DNA of 58,000 nucleotides from Verrucomicrobiales bacterium. GTDB taxonomy: Bacteria > Verrucomicrobiota > Verrucomicrobiia > Verrucomicrobiales > V1-33. The stretch covers positions 1 through 58,000 of the forward strand of contig JBIICE010000002.1 in NCBI GenBank assembly GCA_044239025.1. Direction: 5' to 3'. The notes under the pieces are model-generated. The model did no database searches and was not told the origin of the DNA. It saw only the letters and a list, made by a program, of their open reading frames with translations. A program made the translations under genes and the position numbers. This document shows, in pieces, positions 1 to 58,000 of the stretch; position 1 is the first letter of the stretch; the number at the start of each line of letters is the position of its first letter.

Positions 1-1145
1 TCGTTTTCCGGCCGATCGAGGTGCCCTTTGCGGGCAAGCTTTTTCTGATGAACAGCGGAGGATCCGCGAAGGAAAAGGATTATCCCTACGGGGCGATGCT
101 GGCCGCGAGGATCAAGGCTCCGGTGGCATTCCTTCTGGGGATTCCGCGGCAGCCCCTTTTCGATGGGAAGAAGGAAGATGCGCTCATTGCGGAAACCTTC
201 GTCCGTTATCTCGAGACGGGCGATGCTTCGTGGCCGCTCCTCTTTCCGATGACCAAGAGTCTGGTGAAGTGCATGGATGCGCTGCAGGAATGCTTCCGCC
301 GGGAGTGGCAGGAGGAGCTGAAGACTTTCATTGTGAGCGGGGCCTCCAAGCGGGGCTGGACGACGTGGCTGACGGCGGCGGCCGACCCGCGGGTGGAGGC
401 CATTGCTCCGATGGTGATCGATACGCTGAACATGCGGGAGCAGCTGCCCCATCAGGTGAAAATGTTCGGCCGGGTGAGTGAGAGCATTCGCGACTACACC
501 GAGCGGGGGTTGGTGCCGATCCCCGACACGGAGGAAGCTAGGCGCCTCTGGGGCTGGGTGGACCCGTTTCTGTACCGCGACAAGTTCACCATGCCCAAGC
601 TGATTGTCTGCGGGACGAATGATCCATACTGGAGCACGGACGCGCTCAACCTCTATTGGGATGGACTGCCTGCCCGGAAATGGATTTCGTATTCACCGAA
701 TGCCGGACACAATCTTGACTGCGATGGCAGTGGTGGCGAACCGAAGGGACCATGGCGGGCCATCAACAGCGTGGCTGCCTTTGTGAGGCATCAGATCACG
801 GGGCAGGCACTTCCGGAGCTGGCATGGCAGCACAGCGAGGCCACGGACGGGCGCCTGCGGCTCACGGTCCAGGCCGAGCCAGCACCGAAACAAGTGATGC
901 TGTGGCGAGCCGTCAGTGAGACCACGGATTTCCGGACGGCTAAATGGACCTCGGAGAAGGTGACGGCGGAGGTGGGTCGCTCCGGGATTCCTGTGGAGCG
1001 GCCAATTTCGGGCCACATTGCCTTCTTTGCCGATGCTGGCTATGAAATTGACGGGATTCCGTTCACGCTCTGCACGCAGATGAGGATCGCAGCGGCCGCC
1101 TCCGGCCATTCTGAAACCATAAACGGGGACAAACCGACGCGATGA
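1..1145 (+). CDS. PhoPQ-activated pathogenicity-related (PqaA-type) alpha/beta-hydrolase family protein; 5' end probably lies left of the window
   Basis: Long ORF (track 21..1145) in a frame that may continue to the window edge. Family-like signatures: VSGASKRGWTTWLTAAADPRV, CGTNDPYW and PNAGH. The stop overlaps the next start (ATGA at 1142-1145). Family call is from motif recognition only. Confidence 0.65.
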   Translation, partial: VFRPIEVPFAGKLFLMNSGGSAKEKDYPYGAMLAARIKAPVAFLLGIPRQPLFDGKKEDALIAETFVRYLETGDASWPLLFPMTKSLVKCMDALQECFRREWQEELKTFIVSGASKRGWTTWLTAAADPRVEAIAPMVIDTLNMREQLPHQVKMFGRVSESIRDYTERGLVPIPDTEEARRLWGWVDPFLYRDKFTMPKLIVCGTNDPYWSTDALNLYWDGLPARKWISYSPNAGHNLDCDGSGGEPKGPWRAINSVAAFVRHQITGQALPELAWQHSEATDGRLRLTVQAEPAPKQVMLWRAVSETTDFRTAKWTSEKVTAEVGRSGIPVERPISGHIAFFADAGYEIDGIPFTLCTQMRIAAAASGHSETINGDKPTR

Positions 1146-3415
1146 AGACAGGAATCATCAGGGCCATGGCCGTGGCCGCCCTCACGGCGTCTCCGGCAGG
1201 AGCGGCCGAACTGCTCGTCGAGGCAGAGTCGTTTGCCGGGCACGGCGGGTGGACCCTCGACACGCAGTTCATCGAGATCATGGGGTCGCCCTATCTGCTG
1301 GCGCATGGACTGGGGCGGCCCGTGGCCGATGCGGAAAGCCGCGTGCGCATTCCGGCGGCGGGACGCTGGCGCGTCTTTGTCCGGACCAAGGACTGGGTTT
1401 CGCCATGGCAGGCTGCAGGAGCCCCGGGCAGGTTTCAGCTGCTCATCGGCGGCAAGCCGCTCGGGCAGGAATTCGGGACTCGGGATGGCTGGCACTGGCA
1501 GCCGGGAGGTTCGGTGGATCTGCCCGAGGGCGAGGTGGCGCTCGCACTGCGCGATCTCACCGGCTTCGACGGTCGCTGTGATGCCATTTATCTGACGAAT
1601 GAAGCTGCCGCGGTGCCGCCGGAAACCGCAGAAGCGCGGCGCAGGCTGCTGGGATGGCCGGCCCGGACACCGGAGTCGGGACCGTACGACCTTGTGGTCT
1701 GCGGCGGTGGCTATGCGGGGATGAGCGGGGCCATCGCGGCGGCCCGTCAGGGGCTTACGGTGGCGCTCATTCAGAATCGTCCCGTACTCGGCGGCAATGG
1801 GTCCAGTGAGATTCAGGTCTGGGCCCAGGGTGGTACGATGCGTGGGCTGTATCCGCACCTCGGAGAGATTACGGAGGAATATGCGGACCGGGCCACGCAT
1901 TCGCCGGGAATTGCCGAGGAATTCGGGGATGCGCGCAAGGAGTCAGCGATCCGTGCCGAGCCGGGAATTTCTCTGTTTCTGAATCACCATGTCATTGCGG
2001 TGGAGCAGGGCGAGCCTCCCTCCGCGGGTCACCGTGTCATCCGCAGCGTGACGGCGCTCGACACCCGGACAGGCCGGGAAACCCGCTTCCGGGGAACGCT
2101 CTTTGCCGACTGCACCGGTCATGGAACGGTCGGTGCGCTTGCGGGGGCCTCGTTCAGCATGCTGGAGAAAGGCCATCTCGGAATGAGCAACATGTGGAGC
2201 TGGAAGCCGTCGGCGTCGCCGACACCTTGGCCGGAAACGCCCTGGGCGCTGGCGCTGACGCCGGGTGATTTTCCTCCCACGCGCCGGGCCGGTGAATCGG
2301 GAGATGCCTTTCACAAGGGAGAGTGGTTCTGGGAGAGCGGTTTTGACCGGCATCCGCTGCGGGATCTGGAACTGGTGCGCGACTGGAATCTCCGGGCGGT
2401 CTACGGGGCGTTTGGCGCCTTGCGGCGGCATGGGAATCCCGGCGCGGAACTGGCATGGGTGGCAGCCATCGGAGGAACCCGGGAGAGCCGGTTGCTCGAG
2501 GGGGACGTGGTGCTGACCGACCGTGACATTGTGGAAAAGCGGCCGTTTCCCGACGGGTGCGTGCCCACCACCTGGGATCTGGACCTGCATTATCCCAAGG
2601 AGCAGTATGCGAAGAAGTTCCCGGACAATCCCTTCATCAGCCGCGCGCATTTCGGCAAGGGAGTGGACCGTGAGAATGGCTATCCGATTCCGTACCGCTG
2701 TCTGTATTCCAAAGACGTGGACAATCTCTTCATGGCGGGCCGCTGCATCAGTGTGACGCATGAGGCGCTCGGCACCGTGCGGGTCATGAGAACCTGCGGC
2801 ATGATGGGCGAGGTGGTGGGCAAGGCCGCGTGGGTGGCCGTGACCCGGGGCACGACCCCGCGGGGCGTCTATCAGAGCCATCTGGAAGAACTGAGGGAAC
2901 TGTGGAAGCAGCCCGGCGGGGCCCGGCGGGCGTCGCTGCAGGCACCGTTGACGGTGCCGGACGGATGGGTGCCGCCGGAGGTGCCGGGGAAGGCGAAAGC
3001 AGGGCTGAGCGCGTCAGCTTTTCCCGGGGTCGTGGTCGATGACGACCGCGCGGAGTTGACGGGTGTCTGGACCCGGGGCGCGGGTCTGCCGGGGTATCTG
3101 GGGACCGGCTACCGCTATGCTGCCGCGGGCAGCGGAGCGACGGCAGTCTTTGCGGCCCGACTGCCGACCGATGGGACCTGGGATGTGCGGCTGCGCTGGG
3201 TTCCTCATGAGAACCGGGCGGACAATGCGGCATGCGAACTGAACGGGCGCCGGATGGTGCTCAATCAGCGCAAAGCTCCGGGACGCCCCGATGGCTTTCA
3301 CAGCATCGGCCCGGTCACTGGAAAGGCGGGCGATACCGTGACCGTGAGGCTTCTGTCGGACGACGCGACAGGGTTTGTGCATGCCGATGCCCTCTGGCTG
3401 GCCCCTGTGCCGTGA
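1142..3415 (+). CDS. Secreted FAD-dependent oxidoreductase (FAD_oxidored-type) flanked by beta-sandwich-like N- and C-terminal modules
   Basis: 757-aa ORF. Signal-peptide-like N-terminus MKTGIIRAMAVAALTASPAGAAE. Dinucleotide-binding motif DLVVCGGGYAGMSGAIAAARQGLTVALIQNRPVLGGNGSSE. Translationally coupled to the upstream gene. Confidence 0.8.
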   Translation: MKTGIIRAMAVAALTASPAGAAELLVEAESFAGHGGWTLDTQFIEIMGSPYLLAHGLGRPVADAESRVRIPAAGRWRVFVRTKDWVSPWQAAGAPGRFQLLIGGKPLGQEFGTRDGWHWQPGGSVDLPEGEVALALRDLTGFDGRCDAIYLTNEAAAVPPETAEARRRLLGWPARTPESGPYDLVVCGGGYAGMSGAIAAARQGLTVALIQNRPVLGGNGSSEIQVWAQGGTMRGLYPHLGEITEEYADRATHSPGIAEEFGDARKESAIRAEPGISLFLNHHVIAVEQGEPPSAGHRVIRSVTALDTRTGRETRFRGTLFADCTGHGTVGALAGASFSMLEKGHLGMSNMWSWKPSASPTPWPETPWALALTPGDFPPTRRAGESGDAFHKGEWFWESGFDRHPLRDLELVRDWNLRAVYGAFGALRRHGNPGAELAWVAAIGGTRESRLLEGDVVLTDRDIVEKRPFPDGCVPTTWDLDLHYPKEQYAKKFPDNPFISRAHFGKGVDRENGYPIPYRCLYSKDVDNLFMAGRCISVTHEALGTVRVMRTCGMMGEVVGKAAWVAVTRGTTPRGVYQSHLEELRELWKQPGGARRASLQAPLTVPDGWVPPEVPGKAKAGLSASAFPGVVVDDDRAELTGVWTRGAGLPGYLGTGYRYAAAGSGATAVFAARLPTDGTWDVRLRWVPHENRADNAACELNGRRMVLNQRKAPGRPDGFHSIGPVTGKAGDTVTVRLLSDDATGFVHADALWLAPVP

Positions 3416-3556
3416 GTGGGTGCTTCATCACCGGAAGGAGACGGGTTCGTCCCGTGGGATGGGCCATTGGTCCCTGGGAAGTGGCGGCGACGACGATGCC
3501 GTGGCAGGATTTGCGCAGGCTGCCGTGCGTTTTTCGCTGCGGCGGTGGCGTCACCA

Positions 3557-4882
3557 ATGAAACCGACCATGCATGACTCAGGGGAACGGATGATTCCGTC
3601 AGCTGGCGCGGTCTCCGGGGCACGGGAGGAAACGCAGGCATCCCTCGCCGGGGAAGAACGGTCTGAGTCCGGGTGGAAACCGTCCCTGGTTTCGGCGGTG
3701 GTGCTTGCGGGGGTCTGGGTGGCGCTGGTCCTGTTTTTTGCGGCCCAGTTTGTGCTTACCGGATCTCTGGAATGGTCCGAGGCCGTTGGCCGGGCGGTGG
3801 TTTTCTGGCGGCCGTGGCTGCTGCTGCTGCCGCTGGTTCTGCTGCTGACGCGCTGGCTGCTGTTCCGGCAGGTGCCCTTTTCGGGAAGTCTGCTGGCGCA
3901 TGCGGCCGGGTGCACTCTTGCCGTGCTGCTGTGTCACGCGGTCACGCCCGACCGACCGCCGCAGCGCTCCCCTGGGGAGCGCGTGCCTGGGCAACCGGGC
4001 CCGCCATCGGATTCCAGTCCACCTCCGGGGCGGGGGCCGGTGCCTGGTCCGCCCGGTCCGCGTGGCGAAAGGCCCGGTCCGCCCCGCGGAATGGCTGGTG
4101 GCAGGCCGGTTGGGGGCAGTGCTTTTACCGGGGGGGCGGGACGTCCGCGGGGGGCTTTCGGCCCGCTAGGGTTCCGGACTGTGATTGATGTGGTCATCTA
4201 CGGCGGGGTGGTCAGTGTCACCTGTGCAGTTGCCTTTCTGCGCCGTTCGCAGCAGCGGGAGCGCCGGGCCCTTGAACTGGAGGCCAGCCTTGCCACCGCG
4301 CGCCTCGACGCGCTGCGTCTGCAGATCAATCCTCACTTTCTGTTCAACACCCTCAACGCAGCTGCCTCCCTGGTCCACAGCCGTCCGGATGCGGCCGATG
4401 AGATGATTTCGAGTCTCAGTGAGCTGCTGCGGGCGTCCCTTCAGGGCACGGGCACTCACGAGATCACGCTGGCCCGGGAGATCGAGCTGCTGCGGCTTTA
4501 CATGGATATTGAACGGACGCGCTTTGGAGAAAGGATTTCCTTCCGCGAGGACATTCCCGGTGAGTTGCTGGGTGCGCTGGTGCCGGCTCTGGTTCTCCAG
4601 CCGCTGGTGGAGAATGCCGTCCGCCATGGGTTGGAACCGCGGCCGGGTCCGGGGGCGGTCACGGTGGCTGCCCGGCGGGAAACCGGTCGGCTCGTGCTTG
4701 CGGTGAGCGACGACGGGGTGGGTTTCTCGGCTGGCTCTGCGGTGCGCGGCAGCGGTATCGGTCTGGCCAATACCCGGGACCGGCTGCGGGCATTGTACGG
4801 CGGCGAGCAGCATCTGCGCATGGAAGCGCTTCCGCCCGGGGGCAGCCGCATTGAGATTTCCCTCCCATGGCACCTTCCCTGA
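3557..4882 (+). CDS. Sensor histidine kinase, LytS/YehU (His_kinase PF06580-type) with multi-TM N-terminus and a Pro/Gly-rich insert
   Basis: H-box region LQINPHFLFNTLNAAASL, N-box LVENAVRHGL, VSDDGVGF, GSGIGLANTRDRL. The track ORF starts at GTG 3416. I prefer ATG 3557 (MKPTMHDSG...) because the upstream residues are Arg/Cys-rich junk, but the start is uncertain. Confidence 0.8.
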   Translation: MKPTMHDSGERMIPSAGAVSGAREETQASLAGEERSESGWKPSLVSAVVLAGVWVALVLFFAAQFVLTGSLEWSEAVGRAVVFWRPWLLLLPLVLLLTRWLLFRQVPFSGSLLAHAAGCTLAVLLCHAVTPDRPPQRSPGERVPGQPGPPSDSSPPPGRGPVPGPPGPRGERPGPPRGMAGGRPVGGSAFTGGAGRPRGAFGPLGFRTVIDVVIYGGVVSVTCAVAFLRRSQQRERRALELEASLATARLDALRLQINPHFLFNTLNAAASLVHSRPDAADEMISSLSELLRASLQGTGTHEITLAREIELLRLYMDIERTRFGERISFREDIPGELLGALVPALVLQPLVENAVRHGLEPRPGPGAVTVAARRETGRLVLAVSDDGVGFSAGSAVRGSGIGLANTRDRLRALYGGEQHLRMEALPPGGSRIEISLPWHLP

Positions 4883-5634
4883 ATCTCCGAGCCGTCATTG
4901 CCGATGACGAACCACCGGCGCGCGAGCGCATCCGTCACCTGCTGCGCAGCCATCCCGATGTCGAGGTGGTAGCTGAGTGTGCGGATGGCAACGAGGCCGT
5001 GGCTGCCGTGCGGGAACATCGTCCCGACCTGATGTTTCTGGACATTCAGATGCCGGGCCGCGACGGATTCGGGGTGCTGGAGGTCCTGCCTAAGGAGGAC
5101 TGGCCGGTGGTCATTTTCATGACGGCATGGGATCAGCATGCCGTCCGGGCATTCGAGGCGCAGGCGCTCGATTATCTTCTGAAGCCCTGTCGGCCGGCGA
5201 GGTTCGCGGAAGCTCTGCAGCGGGCGCGGGACCTGATGGCGCGCCGGGATTCCGGTCAGGAAGCACGCCGTCTCATGGAATTGCTGGCGCAGCGGAATCA
5301 GCGTCATCTGGCGAGACTTCCGGTGAAGTCGGGCGACCGCATTTCCTTTGTGCGTGCTGCCGACATTGAGTGCATCGAGAGTGCGGGCAATTACGTGGTG
5401 GTGCATGCCGGGGGCAGGGAGCACGTGCTGCGGGAGACGCTCAGCGAGCTGGAATCGCAGCTTGACCCGGCTCACTTTCTGCGGGTGAGCCGCGGAGCCA
5501 TCGTGAATCTGGAGCATGTGCGGGAACTGCAGCCGCTTTTCAAAGGGGAGCACGTGGTCGTGCTGCGGAGCGGTCGCAGTGTGCCGATGACGCGGGGGAT
5601 CCGGGAAGTGGAGCGCGCGCTGCGTTTCAGCTGA
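4867..5634 (+). CDS. LytR/AlgR-family response regulator (receiver + LytTR DNA-binding domain)
   Basis: VIADDEPPARERI and LMFLDIQMPGRDGF (receiver Asp pocket). C-terminal LytTR-like segment RISFVRAADIECIESAGNYVVVHAGG. Overlaps the kinase stop by 16 nt, a typical two-component operon arrangement. Confidence 0.9.
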   Translation: MAPSLNLRAVIADDEPPARERIRHLLRSHPDVEVVAECADGNEAVAAVREHRPDLMFLDIQMPGRDGFGVLEVLPKEDWPVVIFMTAWDQHAVRAFEAQALDYLLKPCRPARFAEALQRARDLMARRDSGQEARRLMELLAQRNQRHLARLPVKSGDRISFVRAADIECIESAGNYVVVHAGGREHVLRETLSELESQLDPAHFLRVSRGAIVNLEHVRELQPLFKGEHVVVLRSGRSVPMTRGIREVERALRFS

Positions 5635-5738
5635 GAGGTACCGCGCTTCCGCAGCCACGAGAGGTTGATTTCCGGGGTTGGTGCTGGCATGGCACAGTGG
5701 TGGGCATCCGACTGCTGATGATCGCACGCTGAAGATTC

Positions 5739-7025
5739 ATGAAACACGAGATTTCTGTCGGGAGAGCGGGGCCGGCTGGCGCGGGCATGGCGGCTGCGGT
5801 GCAGACCTGTGTGCACTGCGGTTTCTGCCTGCCGGCCTGTCCCACCTATCAGGTCATGGGGCAGGAAATGGATACGCCGCGAGGGCGCATCCTGCTCATG
5901 AAGGACGTGCTGGAAGGGTCCTTGCCGCTGGAGGAGGCGCTTCCCCATACCGACCGGTGTCTGGGGTGTCTGGCGTGCGAGACGGCCTGTCCCAGCGGGG
6001 TGAAGTACCGGGATCTGATCAGTCCCTTCCGGGAGTGGACGGCGGGACGGCGGGAAAGATCTGTGATGGAGCGTCTGCGCCGCTGGGTGCTGCTGCGCAC
6101 CCTCCCGTATCCGGAACGGTTCCGGGCCGCCGCAAGGCTGGGCATCCTGAGTCGTCCGCTCCATGCACTCGTGCCGGGTGCTTTCCGTCCGATGCTGGAT
6201 CTGCTGCCGGCTAGCCTGCCGGGTGCGGGGAGACTGGCTGCGCAGTACCCGGCGCAGGGGCAGCGGAGAGGCAGAGTGGCGCTCCTTGCGGGCTGCGCGC
6301 AGCAGGTGCTGGCTCCTGGCATCAATGAAGCGACCATCGCGGTGTTCACGGCTGCCGGTGTGGAAGTGGTCGTGCCGCGGGAGCAGGGTTGCTGCGGGGC
6401 CCTCGCGTGGCACGTGGGGGCCGGAGAGGAGGCCCGCGAGTCCGCCCGGAGGAATCTGCGGGCCTTCCCGCGGGATGTGGATGCCATTGTCACGAATGCT
6501 GCCGGCTGCGGCTCGGGAATGCACGAGTACCCCCTGATGCTCAGGGGATGTGCGGAGGAGGCCGAGGCCGAGGCCTTTGCGCACCGTGTGGTGGACGTCT
6601 CCGTATACCTTGACCGCATCGGACTACCGGGGATTCCGGAGGTGAAATCCCCTGTGCGCATCGCGTATCATGACGCGTGTCACCTGAGTCATGCCCAAGG
6701 TGTCCGGGGAGCGCCGCGCCGCCTGCTCGGGGCGATCCCGGGCGTCACGGTCTGCGAGATTCCCGATGGTGATATCTGCTGCGGCAGCGCGGGGACCTAC
6801 AACATTGATCAGCCGGAGACGGCCCGGGAACTTGGCCGGCGCAAGGCGGAGGCCATCCTTGCGACGGGGGCACCCCTTGTGGCGCTGGGCAACATCGGCT
6901 GTCTTTCCCAGATTCAATCGCATCTGCGTGGATTCCGGGGAGCACCCGCGGTCCATCATACCATGGAGATTCTCGCACTGGCGGTGAAGGGTCTGCTGGA
7001 TCGGGCGGGAAGGCCTGCGGTCTGA
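5739..7025 (+). CDS. glcF: (Fe-S)-binding protein, glycolate oxidase iron-sulfur subunit GlcF-like
   Basis: Two 4Fe-4S ferredoxin motifs (CVHCGFCLPACPTY and CLGCLACETACPSGV) followed by two CCG-type Cys-rich segments (GCCGALAW, ICCGSAGTYN). No glcD/glcE neighbour in the window. Start could also be Met17 (5787). Confidence 0.8.
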   Translation: MKHEISVGRAGPAGAGMAAAVQTCVHCGFCLPACPTYQVMGQEMDTPRGRILLMKDVLEGSLPLEEALPHTDRCLGCLACETACPSGVKYRDLISPFREWTAGRRERSVMERLRRWVLLRTLPYPERFRAAARLGILSRPLHALVPGAFRPMLDLLPASLPGAGRLAAQYPAQGQRRGRVALLAGCAQQVLAPGINEATIAVFTAAGVEVVVPREQGCCGALAWHVGAGEEARESARRNLRAFPRDVDAIVTNAAGCGSGMHEYPLMLRGCAEEAEAEAFAHRVVDVSVYLDRIGLPGIPEVKSPVRIAYHDACHLSHAQGVRGAPRRLLGAIPGVTVCEIPDGDICCGSAGTYNIDQPETARELGRRKAEAILATGAPLVALGNIGCLSQIQSHLRGFRGAPAVHHTMEILALAVKGLLDRAGRPAV

Positions 7026-7105
7026 GGTTTGTCATCACGGTGCGCCCATCGGACGGCCTGCTGCTTGCCCTTTTCATCCACAAAGATTTGTGCCAACATA
7101 CGGCC

Positions 7106-8029
7106 ATGCGCTTCATTTCATGTCTCTGCTTCATGCTCTTTCCCTGCGGGTGGGTCTACGCCGAGGAGAAGCCACGCAAGCTTGAGCCCCGTTGTCTGGC
7201 GATTGAACCGATTGCGCTCCGTTCCAGTGTGTCCCGGACCATTCCCGGTTCCAGGGTCACGGCGATTGTTCCGGCCCGTGAGGAGGAACTGGGCATTGCG
7301 CATCTCACCGCCGAGGAATTCGAAGAGGCGGGCTACACCTGGGCAGAATATCAGGAAGAGGGAGAGGCGGCTGCGGCGCGGTTGCTGGAAACGATCAACT
7401 CCGTCGTCGAGAGGGATCCCAAAGGCAAAGCGATCAGAGCGACGCTGCGTTCCGAGAGTCATCTGACGGCTTCGGTTTTCCTCTGCAAGCAGTTCTACGC
7501 GCGGTTCAGCAAGATCTTCGGGGAACATCTCGTCGTGCTCATCCCAGATCACTTCACGGTCTACATCTTCCCGCGCGCCGCGCCAGACTTTCAGAAGTAT
7601 GGGCGGAAGGTTATGGAGGAATACCGCAAAGCGATCTGGCCCTGCAGCCAGGAGGCCTTTGAGGTGGGTCCAGTGGGTATCCGTTGTCTGGGGACCTTCG
7701 ACGATGGATCCGTCGAACCGCTGACCCCCTTGCCTCCCGGGTCTGCTGAGAGCATGCCGATGACGAAGCAGGACTCGCCGAAAGCGGTTCCGGCGGAGAG
7801 CAGGAAGGCTTCAGTGGAGAAGAAGCCGGAGACCGACGGAACAGAAAAGCCGAAAGCGGTTCCTGAGCCTAAGCCATCGGCAACGCTCGGCAAACAACCT
7901 CCGGCGAAGGCGACCGGCAGCGGGTCTCGCGCGGGTGGGTCGGATTCGATTCCGTTGCCGCCGGCCGAACTGCTGCCGCAAGGTGGCAGAAAACAGGGGA
8001 ATTCCCTTGTGCCAGTCAGGAAGCGTTGA
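7106..8029 (+). CDS. Hypothetical secreted protein with Lys/Pro/Glu-rich C-terminal tail
   Basis: ORF 7040..8029. ATG 7106 gives a signal-peptide-like start, MRFISCLCFMLFPCGWVYAEE. Globular middle, then a low-complexity tail containing a 15-bp direct repeat GCCGAAAGCGGTTCC (about 7776 and 7848). No family recognised. Confidence 0.55.
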   Translation: MRFISCLCFMLFPCGWVYAEEKPRKLEPRCLAIEPIALRSSVSRTIPGSRVTAIVPAREEELGIAHLTAEEFEEAGYTWAEYQEEGEAAAARLLETINSVVERDPKGKAIRATLRSESHLTASVFLCKQFYARFSKIFGEHLVVLIPDHFTVYIFPRAAPDFQKYGRKVMEEYRKAIWPCSQEAFEVGPVGIRCLGTFDDGSVEPLTPLPPGSAESMPMTKQDSPKAVPAESRKASVEKKPETDGTEKPKAVPEPKPSATLGKQPPAKATGSGSRAGGSDSIPLPPAELLPQGGRKQGNSLVPVRKR

Positions 8030-8302
8030 TGATTTGCATCCCTGAGAAATCAGCTTCGACCAAAATGGGGAACCATCACGCGAGGGTGCGGGCAACGGCC
8101 ACCGGTCCGCAGTTTCGTATGGTAAATGTTGATGATCAGTCGATCATGGATGGCCGAAGTCGGGGTGGGCTGAGGCCGTCCTTCGGAGTGCCATGAATGG
8201 CAACGGCGGGAACGGTGCGACACGCTATCGTTTCTGAGAAAAGTTCCCGCATGATAACGAAAACAGTCGCAATTCCGTCACTTCGTGTTACAGTCTCTGG
8301 AT

Positions 8303-8620
8303 ATGGCTACTCCAAAACGAACAAGGTTTTCCCGCCGCCTGCCTGACCATGTGACCGATGAACTGGTGGCTGCGCTCATGAAGAAGAAAATCTACGAGTT
8401 CAACGACCTGTTTGAAGCTGTATACGAAAACCTGAAGTTGCGGAATGCGGTGAGCGGAGGTGAGGAAATGCTCCGTCTGCGGGCCTATGAGAAGCTTCAG
8501 AATCTGGTGTCCCGGGGGATGGTCGAGAAGAACGGCAAGCAGTATCGGGGTCTGGAGAAGATCAAGGATGCGATTGCACCGCCTCCCGTTCCTGTGGCTC
8601 CTGTGGCTGCCGTGAAGTAG
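8303..8620 (+). CDS. Small basic hypothetical protein (about 105 aa), possibly winged-helix-like
   Basis: ORF 8285..8620, ATG at 8303 (MATPKRTRF...). Visibly lower GC and Lys-rich compared with its neighbours. Preceded by about 270 bp of non-coding DNA and followed by a hairpin plus T-run. The helix-turn-wing-like stretch LRLRAYEKLQNLVSRGMVEKNGKQYRGL is my impression only. Confidence 0.6.
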   Translation: MATPKRTRFSRRLPDHVTDELVAALMKKKIYEFNDLFEAVYENLKLRNAVSGGEEMLRLRAYEKLQNLVSRGMVEKNGKQYRGLEKIKDAIAPPPVPVAPVAAVK

Positions 8621-8650
8621 GACTGAGGTCTTTGTTTTCAGAAATTCCGA

Positions 8651-8683
8651 CCCCGGCTGGTGACCCCGGCCGGGGTTTCTTTT
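8651..8683 (+). terminator. Rho-independent terminator candidate after the small basic protein gene
   Basis: CCCCGGC (8651-8657) pairs with GCCGGGG (8669-8675) and is followed by TTTCTTTT (8676-8683). An overlapping perfect palindrome ACCCCGGCCGGGGT is also present. Confidence 0.5.
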
Positions 8684-8692
8684 GAACGACTC

Positions 8693-9211
8693 GTGAAGCA
8701 CGGCGCTGTGGGTGGCGGGGTCTTTCTGAGGGCGGCACGATGGAGTCCGACCATCCGCCTGATCACTTTCGGCTGCGGGGTGGCAGCGGTGGCAGCCGTG
8801 GCGGCAGCGGTGGCTGGGATCGCGGTTTTCCGGTGGGTGGGGGCGGCGATGGTGGTCGCGCTGGCTACCTGTGCCCTGTCTGCTGTGCGGGGCTATACGG
8901 TTTCTTCACGCGAGGTAGTGACGCATCGGTTGCTCTGGAACTGGCGACTGCCACTTGCGGGCTTGCGGTCGGTGCAGGCGGATCCGTGTGCGATGGACGG
9001 GAGCATTCGCCTTTGCGGGGTTGGGGGCTGTTTTTCGTGGAGTGGACTTTACTGGAACCGTCGTCTGGGGCGCTTCTGGGCCGCAGTAACGGATCCGGGT
9101 AAGGCGGTGGTGCTGCGGTGGGACCGGAAGGTGGTGGTGATTTCTCCCGGTGAGCCGGAGCTTCTGGTGGCGGTGGTGAGCCTCGAGAGGGCTGAGGACG
9201 GGGGCGGCTGA
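8693..9211 (+). CDS. Membrane protein with bacterial PH (bPH)-like C-terminal domain
   Basis: ORF 8660..9211. Two hydrophobic helices (IRLITFGCGVAAVAAVAAAVAGIAVF and GAAMVVALATCALSAV) followed by a beta-rich domain (GYTVSSREVVTHRLLWNWRLPLAGLRSV ... VVLRWDRKVVVISP) typical of small bPH membrane proteins. There is no in-frame ATG near the start. GTG 8660 would overlap the terminator hairpin, so I chose GTG 8693. Start uncertain. Confidence 0.5.
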   Translation: MKHGAVGGGVFLRAARWSPTIRLITFGCGVAAVAAVAAAVAGIAVFRWVGAAMVVALATCALSAVRGYTVSSREVVTHRLLWNWRLPLAGLRSVQADPCAMDGSIRLCGVGGCFSWSGLYWNRRLGRFWAAVTDPGKAVVLRWDRKVVVISPGEPELLVAVVSLERAEDGGG

Positions 9212-9400
9212 CGGTCGGCAGGAAATCCGGGTTTTTCAGAAGGATTTCATCTGGGCTGCAGGAATGTGAAGGTTTCCGGTGACAGTTTAGGCTGCCGTGG
9301 AAGTGGAGCTTGCGCCCTTGGCAGTTTCCTGCTTGCATCCCGGCGGCCATCCCCCTTTTCCGCCAGTTATATTCAGCGCTCACACCATCTCTGTTTTCCG

Positions 9401-11221
9401 ATGACCCGACTTATCCTGTCTGCGAGTGCCGCCGGTTTTCTGCTGTGTTCGGTGAATGGTGCTCACGCTGGACTTTTCAGGCGCGCTCCCAAGAAGGTAG
9501 ACCAGCCGAAGGCCGCGTCATCCGGCGGCAAGGCACCAACTGCTGGAAAGGCGAAGCCCGTTTCGCCGGTGACGGAGGTTCCGAGTCCCGAGGCACTCAT
9601 GGCGATGGTTCCGCCAGACGGTCCGCTGGGTGAGCATGAACTGATTCTGCTGGCGATTGCGACCAGTCCGGAGCTGGAGAGGCGGCGGGTGGCAATCACC
9701 GCGGCCCAGGCGCAGAGGATGGCGGCGTTCGAATGGGAGAACCCGGAACTGCGTTTCAGTTACGGGTGGCAGAACGATGACTTCATCGGCGTGCCGTTTA
9801 CGGAGACAGCGCGTGAGTATCAGACGACGTCCGAGACATTTTCCGGGACTGCGGCGACACGGTCGCTGGCCTCGTTCGGTGAACTCGGTTATGGGGAGTC
9901 CACATTGGACCGCGATTCCGGGCGTGCATCGACGCGGCGTTACCGTGAGATTGAGCGGCGGGTGACACCAGGGAACGGTCGGGAGACCATCGACACGAGG
10001 GTTTACGAGGTACGGGAAGATGCTTCATCAAACTCCCGCACGCGCACGGAATCGGATTTGTTCGGGGCGGCGACGCGGCGGGACGGGGAGCAGGAGAATA
10101 CGCAGCGCCGCCTGGTGAGCCGTTCGCGGGAGACAGTGAATTCTCCCAACTGGACGGCGCGCGACGAGTTCGGTCTGCTGCTGCGCTTCAATCTTCCGAA
10201 TCCGATCGAACGGAAGGCGCTCTACGAACGGGCGGCTGCGGAGATTTCGCTGGCCGAGGCAGAGTACCTTGCGGAAGAGGACAAGCTGGTCCGGGAGATC
10301 CGCGGATTGTATCAGGATCTGGCGGCCTTGGAGAGCGAGTTGGGGGCACAGCAGAAGCGGCGGGAGGGCTACCGGGAATTCTTCGGAGAACTGGAAAAGC
10401 TCAACCAGCCCGCCTTCGCGATGGATAAGGCGCGGGCGAGAATTGACATGCACAAGGCGATCATCGACATCCGGGAGTCCGAGAACGACGTGGTGCGTCT
10501 GCGGGACTGGATTGGATCGTTGTGTGGTCTGCCGTCCCCGGACCGGATCCGGACCGGGGGCACCGTGGTGCGGAGGGTGGTGAATCCGACGGCGTTGGAC
10601 GTTTCGTGGCTGACCGAACTGGCGATGGTGTACCGTTCCGATGTCATTGAGAGCCGGGCGCGACAGGCCATTGCGCTGGCGCGGGTCAAGGAGGAGCGGG
10701 CGGCGAGGATTCCCTTTGCGAATTTTGTCGATGGAGGATGGGATCGCCGCTGGAACGACGGCCGGACCGGGAATCAGGATCAGTGGCTGGTGCGCGTGGC
10801 CTTTGACATTCCGCTGTTCAACTGGTTGGGCATCAACAAGCGGGATAAGGCGTTCGCCGAGGAGGCGAAAGCGTGGGCGGGTCAGATCAGCCGACAGCGG
10901 GAACGGATCCGTTCCGAGGTTTCGCTGGCGATCCGGCGGTTGCGCGAATCCGGCGAGCAGCTGTCAGGCTTCGAGAAGGCTGTGGCGGAGCAGGCCAGCG
11001 ATGCCGCGAGGGCGATTGCCGAACTGGAGGCGAGCACGGTCGACATCAATGATTACACCCGGCCGAAGCGGATGCAGTACGAATTTTCCGACCTCGCGCA
11101 GCAGATGGAAATTGGGAGGTCGGAAGCCCGGGCCGACTACAATAAGGCGCTCATGGCACTGGAGGATGCGGTAGGGGTGCGGATTGAGAAGATTCTCGCG
11201 GCTCCTGCGGCGGGGAAGTGA
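9401..11221 (+). CDS. TolC-family outer-membrane efflux-like protein (orphan)
   Basis: ORF 9266..11221. ATG 9401 gives a signal peptide, MTRLILSASAAGFLLCSVNGAHA. OEP-like repeats are present (LILLAIATSPELERRRVAITAAQAQ ... ; later SDVIESRARQAIALARVKEE), together with long coiled helices. A polar insert of about 130 aa lies between the halves. Confidence 0.65.
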   Translation: MTRLILSASAAGFLLCSVNGAHAGLFRRAPKKVDQPKAASSGGKAPTAGKAKPVSPVTEVPSPEALMAMVPPDGPLGEHELILLAIATSPELERRRVAITAAQAQRMAAFEWENPELRFSYGWQNDDFIGVPFTETAREYQTTSETFSGTAATRSLASFGELGYGESTLDRDSGRASTRRYREIERRVTPGNGRETIDTRVYEVREDASSNSRTRTESDLFGAATRRDGEQENTQRRLVSRSRETVNSPNWTARDEFGLLLRFNLPNPIERKALYERAAAEISLAEAEYLAEEDKLVREIRGLYQDLAALESELGAQQKRREGYREFFGELEKLNQPAFAMDKARARIDMHKAIIDIRESENDVVRLRDWIGSLCGLPSPDRIRTGGTVVRRVVNPTALDVSWLTELAMVYRSDVIESRARQAIALARVKEERAARIPFANFVDGGWDRRWNDGRTGNQDQWLVRVAFDIPLFNWLGINKRDKAFAEEAKAWAGQISRQRERIRSEVSLAIRRLRESGEQLSGFEKAVAEQASDAARAIAELEASTVDINDYTRPKRMQYEFSDLAQQMEIGRSEARADYNKALMALEDAVGVRIEKILAAPAAGK

Positions 11222-11277
11222 CCGGATTGCGTCCCTCGGAAGAGGGCCGAACGGGGCGGCGGCGTGAACGGAACGGC

Positions 11278-13224
11278 CTAGCTTTGGCTTGGCGGGGGAA
11301 CTTGTCTGAGCCTGCGGAAGTCGCCATCGCGTCGGGTCACCCCTTCCCGGTCCATCCGTTCGAGCAGGGGAATGAGGATGCGGCGGGTCGTGCCGGTGAC
11401 CACGCGAAGGTCGCTGGCGGTGGCTCCTCCGGTTCTGGCGAGATGGGTGGTGATGATGCCTCTGAGGGATTCGAGGGCATCGGACAGGAGAACAGCTTTC
11501 TCGTCCAGCTGGACGGCCTCCCCAGTGTCGGTTAGGAACTTGAGGGCCTGTCGGTCGAGTGGACTCGTGATGAGTTCCGCAACGCCGGGTGGCTCCACAG
11601 GGTTGCGCGCGAGGGCGGCACGGAGGCGTGCGCCGGCAGCCTGCAGCTGAGGTGGCAGGGCAGGGCGGTGGGCCACATGTCGGAAGTGACGGCCACTGCG
11701 GATGAAGCCGATGGCTGCGAGAGATACCGTGAGGGGCTCAAGGAGGCGTTTGTCCGGCAGCAGGGTGCTGGCCTGACTCTGGAACTCGGCCGCGTCGAGG
11801 CCGGGAAGTTCCGGACGGGCGCGGTGCCATGTCCGCACCAGGTTCCCGGCGGCTGCGACCTGATTTTCCCACCATGCGCAGTCGATCAGCCACGGCCCTT
11901 CGGCACGCATCGTCCCGGCCTTGATGAGGCTCCCGGCGGCAGCTTCCAGTTCTGCGGCGCTCCAGCGGCTTTTGAGGAGGAGACTTTCACGGAGTCGGGC
12001 ACCGTCGCGTGTCACGAGTGCCGCCATGAGAACGGCGGGGTCGGCGACGGCTGCGGCACACGTTTCGAGGCAGGCACGGAATTTCGGTTTGCGGAAATGA
12101 GCCCGGCCGGCCTCGGGGTCGATGATGACGCCGCCGGCGAGAGTGCGCTGCCGTGCGACGTCCCGCAGGACGAAGCGGTCGCCGGTGAAGGCATAAACCT
12201 TCCCGCGGAAGCGCAATTGGGCGGGGGCGCTGGAACCGGACTCCAGCTGCCGGACTCCCTGCAGGTAGATTCTGGCTTCGATTCCGGCGGAACCGTGATG
12301 CCAGACGACTTTCTGGCCATTGCGCAGCGGTCGGTCACCGGATGATTCCCTTCCCGAGCAGGAGATGACGACATCGAGAGTGTCATGCGCGCTCCCGAGG
12401 GATGGGAGTGTGATCACGTCGCCCCGGGCGACTCCGCTGCGGTGTTCGCGCTCGGCCACGGCGACATCGGCAAGGTTGATGGCGGTGCGGCGCCCCGGCG
12501 TGGCGGTGTCGACGGTGCTGTGGTGGTGCTGGAGACCGCGCAGATGGGTAGGCTGTCCATGTGGCTGCACGACTGCGGCGGCCCCTCGCGGGAATATTCC
12601 TCCCGTGAGGGTACCGGTGACCACGGTGCCGATACCCTGGCGTGAAAACACCCGGTCCACCGGCAGCCTTGGTTTCCCGATGTCCACGGCCGGGATTGTC
12701 TCCCGGAGCATGGCGACGAGGGCGGCGCGCAGGTCATCGAGTCCTTCGCCGTGCGGTGCGGCCACCGGGACGATGGGTGCATGAGCAAAAGGAGACGCGG
12801 CGAGAACATGGCGGACAGAAGCGACGGCCTCGGCGAGATTCTCCGAGAGATCGCATTTAGTCAGCGCGATCACGGCATTCCGGACCCCGAGATATTCAAG
12901 AATCTGCAGGTGTTCCTCGGTCTGCGGCATCCATCCGTCGTCAGCTGCGACCACGAGGACGACAGCGTCGAGGCTTCCGACGCCTGCGACCATGTTCTTC
13001 ACGAAATCGGCGTGACCGGGTACATCGACGATGCCGACATCGTAACGGCACGCGGCGGTGGGATCGTCGAGCAGGAGGTGAGCGAACCCGAGGTCGATGG
13101 TCATGCCGCGGGCCTTTTCCTCAGGAAGGCGGTCGGGGTCGGTTCCGGTAAGGGCTCGGACGAGCGAACTCTTTCCGTGGTCAATGTGGCCGGCCGTTCC
13201 GATGATGAAGTGGCGCGTTTCCAT
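11278..13224 (-). CDS. selB: Selenocysteine-specific translation elongation factor SelB
   Basis: N-terminal GTPase motifs [24 protein letters not shown] and TKCD. Length of 648 aa with a C-terminal winged-helix-like tail ([23 protein letters not shown]) typical of SelB. Confidence 0.9.
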
Positions 13225-13419
13225 GCGTTGATTCCATGGTTATCGCGGAGTCAGGCTGGGCAAGGGCAATCCGTCTCCTGCAGTCCGGGCATCCCTGAGG
13301 CGGTCTCAGGCGTTACCTCCAAGGTCTGCTCTTTTTCCTACCCCAGTGATTCCCCCATTGGCGGGAAAGCGCCCCGCAAGGCATGCGGGCGAAGGCAGTA
13401 TGATTACACCCCACATTCC

Positions 13420-14418
13420 ATGGAACCTCTCCACAACATGAAGGCTGTTGCCCTCCGCACGGGGCTGAGCCCTCATCTCGTGCGCATGTGGGAAAAGCGG
13501 TACGCCGCGGTCCGTCCAGGACGCAGCCTCACGCAGCGGCGGCTCTACACGGAGGACGAGGTGGAGCGTTTGAGCATGCTGGCCCGCCTGACGAGAACCG
13601 GGTTGAACATCGGCCAGATTGCGAGGCTGGAGACGGCCGAGCTGAGGGCCATGATTGACCGGCTGGGGGACGTGCCCGGGGCACCGCTTCCTCCCGGGCG
13701 GGCCGTTGCTCTGGTCGATGCCGGAACGCTGGTGCAGCGCGCCCTCGACTGTGTCTGCGGATACGATGTGCCGGGACTGGAGCGAACTCTGGACGAAGCG
13801 ATGCTGGTGATGGGTCATTCCGGGATGCTGGAACGCGTGCTGGTGCCATTGCTGCAGAGGGTGGGTGCGGAGTGGCAGAAGGGATTTCTGACCGCCGCGC
13901 AGGAGCACGGAGCGACCAGTGCCATCAAGGATTATCTGAGCCGGACGCTGCGGCCGGTGAGTACGCCGGAGTCTGCCCCCCGCCTGCTGGTGACCACGCC
14001 AACGGGGCAACTGCATGAAATGGGCGCAGCGATCGCGGCGGGATTGGCTCGGAAGTCGGGGTGGAACGTGACTTACCTGGGGCCTTCGCTTCCCGCCGAG
14101 GAGATCGTGGGAGCGGTCATGATGAACAGTATCGGTGCGGTGGCGCTCAGCATCGTCTATCCCGCGGACGATCCGGATCTTCCCGGTCAGATGGTACGGC
14201 TGCGCAGCCTGCTGCCGGACGAGATTCCTGTGATCGTGGGAGGGCAGGCGACCTATGCCTACGACGAGGTGCTCACGCAGATTGGAGCCATCCGGGTGGC
14301 GGACATGGAGGAATTCACGAGGGTGCTCCTCGAAGTCCGCGAGGGACAGCACAAATCGAGAATCACGTCCATGCCAGCCCGCAACGGGCGGCCGGCTCAG
14401 CGTCAGATCCGGAGCTGA
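13420..14418 (+). CDS. MerR-family regulator with cobalamin-binding domain, CarH/LitR-type (putative B12-dependent light sensor)
   Basis: MerR HTH: MKAVALRTGLSPHLVRMWEKRYAAV...RRLYTEDEVERL. Helical-bundle motif W-x9-EH (WQKGFLTAAQEH, W at 13873, EH at 13903-13908). B12 lower-ligand motif GQLHEMG (His codon 14014-14016), followed by a Rossmann-like segment WNVTYLGPSLPAEEIV. The track ORF begins at 12751, but that part overlaps selB antisense. The start is ATG 13420 or 13438. Confidence 0.8.
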   Translation: MEPLHNMKAVALRTGLSPHLVRMWEKRYAAVRPGRSLTQRRLYTEDEVERLSMLARLTRTGLNIGQIARLETAELRAMIDRLGDVPGAPLPPGRAVALVDAGTLVQRALDCVCGYDVPGLERTLDEAMLVMGHSGMLERVLVPLLQRVGAEWQKGFLTAAQEHGATSAIKDYLSRTLRPVSTPESAPRLLVTTPTGQLHEMGAAIAAGLARKSGWNVTYLGPSLPAEEIVGAVMMNSIGAVALSIVYPADDPDLPGQMVRLRSLLPDEIPVIVGGQATYAYDEVLTQIGAIRVADMEEFTRVLLEVREGQHKSRITSMPARNGRPAQRQIRS

Positions 14419-14579
14419 GGCGGTGCCACGAGCATGCTCCTGCCTTCCCGGAATGGCGACTCGGCAAGGAATCTCGCTGCAAGGCAGGACGGAACGAAGC
14501 GCTCGGGAAAAGGCCCGTCGGTCGCAGGGGAACGCGTCAATCACCCGTGGAGCAGCCATTCTTCCGACTACCGCGTGCC

Positions 14580-14639
14580 CGCATCCGCTGCCGTTCCCGG
14601 TTTTTCGAAAGGCTGCTAACGGCGGGAGGCGCGGATGCG
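14580..14639. terminator. Long imperfect inverted repeat at the convergent junction of the CarH-like and CotH-like genes (possible bidirectional terminator)
   Basis: CGCATCCGC (14580-14588) pairs with GCGGATGCG (14631-14639). An inner pair GCCGTT (14590-14595) / AACGGC (14618-14623) lies within it, and the loop contains GGTTTTT. The structure spans the CotH-like stop codon. No clean trailing T-run. Confidence 0.3.
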
Positions 14640-17600
14640 TTGAAAGTGGAGCGCCCTGGTGCTGCTCCAATGCAGAAAACGGGACCCGTCGCCGGTGCGA
14701 GTCTCGCCCGCGTATAGCCATTCGCCCGGGCCCTGCCACGGTCCAGCGGTGGTGGCGGCACTCTCCGGTTTCCACGAAGCATCGTCGTGTCCGGGAGGCA
14801 CCTGGATGGCAAGGTTCCATCCTTCCGGGGTCGCATTCATCCTGAGGGTCTGCGCCCATGGCAGGGCGTAGGCGGACCATGCTTCCGCATTGTCGCCCGA
14901 AAAGGCGATGGCGTCGTCGCCAGCCGGTGAACCTCCGACGAAGGTGCTGGTGCGCCATGCTTCCGGAGAGCTGCCGGATTCCGATTCGCGGACGTTGATG
15001 CGGGTAAGGCTATAGCCTCGGCCGTCAGCGGCAGCGGGCCAAGGTGCGCGGTCGTTCCATGCGAGCGAATCGATGACCAACGATGGCGACATCAGATGAA
15101 GGGAGCCGCCGTGGTCCGGCAGCGGGCCGGAGAATTCGCCAGCGACTCCAAAGCCGGGGCCGTAGCGGGCGGCAAAGGCCGCCTTGCTGGCGGCGACCAC
15201 GAGGCGGGCACCGGGTTCCAGCGACCACTGGTCGCCATTCCGGAACGAGTACGTGGCCGCGCCGCGCAGATCGCACGCGAGCAGACTGACCTTTGCGGGG
15301 CTCAGGTTGAGTATCTCGATGAATTCGAAGTCGTCGGCGTTCCGCCGGCCATCGGGGTTCTCGGATGGTGAGGGTGTGGAGGGGTGGTAGTGGATCTCCG
15401 AGATCACCAGATCGCCGGGTGCCGGGTTGGCTGCATCGGTGACGAATACGGCTCCGGTTGGAGCGCTCCATGCCGCGCCCGTCCGGGACCGGGCCATGAT
15501 GCGGGTATCCCGTTGGATCTGGCCGGCCGGTGCGCTGGAGGAATCCGGAGCCGGCGCTCCGCCGCTGGCCCGCGGGTCGCCGTCAGGTCTCCACGAGGCT
15601 GAATCCGCCGTGGTGAGGACTTCGAATGTGGTGCCTGCAGGGACGCTTCCCCCATTTGGCTGAATCTGTGGCGCTGGCAGAAACTGCTGGTCAAGGAAGG
15701 CGGTACGGGTGCGCAGCCATTGCTTCATGCTGGTGAGTCGTGCGCTCCATTCGTCAGGGGAAGGAACACCCTGAGCGACAGCCTTGGCCGTGGTGATTTC
15801 CGCGGCCTGAGCCTCAATGATCCGGGCCATGGCAGCGTCGCTCAGGCTGGAGCTGCGCCACGCGGCCCACTGGTCGGTGTATTGCTGCAGAAAATCGGGA
15901 TCGGCGAAGAGTCGGGGAAACCAGAGCTGTTCGCGACGGTACCATGGGGCGGCGGCCGCTGTGCCCTGAACGAAGTATCCACCAAAGTTGACATCCCATA
16001 GCGGGCCCATGCGGAGGCGACGGTCATTTCCCAGCCATGGATAGAGACTGAGCCGGAGAGCGTCGCTGTGACGGATGAGATTTTGCAGCAGGTAACCCTG
16101 CACCCAGTCAGTGGAATCAAGCCATGACCGGTACCCGCGGGTGGGATGCAGCCACGAGGCGTCGTTGTAGAGGGTGGTTTCAAAGCTGCGGAACCAGCCT
16201 TCAAGGGCATTGCGCTGGGTACTGCTGATGGTGTCGCCGGAGGGTTGATCAAAATTCAGGAAGGCCTGGGCCCATGAGGGAAGGTCGTCGCCCTTGACCG
16301 GTTGCGTGTTGGCGGCGGTCTGCAGGAGTCCATCGGGCCCGGCCGTGTGGAAGAACTGGGGGGACATGGCACCGTTGGGAGAGGGCCAACCCGTTTCCGG
16401 TTCCGGGTCCATGCGATTGATGCTGAGTAGCGCGCCGCCGCGCTGCCCGTCCATGCTGAGGCGGTCGAAGGGCAAGCGGGCATCTCCCCGTGATACCTTC
16501 TCGAGCAGAGCATAGACCCCGCGACGGTCCGCAGATGTCATGGCTCCGCCATCTTCATTGAGGAAGACCTCAGTGAAGCGGAACCGTGGAGCCCAGCGTC
16601 CGAGGGTACGGCTCAACTCATACGCGAAGGTATTGAAGAGCATGGTGGGGTCGCGGAAGTCGCCCCCGGTGGGGTCCGGGTAGTAGAGCGCAAACTCGTC
16701 ATTGGCTGGCAGTCCGAGGGGGCCCGCGTCGGTCTTGACTCCGGCCGGGTCGCGCGGCTGCACATGATATGGTTTCTGAGCCCATGTGGTGGAAATGGCT
16801 CCCCGGCCCCGTATTCCGATGAATCCGGCCAATTGAGGTGGGGAGGAGGGGGACGCGGTGGCACCGTTCCGTTCAAAAAGGAGCCATGCGGCCTCCTGTT
16901 GGGGGACCTGTCTGACTCCGGCTCCATTGCTGCTCCAGCCTTTGGACGGGACGGTGCCCTGACCGAAGTTCTCGATGAGGAGTATCGGCAGCGGTGACTG
17001 CCACGCCGCGAGGTCCGGGGAGAGGCGGATCCATGCCGCTGCGGTGACTGCGCTGGTGAAACCACCAGAGGCAGCCACGGCGCGCAGCCTGGTGGAGGCT
17101 GTCAGTTCAATGGGTCCATGGTACTGGAGGGCCTCGCCGGGAACCGGGAGGCTCCCATCCGTCGTGTACCAGATGGTGGCGTCCGCTGCGCCCGTCGCGA
17201 GGTTGACCTGCATGACGCCGGTGAAGATGCCGGAAGGTGGCGAAAGGGTGACCGGTGAGACGGGCGGCGAAGGGACATTCGGCAGCCCGGGACTGGGCTG
17301 CGTCATGAACTGCGGCGAGGTGGAATCCGGGAGCGGGCCGAACGAGACGTCAGGAAGCTGCGGTGGAAAGGCCGGCGTGAATTCACTGAGAGTGATGCCC
17401 TGCCAGGTCAGGCCAAGGTATTCACCTTCCGCTGCGAGCCGGAAGGAGGCATGCCATGGCCCGGACGGCGGGGTGCGGTTCTTGCCGGAGGCGAAGATCA
17501 CGAGGAAGCCGCCCGGGGGCAATGTTCCCGGCGGCAGTTTCCATCGCAAAGGATCGGCGGGTTCATCGGTCAGGGCCACATCCGCGAGCGAAACGGGGTT

Positions 17601-17780
17601 GGGCGAGGGGTTGTGGAGCTCGATCCAGTCGCTGCGGTCGCCATCCTCGTCACGGAGTCCGTTCCGGTTCAGCGCCATGAATTCCGAAATGATGAGCGGT
17701 GGAGCGGCAGCGAGTGCCGCGGGAAACGTCAGGACCATCGCCACGATGCACTGAATAATTCGCGTTGGCCTGCGTTCCAT
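14616..17780 (-). CDS. Secreted CotH-family (atypical kinase-like) protein with lamin-tail (LTD) domains at both ends and a chitobiase/Fn3-associated-like module
   Basis: 1054-aa ORF with signal peptide MERRPTRIIQCIVAMVLTFPAALAAA. LTD-like segments LIISEFMALN...DWIELHNPSPNPVSL and LVISEIHYHP...FEFIEILNLSPAKVSL. CotH-like core: RFTEVFLNEDG...GVYALLEKV, WVQGYLLQNLIRHSDA, GPLWDVNFGG, FPRLFADPDFLQQY. Confidence 0.85.
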   Translation of the reverse strand: MERRPTRIIQCIVAMVLTFPAALAAAPPLIISEFMALNRNGLRDEDGDRSDWIELHNPSPNPVSLADVALTDEPADPLRWKLPPGTLPPGGFLVIFASGKNRTPPSGPWHASFRLAAEGEYLGLTWQGITLSEFTPAFPPQLPDVSFGPLPDSTSPQFMTQPSPGLPNVPSPPVSPVTLSPPSGIFTGVMQVNLATGAADATIWYTTDGSLPVPGEALQYHGPIELTASTRLRAVAASGGFTSAVTAAAWIRLSPDLAAWQSPLPILLIENFGQGTVPSKGWSSNGAGVRQVPQQEAAWLLFERNGATASPSSPPQLAGFIGIRGRGAISTTWAQKPYHVQPRDPAGVKTDAGPLGLPANDEFALYYPDPTGGDFRDPTMLFNTFAYELSRTLGRWAPRFRFTEVFLNEDGGAMTSADRRGVYALLEKVSRGDARLPFDRLSMDGQRGGALLSINRMDPEPETGWPSPNGAMSPQFFHTAGPDGLLQTAANTQPVKGDDLPSWAQAFLNFDQPSGDTISSTQRNALEGWFRSFETTLYNDASWLHPTRGYRSWLDSTDWVQGYLLQNLIRHSDALRLSLYPWLGNDRRLRMGPLWDVNFGGYFVQGTAAAAPWYRREQLWFPRLFADPDFLQQYTDQWAAWRSSSLSDAAMARIIEAQAAEITTAKAVAQGVPSPDEWSARLTSMKQWLRTRTAFLDQQFLPAPQIQPNGGSVPAGTTFEVLTTADSASWRPDGDPRASGGAPAPDSSSAPAGQIQRDTRIMARSRTGAAWSAPTGAVFVTDAANPAPGDLVISEIHYHPSTPSPSENPDGRRNADDFEFIEILNLSPAKVSLLACDLRGAATYSFRNGDQWSLEPGARLVVAASKAAFAARYGPGFGVAGEFSGPLPDHGGSLHLMSPSLVIDSLAWNDRAPWPAAADGRGYSLTRINVRESESGSSPEAWRTSTFVGGSPAGDDAIAFSGDNAEAWSAYALPWAQTLRMNATPEGWNLAIQVPPGHDDASWKPESAATTAGPWQGPGEWLYAGETRTGDGSRFLHWSSTRALHFQRIRASRR

Positions 17781-17803
17781 CTCCGGAGAGTGTCATCGCC
17801 ACC

Positions 17804-18436
17804 ATGAAAACAAAATGGTTTTTCCTCCGGTTTGCCGCCCTGCTGCCGATCGTGCTGCTGAGCAGTTGTGTGACGGGTCCACCGTACTATGGCGGCACCG
17901 GCTACGGAGGGTTTCCCGACCAGGGCTGGGGTGACGGCTATGGCGGCACGTGGGCGGGCGGAGGGGTCGGATGGATTTCCGGGCCGTCCTATCTTCCGGG
18001 CGGCTGGTATGGATCGCGGGCGGTCTGCCCGCGGTGCGGTCGGAATCCCTGCTGCTGCCGAGGGGATGGCGATCACGAGCATGGTCAGTGGTCGCGGGAG
18101 CGGCAGCCTTCACAGAGTTTCTCGCGCAGCGCAGACCAGTCGCGCGGAAGTGCCGGACTTTACCGCATCAAGGATGCGGAAAAGGACGAGCCGCAAGGCT
18201 GGCACTCGAAGGAATGGTTTGCCAGCAAGGGGTACAGATTTTCCCGGAACACATGGGAGTCCCGTGGAGGACGCACCATTCAGGGATCCGAGATCCGGAA
18301 GCAGAGCAGTGACCGGTCCCGCAGCAGCGACCGGTCCCGCAGCAGTGACCGGTCCCGCAGCAGTGACCGGCCCCGCAGCAGCGACCGGCCCCGCAGCAGC
18401 GACCAGTCCCATGGAGGCGGCAGGCACAAGGAATGA
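17804..18436 (+). CDS. Lipoprotein with Gly/Tyr/Trp-rich region, Cys cluster and C-terminal SSDRSR tandem repeat
   Basis: ORF 17765..18436. ATG 17804 gives MKTKWFFLRFAALLPIVLLSSC (signal peptide plus lipobox LSSC), and GGAG lies about 14 nt upstream. CPRCGRNPCCC cluster. C-terminus is SSDRSR x3, SSDRPR x2, then SSDQS. Confidence 0.65.
   Translation: MKTKWFFLRFAALLPIVLLSSCVTGPPYYGGTGYGGFPDQGWGDGYGGTWAGGGVGWISGPSYLPGGWYGSRAVCPRCGRNPCCCRGDGDHEHGQWSRERQPSQSFSRSADQSRGSAGLYRIKDAEKDEPQGWHSKEWFASKGYRFSRNTWESRGGRTIQGSEIRKQSSDRSRSSDRSRSSDRSRSSDRPRSSDRPRSSDQSHGGGRHKE
18305..18409 (+). repeat. 18-bp tandem repeat, about 5.8 copies (AGCAGYGACCGGYCCCGC), encoding SSDR(S/P)R
   Basis: Direct reading gives units starting at 18305, 18323, 18341, 18359 and 18377, plus a partial unit at 18395. 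Only C/T differences at two positions distinguish the units. Confidence 0.9.
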
Positions 18437-18790
18437 CGGGTCGCCCGGGGAACCTGCGGCCGAGGCGGGACTGGCAGCGGATCCGGATCCTGTGGTAAGG
18501 CCCGCCGCCGCCTCGTGGGCTCGGTGCGGGATGCATGCCCGGGGGAGTTGCGCTTATCCCGCAGGGGCTGCGTCCCGGATCACGACCCTCGTGGGGCTGG
18601 AACTCCCCACGGTGCTTCCGCTGGTGGTGGTCCGATAGGCGTCACCGTCGAAGGCACGACAGCAGCGCACCGGGGCAGGGTTTTGCGGTGACCAAGCACA
18701 CGGCAATGAGCGAGGAACGGCACTGTCGGAATCCTTCAGGGTTCCCTGTGAAAGACTGACGCCAGAGCCCCCGGAGGTCTCAGCGCAAGC

Positions 18791-21319
18791 TCAGCCCTCG
18801 ACCACGGCGGCCTCGCCCTCGGCGGGCGGTGCTTCCTCCTCGACGGTGAACTTGAGGGAACGTTCTCCTTCTCGGCGGGCGACGCGGACTTTGTCGCCTT
18901 CCTTGATGTCGCCACGCAGCAGGTGTTCTGCGAAGGGGTCTTCAAGATGGCGTTCCACAGCGCGCCGCATGGGGCGGGCACCGTAGGCCGGGTCGTAGCC
19001 TTCCTCGATGAGGAGTTCCTTGGCCGACTCATCCAGTTCCACGTGAATGTTCTTGTCCCGCACGCGCTTGAGAACCTTGTCGATCTCAAGGTCGACGATC
19101 CGGATCAGGTCAGACTTCTCGAGCATGTGGAAGACGATGAGATCATCAAGGCGGTTGAGGAACTCCGGTTTGAAGTGCCGCTTGGCCTGCTCCGTGATCT
19201 TTTCCTTCATCGAGGCGTAGTCATGGGAGTCCGCCCCGATGGCACCGAAGCCCATGACATTCTGTTTCTTGATGAGTTCCGCCCCGACGTTCGATGTCAG
19301 AATGATGATGGTGTTCCGGAAGTCGACCTTGCGGCCGAAGCTATCCGTGATGGTGCCCTCCTCGAGGATCTGCAGGAGGAGGTGCATGACGTCCGGGTGG
19401 GCCTTCTCGACTTCATCGAAGAGCACCACGCTGTAGGGACGGCGGCGCACGGCCTCGCTGAGCTGGCCGCCTTCTTCGTAGCCAACGTAACCCGGAGGAC
19501 TGCCAATGAGCCGGCTCGCCGTGAATTTCTCCATGTACTCCGACATGTCGATCTGGATGAGAGCATCCGGATCACCGAACATGAACTCGGCGAGATTGCG
19601 CGCGAGAAAAGTTTTTCCGACCCCCGTGGGGCCAAGGAAGAGGAAGGAGCCAATCGGCCGCCGCGGATCCTTGAGGTCGGCACGGCTGCGGCGCAGGGCT
19701 TTCGAGATGGCTACCACGGCGTGGTCCTGGCCGATGACCTTGCCTTTCAGTTCCTGGTCCATCTTCAGAAGCTTCTGGGCTTCCTTTTCCTCCATCCGGT
19801 TCAGCGGAACGCCGGTCCATTTGCTGACAACCGACATGATTTCGTCGAGGCTGACGGTGACGCGCTTCTCCTCGTTGCTGGCGCGCCATGTTTCGATGAG
19901 CGATTCCAGTTTCTTGCGGGCATTGCGTTCCCCGTCGCGCAGCGCAGCGGCCTTCTCGAAATCCTGATCCTTGATGGCCGACTCCTTCTCGTTGCGGATG
20001 CGCTCGATTTCCGCCTCGATTTCCTTGAGTTCCGGCGGCCGAGTCATCGACGAGATCCGGGCGCGGGCACCGGCTTCGTCCATGATATCGATGGCCTTGT
20101 CCGGCAGGAAGCGGCCGGTCAGGTAGCGTGACGACAGTTTCACGGACTGGGTGATGGCTTCGTCCGTGTAGATGGCCTTGTGGTGCGCCTCGTACTTCGG
20201 CTTGATGCCCATGAGGATACGGATGGCGTCCTCTTCGCTCGGTTCCTCGACCTTGACGGTCTGAAAGCGCCGTTCGAGGGCGGCATCCTTTTCGATGTAT
20301 TTCCGGTACTCGTTCAGGGTCGTGGCTCCCACGCACTGAAGTTCTCCACGGCTGAGAGCGGGCTTGATGATGTTGCTCGCGTCCATGGCGCCTTCAGCCG
20401 AACCGGCTCCCACGATGGTGTGGAGTTCGTCGATGAACAGGATCACGTTGCGGTGACGCCGTATCTCGTCCATGACAGCCTTGATGCGTTCCTCGAATTG
20501 GCCGCGGTACTTGGTTCCGGCAACCATGAGGGCAAGGTCGAGAGTGATGACCTTCTTGTCGCGGAGAATTTCGGGGACGTTCCCGTTGACGATTTCCTGG
20601 GCGAGGCCTTCCACGATCGCAGTTTTGCCGACCCCGGCTTCTCCGATGAGGACCGGATTGTTCTTGGTGCGGCGGCAGAGAATCTGGATGACTCGTTCGA
20701 TTTCGTCGGCCCGCCCGATCACGGGATCCATCTCTCCTTTGGTGGCCAGTTCGGTCAGGTCGCGTCCGAAAGCCTTGAGTGCAGGAGTTTTGCTTTCCTT
20801 GGTCCCGGGACGGCTGCGCGGTTCGGCGGGGCCGGCCGATTCCTGGAATGCATCTTCCTCGCCCTCGTGCTCCTGAGGGGTGAAATTGGGATCGAGTTCC
20901 TTGAGGATTTCGTTGCGGGTGCGTTCGATGTCGATTTCGAGGCTCTTGAGGACCTGGGCGGCCACGCCTTCTCCCTCGCGGAGGAGGCCGAGGAGGATGT
21001 GCTCGGTGCCGACGTAGCTGTGATTGAGGGCGCGGGCCTCCTTGCTGGCGAGGGCGAGCACCTTCTTGACGCGGGGGGTGTACGGGATGTTCCCGACCAT
21101 CTTCTGTTCCTGGCCGCTGCCGACCTGCTTCTCGACCTCCATGCGCACGGTTTCGAGATCGAGTCCGAGTTTCTGCAGGACATTCACGGCGACGCCCTGG
21201 CCCAGCTTGATCAGACCGAGCAGGAGGTGCTCGGTGCCGACATAATTATGATTGAAGCGGTCCGCTTCCTTGCGGGCAAGGGCGAGGACCTGCTGGGCTC
21301 GGGGAGTGAAATTGTTCAT
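18791..21319 (-). CDS. clpC: ATP-dependent Clp protease ATP-binding subunit ClpC
   Basis: Clp_N repeats ([11 protein letters not shown] twice), Walker A motifs GEAGVGKT and GPTGVGKT, and a UVR-like linker [10 protein letters not shown]. 842 aa. Confidence 0.95.
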
Positions 21320-21554
21320 CGGATTGATGGCGGTAGAGAAGAACGCCGCAGAAAGCGGGCCAGCAAAGGAAAATTCGAATCATTTCCGATAAGCGGGGAC
21401 GGCGGCAATGCAACCCGCCTCGTGAAATCAGGGCAAGAGAGAGAAATGAGCAGATTGGCGCGGCAGGGATGAGCAAGGGTCCCTGCTGAAGGGCGTTGCC
21501 TGGTGATGGTTCTGTCTGGCGCAGTTTCGTGCCAGGATGGCACGGTGGGCGCGG

Positions 21555-23084
21555 TCACGGTGCGAAGTGTGCTTCGATGGCAGCGACGAGGCCGGGGATG
21601 TCGTGCTGGCGTGCTTCGATGTGGGCCTTGTGGCCGAGGCGGCGCAGGGCGGCCGTGGTGACGGGACCGATGCTGGCAAAGCGCACCTCGGGAGGCAGGG
21701 GCAGTCCGAGCCGGAAGAAGTTCTCCACGGCGGAAGCGCTCGCGAAGGTGACGACATCGGCGCCGTCTTCACGGAAGCGGGCCTGTCCCCCGGTTGGGTC
21801 GCCGGTTTCCGGCACGGTGCGGTAGGCGAGGGCCTCGTCGACAATCGCACCAAGTTTCCCGAGCTGGGCGGCGACAACGTCCCTTGTCTCTTCCGGGCGG
21901 ACCCAGAGGATGGTGGTGTTCTCGAGGCTTCCTGCGAATTCGGTGAATTCCCCGACGAGGGATTCGGCCACGGCTTTTTCCGGAACGAAGTCTGCGGCGA
22001 GGTGGTATTCGGCGAGTTTGCGGGCGGTTCCGGGGCCAATGGCGACAAGCTTTGCTCCGCCGATTTCGCGGGCGTCCTTGTAGAGTTTGAAGAAGAGTTC
22101 GAAGAAGGCATCCACTCCGTTGGGGCTGGTGAAGATGATCCATTCGTACTTGTGGGCATCCTGGACGAGCCGGCCGAAGGCGAGCAGGTCGCTTGGCTTT
22201 TCCGTGCGGATGGTGGGAATCTCGTAGGCGTCGGCTCCAAGTTCGCGAAGTTCCCGGGTAAGGGCACCGGCCTGCTGGCGGGTTCGGGTGACCACGATGC
22301 GTCTGCCGTGGAGGGGTCGGTCCTCAAACCAGTTGAGGCGGTCGCGCAGTCCGACAACCCCTCCGATGATGCAGACTGCCGGGGGTTTGAACCCGGTTTC
22401 CCCGATCAGCCGGGCGATCGTTCCGAGGGTGCCGGTGAGGGTCTGCTGCCGTCCGGTGGTCGCCCAGCGGATCAGGGCGACGGGTGTGTCCGGGCTGGCT
22501 CCGTGTTCGACGAGCTTGCCGGCGAGGATGGCCATTCTGCCGACGCCCATGAGCATCACTTTGGTGCCATCGGCTTCGGCCAGTTTGCGGAAATCGAGCG
22601 AACTTTCCTCTTTGGCGGGGTCTTCGTGGCCGGTAAAGATGGTAAGCTGCGAGCAGAAGTCGCGGTGGGTGACCGGAATGCCGGCGTAGGCTGGTCCCGC
22701 GATGGTGCTGGAGATGCCTGGTACGACTTCAAAACGGCATCCGGCCGCGCGCAGTTCCTCGGCCTCTTCCCCGCCGCGTCCGAACACGTAGGGATCGCCC
22801 CCCTTGAGCCGGGTCACGGTTTTTCCCGCCAGCACCTTCTCAACGAGGAGGGCATTGATGCGGTCCTGGGGAAGCGTGTGCTGATCCGCCTGCTTGCCGA
22901 CGTAGAGGATTTCTGCCTCCGGGCGCGCCCATTGGAGCACTTCCTTGTTCACAAGGTAATCGTAGGCGATCACGTCGGCCCGGCTGATGCATTCCTTGGC
23001 GCGCAGGGTGACAAGTCCGAGATCGCCCGGCCCGGCACCGACCAGGTAGCAGATTCCCCGGGGGGCAGTTTTGGAATTCGGCAT
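21555..23084 (-). CDS. cobA: Bifunctional uroporphyrinogen-III C-methyltransferase / uroporphyrinogen-III synthase (CobA-HemD fusion)
   Basis: N-terminal half: YLVGAGPGDLGLVTLRA and RLKGGDPYVFGRGGEE (SUMT). C-terminal half is HemD-like (RRIVVTRTRQQAGALTRELRELGADAYEIPTI ...). The track start is 23111. I prefer ATG 23084, which is preceded by GAGGGA. Start uncertain by 9 codons. Confidence 0.9.
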   Translation of the reverse strand: MPNSKTAPRGICYLVGAGPGDLGLVTLRAKECISRADVIAYDYLVNKEVLQWARPEAEILYVGKQADQHTLPQDRINALLVEKVLAGKTVTRLKGGDPYVFGRGGEEAEELRAAGCRFEVVPGISSTIAGPAYAGIPVTHRDFCSQLTIFTGHEDPAKEESSLDFRKLAEADGTKVMLMGVGRMAILAGKLVEHGASPDTPVALIRWATTGRQQTLTGTLGTIARLIGETGFKPPAVCIIGGVVGLRDRLNWFEDRPLHGRRIVVTRTRQQAGALTRELRELGADAYEIPTIRTEKPSDLLAFGRLVQDAHKYEWIIFTSPNGVDAFFELFFKLYKDAREIGGAKLVAIGPGTARKLAEYHLAADFVPEKAVAESLVGEFTEFAGSLENTTILWVRPEETRDVVAAQLGKLGAIVDEALAYRTVPETGDPTGGQARFREDGADVVTFASASAVENFFRLGLPLPPEVRFASIGPVTTAALRRLGHKAHIEARQHDIPGLVAAIEAHFAP

Positions 23085-23278
23085 GGGTCCCTCTTCATGT
23101 CCGCTTCCCATGCGCCGTCAAAACCGAAATTGCCCGCGGCTCACTTCCGGTCATCCGGCCTGCACGAAGAGAAAGCCGTTGACCTTGCAGGTGTGAAGAG
23201 GCAGAAGCACACGCTTGTCGACCTGTCCACGCCCGGGTCCGCGGTTTTCAGAATCAACATTCCACTTCATCTCCAGCC

Positions 23279-24478
23279 ATGTCCCGCTCATTCATCTTTT
23301 CTTCGGAGTCCGTCGGTGAAGGTCATCCTGACAAAGTCTGCGACACGATTTCGGATGCCGTCCTCGATGCCTGCCTTGCGGTTGATGTAAGGAGCCGGGT
23401 GGCCTGCGAGACCTTTGCCAAGAGCAACATCGTGGTGGTGGGCGGCGAGATCACGATTCCGAAAATCGGCCAGAAGCCGATCGGAGATGTCATCAATATC
23501 GACAAAGTGATCCGCGACGCGGTCCGCGGCATTGGCTATGTGAATGACGATGATGTGTTTCACGCCGACCGCATTTTCATCAACAACTACCTGACCACGC
23601 AGAGCCCGGACATTGCGCAGGGTGTGGACGCCAAGAAGGCCGACGGGAAGAAGCATGCGGAGCAGGGGGCCGGAGACCAGGGGATCATGTTCGGATATGC
23701 CTGCGACGAGACGCCCGAACTCATGCCTGCTCCCATCATGTACGCGCACCGTCTGGGCCGCGAGCTGACAAGGATCCGGAAGGAAGGCAAGCTGGCGAAG
23801 TGGCTGCGGCCGGATGCGAAGAGTCAGGTTTCGGTGGAGTATGTGGACGGGCGTCCGACCCGCATTGTGAATGTGGTGATTTCCACGCAGCATGCCGAGA
23901 GCGCGAGGCATGCGGACATTGAGAAATTCTGCATTGAGCAGGTGATCCGCAAGGTGCTGCCGAAGGAGATGCTCACGAAGGCCACCGAGTACCTCATCAA
24001 TCCCACAGGAAAGTTCGTGGTGGGTGGTCCGCAGGGAGACAGTGGCCTTACGGGCCGGAAGATCATTGTGGATACCTACGGTGGCATGGGCCGTCACGGG
24101 GGGGGCGCGTTCTCGGGCAAGGATCCCTCGAAGGTCGACCGTTCGGCCGCCTACATGGGCCGGTGGGTTGCCAAGAACGTGGTTGCCGCTGGACTGGCGG
24201 AACGCTGCGAGGTGCAGTTCGCCTATGCCATTGGTCACCCGCGTCCGGTCAGCGTGCATGTGGATAGCTTCGGCACCGGCAAGCTGAGCGACGATGCGAT
24301 CCTCGCGGCCATTCTGAAGGTGTTTTCGTTCAAACCGGCCGACATTGTGAAGCAACTGAATCTGCTTCGTCCGATCTACAGCCGCAGCACGAACTACGGC
24401 CATTTCGGCAAGCAGGAGAAGGAACTGACCTGGGAAGCCACGGACAAGGCAGCGGCCCTCAGGAAGGCCGCCAAGTGA
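23279..24478 (+). CDS. metK: S-adenosylmethionine synthetase
   Basis: [38 protein letters not shown]. 399 aa. Confidence 0.97.
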
Positions 24479-24607
24479 TCGCCCGGCGCGTAGCCGGAAC
24501 TCCTGGGGGTGTGCCGCGGGGTCGGGACCGGTCTCCATAAGGACCGAACCCGGGCGATTCCGTTGACCCGTCTGCAAGACGGAGGGTGTCGCCCGCGTGC
24601 TGTGAAA

Positions 24608-27187
24608 ATGCGCGGGTTCATTCTGCTGTTGCTGCTGCTTTCTGCGCTCGGATCCTGGGCGTCGGAGATTTCCTTCGGGAAATCGATCCGTCCCCTGCTC
24701 AAAGCGCATTGCTTTCATTGTCATGGCGAGGGCGGTCGGAAGGAAGGAGGTGTGGATCTGCGGCTGCGGCGGTTTCTGCTGAAGGAGACGGATGCGGGAC
24801 CGGTGATGGTTCCCGGAGATCCCGGGCGCAGCCACCTGCTTGCGCTCGTGAGGAGCGGTGAGATGCCGAAGGGTGAAACGAAGCTTTCCGCGGCTGAGAT
24901 CGGGCTGCTGGAGTCATGGATCGCGGCCGGCGCTCCGGTGCAGACGCCCGAACCCGAGAGCATCCCCGACATCTACATTCCCGACGAGGAACGGAATTTC
25001 TGGAGCTTCCGTCCGGTGCAGGCCAGCGCGGTTCCCGTCGGTGCAGGCCATCCTGTGGATCTCTTCGTTGGCGCACAACTTCGCGCGGCCGGATTGGATT
25101 TTCTGCCCGAGGCGGATGCCCCCACGCTTTTCCGGCGGCTGAGTTTCGATCTGACGGGTCTTCCTCCGGAGCCGGAAGCGCTCGAAGCATTTCTGGCCGC
25201 ATGGGAACGGGATCCGGAGTCCGCGTGGCAGGAAGCCATCGGGGCGGCGCTTTCCAGTCCACACTATGGCGAACGCTGGGGGCGCCACTGGCTCGATGCC
25301 GCAGGGTATGCGGACTCGGACGGACACGAGGCCGACAAGCCTCGCGCCCACGCGTGGCACTACCGGGACTATGTGGTCGCCGCCCTCCGTGACGACCTGC
25401 CATGGGACCGCTTTCTCATGGAGCAGCTTGCGGGCGACGAACTGGCAGCCGTCACGCATGATACGGCGGCCGCATCGGTTCATCGGGAAGGGGTAGCGGC
25501 GCAGTTGGCGGCCACGGGCTTCCTCCGTATGGCCCCCGATCCCACCGACGAAGGCCTGCCGGACCCGGCGCTTGCCCGCAATCAGGTCATGGCGGAAACC
25601 ATCCGCGTGGTGACCAGTTCGCTGCTGGGCCTGACGGTGGCCTGCGCCCAGTGCCATGACCACCGCTACGATCCCATTTCGCATGTTGATTACCATCGGA
25701 TGCGGGCGGTTTTCGAACCCCTTTACGACTGGAAGGAATGGCGCCCGCCAGGGCAGAGGCTGTATTCACTGTACACGGCTGCGGAACGTGCCGAGGCCGC
25801 GCGGATCGAGGCCGAAGCCGCGGAGATGGACGCGGAACGAACGTCGTTTGCGCTCCGGCGGCTCGACCAGATCTTTGCAGAACGGTTGGCTCAGGTTCCG
25901 GAGGCCGAACGCGAAGCGGTGCGGGTGGCGCGCAACACCGGGGAAGCAAAGCGCACGCCCGCCCAGCAGGAACTGCTGAAGCGGTATGTGGAAGCCAATG
26001 TTGCCCGGCAGGAAGGATTGCTGCTGCTCTTCGATCCAGCGGCCGAGGCCACGCGCAAGGAAATGGAAGCGAAGGCGGCCACCCACAGGGCCACCCGCCC
26101 GAGGGAACGGTTTCTCATGGCGGCCACCGAGACTGGCAGCCGTCCGGTGACGGTGCTCTTCCACCGTGGCGATCACCTCCAGCCGCGCGGACCGATTGAT
26201 CCCGCCCCGCCCGAAGTGCTTGCCGCAGAACCTGTGAATCCGTTCGGTGGAACGATCCCCGAACTTCCGAGCAGCGGACGCCGCCTCGCCTTTGCCCGCT
26301 GGATCACCAGCGGGGACAACCCGCTGACCGCCCGTGTTCTCGTCAATCGTTTCTGGATGCACCATTTCGGGAGGGGCATCGTGCGCACCCCGGGCGATTT
26401 TGGCGCGCTCGGCGAGCGACCGACGCATCCCGAACTCCTTGACTGGCTGGCGTCTGATTTCGTCCGCCATGGCTGGCAGCTGAAACGCATGCACCGCCTG
26501 ATCCTCACGAGCCGGACGTGGCGTCAGCGAAGTGATCCGAACCCTCCCGATGGCACAGGCGAGCAACTCTATCACGGATGGAAACTGCAGAGGCTCGATG
26601 CTGAATCGGTCCGCGATGCCATGCTGGCCGTCAGTGGTCAGATTGACCGGCGTGTGGGCGGGGAACCTGTCCCGGTCGCCCGCGACGTCGGTTCCGGGCG
26701 CATCGTCCCGGGCCGCGAAGTCATCAACCCCGGCAACGGCATGATCGACCGCATCGACTCCGTCGCCGCACAGGGGAACCGCCGCAGCCTTTACATGGAA
26801 GCCCGCCGTTCCCGCCCGCTCACCGTCCTCGAGGCCTTCGATCTGCCGGTCATGAATCCCAACTGCACCGCCCGCTCGGTCACCACCGTGGCTCCCCAGG
26901 CGCTCCTGCTCCTGAACGACGCCTTCGTGGCCGAGCAGGCCGCCACCTTTGCGGCCCGGATCCGCAAGGCAACCGAGGCACCCGTGGAGCAGATCCGCTG
27001 CGCCTGGAAACTCGCCTTCAGCCGGGAACCATCCGCACTGGAAACCTCGCGCAGCCTCGTCTTCCTGCACCGGCAGCGGGAAGCACTGCGCCAGTCCGGC
27101 CAGGCGTCGGAATCGGCCGGGTCCCGTGCGCTCACGGCATGGTGCCACGTCCTGCTCGCCGCAAACCGATTCCTCTACCTCGACTGA
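24608..27187 (+). CDS. PSCyt1/PSCyt2(DUF1549)/PSD1(DUF1553) domain protein (Planctomycete-Verrucomicrobia type)
   Basis: ATG 24608 gives signal peptide MRGFILLLLLLSALGSWA. Heme-type CxxCH motif (CFHCHGEGG). DUF1549-like segments HWLDAAGYADSDGHE...WHYRDYVV and CAQCHDHRYDP. DUF1553-like segment NPLTARVLVNRFWMHHFGRGIVRTPGDFG...HPELLDWLA. Confidence 0.9.
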   Translation: MRGFILLLLLLSALGSWASEISFGKSIRPLLKAHCFHCHGEGGRKEGGVDLRLRRFLLKETDAGPVMVPGDPGRSHLLALVRSGEMPKGETKLSAAEIGLLESWIAAGAPVQTPEPESIPDIYIPDEERNFWSFRPVQASAVPVGAGHPVDLFVGAQLRAAGLDFLPEADAPTLFRRLSFDLTGLPPEPEALEAFLAAWERDPESAWQEAIGAALSSPHYGERWGRHWLDAAGYADSDGHEADKPRAHAWHYRDYVVAALRDDLPWDRFLMEQLAGDELAAVTHDTAAASVHREGVAAQLAATGFLRMAPDPTDEGLPDPALARNQVMAETIRVVTSSLLGLTVACAQCHDHRYDPISHVDYHRMRAVFEPLYDWKEWRPPGQRLYSLYTAAERAEAARIEAEAAEMDAERTSFALRRLDQIFAERLAQVPEAEREAVRVARNTGEAKRTPAQQELLKRYVEANVARQEGLLLLFDPAAEATRKEMEAKAATHRATRPRERFLMAATETGSRPVTVLFHRGDHLQPRGPIDPAPPEVLAAEPVNPFGGTIPELPSSGRRLAFARWITSGDNPLTARVLVNRFWMHHFGRGIVRTPGDFGALGERPTHPELLDWLASDFVRHGWQLKRMHRLILTSRTWRQRSDPNPPDGTGEQLYHGWKLQRLDAESVRDAMLAVSGQIDRRVGGEPVPVARDVGSGRIVPGREVINPGNGMIDRIDSVAAQGNRRSLYMEARRSRPLTVLEAFDLPVMNPNCTARSVTTVAPQALLLLNDAFVAEQAATFAARIRKATEAPVEQIRCAWKLAFSREPSALETSRSLVFLHRQREALRQSGQASESAGSRALTAWCHVLLAANRFLYLD

Positions 27188-27345
27188 TCCGGCTTTGCGG
27201 CGCGGACATGGCGAAGGCCCGGCGGCCGCAGTGGCAGAAAGGGAGTCTGCTTCTTATTAAGAACTACTGATTTCTTGACAATTCTGAATTATGAATTGAT
27301 CTTCAGCTTGCCGGATGGGCCGGTGACTCGTAACTGCTGACAAAC

Positions 27346-28557
27346 ATGGCTGCACAGGCTTCCCCATTTCCGCTAAGAGTCGGTATTTCCGGCACCGGTT
27401 TCATTGCCCGGGGGTTCAAGGCATTGTCGAGGAATTTCAAGGACATGCGGGTAACGGCGGTGCTCACACGACGGCATCCGCTGTCGGTGGAGGGGATTGC
27501 GCGCGATCTGCTGGTCTCTGATCCCGAGGAGCTGGTATCGCGCTGCGACCTCGTGCTGGAATGCACTGGCGATGTCATCCGGGCCACCGAGGTGGTGGAT
27601 GCTGCCTTTCGCGCCAGCCTGCCGGTGGTGACGATGAACAGTGAGTTTCACCTGACTACCGGGTCATGGTTTTCGGGCCGGGGGATTCTCACCGAAGCGG
27701 AAGGCGACCAGCCGGGCTCGCTGGCGGCACTCGCCGAGGAAGTGTCAGGCATGGGATTCCGCCCTGTGGTTTACGGGAATACGAAACGATTCCTCAATCC
27801 GAATCCATCGGTGGAGGAAATGGAATTCTGGGCTGCCAGGCAGGGGATCTCGCTGGAGCAGGTAACGGCGTTCACGGACGGATCAAAGGTGCATTTCGAG
27901 CAGGCGTTCATCGCCAATGGGACCGGAGCGCAGCTACCCGCTGGTGGCCTGCGCGGACCTTCCGTGGCCACCCTTCAGGAAGGCGCAGAGGCGATCGCCG
28001 GCCTGATCACGGAGGGTGGAGCCATTGCTGACTACCTTGTGACCAACGATGCGCCGGGGAGTGTCTTCATCGGGGCGACTCATGACGGGAGTCACGTCGA
28101 TGCCCTCCGCTACATGAAGCTGGGGGAGGGTCCGCTTCATGTGTTCACGAGGCCTTTCCATCTCTGTTACTTCGAGATTGCCAAGACGATCCGCCGGATT
28201 GCCTTTCAGCATCTCCCCCCGCTGCTCACCAACGGAATGGTGCCCCGTTATGGGATTGCTGCCGTAGCCAAGCGCACCCTCGAACCCGGCGAGCGCATCC
28301 CCAGAGGCCTCGGGAGCTTTGCCGTCCGGGGAGAAGCGGTGGAACTGAGCGACAACCTCGGGCACTGTCCGATTGGACTGCTGCAGAACGCCGTGCTGCG
28401 GCGGAAAGTCAGGCCGGGGGAAATCCTCGGCATGGACGATGTGGCATTGCCGGATTCGCTGGCGCTGCAGGCATGGATGGAGATCGAGAGCCGGGTTCGT
28501 GCCGCGGGACGGATGAAGGCCACCCCGATCGCTGCCTTCGCATCGGCGGCACCCTAG
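27346..28557 (+). CDS. NAD(P)-binding oxidoreductase with C-terminal SAF-like domain (COG4091 'predicted homoserine dehydrogenase'-like)
   Basis: Rossmann-like N-terminus RVGISGTGFIARGF. The central dehydrogenase-like region and the C-terminal segment (LEPGERIPRGLGSFAVRGEAVEL...) resemble a SAF domain. Assignment from memory of the family pattern only. Confidence 0.6.
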   Translation: MAAQASPFPLRVGISGTGFIARGFKALSRNFKDMRVTAVLTRRHPLSVEGIARDLLVSDPEELVSRCDLVLECTGDVIRATEVVDAAFRASLPVVTMNSEFHLTTGSWFSGRGILTEAEGDQPGSLAALAEEVSGMGFRPVVYGNTKRFLNPNPSVEEMEFWAARQGISLEQVTAFTDGSKVHFEQAFIANGTGAQLPAGGLRGPSVATLQEGAEAIAGLITEGGAIADYLVTNDAPGSVFIGATHDGSHVDALRYMKLGEGPLHVFTRPFHLCYFEIAKTIRRIAFQHLPPLLTNGMVPRYGIAAVAKRTLEPGERIPRGLGSFAVRGEAVELSDNLGHCPIGLLQNAVLRRKVRPGEILGMDDVALPDSLALQAWMEIESRVRAAGRMKATPIAAFASAAP

Positions 28558-28600
28558 GATTGCGCTTGCACCTGAGACGCAAGAAGGAAGCGGTGCCTGC

Positions 28601-29359
28601 ATGATTCTCGGGAAACGAGTGATAGTGACCATGCCGGCGTACCATGCGGGACGCACGGTGGAGAAAATGGCGTCTGCCATGCCGCGCGACGTGATCGACG
28701 AAGTGATCTTCGTGGACGATGCGTCTGGAGACGATGGGTACGAGAAGGCAGTGAAGGCTGGACTCACGGCCTTCCGCAACGAACGGAATCTCAACTATGG
28801 CGGAAACGTGAAACGATGCCTGCAGCTGGCGCTCGATCACGGAGCCGACATCGCCGTCCTTCTGCATCCCGACTGCCAGTACACCCCATCGCTGGTCCCG
28901 GCCATGGCAGCGATGCTCTGCGGAACCCCCTACGATCTCTGCCTCGCCTCGCGCACCTCCGGAGCCGGCACGGTTTCAGCGGGCATGCCCTTCTGGCGCT
29001 ACCTGCCCAACCGCGTCATCACCACCTACATGTCATGGTGCCTCGGCGTGCGTCACACCGAGTACCACACGGGTTACCGTGCCTACTCCCGAAGGCTCCT
29101 CGAAGCGGTTCCCTTTCACAGCTACCGCAACGACTTCATCTTCGATAACCAGACCCTCATCGGAGCCATGGAGCGGGGATTCCGTACCTGCGAAGTCACC
29201 TGTCCGACGGTTTATCAGGACGACAGCAGCTCGATCCCCTTCGGCAAGAGTGTCCGCTACGGGCTGCAGTGCCTGAAGATTTCGCTTCCGTTCCTCCGGA
29301 AACGGATGCTGGGACAGGTCCAGCCACCCCGGCGGTGGCCCGAGGGCGATTTTGCCTGA
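28601..29359 (+). CDS. Glycosyltransferase family 2
   Basis: VTMPAYHAGRTVEKM, VIFVDDASGDDG (DxD-type) and LLHPDCQY, a typical GT-A fold N-terminal half. 252 aa, no TM segment. Confidence 0.85.
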   Translation: MILGKRVIVTMPAYHAGRTVEKMASAMPRDVIDEVIFVDDASGDDGYEKAVKAGLTAFRNERNLNYGGNVKRCLQLALDHGADIAVLLHPDCQYTPSLVPAMAAMLCGTPYDLCLASRTSGAGTVSAGMPFWRYLPNRVITTYMSWCLGVRHTEYHTGYRAYSRRLLEAVPFHSYRNDFIFDNQTLIGAMERGFRTCEVTCPTVYQDDSSSIPFGKSVRYGLQCLKISLPFLRKRMLGQVQPPRRWPEGDFA

Positions 29360-29517
29360 CCCCGGAAACGGCACCGGTTTTTCCGGAGCATCAGCCAGTC
29401 GGCCCGCCAAACGGCCAAGGCGGACATCCGCAACTTTGCGAAAAAAAATTCCCCAAACCGCTGCGCCCGTGTAGCTTCCGGGAGTTCAGAGAACGCCCAC
29501 CCGGAAACTTCACGCCT

Positions 29518-31167
29518 ATGGCTCCCGTCGAGAAATTTGTCCACGCAGTCCGCCGCCGCATGAGCTGGCAGCGGGCCCTGCGCGCCTTCCTGTGGTCGGT
29601 GCTGGCGGCAGCCCTCGCGCTGCTGGCTGTGTCCCTCGTCTACATGCTGCAGGGTTATGCGGTTCCCCGCCTCTGGTACGGCGGGGCCGCCCTCGCGGCG
29701 CTCGCCGGGGGCGCGGTCGCGTCCTTCCTGCGCCGACCCAACCTCGAGGAAGCCGCGGCCTGCGCCGACGATGCCTTCCAACTCCGAGACAGCATCGTTT
29801 CGCAGCGCCGCTTCGAGGCCGAACACCGGGAAGGCGGTTTCTTCAACCTGCAGGCAGAGCGCACCGCCGGCACAGTCAGCCAGCTCGATCCCGCTGCGCT
29901 TCCTTTTCCATGGCCGCGCAGGCTGGCTACGGGTGCTGGCCTGCTCGCGCTCGCCGCGTCGCTGACTGCCTTCAAGTCCACGGAGCAGTCGGTCCTCGAC
30001 CGCATGGCCCGCGAGGAGATGACCGAAGACCGCATGGAGGAAATCCGCAGAGACTTCGAGGAAGCCATCCGTGAACTCGAGAAGACCGCCGACGAGGAGG
30101 AGCTGAAGGAACTCAATGCCAATGAACTCAAGAAATACGTCGACGAACTGAAGGCCACGAAGGATGTCGCCGAGGCCATGAAGCAACTCGCGGAACTCGA
30201 GCGCAAGATGGACAAGGCCGCGAAGGCCCTTGAGCAGAAGAAGGAGGCCCAGCTCATGAAAAAGGCGGGCGAGGAACTCGAAAAAGAAGAGGATCCCCAG
30301 GCCCGCGAGCTGGCGAAGAAACTGAAGAACGAGCAGTTCAAGGAGGCTGCCAAGGATCTCGCGAAAATGATGCCTCAGGACGACGAGGCCAAAAAGACCG
30401 CCGAGAAACGGAAGGAAGCAGCCAAACTCAAGGCCGCCGCCAAACGCATGGCCTCCGCTGCCCGCGCCCAGAAGAGCAACCAGGCGAAAAACAGCCAGAA
30501 CGGCCGCGAGAATCAGCAGAACGGCCAGCAGGCCCAGGTTTCCCAGGCACCCCAGGAACAGGAGCTTTCCGAGGAACTCGAGCAGCTTGAAATGGAAGCT
30601 GACGAATACGATCAGCAGATGGAGGAAATGGAAGCCGACGAGAAAGCCGGCAAAGCCGATCCCTCCAAACTCGGCAAACTGGAAGCATCCAAGGCCAAGC
30701 TGGGCGAGCGGCTCGGCAAACTCGGCCAGCGTCTCGGGAAGATGGGTGCGAAGCGCGACGCCAGGATGAAGCTCCTCGGCATGTGCAAGAATGCCGGGCA
30801 GAGTCAGGGATTCCTCCAGGGCATGGGGCAGTCGCCTTTTGCCATGCCCGGAGGCAAGGAGGCCGGGGTGGGATCCATCGAGTCGCGCCGCGAGGGATCA
30901 GACGAACTGAGTGACAACGGCAACACGGCTCAGCTCAAGGGGCAGAAAGGCAGTGGACCGAGCCTGACCAAAGTGGAGGCTGCGGACGACGGTACCGGTG
31001 TGAGCAGCCGCCGCGGTGAAGCGCGGGAACGCACCTTCCGCCGCCAGTTTGAATCCTTCGTCCAGCGCGAGGACGTCCCGGAAGACGTCAAGGCCGGCGT
31101 GAAGAACTACTTCAATGCCCTGCATGCCGCCGAGGAAGCTGCTGCCGGGACCCCGGCCGGAAAGTAG
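29518..31167 (+). CDS. Membrane-anchored Lys/Glu/Gln-rich coiled-coil protein (hypothetical), first gene of the MoxR block
   Basis: ORF 29269..31167. The first ATG after the GT2 stop is 29518 (MAPVEKFVHAVRRRMSWQRALRAFLWSVLAAALALLAVSLV...). Two to three TM helices, then about 300 aa of heptad-like K/E/A/Q sequence. Purine-rich coding strand. Same strand as moxR and 57 bp from it. Confidence 0.65.
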   Translation: MAPVEKFVHAVRRRMSWQRALRAFLWSVLAAALALLAVSLVYMLQGYAVPRLWYGGAALAALAGGAVASFLRRPNLEEAAACADDAFQLRDSIVSQRRFEAEHREGGFFNLQAERTAGTVSQLDPAALPFPWPRRLATGAGLLALAASLTAFKSTEQSVLDRMAREEMTEDRMEEIRRDFEEAIRELEKTADEEELKELNANELKKYVDELKATKDVAEAMKQLAELERKMDKAAKALEQKKEAQLMKKAGEELEKEEDPQARELAKKLKNEQFKEAAKDLAKMMPQDDEAKKTAEKRKEAAKLKAAAKRMASAARAQKSNQAKNSQNGRENQQNGQQAQVSQAPQEQELSEELEQLEMEADEYDQQMEEMEADEKAGKADPSKLGKLEASKAKLGERLGKLGQRLGKMGAKRDARMKLLGMCKNAGQSQGFLQGMGQSPFAMPGGKEAGVGSIESRREGSDELSDNGNTAQLKGQKGSGPSLTKVEAADDGTGVSSRRGEARERTFRRQFESFVQREDVPEDVKAGVKNYFNALHAAEEAAAGTPAGK

Positions 31168-31224
31168 CACCGATATTTCCCAGGACCAATCAACCGCCCA
31201 GCGATTCACCGCCCATTTTTCATT

Positions 31225-32220
<996 letters not shown>

Positions 32221-32267
32221 AGCAGCCCCGGCCGGGCCCACTTTCAGCCTCTCCGCCTGACGGTTCC

Positions 32268-33131
32268 ATGCTCACTGACCCTTCCTTCATCCGCAAGCTC
32301 GACGGACTTTACCTGCTGGCGCGGAAGGTCCTCGGCGGGTCCATGCAGGCCGACCGGAAATCGACGAGAAAGGGGTCGGGAATCACCTTCGCGGACTACG
32401 CCGAGTACCATCCGGGAGACGACTTCCGCAGCATCGACTGGAGGGTCTACGGCAGGTTCGAACAACTTGTCGTCAAGCTCTTCGAAATCGATGAGGACGC
32501 CACTGTATACATTCTGCTCGATGAAAGCCCGAGCATGAAATCGAAATTCCTCACAGCGCGTCAGCTCGCGGCGGGCATCGGCTACATCGCCCTGCATATG
32601 CTGGACCAGCTCTGCGTCTACGGACTGGCCGACCGTCTCCAGCCGATACTGGAACGGACCCGGGGCCGGGGCAAGGTGCTCCCGTTCCTGCGGGGACTCG
32701 AAGACGCGGCCACCTTCGGCAGCGACACCAATTTCACGGCCTGCGCCCGGGAATTCCAGGCCCGGCACCGCCGCAAGGGCATCATCGTGGTGATTTCCGA
32801 CTTTCTCTTTCCATCGGGCTTCGATGATGGCCTGAAGTTCCTTCAGTGGAACCGCCATGAGGTCTTCTGCCTGCAGGTGCAGGATGAGAACGACACGAAA
32901 TGCGACTGGAAGGGCGATGTGGAGCTGAGCTGCGTGGAGACCGGTGAGCGTCAGCGGCTGACCATCACTCCGCGCGAAGCGAAACTGTACGAACAGGCGG
33001 TCGCCGACTGGAATGAAAGCCTCCGGAAGTGCTGTGCGAAACGCGGGATCGGCCTCGCGAGCACGACCCCACTGGTGCCGTTTGAGGTCGTCATCACGGA
33101 CATTCTCAGACGCGGAGGACTGGTGGCATGA
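32268..33131 (+). CDS. DUF58 domain-containing protein
   Basis: FADYAEYHPGDDFRSIDWRVYGRFEQLVVKLFE is the DUF58 signature. Canonical position downstream of MoxR. The stop overlaps the next start (ATGA 33128-33131). Confidence 0.9.
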   Translation: MLTDPSFIRKLDGLYLLARKVLGGSMQADRKSTRKGSGITFADYAEYHPGDDFRSIDWRVYGRFEQLVVKLFEIDEDATVYILLDESPSMKSKFLTARQLAAGIGYIALHMLDQLCVYGLADRLQPILERTRGRGKVLPFLRGLEDAATFGSDTNFTACAREFQARHRRKGIIVVISDFLFPSGFDDGLKFLQWNRHEVFCLQVQDENDTKCDWKGDVELSCVETGERQRLTITPREAKLYEQAVADWNESLRKCCAKRGIGLASTTPLVPFEVVITDILRRGGLVA

Positions 33132-34903
33132 AGTTTCTGGCACCGCTCTTCTTCTGGTCGTTTCTGAGCTTTCTCCCGCTCGTCGCCATCTATTTCCTCA
33201 AGGTGCGGCCGCGGCGCCGGGAAGCCACTGCCTACTTCCTCTGGAACCGCGTCTTCACCGAGAAGAAGTCAACATCCCTTTTCCAGCGGCTGCGGGATCT
33301 GCTTTCGCTGCTGCTCATGTCCCTGGTCTTCGGGGCGGTCTGTCTTTCCCTGACCCGACCGGAAATGGTCAGTGACGAACGCAAGGATCTCCTGCTGCTG
33401 ATCGACCATTCCGCGAGCATGTCGGCCGGGGAAGGCGGCCAGCAGCGGCTTGCGCTCGCCCGCGAGGCCGCTGCAGGCCTCATCCGCGGCATGGACGCCA
33501 GCCAGCGTGCTGCTGTGGCTGCCGTGGCGGGAGACATCCGCTTCTTCTCGCACCTCACCGACAATCCGCGCGAGCTGCTTGACGCGGTCAAAGCCGTCCC
33601 GCCCACCGCCCTTGGTTTCCGTCCCGCCGCCATGGACGCCCTGCGCAGCGGCGAAAGCAGCGAGTGGATGAAAGGTCACCGCCTGATTCTGATCACGGAC
33701 GGCTGTTTTCCGGACGGCAAGCCACCCGAAGGCGTGGAGATCCTCAAGGTTGGCGAGCCACTCGAGAATGCCGGCATCATCGCGGCCGACGCGCGCTATC
33801 TGCCCGGCCCCGGCAACCGTCTGGGCATCTACCTCCAGCTGGCTTCCTCGTTCCGGGAGACCGTGAAGGCGGACCTCCTCCTGAAGCCGGCGGATGGAGT
33901 GACCATCGGCAAGCTGGTGAATCTCGAGATCAAACCAGGCATGAATCCCGGCGAGTCGTTTGTGATCGAGGAGGCACAGCCGGGCCGATGGCTTGCGAAG
34001 CTGGAGATTCAGGATGCCTTTGCGGCCGACCATGAGGTCTTTCTGGTCGCCCAGAAACCCAAGCCGGTCCGCGTGCACGTGGAGGCTTCGGATAAATTCT
34101 TCTTCGATGCTGCGGTGGAATCGTTCTCCGGCAGCGGCAGTGGATTCCTCCTGCTCAGCCCGGAGAGCCCGCAGTTGGTCATTTCCCGGGGCAAGGCCCC
34201 GGAAGCACCGCTCGCGCTCGTCTTCCAGCCGGACGGTGCGTCGCCATGGTGGCAATCGGTTGGGGAAGCGCTTGAGTCGGCTGTCCCCCGGGTGGCTGTC
34301 CCTGACCATCCGGTGCTGCGCCACCTCGATGCTGCCGGCTTGAATTTTGCGGGCGCGAAAAAGATGGTTCCTCCACGGGACGCTCTCGTCCTGATTGAAA
34401 GCGAGGACGGGGTTCCTCTGCTGTACACGGCTTCTGCGGGCGGGCGTTCTGTGATCGTGGCCAACATGAATCCAGTGGAGGCCGATTTCTTCTACTCTGC
34501 CTGGTTTCCTGTTCTTGTGCATAGTGCCGCCACTTATCTTGCGGGCCGGGACGACAGTCTCGCCGCCACCTACACGCCCGGCGAAAGCATGCCGCTTCCC
34601 GGCGTCCGTCCCGGAGACGTCACTACCATCCGCCTGCCCGACGGCTCTTCCGTGTCCTCCGCTTCCCGCCGCTTCGGTCCGCTCGAAACCCCCGGATTCT
34701 ACACCCTGCAGAATCAGGCGGGAGAATGGCTGGCGGCCGTCAATCTGCTCTCGCCCTCTGAGAGCCTCCTCGACAATTCCCCGGTAGTTTCTTCGCTGGC
34801 ACCCATCGCCACGGGTATCCCTCCCTACCTGATGCTCACCATCCTCGCGATCCTGGTCCTCCTCGTTGAGTCGATCCTCTATCACCGCAGAAAGGTGGGC
34901 TGA
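33128..34903 (+). CDS. BatA-N-terminal/von Willebrand factor A domain membrane protein
   Basis: N-terminus [32 protein letters not shown] (aerotolerance-regulator N-terminal type). MIDAS motif [18 protein letters not shown]-terminal TM helix [20 protein letters not shown]. Confidence 0.85.
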
Positions 34904-34982
34904 ATCCACCGTCGGCAACATGCGCTTTGCAGGAAAAGATTTCCGTTTTATTGGAAATCCCACCGTTTCGCTTCTCCTGCCC

Positions 34983-37781
34983 ATGAACACCGACACCTAT
35001 TTCTCCCGTCACTGCGGGCCAAGACCCGAGGAAATCGCCGCCATGTCGGAAGTCTGCGGGCATGCGTCTCTCGAGGCACTCATCGAGGCCACAGTGCCGC
35101 CTGCCATCCGCATGAAGCGGGCCCTCGGGGTCCCGGCAGCGGCCGGGGAACAGGAAGCACTGGCGGAACTCAGAGCCGTGATGAGCCGCAATCAGGTGCT
35201 CCGTTCCTGCATTGGCCAGGGATACTACGGGACGGTGACGCCGCCGGTCATTCAGCGCAATATCCTTGAGAATCCGGCCTGGTACACCGCCTATACGCCC
35301 TACCAGGCGGAGATCAGTCAGGGGCGGCTGGAGGCGCTTCTCAACTTCCAGACGATGGTTGCGGAACTCACGGCGCTGCCGGTTTCCAATGCCTCTCTGC
35401 TCGACGAAGGGACGGCTGCAGCGGAAGCGGTCTCGCTGTGCCACGGAGCCACTGCCGTGGCCAACCCCCGGCGGATCCTGGTCGATGCAGGGGTTTTCCC
35501 GCAGACGCTCGCGGTCATCCGGACGCGCTGCGAACCTCTCGGCATCGAAGTCGTCACGGCTTGCTGCGCCAGTCTTCAGTTCGGCCCTGACGAAGGAATT
35601 TTCGCGGTCGTGGTCCAGTATCCCGCGGGTGACGGGAGCGTCACCGACTGGCGGCCGCTCTGTGCGGAGTTCCAGCGCCGCGGGGCGCTCGTGGTGATGA
35701 TAGCCGACCTCCTGGCGCTGACATTGCTGGTGCCGCCGGGAGAAATGGGAGCGGATGTCGCGGTGGGCAGTACCCAGCGGTTCGGAGTACCCATGGGAGG
35801 AGGAGGACCGCATGCGGCCTACATGGCCGTGAAGGATGAACTCAAACGCAGGCTTCCGGGGCGTCTCATCGGGGTCAGCGTCGACAGCGCCGGAGCCCCG
35901 GCCATGCGGCTGAGCCTGCAGACCCGTGAACAGCACATCCGGCGGGACAAGGCCACCAGCAACATCTGCACCGCGCAGGTTCTGCTGGCGGTGATGGCTG
36001 GAATGTACGCGGTCTGGCACGGGCCGGAGGGGCTCCGCGCGATCGCCGAACGCGTTCACGGCCACACCGGTCGGCTCGCCGCTGCGCTGGGCAGCGCCTG
36101 TCAGGACACGTTCTTCGACACGCTTACCGTGAAGGTTCCCGGAACGGCTGAGGAGGTGCTCGCAGCAGCCGCTGCACGTGGATGCAACCTCCGGTTCATC
36201 GACGCCGATCACGTGGGTATCTCCTGCGATGAACTGACGACCGACGCGGAAATCGCTCTCCTTGCCGGACTGTGCGGCACCGATGCCCCCGACGGTAGCC
36301 GCCATGGGATTCCTGCTGAACTCCGCCGCACGTCCGGTTATCTCACCCAGGACGTCTTTCAGCGATTCCATACAGAGCACGAACTCCTGCGGTACATCCA
36401 CCGGCTTGCAGCGAAGGACCTGACGCTCTGCGACAGCATGATTCCTCTCGGTTCGTGCACCATGAAGCTGAATGCCACTTCGGTCATGCTGCCGGTTTCC
36501 TGGCCCGAGGTGTCAGCCATGCATCCCTTTGCCCCATCCTCTCAGCAGGAGGGAACCGCCGCGATGATCGCCCAACTGGAGACATGGCTGGCCGACATCA
36601 CCGGACTCGCCGCCGTCTCGGTGGCGCCCAATGGCGGGAGCCAGGGGGAATACGCCGGGCTTCTGGCGATCCGGGGATGGCACCGCAGCCGCGGCGACTT
36701 CCATAGGGATGTCTGTCTCATCCCCGTGAGCGCCCACGGAACCAACCCGGCCAGCGCCGTCATGGCCGGCATGAAGGTCGTTCCGGTGAAGTGTGATGCG
36801 GACGGAAACATCGACACGGCCGACCTCGAGGCCCGGGCGGCCGAACATGCCGCCAGTCTTGCCGCACTCATGATCACCTATCCCTCGACTCATGGGGTGT
36901 TCGAGGAATCCATCGCCGCCATCTGCGAAGTCATCCATCGCCACGGTGGGCAGGTTTACATGGATGGCGCGAACATGAACGCCCAGGTTGGCCTCACCAG
37001 CCCCGGCAACATCGGCGCGGATGTCTGTCACCTCAATCTCCACAAAACCTTCTGCATCCCACACGGAGGCGGAGGCCCCGGCGTCGGTCCGGTCTGCGTT
37101 GCGGCTCATCTCGTGCCCTTCCTGCCGGGCAGGGGCATCGTGGGACCAGTGGTGAGTGCTCCGCACGGCAGCGCCAGCATCAATGTGATCCCGTGGATGT
37201 ACATCCGCATGATGGGACCGGACGGCCTCAGCGAAGCCACCCGGATCGCCATCCTCAACGCCAATTACATCGCCGCCCGGGTGGGCGATGCCTTCCCGGT
37301 TCTCTACCGGGGCCGAAATGGAACGGTGGCCCACGAGTGCATCATTGATGTCAGGCCATACCGGGAATCCGCCGGAGTGAGCGTGGAGGATGTTGCCAAA
37401 CGCCTCATCGACTATGGCTACCATGCCCCCACCATGAGCTGGCCCGTGGCCGGGACCCTCATGATCGAGCCGACCGAGAGCGAAAGCCGGGCGGAACTCG
37501 ACCGCTTCTGCGATGCATTGATTTCCATCCATGGGGAAATCATGGCCATCCAGAATGGACTGGCCGACCCTGCCAGCAATGTGCTCCGCCACGCTCCTCA
37601 CACCGCGGCCTGCCTCCTTGCATCGGCATGGGACCGTCCCTACTCGCGGGAACAGGCCGCCTATCCGGACGAGCACAGCCGTCATCACAAATACTGGCCG
37701 CCCGTGGGCCGCGTGGACAACGTCCACGGTGACCGCAATCTTGTCTGCACCTGCGAGTCGGTCAGCACCTACGCGCGCTGA
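34983..37781 (+). CDS. gcvP: Glycine dehydrogenase (decarboxylating), single-chain P protein
   Basis: ATG 34983 ([13 protein letters not shown]...). [25 protein letters not shown]-lysine region [22 protein letters not shown]. About 930 aa. Confidence 0.95.
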
Positions 37782-37839
37782 TGCGCTCTGCCGCAGGAGC
37801 CCCGGAAGGTCGATCACCCGCCGGGGCCCGCGGCCGCCA

Positions 37840-38889
37840 TCATTCCCAGCGGATTTCGCTCACCTTGACCGGCACTCCACCGGCCGCGGCCGACTGGTCC
37901 GCTGCAAAAATCACCTGGTGGCTCCGCAGGGCGTCCTTCAGGCTGGTCAGTGCCATCGCTTCGCCCTTCGCAAGTGCCGTGAAGAAAGCGTCGAACTGCG
38001 TCTGGTAGGGGTGGTCCGCCACGTCGCCGGAATCGATGGGATGAATGCTCAACTCGCTCCACTTCGCCTTGTTGAGGGAAGCCAGTTTGTTCGTGTGAAA
38101 TTTTCCGTCGAGGAGGCTGCCTTCGCTTCCCACCAGGTGCGTGTGGAAATAATACGGCTGGAAGCAGTCGATGACGCTGGCGCATTTGCCGGTTCTGCCG
38201 TCCGCGAATTTGAGAAGCGACGCCGTGGTGGTCGGGTATTCGTAGACGGAGAAGTACGGGTGCGAGCTCTGGGTGTTGAGCGAAATCACCGTATCGACAT
38301 CGCCATCCATGCAGAGCAGCAGGGCGTCCATGGCGTGACATCCGGCGCTCAGCAGGCTGCTGCCGCCTCCGCTCTTCTTCTGGTTCCAGCGGTACTGTCC
38401 GTACCATGGACCAACCCCGTGGTAGTAGTCCACTTCACCGTAGTGCACGCGGCCCAGCAGTCCGGTGTCGATGGCGCTCTTCACCGTGAGAAACTGTCCG
38501 CTGTAGCGCACTTCGAAACACACGCAGGTGTGCACGCCCGACTTTTTCACCGCCCTGTCAATCTGCATGCACTCGTCCCAGTTGAGCGCGATGGGCTTTT
38601 CGAGAATGAAGTGTTTGCCCGCTTCGGCGGCCGCCACCGCAAACTTCGTGTGGTCCCAGGGGTAGCCCGTGATGTCGACCACTTCGAGATCGCTCTGCGC
38701 AAAGAAGGCGGCCGCATCCGTGAACGTCCGGATCGGGGTGCCGTATTTTGCGCTGAGTTCGGTCTCATCGAGCGGGCGCTGCGAGAGAATGGACGTGACG
38801 CGCGATTTGCCTGTGGCCTGCAGCGCTGGAATGTGAGCCGTGGCGGCCCAGCCGTAGCCGATGATACCGGTGTTGAATACTTTGGACAT
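37840..38889 (-). CDS. Gfo/Idh/MocA-family oxidoreductase
   Basis: ATG 38889 gives MSKVFNTGIIGYGWAATAHIPAL (Rossmann). EKP motif HFILEKPIAL. The track ORF extends to 38976, but those residues look non-coding. Confidence 0.85.
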   Translation of the reverse strand: MSKVFNTGIIGYGWAATAHIPALQATGKSRVTSILSQRPLDETELSAKYGTPIRTFTDAAAFFAQSDLEVVDITGYPWDHTKFAVAAAEAGKHFILEKPIALNWDECMQIDRAVKKSGVHTCVCFEVRYSGQFLTVKSAIDTGLLGRVHYGEVDYYHGVGPWYGQYRWNQKKSGGGSSLLSAGCHAMDALLLCMDGDVDTVISLNTQSSHPYFSVYEYPTTTASLLKFADGRTGKCASVIDCFQPYYFHTHLVGSEGSLLDGKFHTNKLASLNKAKWSELSIHPIDSGDVADHPYQTQFDAFFTALAKGEAMALTSLKDALRSHQVIFAADQSAAAGGVPVKVSEIRWE

Positions 38890-39054
38890 GGTCAGTGGGG
38901 AAGGGGTTGCTTGCGGTGTCCCGGACCGTACGGAGCATCGCGCCCGGGGGCAAACACAACTCCACCGCGTTTGCATATTTTTCAGGGAATCTGACGCCTT
39001 CGGCCAGCCGACCCGGTTGCGGAAGTGTCACAAGACCGCGAGAGAATTACTACC

Positions 39055-40377
39055 ATGATCCGGCGCGCGCTCATGCCTGTCCTGCTGTGCCCGCTTCTGG
39101 CAGCCACTGCCTGTCGGAAGCTGCCCGCCGACCGTGCCCGCGAACGGGTGCACGCCGCAGGCTACGCCTACTCGGTCGAAGACTTCCTGCGCGCCGCTTC
39201 CGAGGGCAGGGAAGCGGTCGTCACCGATTTTCTCGAGGCAGGCATGCAGCCCGATGTGATGGATGCATCCGGACAGAGCGCTGTGGACCGTGCCGCTGCC
39301 GCCGGGCAGGGACACATTGCCCGCCTGCTCCTTTCGAGGAAGGCGAAGCCATGGAAGAACCAGGAAAGCTCCGGGGAATCACTCATCGCAGCGGCCCGTT
39401 CGGGTGATCTGGAATCGGTCAACGCACTCCTCGGTGCCGGGGTCCCCCCGGGTTTTCGTTCCGCCGCGAACGAGCCCAGGGGCGGCACCGCTCCGCTCCT
39501 TGAAGCTGCCCACCAGGGCCACACCGCCATTGTCCGGGTGCTGGCAGCCCTTGATCCCGGCCATGTTCAGGATGCCCTGGGCAGGGCGGCGGCTCAGAAC
39601 CATACGGGTGCCATGGCTGTCCTCCTCGAGGCCGGGGCCGACCCCCTGGCGGCGGGGGAGGGTGGCGTGACCGCTCTCATGCTGGCGGCCCGGCACGGAC
39701 AGCAACCCGCCGCGGAACTGCTGGTGCGGCGTGGTGCCCTCCTTACTGCCATCGATGGTGAGGGGCGCTCGGCAGCAGATTGCGCAGAGTCCGCAGGACA
39801 CCCGGAACTCGCGGCACTCCTCCGCAGCCAGATTCCCGCTGCCTCCGATGGAACCGACCCGCCCCTCACGGAGTGGGCCGGCGATCCCCCTGCTTCCCTC
39901 GCCGAGGCCGCTGCGCAACTGGCGGTGCGTCTGACAAGACCCCGGCGGTGGCCTTTTGCCGTGGTGGCCGTGACGTCCGAAGGCGTCGGTATCCGCCCAT
40001 TGCCTTCGTCAGAAAACGATCCCGTGGTCGCTCTGCGGCCCGGCGCAACGGTTCCCGGAACTCCGTGGATACTGCGGCGCTGCACCCCGCGGTCCCATGC
40101 CCTCACTCCCGGAAACACCCGGACCACCGATCAGTCGGAGGCGGTTTTCGAGAATCCGGAGACGGGCGAAACGATGCTGGCCCTGCGGGGTTGTCTCGTG
40201 GCTGGCCCCGGGCGCGAAGCGGTCGTGCAGACCGCCGGAGAAATCCGGGTCCTCCGGGAAGGGATGGTCATTCAGGCAGGGGAACTGCAGATTCGTGTGG
40301 CGGCCATCAGTTTGCGCCGCATCGTGCTGCGGGACGAAGCCGGCTCAGGCGAAGCCATGCTCGCAATGCCCCGCTGA
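39055..40377 (+). CDS. Ankyrin-repeat lipoprotein with uncharacterised beta-rich C-terminal domain
   Basis: ATG 39055: MIRRALMPVLLCPLLAATAC (lipobox). At least five ANK-like units (e.g. SGQSAVDRAAAAGQGHIARLLL; TALMLAARHGQQPAAELLVRRGA; GRSAADCAESAGHPELAALL). The last approximately 170 aa match no family I recognise. Confidence 0.75.
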   Translation: MIRRALMPVLLCPLLAATACRKLPADRARERVHAAGYAYSVEDFLRAASEGREAVVTDFLEAGMQPDVMDASGQSAVDRAAAAGQGHIARLLLSRKAKPWKNQESSGESLIAAARSGDLESVNALLGAGVPPGFRSAANEPRGGTAPLLEAAHQGHTAIVRVLAALDPGHVQDALGRAAAQNHTGAMAVLLEAGADPLAAGEGGVTALMLAARHGQQPAAELLVRRGALLTAIDGEGRSAADCAESAGHPELAALLRSQIPAASDGTDPPLTEWAGDPPASLAEAAAQLAVRLTRPRRWPFAVVAVTSEGVGIRPLPSSENDPVVALRPGATVPGTPWILRRCTPRSHALTPGNTRTTDQSEAVFENPETGETMLALRGCLVAGPGREAVVQTAGEIRVLREGMVIQAGELQIRVAAISLRRIVLRDEAGSGEAMLAMPR

Positions 40378-40386
40378 CGGCCCCGC

Positions 40387-41304
40387 ATGCTTCCCGCCGT
40401 CATCACTGCCTTTCTCTACGCACTGAGCGCAATCTGCAGTCAGCGCGCGGTCCGCGGCTTTGGTCCGCTCAGGGCGAATGCCATCCGGTTGACGGTGGCC
40501 TGCCTGCTCCTCGGCATGCTCACGGCCATCATCGACGGGCAGCGGGGCATGTCATCACTCCATCCCGACGTCCTCGCGGCGTTCCTCCTGAGCGGAGCCG
40601 CAGGGTTCGGAGCCGGTGACATCGCGGTCTTTCTCGCGTACCCCAGGCTCGGATCCCGCCTCACCCTCCTCGTGGTCTATTGCTCTGCGGTGCTCTTCGC
40701 GGCAGCGGGCGACCACTGGATGCTCGGAATCGGGCTGCAGCCATGGCAAGGGGTGGCGGTGGGGGTGACGCTGGCGGGCCTTTTTCTTGGCCTCTGGCCG
40801 GGCCGCCCGGCGGACTCCGCTCCCCCGGCGGGAATCATGGGCATCACCCTTGCGGTCGGCGGGGGAGCTGGTCAGGGCATTGGCACCGTGCTGAGCGGCC
40901 GAGCCAATGAAATTGCGGCATCCGAGGGCATGGCAGTTCATGGCATCAGTCAGGCATTCCAACGATCCCTTGCCGGAGCGGCCGCTGCGGTCGCTGCCTT
41001 CCTGCTTGCCAGTTGGCTGTGGCCGGGTTCCGGCGCGCCCGCGTCGCCGCGCCACGGGTCGCGACCATGGGGATGGATGGCCGCCACCGCCCTCTGCGGC
41101 CCAGTGCTCGGGGTGAGCTGCTACCAATGGGCCCGGCTCCTCATTCCCAGCACCATGGTGGTCGCAGTCGCCGCCACCAGCAGCCTGCTTGTGATTCCGC
41201 TGGCCCGTGTCATGGAGAAGGAAAGGACCAGCCCGCGGGGCCTTGCGGGTGCCCTGCTCGCCGTTGGCGGAGTCATCTGGCTCTGCCTCCAGCCCCGCGG
41301 ATGA
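40387..41304 (+). CDS. EamA/DMT-superfamily transporter
   Basis: 305-aa polytopic hydrophobic protein with two-fold internal symmetry of about 5 TM helices each. Starts 10 bp after the ankyrin gene. Confidence 0.75.
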   Translation: MLPAVITAFLYALSAICSQRAVRGFGPLRANAIRLTVACLLLGMLTAIIDGQRGMSSLHPDVLAAFLLSGAAGFGAGDIAVFLAYPRLGSRLTLLVVYCSAVLFAAAGDHWMLGIGLQPWQGVAVGVTLAGLFLGLWPGRPADSAPPAGIMGITLAVGGGAGQGIGTVLSGRANEIAASEGMAVHGISQAFQRSLAGAAAAVAAFLLASWLWPGSGAPASPRHGSRPWGWMAATALCGPVLGVSCYQWARLLIPSTMVVAVAATSSLLVIPLARVMEKERTSPRGLAGALLAVGGVIWLCLQPRG

Positions 41305-41331
41305 CCCTTTTCGACTCACGACCCAGCAACC

Positions 41332-42912
41332 ATGCGCGAGAAGCCCGACTTCCTTGCCCGGCTCCACGACGTCCCGCATCAGCCGGGCGTCTACCTCATG
41401 CGCGACCGCCTCAATCGCATCATCTACGTGGGCAAGGCCCGTGATCTGCGGAAGCGGTTGAGCAGTTACTTCCAGCCCTCGCGCAGCCGGCTCGCCGATC
41501 TGAAAACCCGGGCGCTCATCCGCAGCATCTGGGATTTCGAAATCCACACGGTCCGCAATGAACCAGAGGCCCTCCTGCTCGAGGGCCGCCTCATCAAGGA
41601 GTACCGCCCGAGATACAATGTCTCGTTCCGCGACGACAAGCGATTCCTGCTCCTCAAGGTGCACCTCGAGGAGCCATGGCCCCGCTTCCACCTCACGCGC
41701 ACCCGCAAGGACGATGGGGCCCGCTACTTCGGTCCGTTTGCCCACAGCGGCAGCCTCCGGGCCACCCTTGCGTGGATGCAGAAACAGTTCGGCCTTCGGT
41801 CGTGCCGCCCGGCCACACCCGGAGAGCACGATTACCGTCACTGCCATAACGATGTCATCCGGAACTGCAGCGCGCCCTGCATCGGCCGCATCAATCGTGA
41901 CGACTACCTTCTGAGGGTAGCTGCCGCCTGCGAATTCCTCGATGGCAAGGCCCGTGATCACCTCCGTGAAATCGAGGCCGAGATGCATGAAGCCGCTGCC
42001 GCCCTCGATTTTGAACGCGCCGCTGATCTGCGGGACATGCTCGCCGATTTCAGCCGAACCCTGCAGCCGGCCCGCCGCTTCACACGGCAGCGGGGCGTCT
42101 CCGGACCTTCCATCCGCCCGCAGGAAGATCTCGCCGAACTCAGGGAGGTGCTCGGCCTTGGGCGAGCGCCCCGCATCATGGAATGCTTCGACATCTCGAA
42201 CATTTCCTCGAACCACATCGTGGCCAGCATGGTCCGCTTCACCGACGGTGTGGCCGATACCTCCGCCTACCGCCGCTACCGCATCCGCTCGGTGCAGGGA
42301 CAGAACGACTTTGCCTCCATGGCCGAGGTGGTGCGCCGCCGCTACCAGCGGATCCTCCTGGAGGCAAGGGATGCCGCCGGTTCCGACGAGGCCGATGCGT
42401 CTCAGGAATCACCGGAAGAAGCACTCAGGCGGCTGGCAAGCGACGCGGCCCGGTCCGCTGCGCCACGCCCCTTCGTCAGACTACCGGACCTCGTGATCGT
42501 CGATGGCGGCAAAGGACAGCTCTCCAGCGCCTGCGAAGAACTGCAGCGGCTCGGTCTGCACAGCCTTCCCATCATCGGCTTGGCCAAGGAACGCGAAGAA
42601 ATCTTCCGGCCAGGAGAAACGGATCCCCTCGTCCTTCCCCATACCATGGGAGCTCTTCGTCTTCTCCAGCGCATCCGCGATGAAGCACACCGCTGGGCCA
42701 ACGGATACCATCAGCTCCTCATGAAACGCAGGATCGCGGAAAGCATCCTCGATGATATCCCCGGCGTCTCGGAGTCCCGCCGCAAAGCGCTCCTCAGCCG
42801 CTTCGGTTCCGTCACCCGCATCCGCCGGATGACTCCCGAATCACTCGCCACCATTCCCGGCATCAGCCTCAAGCTCGCCCAGGAAATCCGCCAGTGGCTC
42901 GACGTCCACTGA
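41332..42912 (+). CDS. uvrC: Excinuclease ABC subunit C
   Basis: GIY-YIG motif PGVYLMRDRLNRIIYVGKARDLRKRLSSYF. UVR motif AAAALDFERAADLRDML. RNase H-like endonuclease domain (IMECFDISNISSNHIVASMV). C-terminal (HhH)2 (DDIPGVSESRRKALLSRFGS...IPGISLKLAQEI). A compact 526-aa version. Confidence 0.93.
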   Translation: MREKPDFLARLHDVPHQPGVYLMRDRLNRIIYVGKARDLRKRLSSYFQPSRSRLADLKTRALIRSIWDFEIHTVRNEPEALLLEGRLIKEYRPRYNVSFRDDKRFLLLKVHLEEPWPRFHLTRTRKDDGARYFGPFAHSGSLRATLAWMQKQFGLRSCRPATPGEHDYRHCHNDVIRNCSAPCIGRINRDDYLLRVAAACEFLDGKARDHLREIEAEMHEAAAALDFERAADLRDMLADFSRTLQPARRFTRQRGVSGPSIRPQEDLAELREVLGLGRAPRIMECFDISNISSNHIVASMVRFTDGVADTSAYRRYRIRSVQGQNDFASMAEVVRRRYQRILLEARDAAGSDEADASQESPEEALRRLASDAARSAAPRPFVRLPDLVIVDGGKGQLSSACEELQRLGLHSLPIIGLAKEREEIFRPGETDPLVLPHTMGALRLLQRIRDEAHRWANGYHQLLMKRRIAESILDDIPGVSESRRKALLSRFGSVTRIRRMTPESLATIPGISLKLAQEIRQWLDVH

Positions 42913-42933
42913 GACACATCTCTTCCGGGCCCG

Positions 42934-43551
42934 TCAGCGCCGGTTCGGCTGCATCAGCGACGGAAGCCGGGAGGAAGGGGCCGCCGGATCGTTCCCGCTG
43001 ACCCCGGGAGTCTCCGGAAAGGCATCCGCACCCCAGCCTTCGCACAGCCGGCTCACAAGATCCTCAGCCGCACGCAGCGAAGCATCATCGATCCCCTGCC
43101 GCTCCGTGAGCTGGAAGTTCGGATCAAGGAACAGGGACGTCGAACCATTGGCCGTCCCGCGCAGCAGCACGGCCCCGTCCCTGCTCTCCACCGTGTAATC
43201 AATCCACACACGCAATTCCAGTTCTCTGGTACGCAGGCTGTTGTTGCGGGCGGCGCGGAGTTGCCGGCGCTCAAAGCGCTGAATCGTCCCCTTCACCACT
43301 GCATCGGCCTGACTGGAATCCACGATCCGGTAGCTGCCGTCGTTCTGGAGCAACCGTACCACGTTGTTGGTCACAATGGCCGACGATCTCGGCTCCAGCG
43401 TGTGATTCCGGAAAAGCGGGACCGCCAGCGTCTGAATTCCTTCCATCGAGGCGGGACGGTCCGCTCCCAGCCGATAGCCAGTGCAGCCCGAGGCAGCCAG
43501 ACAGCAGACCGCGGCCGCAGCCGCACGGATGAGAAAGGATCGGAAGAGCAT
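42934..43551 (-). CDS. lptE: LPS-assembly lipoprotein LptE-like
   Basis: Lipobox LAASGC, followed by TGYRLG...IQTLAVPLFRNHTLEPR..., the usual LptE N-terminal pattern. 205 aa. Lies immediately downstream of the bamD-like gene. Confidence 0.65.
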   Translation of the reverse strand: MLFRSFLIRAAAAAVCCLAASGCTGYRLGADRPASMEGIQTLAVPLFRNHTLEPRSSAIVTNNVVRLLQNDGSYRIVDSSQADAVVKGTIQRFERRQLRAARNNSLRTRELELRVWIDYTVESRDGAVLLRGTANGSTSLFLDPNFQLTERQGIDDASLRAAEDLVSRLCEGWGADAFPETPGVSGNDPAAPSSRLPSLMQPNRR

Positions 43552-43615
43552 GAGCGCAGGGCAGAGTCCGCAGGCCGTATCAATTCGAACAGGGGCCGTT
43601 AACGGGGCAGGAGGT

Positions 43616-45019
43616 TCAGGGATTGCTCCCCTCGGGAAGCGTCGGGATCGGGATCTCCGGAAGCGGAGGCTCCTTCGGAGTCGCGGGAGCTGCCTCGCCC
43701 TCGGGCTTCACTGGCGTCCCCGGCTGATTGATCGGCGGCAGCGGAATCGAAGGGGCTGATTCAGGAAGCGGCACCGCATCAGGATTCAGCAAGGCATCGT
43801 CAGGACGGTCTGGTCGGCCCGCGCCTGCAGGGAGGTCCGGTTCCTCCAGCGGGGTGATCGGAATGGAATCACTCTGCCGCATGTCGGGACGGCGCACTAC
43901 CGGCGGCTTGCGGCGGGAGGCAGGCGCCGGAGGCCCGAAATACTCGGCTCGTTCCTTCAGGTTCGACGTGGCCGGTACCGCCAGTTCCCTCGTGTTGACC
44001 GACAGATCCTTCACCGAATCCAGGAGCTTGGGATCCCGGCTGCTCATCTCGTTGACCCGGTCGCGCACCTCATCGTAATGCTGGCTCCCCGGGGACTTGA
44101 GCACCTCCGCGTAGTACATCATGGCGGCCCGCAGATTCCCCCGCTTCTCGTAGAATCGTCCGTTCCGGTACAGGCTGTCCGCGGCCGCCTCGTCGATCTG
44201 AGACTGCGTGTCGGCAAGTGCGGAAGACGCATCCGGGAACAAGCCCATGGCCTCTTCCGTTGCTTCCCGCGCCTCCGCAATGTTCGACTCGTCGCGGCTC
44301 CCGTCCTTGACCTTGCCAATGTAGTTCCGGCTCACACGGACCTGCGCCTCACGCGCCAGCGGATGCTGTGGATATTCCGATACCACCTTGCGGTAAGCAG
44401 CAATCGCGAGGTCGGGCTCGCTGTTGTCGTCGTGGATCTGGCCGATCTCGAACTGCGCCTCCGCAGCATGCGATCCCTGGGGCGCGTTGCGGATGATCTT
44501 CTGAAACATCTCGATCAGATCCTCGGACGCCATCTTTCTCGGTATTCCCAGAAACGAGGACGTCCGTCCCGTCCGGCCCTGCATGGCCATCCCGAACTGC
44601 CGGTCAAGGGCCTCCGCAAACTGCGGCGACTGCCGATACGTCTCGATCAGTTCCTGGTAGGCATCGAAAGCCCGGGACGCCTTGCCCGCCTGCTCCAGCG
44701 ACGCCGCGAGGCGGAACTGCGCTGCCGGTGCCACCGATGTCAGCGGAAAATCACGCACGATCCGACGATACCCCTTCTCAGCCGTCCCGGCATTGCCAGC
44801 CGCCTCGTCCGCCGAGGCCTGCGCAAAAAGGCCGCCGGCCTCCCCCTCCGCCACCCGCAGCTCACCAGTCGTCGGAACTGCTTCCGCACCCTTCTTCCGC
44901 TTGAATGGATTCGGCAGCGCGTCGGCCTCGCCAGTCGACACTACTACGGCCAGCGCGACCATCGCTACAGTGACACGGCGGGAAGACAGAAGCATATCCC
45001 GTAGCATAGGGCATTTCAC
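43616..45019 (-). CDS. bamD: BamD/YfiO-like TPR outer-membrane assembly lipoprotein-family protein with Pro-rich C-terminal extension
   Basis: Signal sequence, then TPR-like repeats (AEKGYRRIVRDFPLTSVAPAAQFRLA...; AIAAYRKVVSEYPQHPLAREAQVRV...; RGNLRAAMMYYAEVLK). The last approximately 110 aa are Pro-rich and low-complexity. Confidence 0.65.
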   Translation of the reverse strand: MKCPMLRDMLLSSRRVTVAMVALAVVVSTGEADALPNPFKRKKGAEAVPTTGELRVAEGEAGGLFAQASADEAAGNAGTAEKGYRRIVRDFPLTSVAPAAQFRLAASLEQAGKASRAFDAYQELIETYRQSPQFAEALDRQFGMAMQGRTGRTSSFLGIPRKMASEDLIEMFQKIIRNAPQGSHAAEAQFEIGQIHDDNSEPDLAIAAYRKVVSEYPQHPLAREAQVRVSRNYIGKVKDGSRDESNIAEAREATEEAMGLFPDASSALADTQSQIDEAAADSLYRNGRFYEKRGNLRAAMMYYAEVLKSPGSQHYDEVRDRVNEMSSRDPKLLDSVKDLSVNTRELAVPATSNLKERAEYFGPPAPASRRKPPVVRRPDMRQSDSIPITPLEEPDLPAGAGRPDRPDDALLNPDAVPLPESAPSIPLPPINQPGTPVKPEGEAAPATPKEPPLPEIPIPTLPEGSNP

Positions 45020-45081
45020 AGGGGCGTCAAGCCAACGTCATCCCGACCCGACCCCGCCCAACCCAGCGACCCGACAGCCCG

Positions 45082-45225
45082 GATATTTTTTTCGGAAATC
45101 AAAAATATCACGATTTACTTATTGAATAAAAATATCTAAAAAACGCAGGCTTTCCTTGAAAATTCAAAGTTTCCATGGACCGAACAGGAAATTCGTTGAC
45201 CTGAAAAATCAGCAAGCTTAACAAT
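45082..45225 (+). promoter_or_regulatory. AT-rich dcw leader with inverted/direct repeats and a sigma70-like promoter candidate
   Basis: GATATTTTT (45082-45090) is the inverted repeat of AAAAATATC (45101-45109), and a third copy of AAAAATATC lies at 45128-45136. Palindrome TTGAAAATTCAA at 45156-45167. TTGACC (45196-45201) with a 17-18 nt spacer to TAACAAT (45219-45225). Strong local AT enrichment in a GC-rich genome. Confidence 0.3.
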
Positions 45226-45366
45226 AACACTTTTCTTCACAAACTCCCCGGATAACCGAGCACGGATCGTCATGAATGCAGGCACCAGCAGCAACCGTAA
45301 TTCCATGCCCGCAAGGGATGGCGCTCTCGCTGCGGATCGACGGGCGGCTGCGGAAAGGAGGCTGTC

Positions 45367-46353
45367 GTGACGGTCTGCGCCGCCCGCGCTTCCTCCACGG
45401 ACGAAGGCTCCGGCGGTGCGATTGCGGATGCCTGCCGCTACCACCGCCCGGTGATGGCCGATGAGATCGTGCAGTGGCTTGCTCCCGCCAGCGGGAAAAC
45501 CATCCTTGATGGGACGCTGGGCGGCGGTGGGCACTCCCGCCGCTTGCTCGAGGAAGGCGCCTCGGTGCTGGCTCTGGACCGCGATGAGGAAGCGCTCGCC
45601 CAGGCCCAGATCCTGAGGGTCGGCTTTCCGGGAACTTTCCACGCCTACCACTCACGATTCGATCTCTTCCCGGAGATCCTCCGCCGCGAGGGCATCGGCG
45701 GCCTCGATGGCATTCTGCTCGATCTAGGAGTGAGCAGCCGCCAGCTGGATGCCGCCGAGCGGGGCTTTTCCTTCCGCCGATGCGGTCCGCTGGACATGCG
45801 CATGGACGCCAGTGCCGGCCTCAGCGCCGCCGAAATCGTCAATACATGGTCGGAGGCATCCCTCGCCGATGTCATCCACCAGTACGGCGAGGAACGCGCC
45901 GCCCGCCGCATCGCCGCCGCCATCGCGCGACGCCGCGCCACCAAACCATTCGACACGACCGAAGACCTTGCGGAACTGGTGGCCACCATCGTTCCCCGAC
46001 ACGGTTCCCAGCACCCGGCCACCAAAACCTTCCAGGGCCTCAGGATCGCCGTGAACGACGAACTGGGCTGCCTCGAACGCCTCCTCGCCGTCGCGGCGGA
46101 CTGGCTCCGTCCGGGTGGATGCCTCGCCATCATCACCTTTCACTCCCTGGAGGACCGAATCGTGAAACGCCACCTCCGCCGCCACAGCGAAGCGGAAATC
46201 GACCGCCCGGAATGGCCGGCTCCAAGGCCGAACCCGGATTGCTGCTATCGGCTTCCCGTGCGCAGCTCGATTGCTCCAGGCGAGGCGGAAATCCGGAGCA
46301 ACCCAAGGGCCCGCAGCGCCAGACTCAGGATCGCCACCCGCCTTCCCGGCTGA
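45367..46353 (+). CDS. rsmH: 16S rRNA (cytosine1402-N4)-methyltransferase RsmH (MraW)
   Basis: YHRPVMADEIVQWL, DGTLGGGGHS and LLDLGVSSRQLD. GTG 45367 is preceded by a perfect Shine-Dalgarno sequence AAGGAGG (45355-45361) with a 5-nt spacer. Confidence 0.93.
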   Translation: MTVCAARASSTDEGSGGAIADACRYHRPVMADEIVQWLAPASGKTILDGTLGGGGHSRRLLEEGASVLALDRDEEALAQAQILRVGFPGTFHAYHSRFDLFPEILRREGIGGLDGILLDLGVSSRQLDAAERGFSFRRCGPLDMRMDASAGLSAAEIVNTWSEASLADVIHQYGEERAARRIAAAIARRRATKPFDTTEDLAELVATIVPRHGSQHPATKTFQGLRIAVNDELGCLERLLAVAADWLRPGGCLAIITFHSLEDRIVKRHLRRHSEAEIDRPEWPAPRPNPDCCYRLPVRSSIAPGEAEIRSNPRARSARLRIATRLPG

Positions 46354-46386
46354 ACCACCACCGCCAACCAACCCGCCAACGCTTCC

Positions 46387-46737
46387 ATGGCCCGCCCCAA
46401 CCGACATCGCCAGGCCCCCCCGAGCCTCTCTCCGATGACCGCCGCCAACATCACCCTGGTGGTCGTCATCCTCGGAACCATCGGCGTGGCCTACGGATGG
46501 GTCGTACACCGCAAGAACGTCCGCAGCCGGGTCATCAGCGAAACCTCCAACGAGATCACCACGCTCCGCAAGGATATCTCCGAAATCAGAAGAGCCCAGC
46601 GCAATGGGCTCAGCGATGCCGTGATCCGGAACGCCGTCCGCGACCTCGACCTCGGTCTCGCCGCTACTCCCCTCGACAGCGTCAGGGAAATCGATGCCGC
46701 CATTCCCGCGCGCGCCGTCCCTTCCAGCGAACCATGA
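46387..46737 (+). CDS. ftsL: FtsL-like cell-division protein (small bitopic coiled-coil protein)
   Basis: 116 aa. A single TM helix (ITLVVVILGTIGVAYGWVV) is followed by a helical segment (ETSNEITTLRKDISEIRRAQ). Canonical position between rsmH and ftsI. The stop overlaps the ftsI ATG. Called by position and architecture only. Confidence 0.6.
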   Translation: MARPNRHRQAPPSLSPMTAANITLVVVILGTIGVAYGWVVHRKNVRSRVISETSNEITTLRKDISEIRRAQRNGLSDAVIRNAVRDLDLGLAATPLDSVREIDAAIPARAVPSSEP

Positions 46738-48773
46738 AGCATTCCAGCGACATGCCTGCGGCAGCACCCCATGTGGTGCAAGGACGGCTTTGGTTCTGCG
46801 GCGTGCTCGTCGCTGCCCTCTTCGGGGCCTACGGCTGGCGCCTCTTCCATCTCCAGGGCATCCGCCACGACTACTACGAGGAAATCCGGCTCACGGCCCA
46901 TCGCCGCCTCGACCCTCTGCCGGCACGGAGGGGCGACATTACCGACGCCCGCGGCATCACCCTTGCAACCGACCGCCTCGTGCAGCGTCTGGTCTACGAC
47001 CTCCAGTTTCTCGGCGAGCGCACCTCGCTGCTCGCTGCCCTCCGCCAGCTCCACAAGCACCGGCCGGGAGATGACAAGGAAAAGCGGGACGACAGCGAAC
47101 TGCTCGGCCGCCAGCCCCTCGAGTCCCTCCAGATCAGCTACCTGAATGCCTCCACCCAAGTGGTCGGCTCCGTGCTCGGCAGACCCCCGGGGGAAATCCG
47201 CGACGCTGTCATCCAACGACTCCGCCGCCGCGCCTCCGGCGAGTTCGTCATCGAACCAAAACTCGATTACCAGCTTGGCCGCAATCTCCGCGACGCACTC
47301 GAGGCCGCCAACCTGGGCCGCTATGACGACCTGCGCGACCGCATCGGTGCCGTCGTCATCCGCGACTACTACGAACGGCATTACCCCCTCATGGGAACCT
47401 TCGACCAGATCGTGGGGAGATTCGCGGAACCCGCCGCCGCCAGGCCCGGCGACGATCCCGCGGCGCCTGTCGGTGTCTCCGGCATCGAGAAATTCTTCGA
47501 CCCGCTGCTCAGCGGGAAGGACGGCAGCCGCTCCGTCGAAGTCGACGGCCGCGGCGAGGAACAGGCCGCCTACCGCGGGGGCAGCGATGCCGCCACCGAC
47601 GGTCACAGCCTCCGCCTCACCCTCGATACCGGACTCCAGGAACTCGTCGAAAAGGAGGTCGACAACCCATCGCCCCCTCATCCGGACGATATCAGTGTGC
47701 GGCGCATGAATGCCGACGTGGTCATCGTGGCCCTTTTCGAGCCATCCACCATGGCACTCCGAGCCCTCGTGGCACGCGATTTCCGCAAGGGCAGGGAAGC
47801 CACCGCTGCCAGCATGAACTATCTCGTCGATTACCTCCTCGAGCCAGGTTCGACCGTCAAAATGGCTACCGTCGCCGCCGCCCTCGCCGATCGCAAAGTG
47901 GGGCTTCATGAAGCCCTCGCCATCGATCCGGACGGGGACCGGTACTACTCGGAAAACGGAGTCTCGAGAATCAGAGACGGAGGCAGCTACCCCAGTCTTT
48001 CCCCGGAGGGTATCCTCGTCAAATCAAGCAACATCGGTTCGTACCTGCTCGCCCGTCGCATCGGACGCACGAAGTTCCGCGAGTGGCTCGACTCATTCGG
48101 TTTCACCTCCCGCACCGGCATCACCCTGCCCTTCGAGAGGGCTGCAAGAGCTGCGTCCACATGGACCCAGCAGGACATGTCGCGTGCGGCCTATGGCTAT
48201 TCCCTCGCCGCTACCCCGGCTCATCTCTGCAGCATGCTCGGATGCATTCTCAACGATGGCCTCTGGCGCCCTCTGCGCCTGGTCGAAGGAGTGACCGATA
48301 TCTCCGGCAATCCCACGGAAGGTACGCCGGAACTGCCATCCAGGCAGGTGCTTCCGGCAACGGTGGCCCGCAGTGTGCGCGACATGCTACTCAATGTCGT
48401 TCTCAAGGGAACCGCCAAGGGAGCCCACAGCGACAAGTTCGTTATCGGGGGGAAGACCGGTACGGCCAATAAAGTCAGTGACAAAGGCAAGTACGACCTC
48501 AGCAGGCAGGCCGTCTCCTTCGCTGGATTTGTCAATGTCGAGGGCCAGCCTCGCCTCGCGGGCTATTGCCTCATCGATGGACCTCGCCTCGGGGACAGCC
48601 TGAACTTTGGCGGCAAGCTGGCAGCACCGCTGTTCCGGCGGGTGGCAGAAAAGGCCATGGAACATTACCGGGTGCCGCCGCAGCTGCTGGCGGACGACGA
48701 TGCGAAGAAGGAAAAGAAAGAACCGGCGAAACTCAGGCTGGAGAATGTGAAAGCAAGACCAAGGGCGCGATGA
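46734..48773 (+). CDS. ftsI: Peptidoglycan D,D-transpeptidase FtsI (class B PBP)
   Basis: ATG 46734 (MKHSSDMPAAAPHVVQGRLWFCGVLVAALFG... TM helix). Active-site motifs STVK (EPGSTVKMATV), SSN (VKSSNIGSY) and KTG (GGKTGTANK). The frame is open back to 45780, but that part overlaps rsmH and ftsL out of frame. Confidence 0.9.
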   Translation: MKHSSDMPAAAPHVVQGRLWFCGVLVAALFGAYGWRLFHLQGIRHDYYEEIRLTAHRRLDPLPARRGDITDARGITLATDRLVQRLVYDLQFLGERTSLLAALRQLHKHRPGDDKEKRDDSELLGRQPLESLQISYLNASTQVVGSVLGRPPGEIRDAVIQRLRRRASGEFVIEPKLDYQLGRNLRDALEAANLGRYDDLRDRIGAVVIRDYYERHYPLMGTFDQIVGRFAEPAAARPGDDPAAPVGVSGIEKFFDPLLSGKDGSRSVEVDGRGEEQAAYRGGSDAATDGHSLRLTLDTGLQELVEKEVDNPSPPHPDDISVRRMNADVVIVALFEPSTMALRALVARDFRKGREATAASMNYLVDYLLEPGSTVKMATVAAALADRKVGLHEALAIDPDGDRYYSENGVSRIRDGGSYPSLSPEGILVKSSNIGSYLLARRIGRTKFREWLDSFGFTSRTGITLPFERAARAASTWTQQDMSRAAYGYSLAATPAHLCSMLGCILNDGLWRPLRLVEGVTDISGNPTEGTPELPSRQVLPATVARSVRDMLLNVVLKGTAKGAHSDKFVIGGKTGTANKVSDKGKYDLSRQAVSFAGFVNVEGQPRLAGYCLIDGPRLGDSLNFGGKLAAPLFRRVAEKAMEHYRVPPQLLADDDAKKEKKEPAKLRLENVKARPRAR

Positions 48774-50296
48774 ATCTGAAGGAACTCATAGAAGCAGTGC
48801 AGCGGTGCCGGACCTATGGTCCCCTCGACCGGGAGATCAGTGCTGTGTCCGTGGATTCGCGGGCAGCGTGCGAAGGCACCCTGTTTGCGGCGATCCGGGG
48901 CGAGACGGCGGATGGGCATGACTACATCGCGAAGGCTGTCGAGGCCGGCGCATCCGCCATCCTCGCGGAACAGGATGTGCCGGAACTGTTCCGCGGCACC
49001 TGGCTCCAGGTTCCCGATACACGCCGCGCCATTGCGGAAGTGGCCGACACCTTTCATGGCCGGCCCTCCGATCACATGATGGTCGCGGGGGTCACCGGCA
49101 CCAATGGCAAGACCACGACCGCGTTCATTCTCCAGCACCTCGTCAACCGTGCCCGGGGACGCTGCGGACTCATCGGAACGGTCCACTACGATACCGGACT
49201 CGGTCACAAACCCTCGTCCCACACCACCCCGGACTGGATTGCTCTGCAGAAACTCCTCGCGGAAATGAGGGAGAACGACTGCAAGGGGGTCGCCATGGAG
49301 GTCAGTTCCCACGCCCTCGCGCAGAAACGGGTGCACGGCATCAGGTTCGACTCCGCCATCTTCACGAACCTCACACAGGACCATCTCGATTACCATGGCA
49401 CCATGGAGGACTACTTCCTCGCGAAGGCCTCGTTCTTCGATCACCTCATGGAACAGGGTGGCTCCAAAAAGCCGGCTGCCATCATCAATGTCGATGATAC
49501 CTGGGGAAGACGTCTCGCCCGCTCGCTTGAGGGTAAACTCGAAGTGGTGCGCTTCGGCATGGGAAATCAGGCGGACTTCCGTGCGACCGGATTGCGCATC
49601 AGCATGCAGGGCACGCAGTTCAGCATGACAGCGCGGGGGCGGGAATTTCTCGTGCGGACGCCCTACATAGGAAGATTCAATGTCTACAACGTACTGGGGG
49701 CGCTTGCGGCGGCATGGAGCATGGATCTCAATCTGCGCGAGGCGGTCGCCGGCATGGCGGAAGCTCCCCAGATTCCCGGACGGATGCAGAATGTTGCCGA
49801 AGCGAAGCCCTTCCGGGTCTACGTGGATTATGCGCATACGCCCGATGCCCTCGAAAATGCTCTGCGAACCGTGAAGGAACTGGAACCCCGCAGCATCATC
49901 ACGGTCTTCGGATGCGGCGGCGACCGAGACCGCACCAAGCGCCCCCTCATGGGTGCCGTCGCGGAGCAGCACTCCACCTGGACCATCCTCACCAGCGACA
50001 ACCCCCGCAGCGAGAAACCCGAGGAGATCCTCGCGGAAATCGCCGCCGGCATGCGTGGCGAACGCTGCGAAATCATTCCCGACCGCCGCACCGCCATCGC
50101 CCGCGCCATTGAACTGGCAGGTGCCCGCGCCGGCGGAGGCGACGTCGTGCTCATCGCAGGGAAAGGGCACGAACAGGGCCAGATCTTTGCGGACACCATT
50201 GAGCCATTCGACGACGTCAGGGTCGCTCAGGACATTCTGCGGAATTGGGTCATGCCCGAGCGCACCCGCGAGGCAGGAAGGAGGCCGGAACGATGA
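48770..50296 (+). CDS. murE: UDP-N-acetylmuramoyl-L-alanyl-D-glutamate--2,6-diaminopimelate ligase
   Basis: GVTGTNGKTTT and the DNPR motif (TSDNPRSE), which indicates meso-DAP specificity. ATGA overlap with ftsI. Confidence 0.95.
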   Translation: MNLKELIEAVQRCRTYGPLDREISAVSVDSRAACEGTLFAAIRGETADGHDYIAKAVEAGASAILAEQDVPELFRGTWLQVPDTRRAIAEVADTFHGRPSDHMMVAGVTGTNGKTTTAFILQHLVNRARGRCGLIGTVHYDTGLGHKPSSHTTPDWIALQKLLAEMRENDCKGVAMEVSSHALAQKRVHGIRFDSAIFTNLTQDHLDYHGTMEDYFLAKASFFDHLMEQGGSKKPAAIINVDDTWGRRLARSLEGKLEVVRFGMGNQADFRATGLRISMQGTQFSMTARGREFLVRTPYIGRFNVYNVLGALAAAWSMDLNLREAVAGMAEAPQIPGRMQNVAEAKPFRVYVDYAHTPDALENALRTVKELEPRSIITVFGCGGDRDRTKRPLMGAVAEQHSTWTILTSDNPRSEKPEEILAEIAAGMRGERCEIIPDRRTAIARAIELAGARAGGGDVVLIAGKGHEQGQIFADTIEPFDDVRVAQDILRNWVMPERTREAGRRPER

Positions 50297-51669
50297 AGAC
50301 AATCGACGCCGTTACGGCCGCCGCGTGGTCGGGTGGTTCCCTCTCCGCAGGGCCGACCACTGCGGCCATCAGCACCGTTTCGACGGATACCCGCAGGATC
50401 GGTCCGGGCTCCCTCTTCGTGGCGCTCGCCGGTGAGCGCTTCGATGCCCACGATTTCATGGAGGCCGCCGCGCAGGGTGGTGCCGCTGCCGTCATGGTTC
50501 ACCGGGACGTCAGCGTCCCCGCTGGCATGGCCGTCATCCGCGTGAACGATACCCTCGCGGGCCTCCAGCGCATGGCTGCCGCATGGCGAACCGAGTGGAA
50601 CGGGACGGTCATTGGCCTCACCGGCAGCAATGGAAAGACTTCCACCAAGGACATGACCCGGGCGGTGCTCGCCCGTAAATTCCGTACCACTGCCACCGCC
50701 GGTAATCTCAACAATCACATCGGTGTCCCCCTTACTCTGCTCGATATCCAGCCCGAACACGAAGCTGCTGTCGTGGAGATGGGCATGAACCACGCGGGAG
50801 AAATCGCTCCCCTCGCGGCCATGGCCGCGCCGCACACCGGCATCATCACGAACATCGGCACGGCGCATATCGAATTTCTCGGAAGCCGGGAGAACATCGC
50901 CCGTGAAAAAGCCGCCCTCGCCGAAGCCATCCCACCGACCGGCACCGTCATCCTCAATGCGGGCGACGACTTCACCCCATGGATCCGCCCGCTCTGTTCC
51001 GCCCGGGTGATGACCGCCGGGGTCGGATCCGGTGACATCTGCGCGGACGACCTCGTCTGCAGCCCGGGAGGCAGCCGCTTCCGGTTGCGCTTTCCCTCGG
51101 GCGAATCCGTGGACGTCTCGCTCCCGGTCCCGGGCCGCCACATGGCTGCGAATGCCGCGCTCGCCGCGGCCGCCGGATGGGTGCACGGCATCTCGCCCGA
51201 CGCCATTGCCCATGGTCTGGCATCGCTCGAACTGACCGCCGGACGCGTCCAGTTGCGCTCCGCCGCCGGTCTCCAGTTCCTCGACGATTCCTACAACGCG
51301 AATCCCGATTCGATGAAGGCGGCCCTCGAGACTCTCCGCAGTCTCGCCTGCCGCGGCCGCCGCATCGCGGTGCTTGGCCGGATGGGAGAACTTGGTCCCC
51401 ATTCCGCACAGGGACACCGCGAAACCGGGGCGGCTGCCTGCACCTCGGGGGTCGACTTTCTCTTCCTCGTGGAAAGCGGTGACGTCTCCCGCATGGCGGA
51501 GGGCTTCCTCGCCGCCGGTGGGCAATCCGCCCGGCTCCGCGTTTTTCCCGATCATGCCACCTGTGCCGAGGCCCTGCGCTCCACCGCCGGCCCTGATGAT
51601 CTCATTCTCCTCAAGGGCAGCCGTTCCGCCGGAATGGAACGGATACCCCAGCTACTATCCGGATCCTGA
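50293..51669 (+). CDS. murF: UDP-N-acetylmuramoyl-tripeptide--D-alanyl-D-alanine ligase
   Basis: GLTGSNGKTSTKDM and EMGMNHAGEI. ATGA overlap with murE. Confidence 0.93.
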   Translation: MKTIDAVTAAAWSGGSLSAGPTTAAISTVSTDTRRIGPGSLFVALAGERFDAHDFMEAAAQGGAAAVMVHRDVSVPAGMAVIRVNDTLAGLQRMAAAWRTEWNGTVIGLTGSNGKTSTKDMTRAVLARKFRTTATAGNLNNHIGVPLTLLDIQPEHEAAVVEMGMNHAGEIAPLAAMAAPHTGIITNIGTAHIEFLGSRENIAREKAALAEAIPPTGTVILNAGDDFTPWIRPLCSARVMTAGVGSGDICADDLVCSPGGSRFRLRFPSGESVDVSLPVPGRHMAANAALAAAAGWVHGISPDAIAHGLASLELTAGRVQLRSAAGLQFLDDSYNANPDSMKAALETLRSLACRGRRIAVLGRMGELGPHSAQGHRETGAAACTSGVDFLFLVESGDVSRMAEGFLAAGGQSARLRVFPDHATCAEALRSTAGPDDLILLKGSRSAGMERIPQLLSGS

Positions 51670-51672
51670 ACG

Positions 51673-52812
51673 ATGCTCTATTGGATTTACCAACTCATCG
51701 GCAATGCCGACGGCTTCGCGGCAAAGCTCACCAACGTCTTCAAATACCAGACTTTCCGGGGCCTCGTGGCCTGCATCGTCGCCTTCGCCATCAGCATTGT
51801 GCTGGGCGAGTACGTCATCCGGAAACTCATCTCGCTCAAAATCGGTCAACCCGTCCGCACCCGCGAGGAAGTCAATAAGCTCTATGAACTGCACGGCAAA
51901 AAAGCCGGTACTCCCACCATGGGGGGAGTCCTCATCATCGGGGCGCTGCTGGTCTCCTGCTTCCTCTGCACCCGCTGGGACAATCCTTTCCTCTGGGTCG
52001 TCCTCTATGTGACCCTCGCCCTCGGAGCACTCGGCTTCGTCGATGATTATCTCAAGGTCAGCCGGAAAAACTCCAAGGGCGTCAACGCCCGCGGCAAACT
52101 CATTGTCCAGTGGGCCGTTGGCCTCACGGCCGGATTCGTTCTCTACAACCTCCCGGGACAGCGCGACTACTTCGACCACCTGCAGCTTCCCTTCATCAAG
52201 AAGGAGTTGTTCGAAATCGAACACATGGGTCCCGTCACCGTGCTGTTCTTCGCGGTCGTCATCGTCGGATGCTCGAACGCCGTCAACCTCACCGACGGGC
52301 TCGATGGTCTGGCCGCCGGCTGTACGGTCAGTGTCGGACTGGCCTACGCCATCTTCTGCTACGTGACTGGTCACTCCGAGGCCGCAAGGTTCCTCCTCAT
52401 CGACCATAACCGGGACGCTGGCGAACTCGCGCCGGTCTGCATGGGTCTCGTGGGCGCATGCCTCGGTTTCCTCTGGTACAACTGCTATCCAGCCCGCGTC
52501 TTCATGGGAGATACCGGCAGCATGGCCCTCGGGGGCTGCATCGCCGCCGTTGCCATCTGCTGCCGTCAGGAGGTCCTCCTCGTCGTCGTCGGGTTTGTCT
52601 TCGTCGCGGAAGCCATTTCGGTGATGCTCCAGGTCGCATGGTTCAAGATCAGCCGACGGCTCTACGGTGAAGGCCGCCGGCTTTTCCGCATGACGCCCAT
52701 TCACCATCACTTCGAGCTGAAAGGCTGGAACGAGAGCCAGGTCATTGTGCGCTTCTGGGTCCTCAGCCTGATGTGCGCTCTCATTGGGCTTGCCACCCTC
52801 AAGCTCCGCTGA
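51673..52812 (+). CDS. mraY: Phospho-N-acetylmuramoyl-pentapeptide transferase
   Basis: NAVNLTDGLDGLAAG, FMGDTGSMALGG and PIHHHFELKGW. Confidence 0.97.
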   Translation: MLYWIYQLIGNADGFAAKLTNVFKYQTFRGLVACIVAFAISIVLGEYVIRKLISLKIGQPVRTREEVNKLYELHGKKAGTPTMGGVLIIGALLVSCFLCTRWDNPFLWVVLYVTLALGALGFVDDYLKVSRKNSKGVNARGKLIVQWAVGLTAGFVLYNLPGQRDYFDHLQLPFIKKELFEIEHMGPVTVLFFAVVIVGCSNAVNLTDGLDGLAAGCTVSVGLAYAIFCYVTGHSEAARFLLIDHNRDAGELAPVCMGLVGACLGFLWYNCYPARVFMGDTGSMALGGCIAAVAICCRQEVLLVVVGFVFVAEAISVMLQVAWFKISRRLYGEGRRLFRMTPIHHHFELKGWNESQVIVRFWVLSLMCALIGLATLKLR

Positions 52813-52821
52813 CCCACTGCC

Positions 52822-54165
52822 ATGCTGCCTGCCTCGGACCATTACGCTGGAAAGCGCATCGCCGTTCTCGGTCTCGGACGGAGCGGGTTGGCTGCTGCCC
52901 GCCTCGCACGCAGGCTGGGAGCGGAAGTAACGGCCCTCGACACTGGCTGCAGCGACGCCCTCAGTCAGCAGGCGGCCCTCCTTGAACAGGAAGGAACCTC
53001 CTGCCTGCTGGGCGATGCCGCCCTCGCCTGCAGGGACCACTTCGACCTCGGGGTGCTCAGTCCGGCCATCGATCCATCATGGCCGCTCGCCCAGTTGATC
53101 CTCCGCTCCGGGACTCCTGCCATCAGCGAGATCGAATTCGCTTTCCGCCATACCTCCGTTCCCTGCATCGCCATCACCGGCACCAACGGGAAAACCACCA
53201 CGACGGCTCTCATTGCGGCGGCGATCTCCGCGGCAGGTCTCCGTACCGTGCCCTGCGGCAATTTCGGAGTCGCTTTCGCCGGACTGGTTCTCGCCGACGA
53301 CCCGATGGAGGTCTATACCCTCGAGGTCAGTTCCTTCCAGCTCGAGCTGATCGATACGTTCCGGCCAAGGGTCTCGGTCTGGATGAATTTCGCGGAGGAT
53401 CATCTCGACCGGCACCCGGACATGGAGACCTACTACCGCGCGAAAGCCCGCATTTTCGAGAATCAGACAGCGGAAGACACGGCGGTCATCAACGCCATCG
53501 GTACATACCCGGATCTCAAGGCCCGGCGGGTCACTTTTTCCGCATGGACCGATGCCGCGGACTGGACCCTGCGCGATGGCTGGATCTGCCTTCACGGGGA
53601 ACGCGTCCTTGCCATGCAGGCGACCCGTCTGCGGGGCCGCCACAACGCGGAGAACCTCATGGCGGCCCTCGCTGCCTGCCACGCATGGGGGCTGCCGATT
53701 TCCGGACTCGCGGATGCTCTCCGCAGCGTTCCGGCACCCCGCCACCGCTGCGAGCCTGCCGGAACCGTCAATGGTGTCGAATTCATCAACGATTCCAAGG
53801 CGACCAATGTGCATGCCATGGAAAGCGCCTTGCGCGGCATGGAAAGTCCCGTGGTGCTCATCGCCGGAGGCAAGGAAAAAGGCCTCGATTACCGTCCGCT
53901 CGCTCCCCTCGTTGCGGAAAAAGCCACAGCCATCTTCACCATCGGAGAGATCGGCCCGCGACTCGCCGGCCTCTGGCAGGAAGCGGTTCCCTGCACTGTC
54001 TGTGCCAGCCTCGGCGATGCCGTCCGCGGAGCCCTCGCCGCCGCCACTCCAGGGCAGTCTGTCCTCTTCGCTCCAGGGACTTCCTCCTTCGATATGTTCA
54101 CCGGCTACGACCACCGGGGTGACTCCTTCATCCAAACTGTTCAACAACTCGACCAAGCACCATGA
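52822..54165 (+). CDS. murD: UDP-N-acetylmuramoylalanine--D-glutamate ligase
   Basis: VLGLGRSGLAAARL (Rossmann), ITGTNGKTTT and NDSKATN. Confidence 0.95.
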   Translation: MLPASDHYAGKRIAVLGLGRSGLAAARLARRLGAEVTALDTGCSDALSQQAALLEQEGTSCLLGDAALACRDHFDLGVLSPAIDPSWPLAQLILRSGTPAISEIEFAFRHTSVPCIAITGTNGKTTTTALIAAAISAAGLRTVPCGNFGVAFAGLVLADDPMEVYTLEVSSFQLELIDTFRPRVSVWMNFAEDHLDRHPDMETYYRAKARIFENQTAEDTAVINAIGTYPDLKARRVTFSAWTDAADWTLRDGWICLHGERVLAMQATRLRGRHNAENLMAALAACHAWGLPISGLADALRSVPAPRHRCEPAGTVNGVEFINDSKATNVHAMESALRGMESPVVLIAGGKEKGLDYRPLAPLVAEKATAIFTIGEIGPRLAGLWQEAVPCTVCASLGDAVRGALAAATPGQSVLFAPGTSSFDMFTGYDHRGDSFIQTVQQLDQAP

Positions 54166-55298
54166 ACCTCCTCTCCGACACGAAGAACCGGCCGCAGCGC
54201 CGCAGTTCCCAGTCTTTCATCGGTTCCCTGACGGGACGTCTCGGCGGCGGGCACCGCCTCGCTGCCAGCGCCTCGGCCCAGGATGACTGGGATGTCGAAG
54301 TGCCTCAGGTCCGCATGTCCCGCGCCTTCGTGGTGATGCTGCTGCTGCACCTCGTCGCCATCGGTGGCCTCTTTGCGTTTCATATGTGGGGTGAGGACAA
54401 GGAGAATCCTCCGGCTCCGGCAACGGATACGGCGGCGGCGCCACCTGCGCCCGTCACCACGGTTCCCCTCGCTGCCGCGGAGAGCGCTCCTCCGGAAATC
54501 GAGGTGCGCCGCGCCATTCCAGCGGCCGCGGACGAGGAAGCTGCGGCGGAGCCAGCCTCCGGTCAGGCGGCCAATACGCATCGCCTTCTCAAGGGCGAAA
54601 CCCGCGAACTGCTCGCCGCCCGCTTTGGAATCACTTCGGAGCAACTCACCTCTGCCAACCCACAGGCTTCATGGGCTCCCGGAACCACTATCCAGATTCC
54701 GCCGCAGGGTGCGGAATCGGCACCCGTGGTCTCCGCCGCCACGGATTCGGGCGCATCCGCCAAACCTCAGCGTACCGCCCCCATGGTGGCCACTCCGGTG
54801 ACCACGGCCCCTGAGCGGAACCCTTCTCTCCAGGCCATCAGCGAGGCCCTTCCCGAGGCCAAGGAACCGGAACCCGCCGCGCTGGCCGTGGGCGAGCGCC
54901 AGCCCGATACCTACGTGCAGGAAAAGGTCTCTCCCGCTCCGAAAGCCGTCAGCCCGCCGCGCCCGGAACCGAAGGCCCAGCCCGTCCGGGCCGAACCAGC
55001 CCGCCGCGAAACCGCGGCCGCTCGCACCACGGTCAGCAAGCCAGCAATCAAAACCACTCCAAAGGCGGCCCCAGTGAAACCGTCCTCGGAAGTCGTCGTG
55101 AAGACCAAGGCAAAAACGACGGCGGAGCCGGCCCGCTCGGCTGGTTCCCGCACCCACGTCGTCGTCAAGGGTGACACCATCTACAATATCGCCCGCCGCT
55201 ACGGATTCAGCGCCAACGAAATCATGCGCCTCAACAGCCTCGCTGATCCAGACCGGCTCCGCGTGGGTGACCGCCTCCGCGTTCCGGTGCGCCGCTGA
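54162..55298 (+). CDS. Bitopic membrane protein with Pro/Ala-rich linker and two LysM peptidoglycan-binding domains, embedded in the dcw operon
   Basis: TM helix FVVMLLLHLVAIGGLFAF. LysM-1: HRLLKGETRELLAARFGITSEQLTSANP. LysM-2: HVVVKGDTIYNIARRYGFSANEIMRLNSLADPDRLRVGDRLRVP. ATGA overlap with the murD stop, and 25 bp before ftsW. Confidence 0.8.
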   Translation: MNLLSDTKNRPQRRSSQSFIGSLTGRLGGGHRLAASASAQDDWDVEVPQVRMSRAFVVMLLLHLVAIGGLFAFHMWGEDKENPPAPATDTAAAPPAPVTTVPLAAAESAPPEIEVRRAIPAAADEEAAAEPASGQAANTHRLLKGETRELLAARFGITSEQLTSANPQASWAPGTTIQIPPQGAESAPVVSAATDSGASAKPQRTAPMVATPVTTAPERNPSLQAISEALPEAKEPEPAALAVGERQPDTYVQEKVSPAPKAVSPPRPEPKAQPVRAEPARRETAAARTTVSKPAIKTTPKAAPVKPSSEVVVKTKAKTTAEPARSAGSRTHVVVKGDTIYNIARRYGFSANEIMRLNSLADPDRLRVGDRLRVPVRR

Positions 55299-55323
55299 AC
55301 GGCCGGCTCCACTTCCTTCTCCC

Positions 55324-56496
55324 ATGGCCCGCCGCGCTCCCGTCATCCTCCTGTTCTCGGTCCTCCTGCTCGTGGTCCTCGGATTCGTCATGCAGCTGAG
55401 CACGGCCGGCTACAGCATGGAAACCAGAAACGATGCGTGGGCCGCCCTCCGCAAGCATGCGGTCTACTGCGCCGTAGGCCTGGTCGGCGGTGCCATGCTC
55501 ATGAGAATGGACTACCGCAACTGGATGCGCTTCGCCAAACCCGTTTACTGGCTGAGCATCCTGCTGCTGGTGCTGTGCTTCGTTCCGACCATCGGTCAGA
55601 GGATCAACGGAGCCAGCCGCTGGATCGACCTCGGACCAATCCAGCTTCAGGCGTCGGAACCAGCCCGTCTCGGCATCATCATGGCACTCGCCGCCTTCTG
55701 CACCATCCACGGCAGCCGCCGCCTTTCGTTTCTCCATGGCTATCTGCTTCCGCTGCTCATCCTCGCGCTTCCGGTCGGTCTGATCGCGCTCGAAGTCGAT
55801 CTGGGGGCGGCTGTCCTCCTCTTCGGTGCGGGCTCGGCCCTGCTCTTCCTCGCGGGAAGCAGGCTGATCTACATCATCGGCTCGGCCGCCATCGGCATCA
55901 GTCTCCTCGCCGCCGCCGTCACCCTCATCGAGAACCGCGAAGGCCGCGTCACTGCTTTCGTCCAGCTCTGGAAGGAAACGCCGTCCGACAGCAAGGAGGC
56001 CGCACGCTTCGCCCAGTTCAATTTTCAGCAGGAACAGGGGCTCATCGCCCTTGGGTCGGGCGGCCTCACCGGCCGGGGACTCGGCGACGGACGGCAGAAG
56101 CGCTTCTACCTTCCCTACTGCCATACCGATTTTGTGTTCCCCATCGTCGGTGAGGAACTCGGTATCTTCGGCACGGTGGGGACTCTCGCCCTCTTTGCGG
56201 CCATCGCTGTCGCGGGCCTCGGCATCGCTTCCAGTGCGGCCGACCGCTTCGGTGGACTCCTTGCCGGCGGCCTCGTTCTCCTCATTGTCTTCCAGGCTGC
56301 CATCAACATCGGCGTGACCACCGCCTGCCTCCCCAACAAGGGCATGCCCCTCCCTTTTGTCAGCTACGGAGGATCGAATCTCTGTTCCTGCCTCCTCGCG
56401 GTCGGTGCCCTCCTCAGCATCCACCGGCAGGCCCGCCCGGCTGATCTGGTTCCCGAACCCGTGCTCGGACGTCCCAGGTTGACGGCTTCCCTCTAG
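55324..56496 (+). CDS. ftsW: Peptidoglycan glycosyltransferase FtsW (SEDS family)
   Basis: ATG 55324 (MARRAPVILLFSVLLLVVLGFVM...). Polytopic. SEDS signature LPNKGMPLPFVSYGGSN. Position after murD. Confidence 0.9.
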   Translation: MARRAPVILLFSVLLLVVLGFVMQLSTAGYSMETRNDAWAALRKHAVYCAVGLVGGAMLMRMDYRNWMRFAKPVYWLSILLLVLCFVPTIGQRINGASRWIDLGPIQLQASEPARLGIIMALAAFCTIHGSRRLSFLHGYLLPLLILALPVGLIALEVDLGAAVLLFGAGSALLFLAGSRLIYIIGSAAIGISLLAAAVTLIENREGRVTAFVQLWKETPSDSKEAARFAQFNFQQEQGLIALGSGGLTGRGLGDGRQKRFYLPYCHTDFVFPIVGEELGIFGTVGTLALFAAIAVAGLGIASSAADRFGGLLAGGLVLLIVFQAAINIGVTTACLPNKGMPLPFVSYGGSNLCSCLLAVGALLSIHRQARPADLVPEPVLGRPRLTASL

Positions 56497-56515
56497 CAGT
56501 GCAATAACCAATTCC

Positions 56516-57397
56516 ATGTACCGAAACCAATCTCCTCAGGCACGGCGGCCCGGCTGCCTCGGCATGCTCCTCAGCAACCCCCGCGTGCTCGCAGGCCTCG
56601 GCATGCTTGCCATCGGCTACTTCACCTACGTCGGTTCCACCCGACAGGAGGTGAACCCGTTCACCGGCGAAAAGGTCCGCATCAAACTCACCCCGGACCA
56701 GGAAGTGGCCATGGGCCTCCAGTCGGCTCCTCAGATGATGCGTGAGTTCGGTGGCGAATTCCGCGAGCCGGTCCTCGCGAACAAGATCAACGAAATCGGA
56801 GCCCGACTGCTCCAGGCCAAGAATCAGATCCTCCAGCGCCGCGGCGTCAAGGACTTCCATTACCCCTTCGAGTTCCACGTGCTCAATGACACGAAGACCA
56901 TCAACGCCTTCGCCCTCCCCGGAGGTCAGGTCTTCATTACCCTCGCCCTCCTCAAGCAGCTCCCCTCCGAAGATGCTGTCGCCGGCGTCCTCGGTCACGA
57001 GGTCGGTCACGTGCTCGCATGGCATTCCAACAAGCAGATGGCCAAAAGCAGCCTCCTCCAGAGCATCGCTGGCGCAGCCGCCGCAGCCACGGCCACGGAA
57101 CGCAGCAACGGAGCTGCCGTCGGCCAGATGATCGGTCAGCTCCTCCAGACCCGCTACGGACGCGAAGACGAATCGCAATCCGACCGCATCGGCGTCCAGC
57201 TCCTCATCGTGGCCGGATACAAACCGGAAGCCCTCCTCGATGTCATGAAGGTCCTCGGCCAGTCCATGGGCGGTGCCCGTCAGCCGGAAATCCTCAGCAC
57301 CCACCCGTTCCCGGAAACCCGCGCGAAACAGATCGACGTCTACATCAAGCACTTCAGCAACGACCCCTTCGGGACATGGACTCAGGGCTGGAACTGA
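56516..57397 (+). CDS. M48-family zinc metallopeptidase (membrane-anchored)
   Basis: HExxH motif in GVLGHEVGHVLAWH, with a downstream E/D-rich region (GREDESQSDRIG). N-terminal TM helix LAGLGMLAIGYFTYV. Starts 19 bp after ftsW. Confidence 0.88.
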   Translation: MYRNQSPQARRPGCLGMLLSNPRVLAGLGMLAIGYFTYVGSTRQEVNPFTGEKVRIKLTPDQEVAMGLQSAPQMMREFGGEFREPVLANKINEIGARLLQAKNQILQRRGVKDFHYPFEFHVLNDTKTINAFALPGGQVFITLALLKQLPSEDAVAGVLGHEVGHVLAWHSNKQMAKSSLLQSIAGAAAAATATERSNGAAVGQMIGQLLQTRYGREDESQSDRIGVQLLIVAGYKPEALLDVMKVLGQSMGGARQPEILSTHPFPETRAKQIDVYIKHFSNDPFGTWTQGWN

Positions 57398-57461
57398 AAG
57401 AGGTCTGACCGGCCCGGCGCCGGCCGGACCAACGCACCTTCAGACGCTGCCCGTGGCTGTC

Positions 57462-58000
57462 TCACAGGGATTCGCCGAGGATCCGGCGGAATTCCGCCAG
57501 TTCATCGACACCCGCACCGCGGCCGCTGAGGCTCCGCTCGATCCGTTCCACGAGACATCGGCCTACCCTCAGGCGCAGCCGACGCGTTAAGGTGGCGACA
57601 TCTCCCGCTGAACACCTCAGTTCGGTACCGATTTCCTGATAGGGTCGTGCGGGACCCGACCCGTCGAGCAGGGGGCGCAACGCCTGGAATTCCTTCTCCC
57701 GGCCCTTGCTCCGACACCATGCCTCCGTGTCGGCGAAGGCTGCCTCCAGCACGCTGTGCGCCCACCGAAGATCGTGCAGACGATCCGGGGCTGCCCCGTG
57801 CAAAAGGGGGCTGCCTTCCGCAATCACTTCATCGACCGCCGCTTCATGCCGTACCCCGCCGCCGCGCTTCTGCGCCTGCTTCGCCCGCACGTGCTTTCCC
57901 ACCAGATTCCCCAGCGTCGTCACCAGATACGACCGCAGTGATCCGCGCGACCGATCCAGTCGCTCCAGCCAGCCGCCACGCACCACACTCTCCCCGAAGA
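57462..58000 (-). CDS. ECF-type sigma-70 family RNA polymerase sigma factor, N-terminus beyond the right window edge
   Basis: Region-4 HTH PYQEIGTELRCSAGDVATLTRRLRLR, and a region-2/linker pattern RGSLRSYLVTTLGNLVGKHVRAKQAQKRGGG. The reading frame is still open at 58000. Confidence 0.75.
   Translation of the reverse strand, partial: FGESVVRGGWLERLDRSRGSLRSYLVTTLGNLVGKHVRAKQAQKRGGGVRHEAAVDEVIAEGSPLLHGAAPDRLHDLRWAHSVLEAAFADTEAWCRSKGREKEFQALRPLLDGSGPARPYQEIGTELRCSAGDVATLTRRLRLRVGRCLVERIERSLSGRGAGVDELAEFRRILGESL

Follow-up and report, generated by a model that had tools for sequence, protein, structure and literature searches.

We report that two divergent genes, one for a CotH-family protein and one for a lipoprotein, form a genuine and narrowly distributed pair in one lineage of Verrucomicrobia. 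The two genes are a co-inherited head-to-head pair encoding two exported envelope proteins. They lie in a 58,000-nt stretch from a Verrucomicrobiales bacterium (assembly GCA_044239025.1, contig JBIICE010000002.1; hereafter the window). A sequence-only reading of this DNA had proposed that the CotH protein is a kinase and the lipoprotein its Ser/Arg-repeat substrate, an interpretation that, as a whole, is partly supported by our analysis.

A conserved head-to-head gene pair

The CotH-family ORF (14616..17780, minus strand) encodes 1054 aa, and the lipoprotein ORF (17804..18436, plus strand) encodes 210 aa. With the CotH start codon at 17780 and the lipoprotein ATG at 17804, the divergent start-to-start gap is 23 bp, as had been read from the sequence; this spacer (17781..17803) holds the palindrome CTCCGGAG. 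Its length is exactly 23 nt in 9/9 loci, spanning three sub-clades.

Wherever an ortholog of one gene was found, so was the other, in three sub-clades at ~60% identity. The pair's neighbours in sub-clade A (the window, L001 and L080-82) are SelB and MerR/B12 at one end and ClpC at the opposite end; in sub-clade B (L002, L003, L083-85) they are globin and DEAD helicase at one end, E2 and YbaB at the opposite end; and in sub-clade C (L166) they are PurT and L19. Both flanks thus differ among all three sub-clades, and the pair is retained. Conservation in relatives was a point on which the kinase-substrate proposal had been made to depend, and it held: each ortholog found keeps its partner and the 23-nt spacer amid rearranged flanks. 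The paired clade is narrow, with only the 50%-identity representatives P0002 and P0024 scoring <1e-30.

Architecture and export signal of the CotH protein

Pfam places the domains of the 1054-aa protein in the order LTD-Fn3_assoc/CHB_HEX_C-CotH-LTD, all on the minus strand. The N-terminal LTD (residues 24-105, 17466..17711; PF00932, E 7e-21) is the best of two LTD stretches. It is followed by CHB_HEX_C_1/Fn3_assoc (residues 181-246, 17043..17240; PF13290 E 1.7e-11, PF13287 E 7.7e-9) and by the CotH kinase-fold core (residues 323-696, 15693..16814; PF08757 E 3.4e-23), which, at 83 bits, clears the cut-off of 23.8. The C-terminal LTD (residues ~791-929, 14994..15410) is the second Pfam stretch; its place in the order comes from the orthologs, and its limits (LVISEIHYHP ... 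YSLTRIN) were picked by eye from located motifs. Orthologs are 1049-1061 aa long and alike in architecture, with a precomputed Pfam order of LTD, Fn3_assoc, CHB_HEX_C_1, CotH, LTD. The lamin-tail modules proposed at both ends of the ORF were therefore recovered, and all four CotH-core strings quoted in the earlier reading are present in its translation.

A signal peptide had also been proposed, and the N-terminus, MERRPTRIIQCIVAMVLTFPAALAAA, does resemble a Sec signal peptide by inspection only. The predicted signal covers residues ~1-25 (17706..17780, minus strand), with a charged n-region, a hydrophobic core and ALAAA, and a hydrophobic N-terminal segment is common to all CotH orthologs. No membrane anchor of its own was detected in the CotH protein.

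Fold and active site of the CotH core

Alignment of the core with Bacillus CotH by hhalign gave a probability of 96% across 308 columns. An AlphaFold2 model of the core matches 5jda/5jd9 (E 5e-11, TM 0.53-0.64), and as modelled the core is the B. cereus CotH fold. The Foldseek matches ranking after CotH were all weak, and were HipA and PI3K-type kinases, not Fam20.

Loss of the catalytic residues from the core would have counted against the proposal and was not seen: the Asp pair and the Trp stand. The catalytic-loop Asn is Ser, and the aromatic residue after Gly-Gly is Ala. We take residue roles in B. cereus CotH from PMC12189002. In the catalytic-loop motif HSDALRLS (16047..16070, minus strand) D573 aligns with B. 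cereus D223, the equivalent of PKA D166, and S578 stands at the position of N228, the equivalent of PKA N171; this Asp and this Ser are invariant in 29 diverse LTD-CotH cores. In the LWDVN motif (15987..16001, minus strand) the alignment puts W595 at the position of the adenine-stacking Trp245 and D596 at that of the metal-binding Asp246, and the second Asp of Bacillus WDYD is Asn in WDVN. No variation is seen at either Asp whose B. cereus CotH counterpart is equivalent to PKA D166 or D184. D573, W595 and D596 are likewise invariant among orthologs of ~60% overall identity, whose active-site motifs are near-identical. In B. subtilis CotH, D228Q and D251A are inactivating mutants (PMC7821199).

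The RGGALLS strand (16422..16442, minus strand) holds Ala450, which follows an invariant Gly-Gly at a position occupied by Tyr, Trp or Phe in other LTD-CotH proteins. Ala is found there in 7/7 orthologs and is clade-specific, a change that may have removed a second adenine-stacking residue.

A lipoprotein with a Ser/Arg-rich repeat tail

The partner belongs to an undescribed family, and no Pfam or NCBIfam match was found for it. Its features, all on the plus strand, begin with a signal peptide and lipobox LLSS-C22 (17804..17869), in which MKTKW and C22 are invariant in the ortholog alignment. A Gly/Tyr/Trp-rich low-complexity region, drawn from the same alignment and predicted to be disordered (17870..18022), leads to the Cys motif CPRCGRNPCCC (CxxCxxNPCxC; 18026..18058) with invariant C75, C78, N81, P82, C83 and C85. 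The densest invariant columns form a conserved block of ~47 aa (YRIKDAEKDEPQGWHSKEWF..GY.FSRNTWE...GR..QGSEIRK; 18161..18301). Predicted secondary structure is confined to this block (helix 136-141, hairpin 144-166, pLDDT ~57-64), and the lipoprotein is predicted to be mostly disordered.

The protein ends in a Ser/Arg-rich tail of 44 aa (18302..18433) with 16 Ser, 12 Arg/Lys and 7 Asp/Glu. Tandem Repeats Finder located here an 18-bp repeat (18305..18410; period 18, 5.9 copies, 93% matches, score 170) encoding SSDRSR/SSDRPR, in agreement with the roughly six units originally noticed; the units are three SSDRSR, two SSDRPR and one SSDQSH. Such a repeat is far beyond chance; the chance of its pairing with a CotH gene is a separate question. 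Repeat units differ by lineage: the window has an 18-bp SSDRSR unit, and sub-clade B has units of 42 bp and 12 bp. Tails in all three sub-clades contain 20-30% Ser and 20-28% Arg/Lys. Judged from these sequences, the tail keeps its Ser/Arg(Gly)-richness despite independent, lineage-specific repeat expansions.

By sequence comparison the lipoprotein is a member of a broader undescribed Verrucomicrobiaceae family. The Cys motif pattern was matched in 34/44 wider-family lipoproteins, and Ser/basic tracts, as tails or linkers, are frequent among them. We checked the surroundings of five remote members, one of them from a Verrucomicrobiaceae MAG; four had 6-kb flanks and P0027 lay on a 1.9-kb contig, and a CotH gene was called near none (0/5). 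Because these remote relatives bear such tracts with no CotH called nearby, a Ser/Arg tail is no signature of CotH pairing.

Survey of other CotH loci

No comparable neighbour was found at ~70 other LTD-CotH loci, and P0008 and P0010, the nearest CotH outgroups, have no such partner. Neighbours rich in Ser/Arg were not enriched at other LTD-CotH loci (3/105, versus 12/566 background ORFs; Fisher p = 0.72). A broader inference, extending a kinase with a Ser/Arg-repeat substrate to LTD-CotH proteins in general, is not supported by this survey. As a positive control, a Ser/Thr+Arg/Lys repeat ORF was found at 54/80 Bacillales cotH loci, and most of the positive loci that were inspected have one upstream, on the strand opposite cotH; the CotG-like divergent geometry invoked for the pair matches this measurement.

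Discussion

In B. subtilis the kinase CotH and its substrates CotG and CotB form a spore outer-coat phosphorylation module, and in Bacillus the module's proteins work in the mother-cell cytoplasm. The pair described here resembles it in the CotH fold, with Asp pair and adenine-stacking Trp kept, and in a small divergent gene for Ser and basic tandem repeats whose sequence shifts by repeat expansion while composition is held. The transcription units would overlap here too: the B. subtilis cotH promoter lies beyond the cotG 3' end (PMC7821199), and here the start codons are 23 nt apart. Unlike the Bacillus system, the host is a non-sporulating diderm, both proteins carry export signals (Sec signal peptide; lipobox), and the enzyme bears LTD and CHB_HEX_C domains and a Ser for the catalytic-loop Asn. 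No homology links the partner to CotG. The lipoprotein is lipid-anchored and includes a Gly/Tyr-rich region together with a Cys motif and a conserved block that is folded; its repeats contain Asp and lack Lys.

Secreted kinase-like proteins offer a further comparison. ATP is imported into the Golgi lumen, where Fam20C acts; we know of no comparable supply for the bacterial periplasm, which is thought to be without ATP. The favoured model would resemble Fam20C-type secretory kinases in having a signal-peptide kinase-fold enzyme outside the cytosol and a disordered Ser-rich target. CotH has been described as a distant relative of Fam20C (PMC7821199), but we saw no specific sequence relation beyond the protein-kinase-like fold. 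Mucorales CotH invasins and cellulosomal CotH proteins likewise carry the domain on secreted or surface proteins with accessory binding modules (PMC9973265), and two papers on cellulosomes name CotH as well as the lamin-tail domain; those proteins, however, have no reported Ser/Arg-repeat partner, and their function, where one is described, is adhesion. The hundreds of other LTD-CotH paralogs in Verrucomicrobiota, Planctomycetota and further phyla share the core motifs RG, GG, D..xxS and WD and the LTD/CHB_HEX_C accessories but lack the divergent lipoprotein and have Tyr/Trp/Phe after Gly-Gly, not Ala.

Conserved adjacency need not imply a shared biochemistry. The two genes might be neighbours by descent with no biochemical relation, the Ser/Arg tail being a trait of the lipoprotein family, a possibility that we take seriously but doubt. 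With 23 nt between start codons and promoters that would lie inside the opposite genes, almost any breakpoint between the genes would inactivate one or both, and the short spacer of fixed length, the narrow paired clade (P0002, P0024), the absence of Ser/Arg-rich neighbour enrichment across LTD-CotH loci and the Ser/basic tails or linkers of remote relatives with no CotH called nearby all fit such frozen adjacency. Yet the pair outlasted rearrangement of both flanks in three sub-clades, every ortholog found of either gene adjoins the other, and the tight layout with its exact spacer length is suggestive of shared regulation.

Rather unlikely, in our view, is a coupling of another kind, in which the lipoprotein serves at the outer membrane as an anchor, recruiter or assembly partner of the secreted CotH-LTD protein, and the CotH domain acts on a glycan, lipid, small molecule or other protein, or is a binding module. 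A conserved gene pair, a lipid-anchored partner for a signal-peptide protein with no detected anchor, and accessories (LTD, CHB_HEX_C) typical of surface or ligand-binding proteins are consistent with it, and the clade-specific Ala, together with Ser in place of Asn, hints that nucleotides may be handled in a non-canonical way; the strictly conserved catalytic Asp pair, however, favours catalysis, and other LTD-CotH proteins do without the lipoprotein. It is improbable that the domain lacks catalysis and is a pseudo-kinase or adhesin, the role proposed for the surface CotH proteins of Mucorales, with the Ser-rich tail a flexible or glycosylated linker. Mucorales CotH proteins are receptors for host GRP78 (PMC9973265), and Asn-to-Ser, WDYD-to-WDVN, the aromatic lost after Gly-Gly and a compartment thought to lack ATP would all suit a dead site. 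Such a site is nevertheless unlikely because D573, W595-D596 and their motifs are invariant in ~60%-identity orthologs and 29 LTD-CotH cores, which would not be expected there.

In the kinase-substrate model, the 23-nt gap would place each promoter inside the opposite gene, so that transcription of both genes would be physically coupled; the two genes are probably co-regulated. Both products would reach the periplasm or cell surface, where the CotH domain would phosphorylate serines in the lipoprotein's basic tail, in a manner analogous to CotH modification of CotG and CotB. The conserved pair, CotH fold, Asp pair, Ser/Arg tails and Bacillales control argue for this step; against it stand the export of both proteins away from cytoplasmic ATP, the unenriched Ser/Arg-rich neighbours at other LTD-CotH loci, the missing partner in P0008 and P0010, the five remote lipoprotein relatives with no CotH called nearby, and the Asn-to-Ser and clade-specific Ala substitutions, as read from the alignments. 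We lean, if slightly, towards some functional coupling between the CotH protein and the lipoprotein, and we advance phosphorylation of the one by the other tentatively, as a plausible candidate relation. Phosphorylation of these serines would alter the charge of the lipoprotein tail, and, given the lack of homology between the lipoprotein and CotG, the likeness to CotH-CotG/CotB would be convergent.

A CotH-family protein flanked by lamin-tail domains

The minus-strand ORF at 14616-17780 contains all of the CotH strings quoted in the sequence-only reading, and the sequence features described there were confirmed in full. It encodes a 1054-aa protein in which Pfam assigns residues 323-696 to PF08757 (CotH), scoring 83.1 bits (cut-off 23.8, E 3.4e-23) over the complete profile (positions 1-322 of 322). 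The lamin-tail domains (LTDs) noticed at both ends correspond to two stretches matching PF00932 (75.1 bits, cut-off 34.3), the better at residues 24-105 and the second beginning at about residue 791, while a CHB_HEX_C_1/Fn3_assoc module occupies residues 181-246. Precomputed annotation of orthologs gives the order LTD, Fn3_assoc, CHB_HEX_C_1, CotH, LTD.

With the full protein as a single sequence, phmmer returned no match in the PDB; a profile of 29 LTD-CotH cores reached the B. cereus CotH structure 5jd9. Aligned with 12 Bacillales CotH sequences by hhalign, this profile gave a probability of 96% over 308 columns. An AlphaFold2 model of the core, whose input alignment was built from the matches of a homologous-protein search (pLDDT 68, pTM 0.72), matched 5jda/5jd9 with an E-value of 5e-11, a probability of 1.00 and TM scores of 0.53-0.64; beyond these, its structure matches (HipA, PI3K) were weak. 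By profile and fold, the protein belongs to PF08757.

Inspection by eye suggests a Sec signal peptide at its N-terminus. Export by the Tat route, raised by the RR in MERRPTR, was rejected because the RR is missing in one of the three sub-clades of orthologs (sub-clade C) and its context does not fit a Tat motif. No second CotH or lipoprotein paralog was found in the window. Our literature search found nothing on LTD-CotH proteins of the PVC superphylum (Planctomycetota-Verrucomicrobiota-Chlamydiota), nor on the function of such CotH proteins.

Active-site residues are retained in part

CotH has equivalents of PKA residues D166, N171 and D184, and sandwiches the adenine between Tyr142 and Trp245 (PMC12189002). 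In B. subtilis CotH the mutations D228Q and D251A are inactivating (PMC7821199). We use B. cereus numbering, in which the residues are D223 (PKA D166), N228 (N171), D246 (D184), Y142 and W245; because both Asp pairs are spaced 23 residues apart, B. subtilis D228 and D251 are probably the counterparts of D223 and D246.

The kinase-like core proposed for the window protein agrees with CotH kinases at the catalytic and metal-binding residues in part. D573 aligns with the catalytic Asp (D223), D596 with the metal-binding Asp (D246) and W595 with Trp245, and all three are invariant in the 29 cores and in seven orthologs. The catalytic-loop Asn (PKA N171, B. cereus N228) is replaced by Ser578, a difference from the Bacillus kinase that extends to the whole group: this position is Ser in 29/29 LTD-CotH cores and Asn in 12/12 Bacillales sequences.

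A further substitution is found only in the clade with the lipoprotein partner. After an invariant Gly-Gly (window 16422-16442), all seven orthologs of the window protein carry Ala (Ala450), a position occupied in the other aligned cores by Tyr, Trp or Phe, with one Cys exception. The hhalign alignment sets B. cereus Y142 opposite Ser453 (core residue 163), a provisional strand register on which it depends whether the nearby aromatic conserved in the family is the counterpart of Tyr142. The clade-specific Ala450 may reflect a change of cofactor or substrate coinciding with the pairing. Active-site motifs are nearly unchanged across orthologs of only about 60% overall identity, which argues for a working catalytic site in the CotH of the window clade, perhaps one that is non-canonical for ATP.

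A divergent gene pair with a fixed spacer

Between the start codons of the CotH gene and the plus-strand lipoprotein gene (17804-18436, 210 aa) lie 23 nt, as the sequence-only reading had it. A scan with one genome per species yielded 79 loci with relatives. Three of these (L001-L003, 61-76% identity) carry a lipoprotein homolog divergently upstream; none of the remaining loci in the scan does. Among 5.8 billion proteins the lipoprotein has seven close clusters, and a CotH ortholog adjoins every one with visible context. A third sub-clade, represented by the lipoprotein P0024 at locus L166, shows the same divergent arrangement. The pair is thus conserved in relatives, being present in all three sub-clades, A (the window, L001 and L080-L082), B (L002, L003 and L083-L085) and C (L166), and its spacer measures 23 nt in 9/9 loci (the window, L001-L003, L080, L083-L085 and L166). 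Closest to this clade are two CotH outgroups, with core identities of 58% and 53%, whose upstream genes are co-directional and which lack the lipoprotein.

The three sub-clades lie at similar distances from one another (59-63% CotH identity), and their flanking genes differ on both sides: SelB and a MerR/B12 gene on one side and ClpC on the other in sub-clade A, globin and a DEAD helicase versus E2 and YbaB in B, and PurT versus ribosomal protein L19 in C. The spacer varies in sequence between sub-clades at its fixed length of 23 nt; that of the window (17781-17803) contains the palindrome CTCCGGAG, and GTGTCAT is common to sub-clades A and B. With so few nucleotides between the start codons, each promoter must sit inside the opposite gene, an arrangement that recalls B. 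subtilis, in which the promoter of cotH is situated past the 3' end of cotG (PMC7821199). A scan of 14300-18900, uninformative for this phylum, returned no sigma-70 promoter-like or terminator-like sites.

Several other features of the window were noted. In sub-clade A only, the CotH gene is convergent at its 3' end with a gene (13420-14418, plus strand) whose product is a MerR-type regulator bearing two B12-binding domains, an architecture known from CarH/LitR-like, light-responsive regulators. At about 26000-28000 the GC skew switches from positive values on the left to negative ones on the right, with a cumulative maximum at about 26 kb; the switch may correspond to an origin or terminus of replication. 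Genes for a DRL-type oxidoreductase and a PSCyt1/PSCyt2/PSD1 protein adjoin it. An AT-skew outlier of 0.29 at 30-32 kb, within 29269-33131, coincides with a Lys/Glu/Ala-rich, coiled-coil-looking protein (29269-31167), followed by two ORFs which, judged by eye, encode a MoxR-like AAA ATPase and a DUF58-like protein.

The lipoprotein and its Ser/Arg tail

The signal peptide of the lipoprotein (MKTKWFFLRFAALLPIVLLSS-C22) ends in the lipobox LLSS-C22, which fits the pattern [LVI][ASTVI][GAS]C, and lipidation is predicted. Cys22 is invariant in the lipoprotein alignment, and its conservation across the 44-member family is 90% or more. The Ser/Arg tandem repeat reported at the end of the protein was recovered as an 18-bp unit in 5.9 copies with 93% matches, reading three times SSDRSR, twice SSDRPR and once SSDQSH, within a 44-aa tail of 16 Ser and 12 Arg/Lys. 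AlphaFold2 predicts the protein to be mostly disordered (mean pLDDT 45), except for a short helix and hairpin at residues 136-166, in a conserved block.

C-terminal tails in sub-clades A, B and C contain 20-30% Ser and 20-28% Arg/Lys. Their repeat units differ, from the 18-bp SSDRSR of the window to a 42-bp GGGRSSGxSRGSxG and a 12-bp GS(D/E)R in sub-clade B, so that the composition persists as the sequence changes. CotG-like proteins evolve in the same manner.

The lipoprotein matched nothing in Pfam or NCBIfam. An exhaustive profile search at E <= 1e-3 placed it in a wider family of 45 representatives (window 17804-18436; P0024-P0067), for which neither database has an entry; the family itself is undescribed. 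Members are about 145-265 aa long, mostly have a recognisable lipobox, and share a Gly/Tyr-rich region, a CxxCxxNPCxC motif, a His/Asp-rich linker and a PxG(W/Y)HSx(E/D)W(F/Y)xxRGY block. Metal binding is a speculative reading of the Cys motif and of the linker rich in His and Asp. Many members also carry Ser and basic tracts in the tail or linker.

Five remote members were inspected, one of them from a Verrucomicrobiaceae MAG. A CotH gene was called nearby in none of the five, four of which had 6-kb flanks and one (P0027) a 1.9-kb contig; association with CotH is therefore not general for the family. Nor is the Ser/basic tail specific to CotH pairing, since remote relatives bear such tracts with no CotH called nearby in those checked. 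Because genomes carry several CotH paralogs (L001 with L070, L002 with L010 and L003 with L006, each pair in one MAG), such paralogs could conceivably act in trans. In two remote members (P0025 and P0029) the gene that follows on the same strand encodes a radical-SAM protein with a LAM_C domain, lysine-2,3-aminomutase-like (L167/L168:6807-8006 and L170:6696-7904).

Ser/Arg-rich neighbours are not general at LTD-CotH loci

The idea that LTD-CotH genes generally adjoin ORFs rich in Ser and Arg found no support. Such ORFs made up 3/105 neighbours against 12/566 background ORFs (Fisher p = 0.72), in a crude survey by non-overlapping ORF tiling that missed, for example, the MerR gene, and the three include two orthologs of the window pair themselves. 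A scan of all ORFs was discarded, as the GC-rich DNA swamped it with spurious Arg/Ser-rich ORFs in the wrong frame. In the positive control, Bacillales cotH, the same composition filter found a Ser/Thr plus Arg/Lys repeat ORF in 54/80 loci, and most of those inspected among the 54 have one such ORF upstream on the opposite strand; comparing LTD-CotH with Bacillales loci yields p = 5.5e-23.

A tandem-repeat scan of all loci showed, outside the orthologs' tails, one periodic repeat by a CotH gene among the matches listed. This perfect 15-bp repeat of 3.8 copies (L065:11141-11197) lies some 80 nt from a planctomycete CotH gene, on its downstream side. It reads SRTEI in one frame but overlaps an ORF of greater length and is possibly non-coding. 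Six Bacillales loci (L139, L141, L143, L146, L151 and L163) have cotH-divergent ORFs with very regular repeats such as TSRRN, RSSRRS and HKKSRS, and three (L139, L141 and L146) have, downstream of cotH and in its orientation, an additional Ser-rich ORF. The Bacillales set could serve a comparison of CotG-like and CotB-like repeat evolution.

Discussion

The lipoprotein resembles CotG in the low-complexity Ser and basic tandem repeats of its tail, and its gene in lying next to and divergent from that of a CotH protein, an arrangement comparable to that of Bacillales. The likeness to CotG goes no further than composition, repeat dynamics and gene geometry: at E <= 0.1, no spore-coat family of Pfam was matched by any of the 44 lipoprotein relatives, and among the proteins examined, the homolog searches returned only small lipoprotein-like members of the family, none linked to CotG.

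We lean slightly towards some functional coupling of the pair. That the CotH domain phosphorylates the tail, by analogy to CotH-CotG, is a tentative reading, which we regard as somewhat doubtful. Against it weigh the limited generality of the pattern, a tail that is not pairing-specific, and the export signals of both proteins, since the periplasm is generally regarded as free of ATP. Still broader, and in our view unlikely, is the proposal of an extracytoplasmic Ser-phosphorylation system in a diderm non-sporulator, a convergent re-invention of the spore-coat logic of CotH and CotG. In this proposal a secreted CotH kinase would polyphosphorylate the Ser/Arg tail of a disordered envelope protein with a lipid anchor, and this would switch the charge and assembly behaviour of the lipoprotein. 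Such a system would depend on a phosphoryl donor available beyond the cytoplasm; Ala in place of a putative adenine-stacking aromatic could point to a donor other than ATP.

The pair could also be a frozen adjacency of two genes, which is possible if not especially likely: the 23-nt spacer and the interlocked promoters could themselves keep the genes together, because a break at nearly any point between them would do harm. If the pair is functionally coupled, the lipoprotein might instead have an anchoring or co-assembly role, with no phosphorylation of its tail, a rather unlikely alternative in our estimate. That the CotH domain is a dead pseudo-kinase we consider very improbable; the replaced catalytic-loop Asn would fit it, but the near-constant motifs speak for activity. 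These readings overlap, so their weights need not total one.

We know of no function or substrate for the hundreds of secreted CotH-domain proteins of Verrucomicrobiota, Planctomycetota and other phyla, and the window lineage offers the only candidate CotH partner that we found. This partner is small, with 210 aa and a 44-aa tail, and can be made and tested directly. If kinase activity is absent, the resemblance to CotH-CotG would be coincidental and attention would turn to the lipoprotein family; if it is present, there would be protein phosphorylation in a Gram-negative envelope, and the source of the phosphoryl donor would need explaining. Should the phosphorylation model be wrong, the locus would hold an ordinary secreted CotH paralog next to a member of a new lipoprotein family. 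Should the model be right, the pair would represent a new variant of the CotH-CotG logic, relocated to the diderm envelope.
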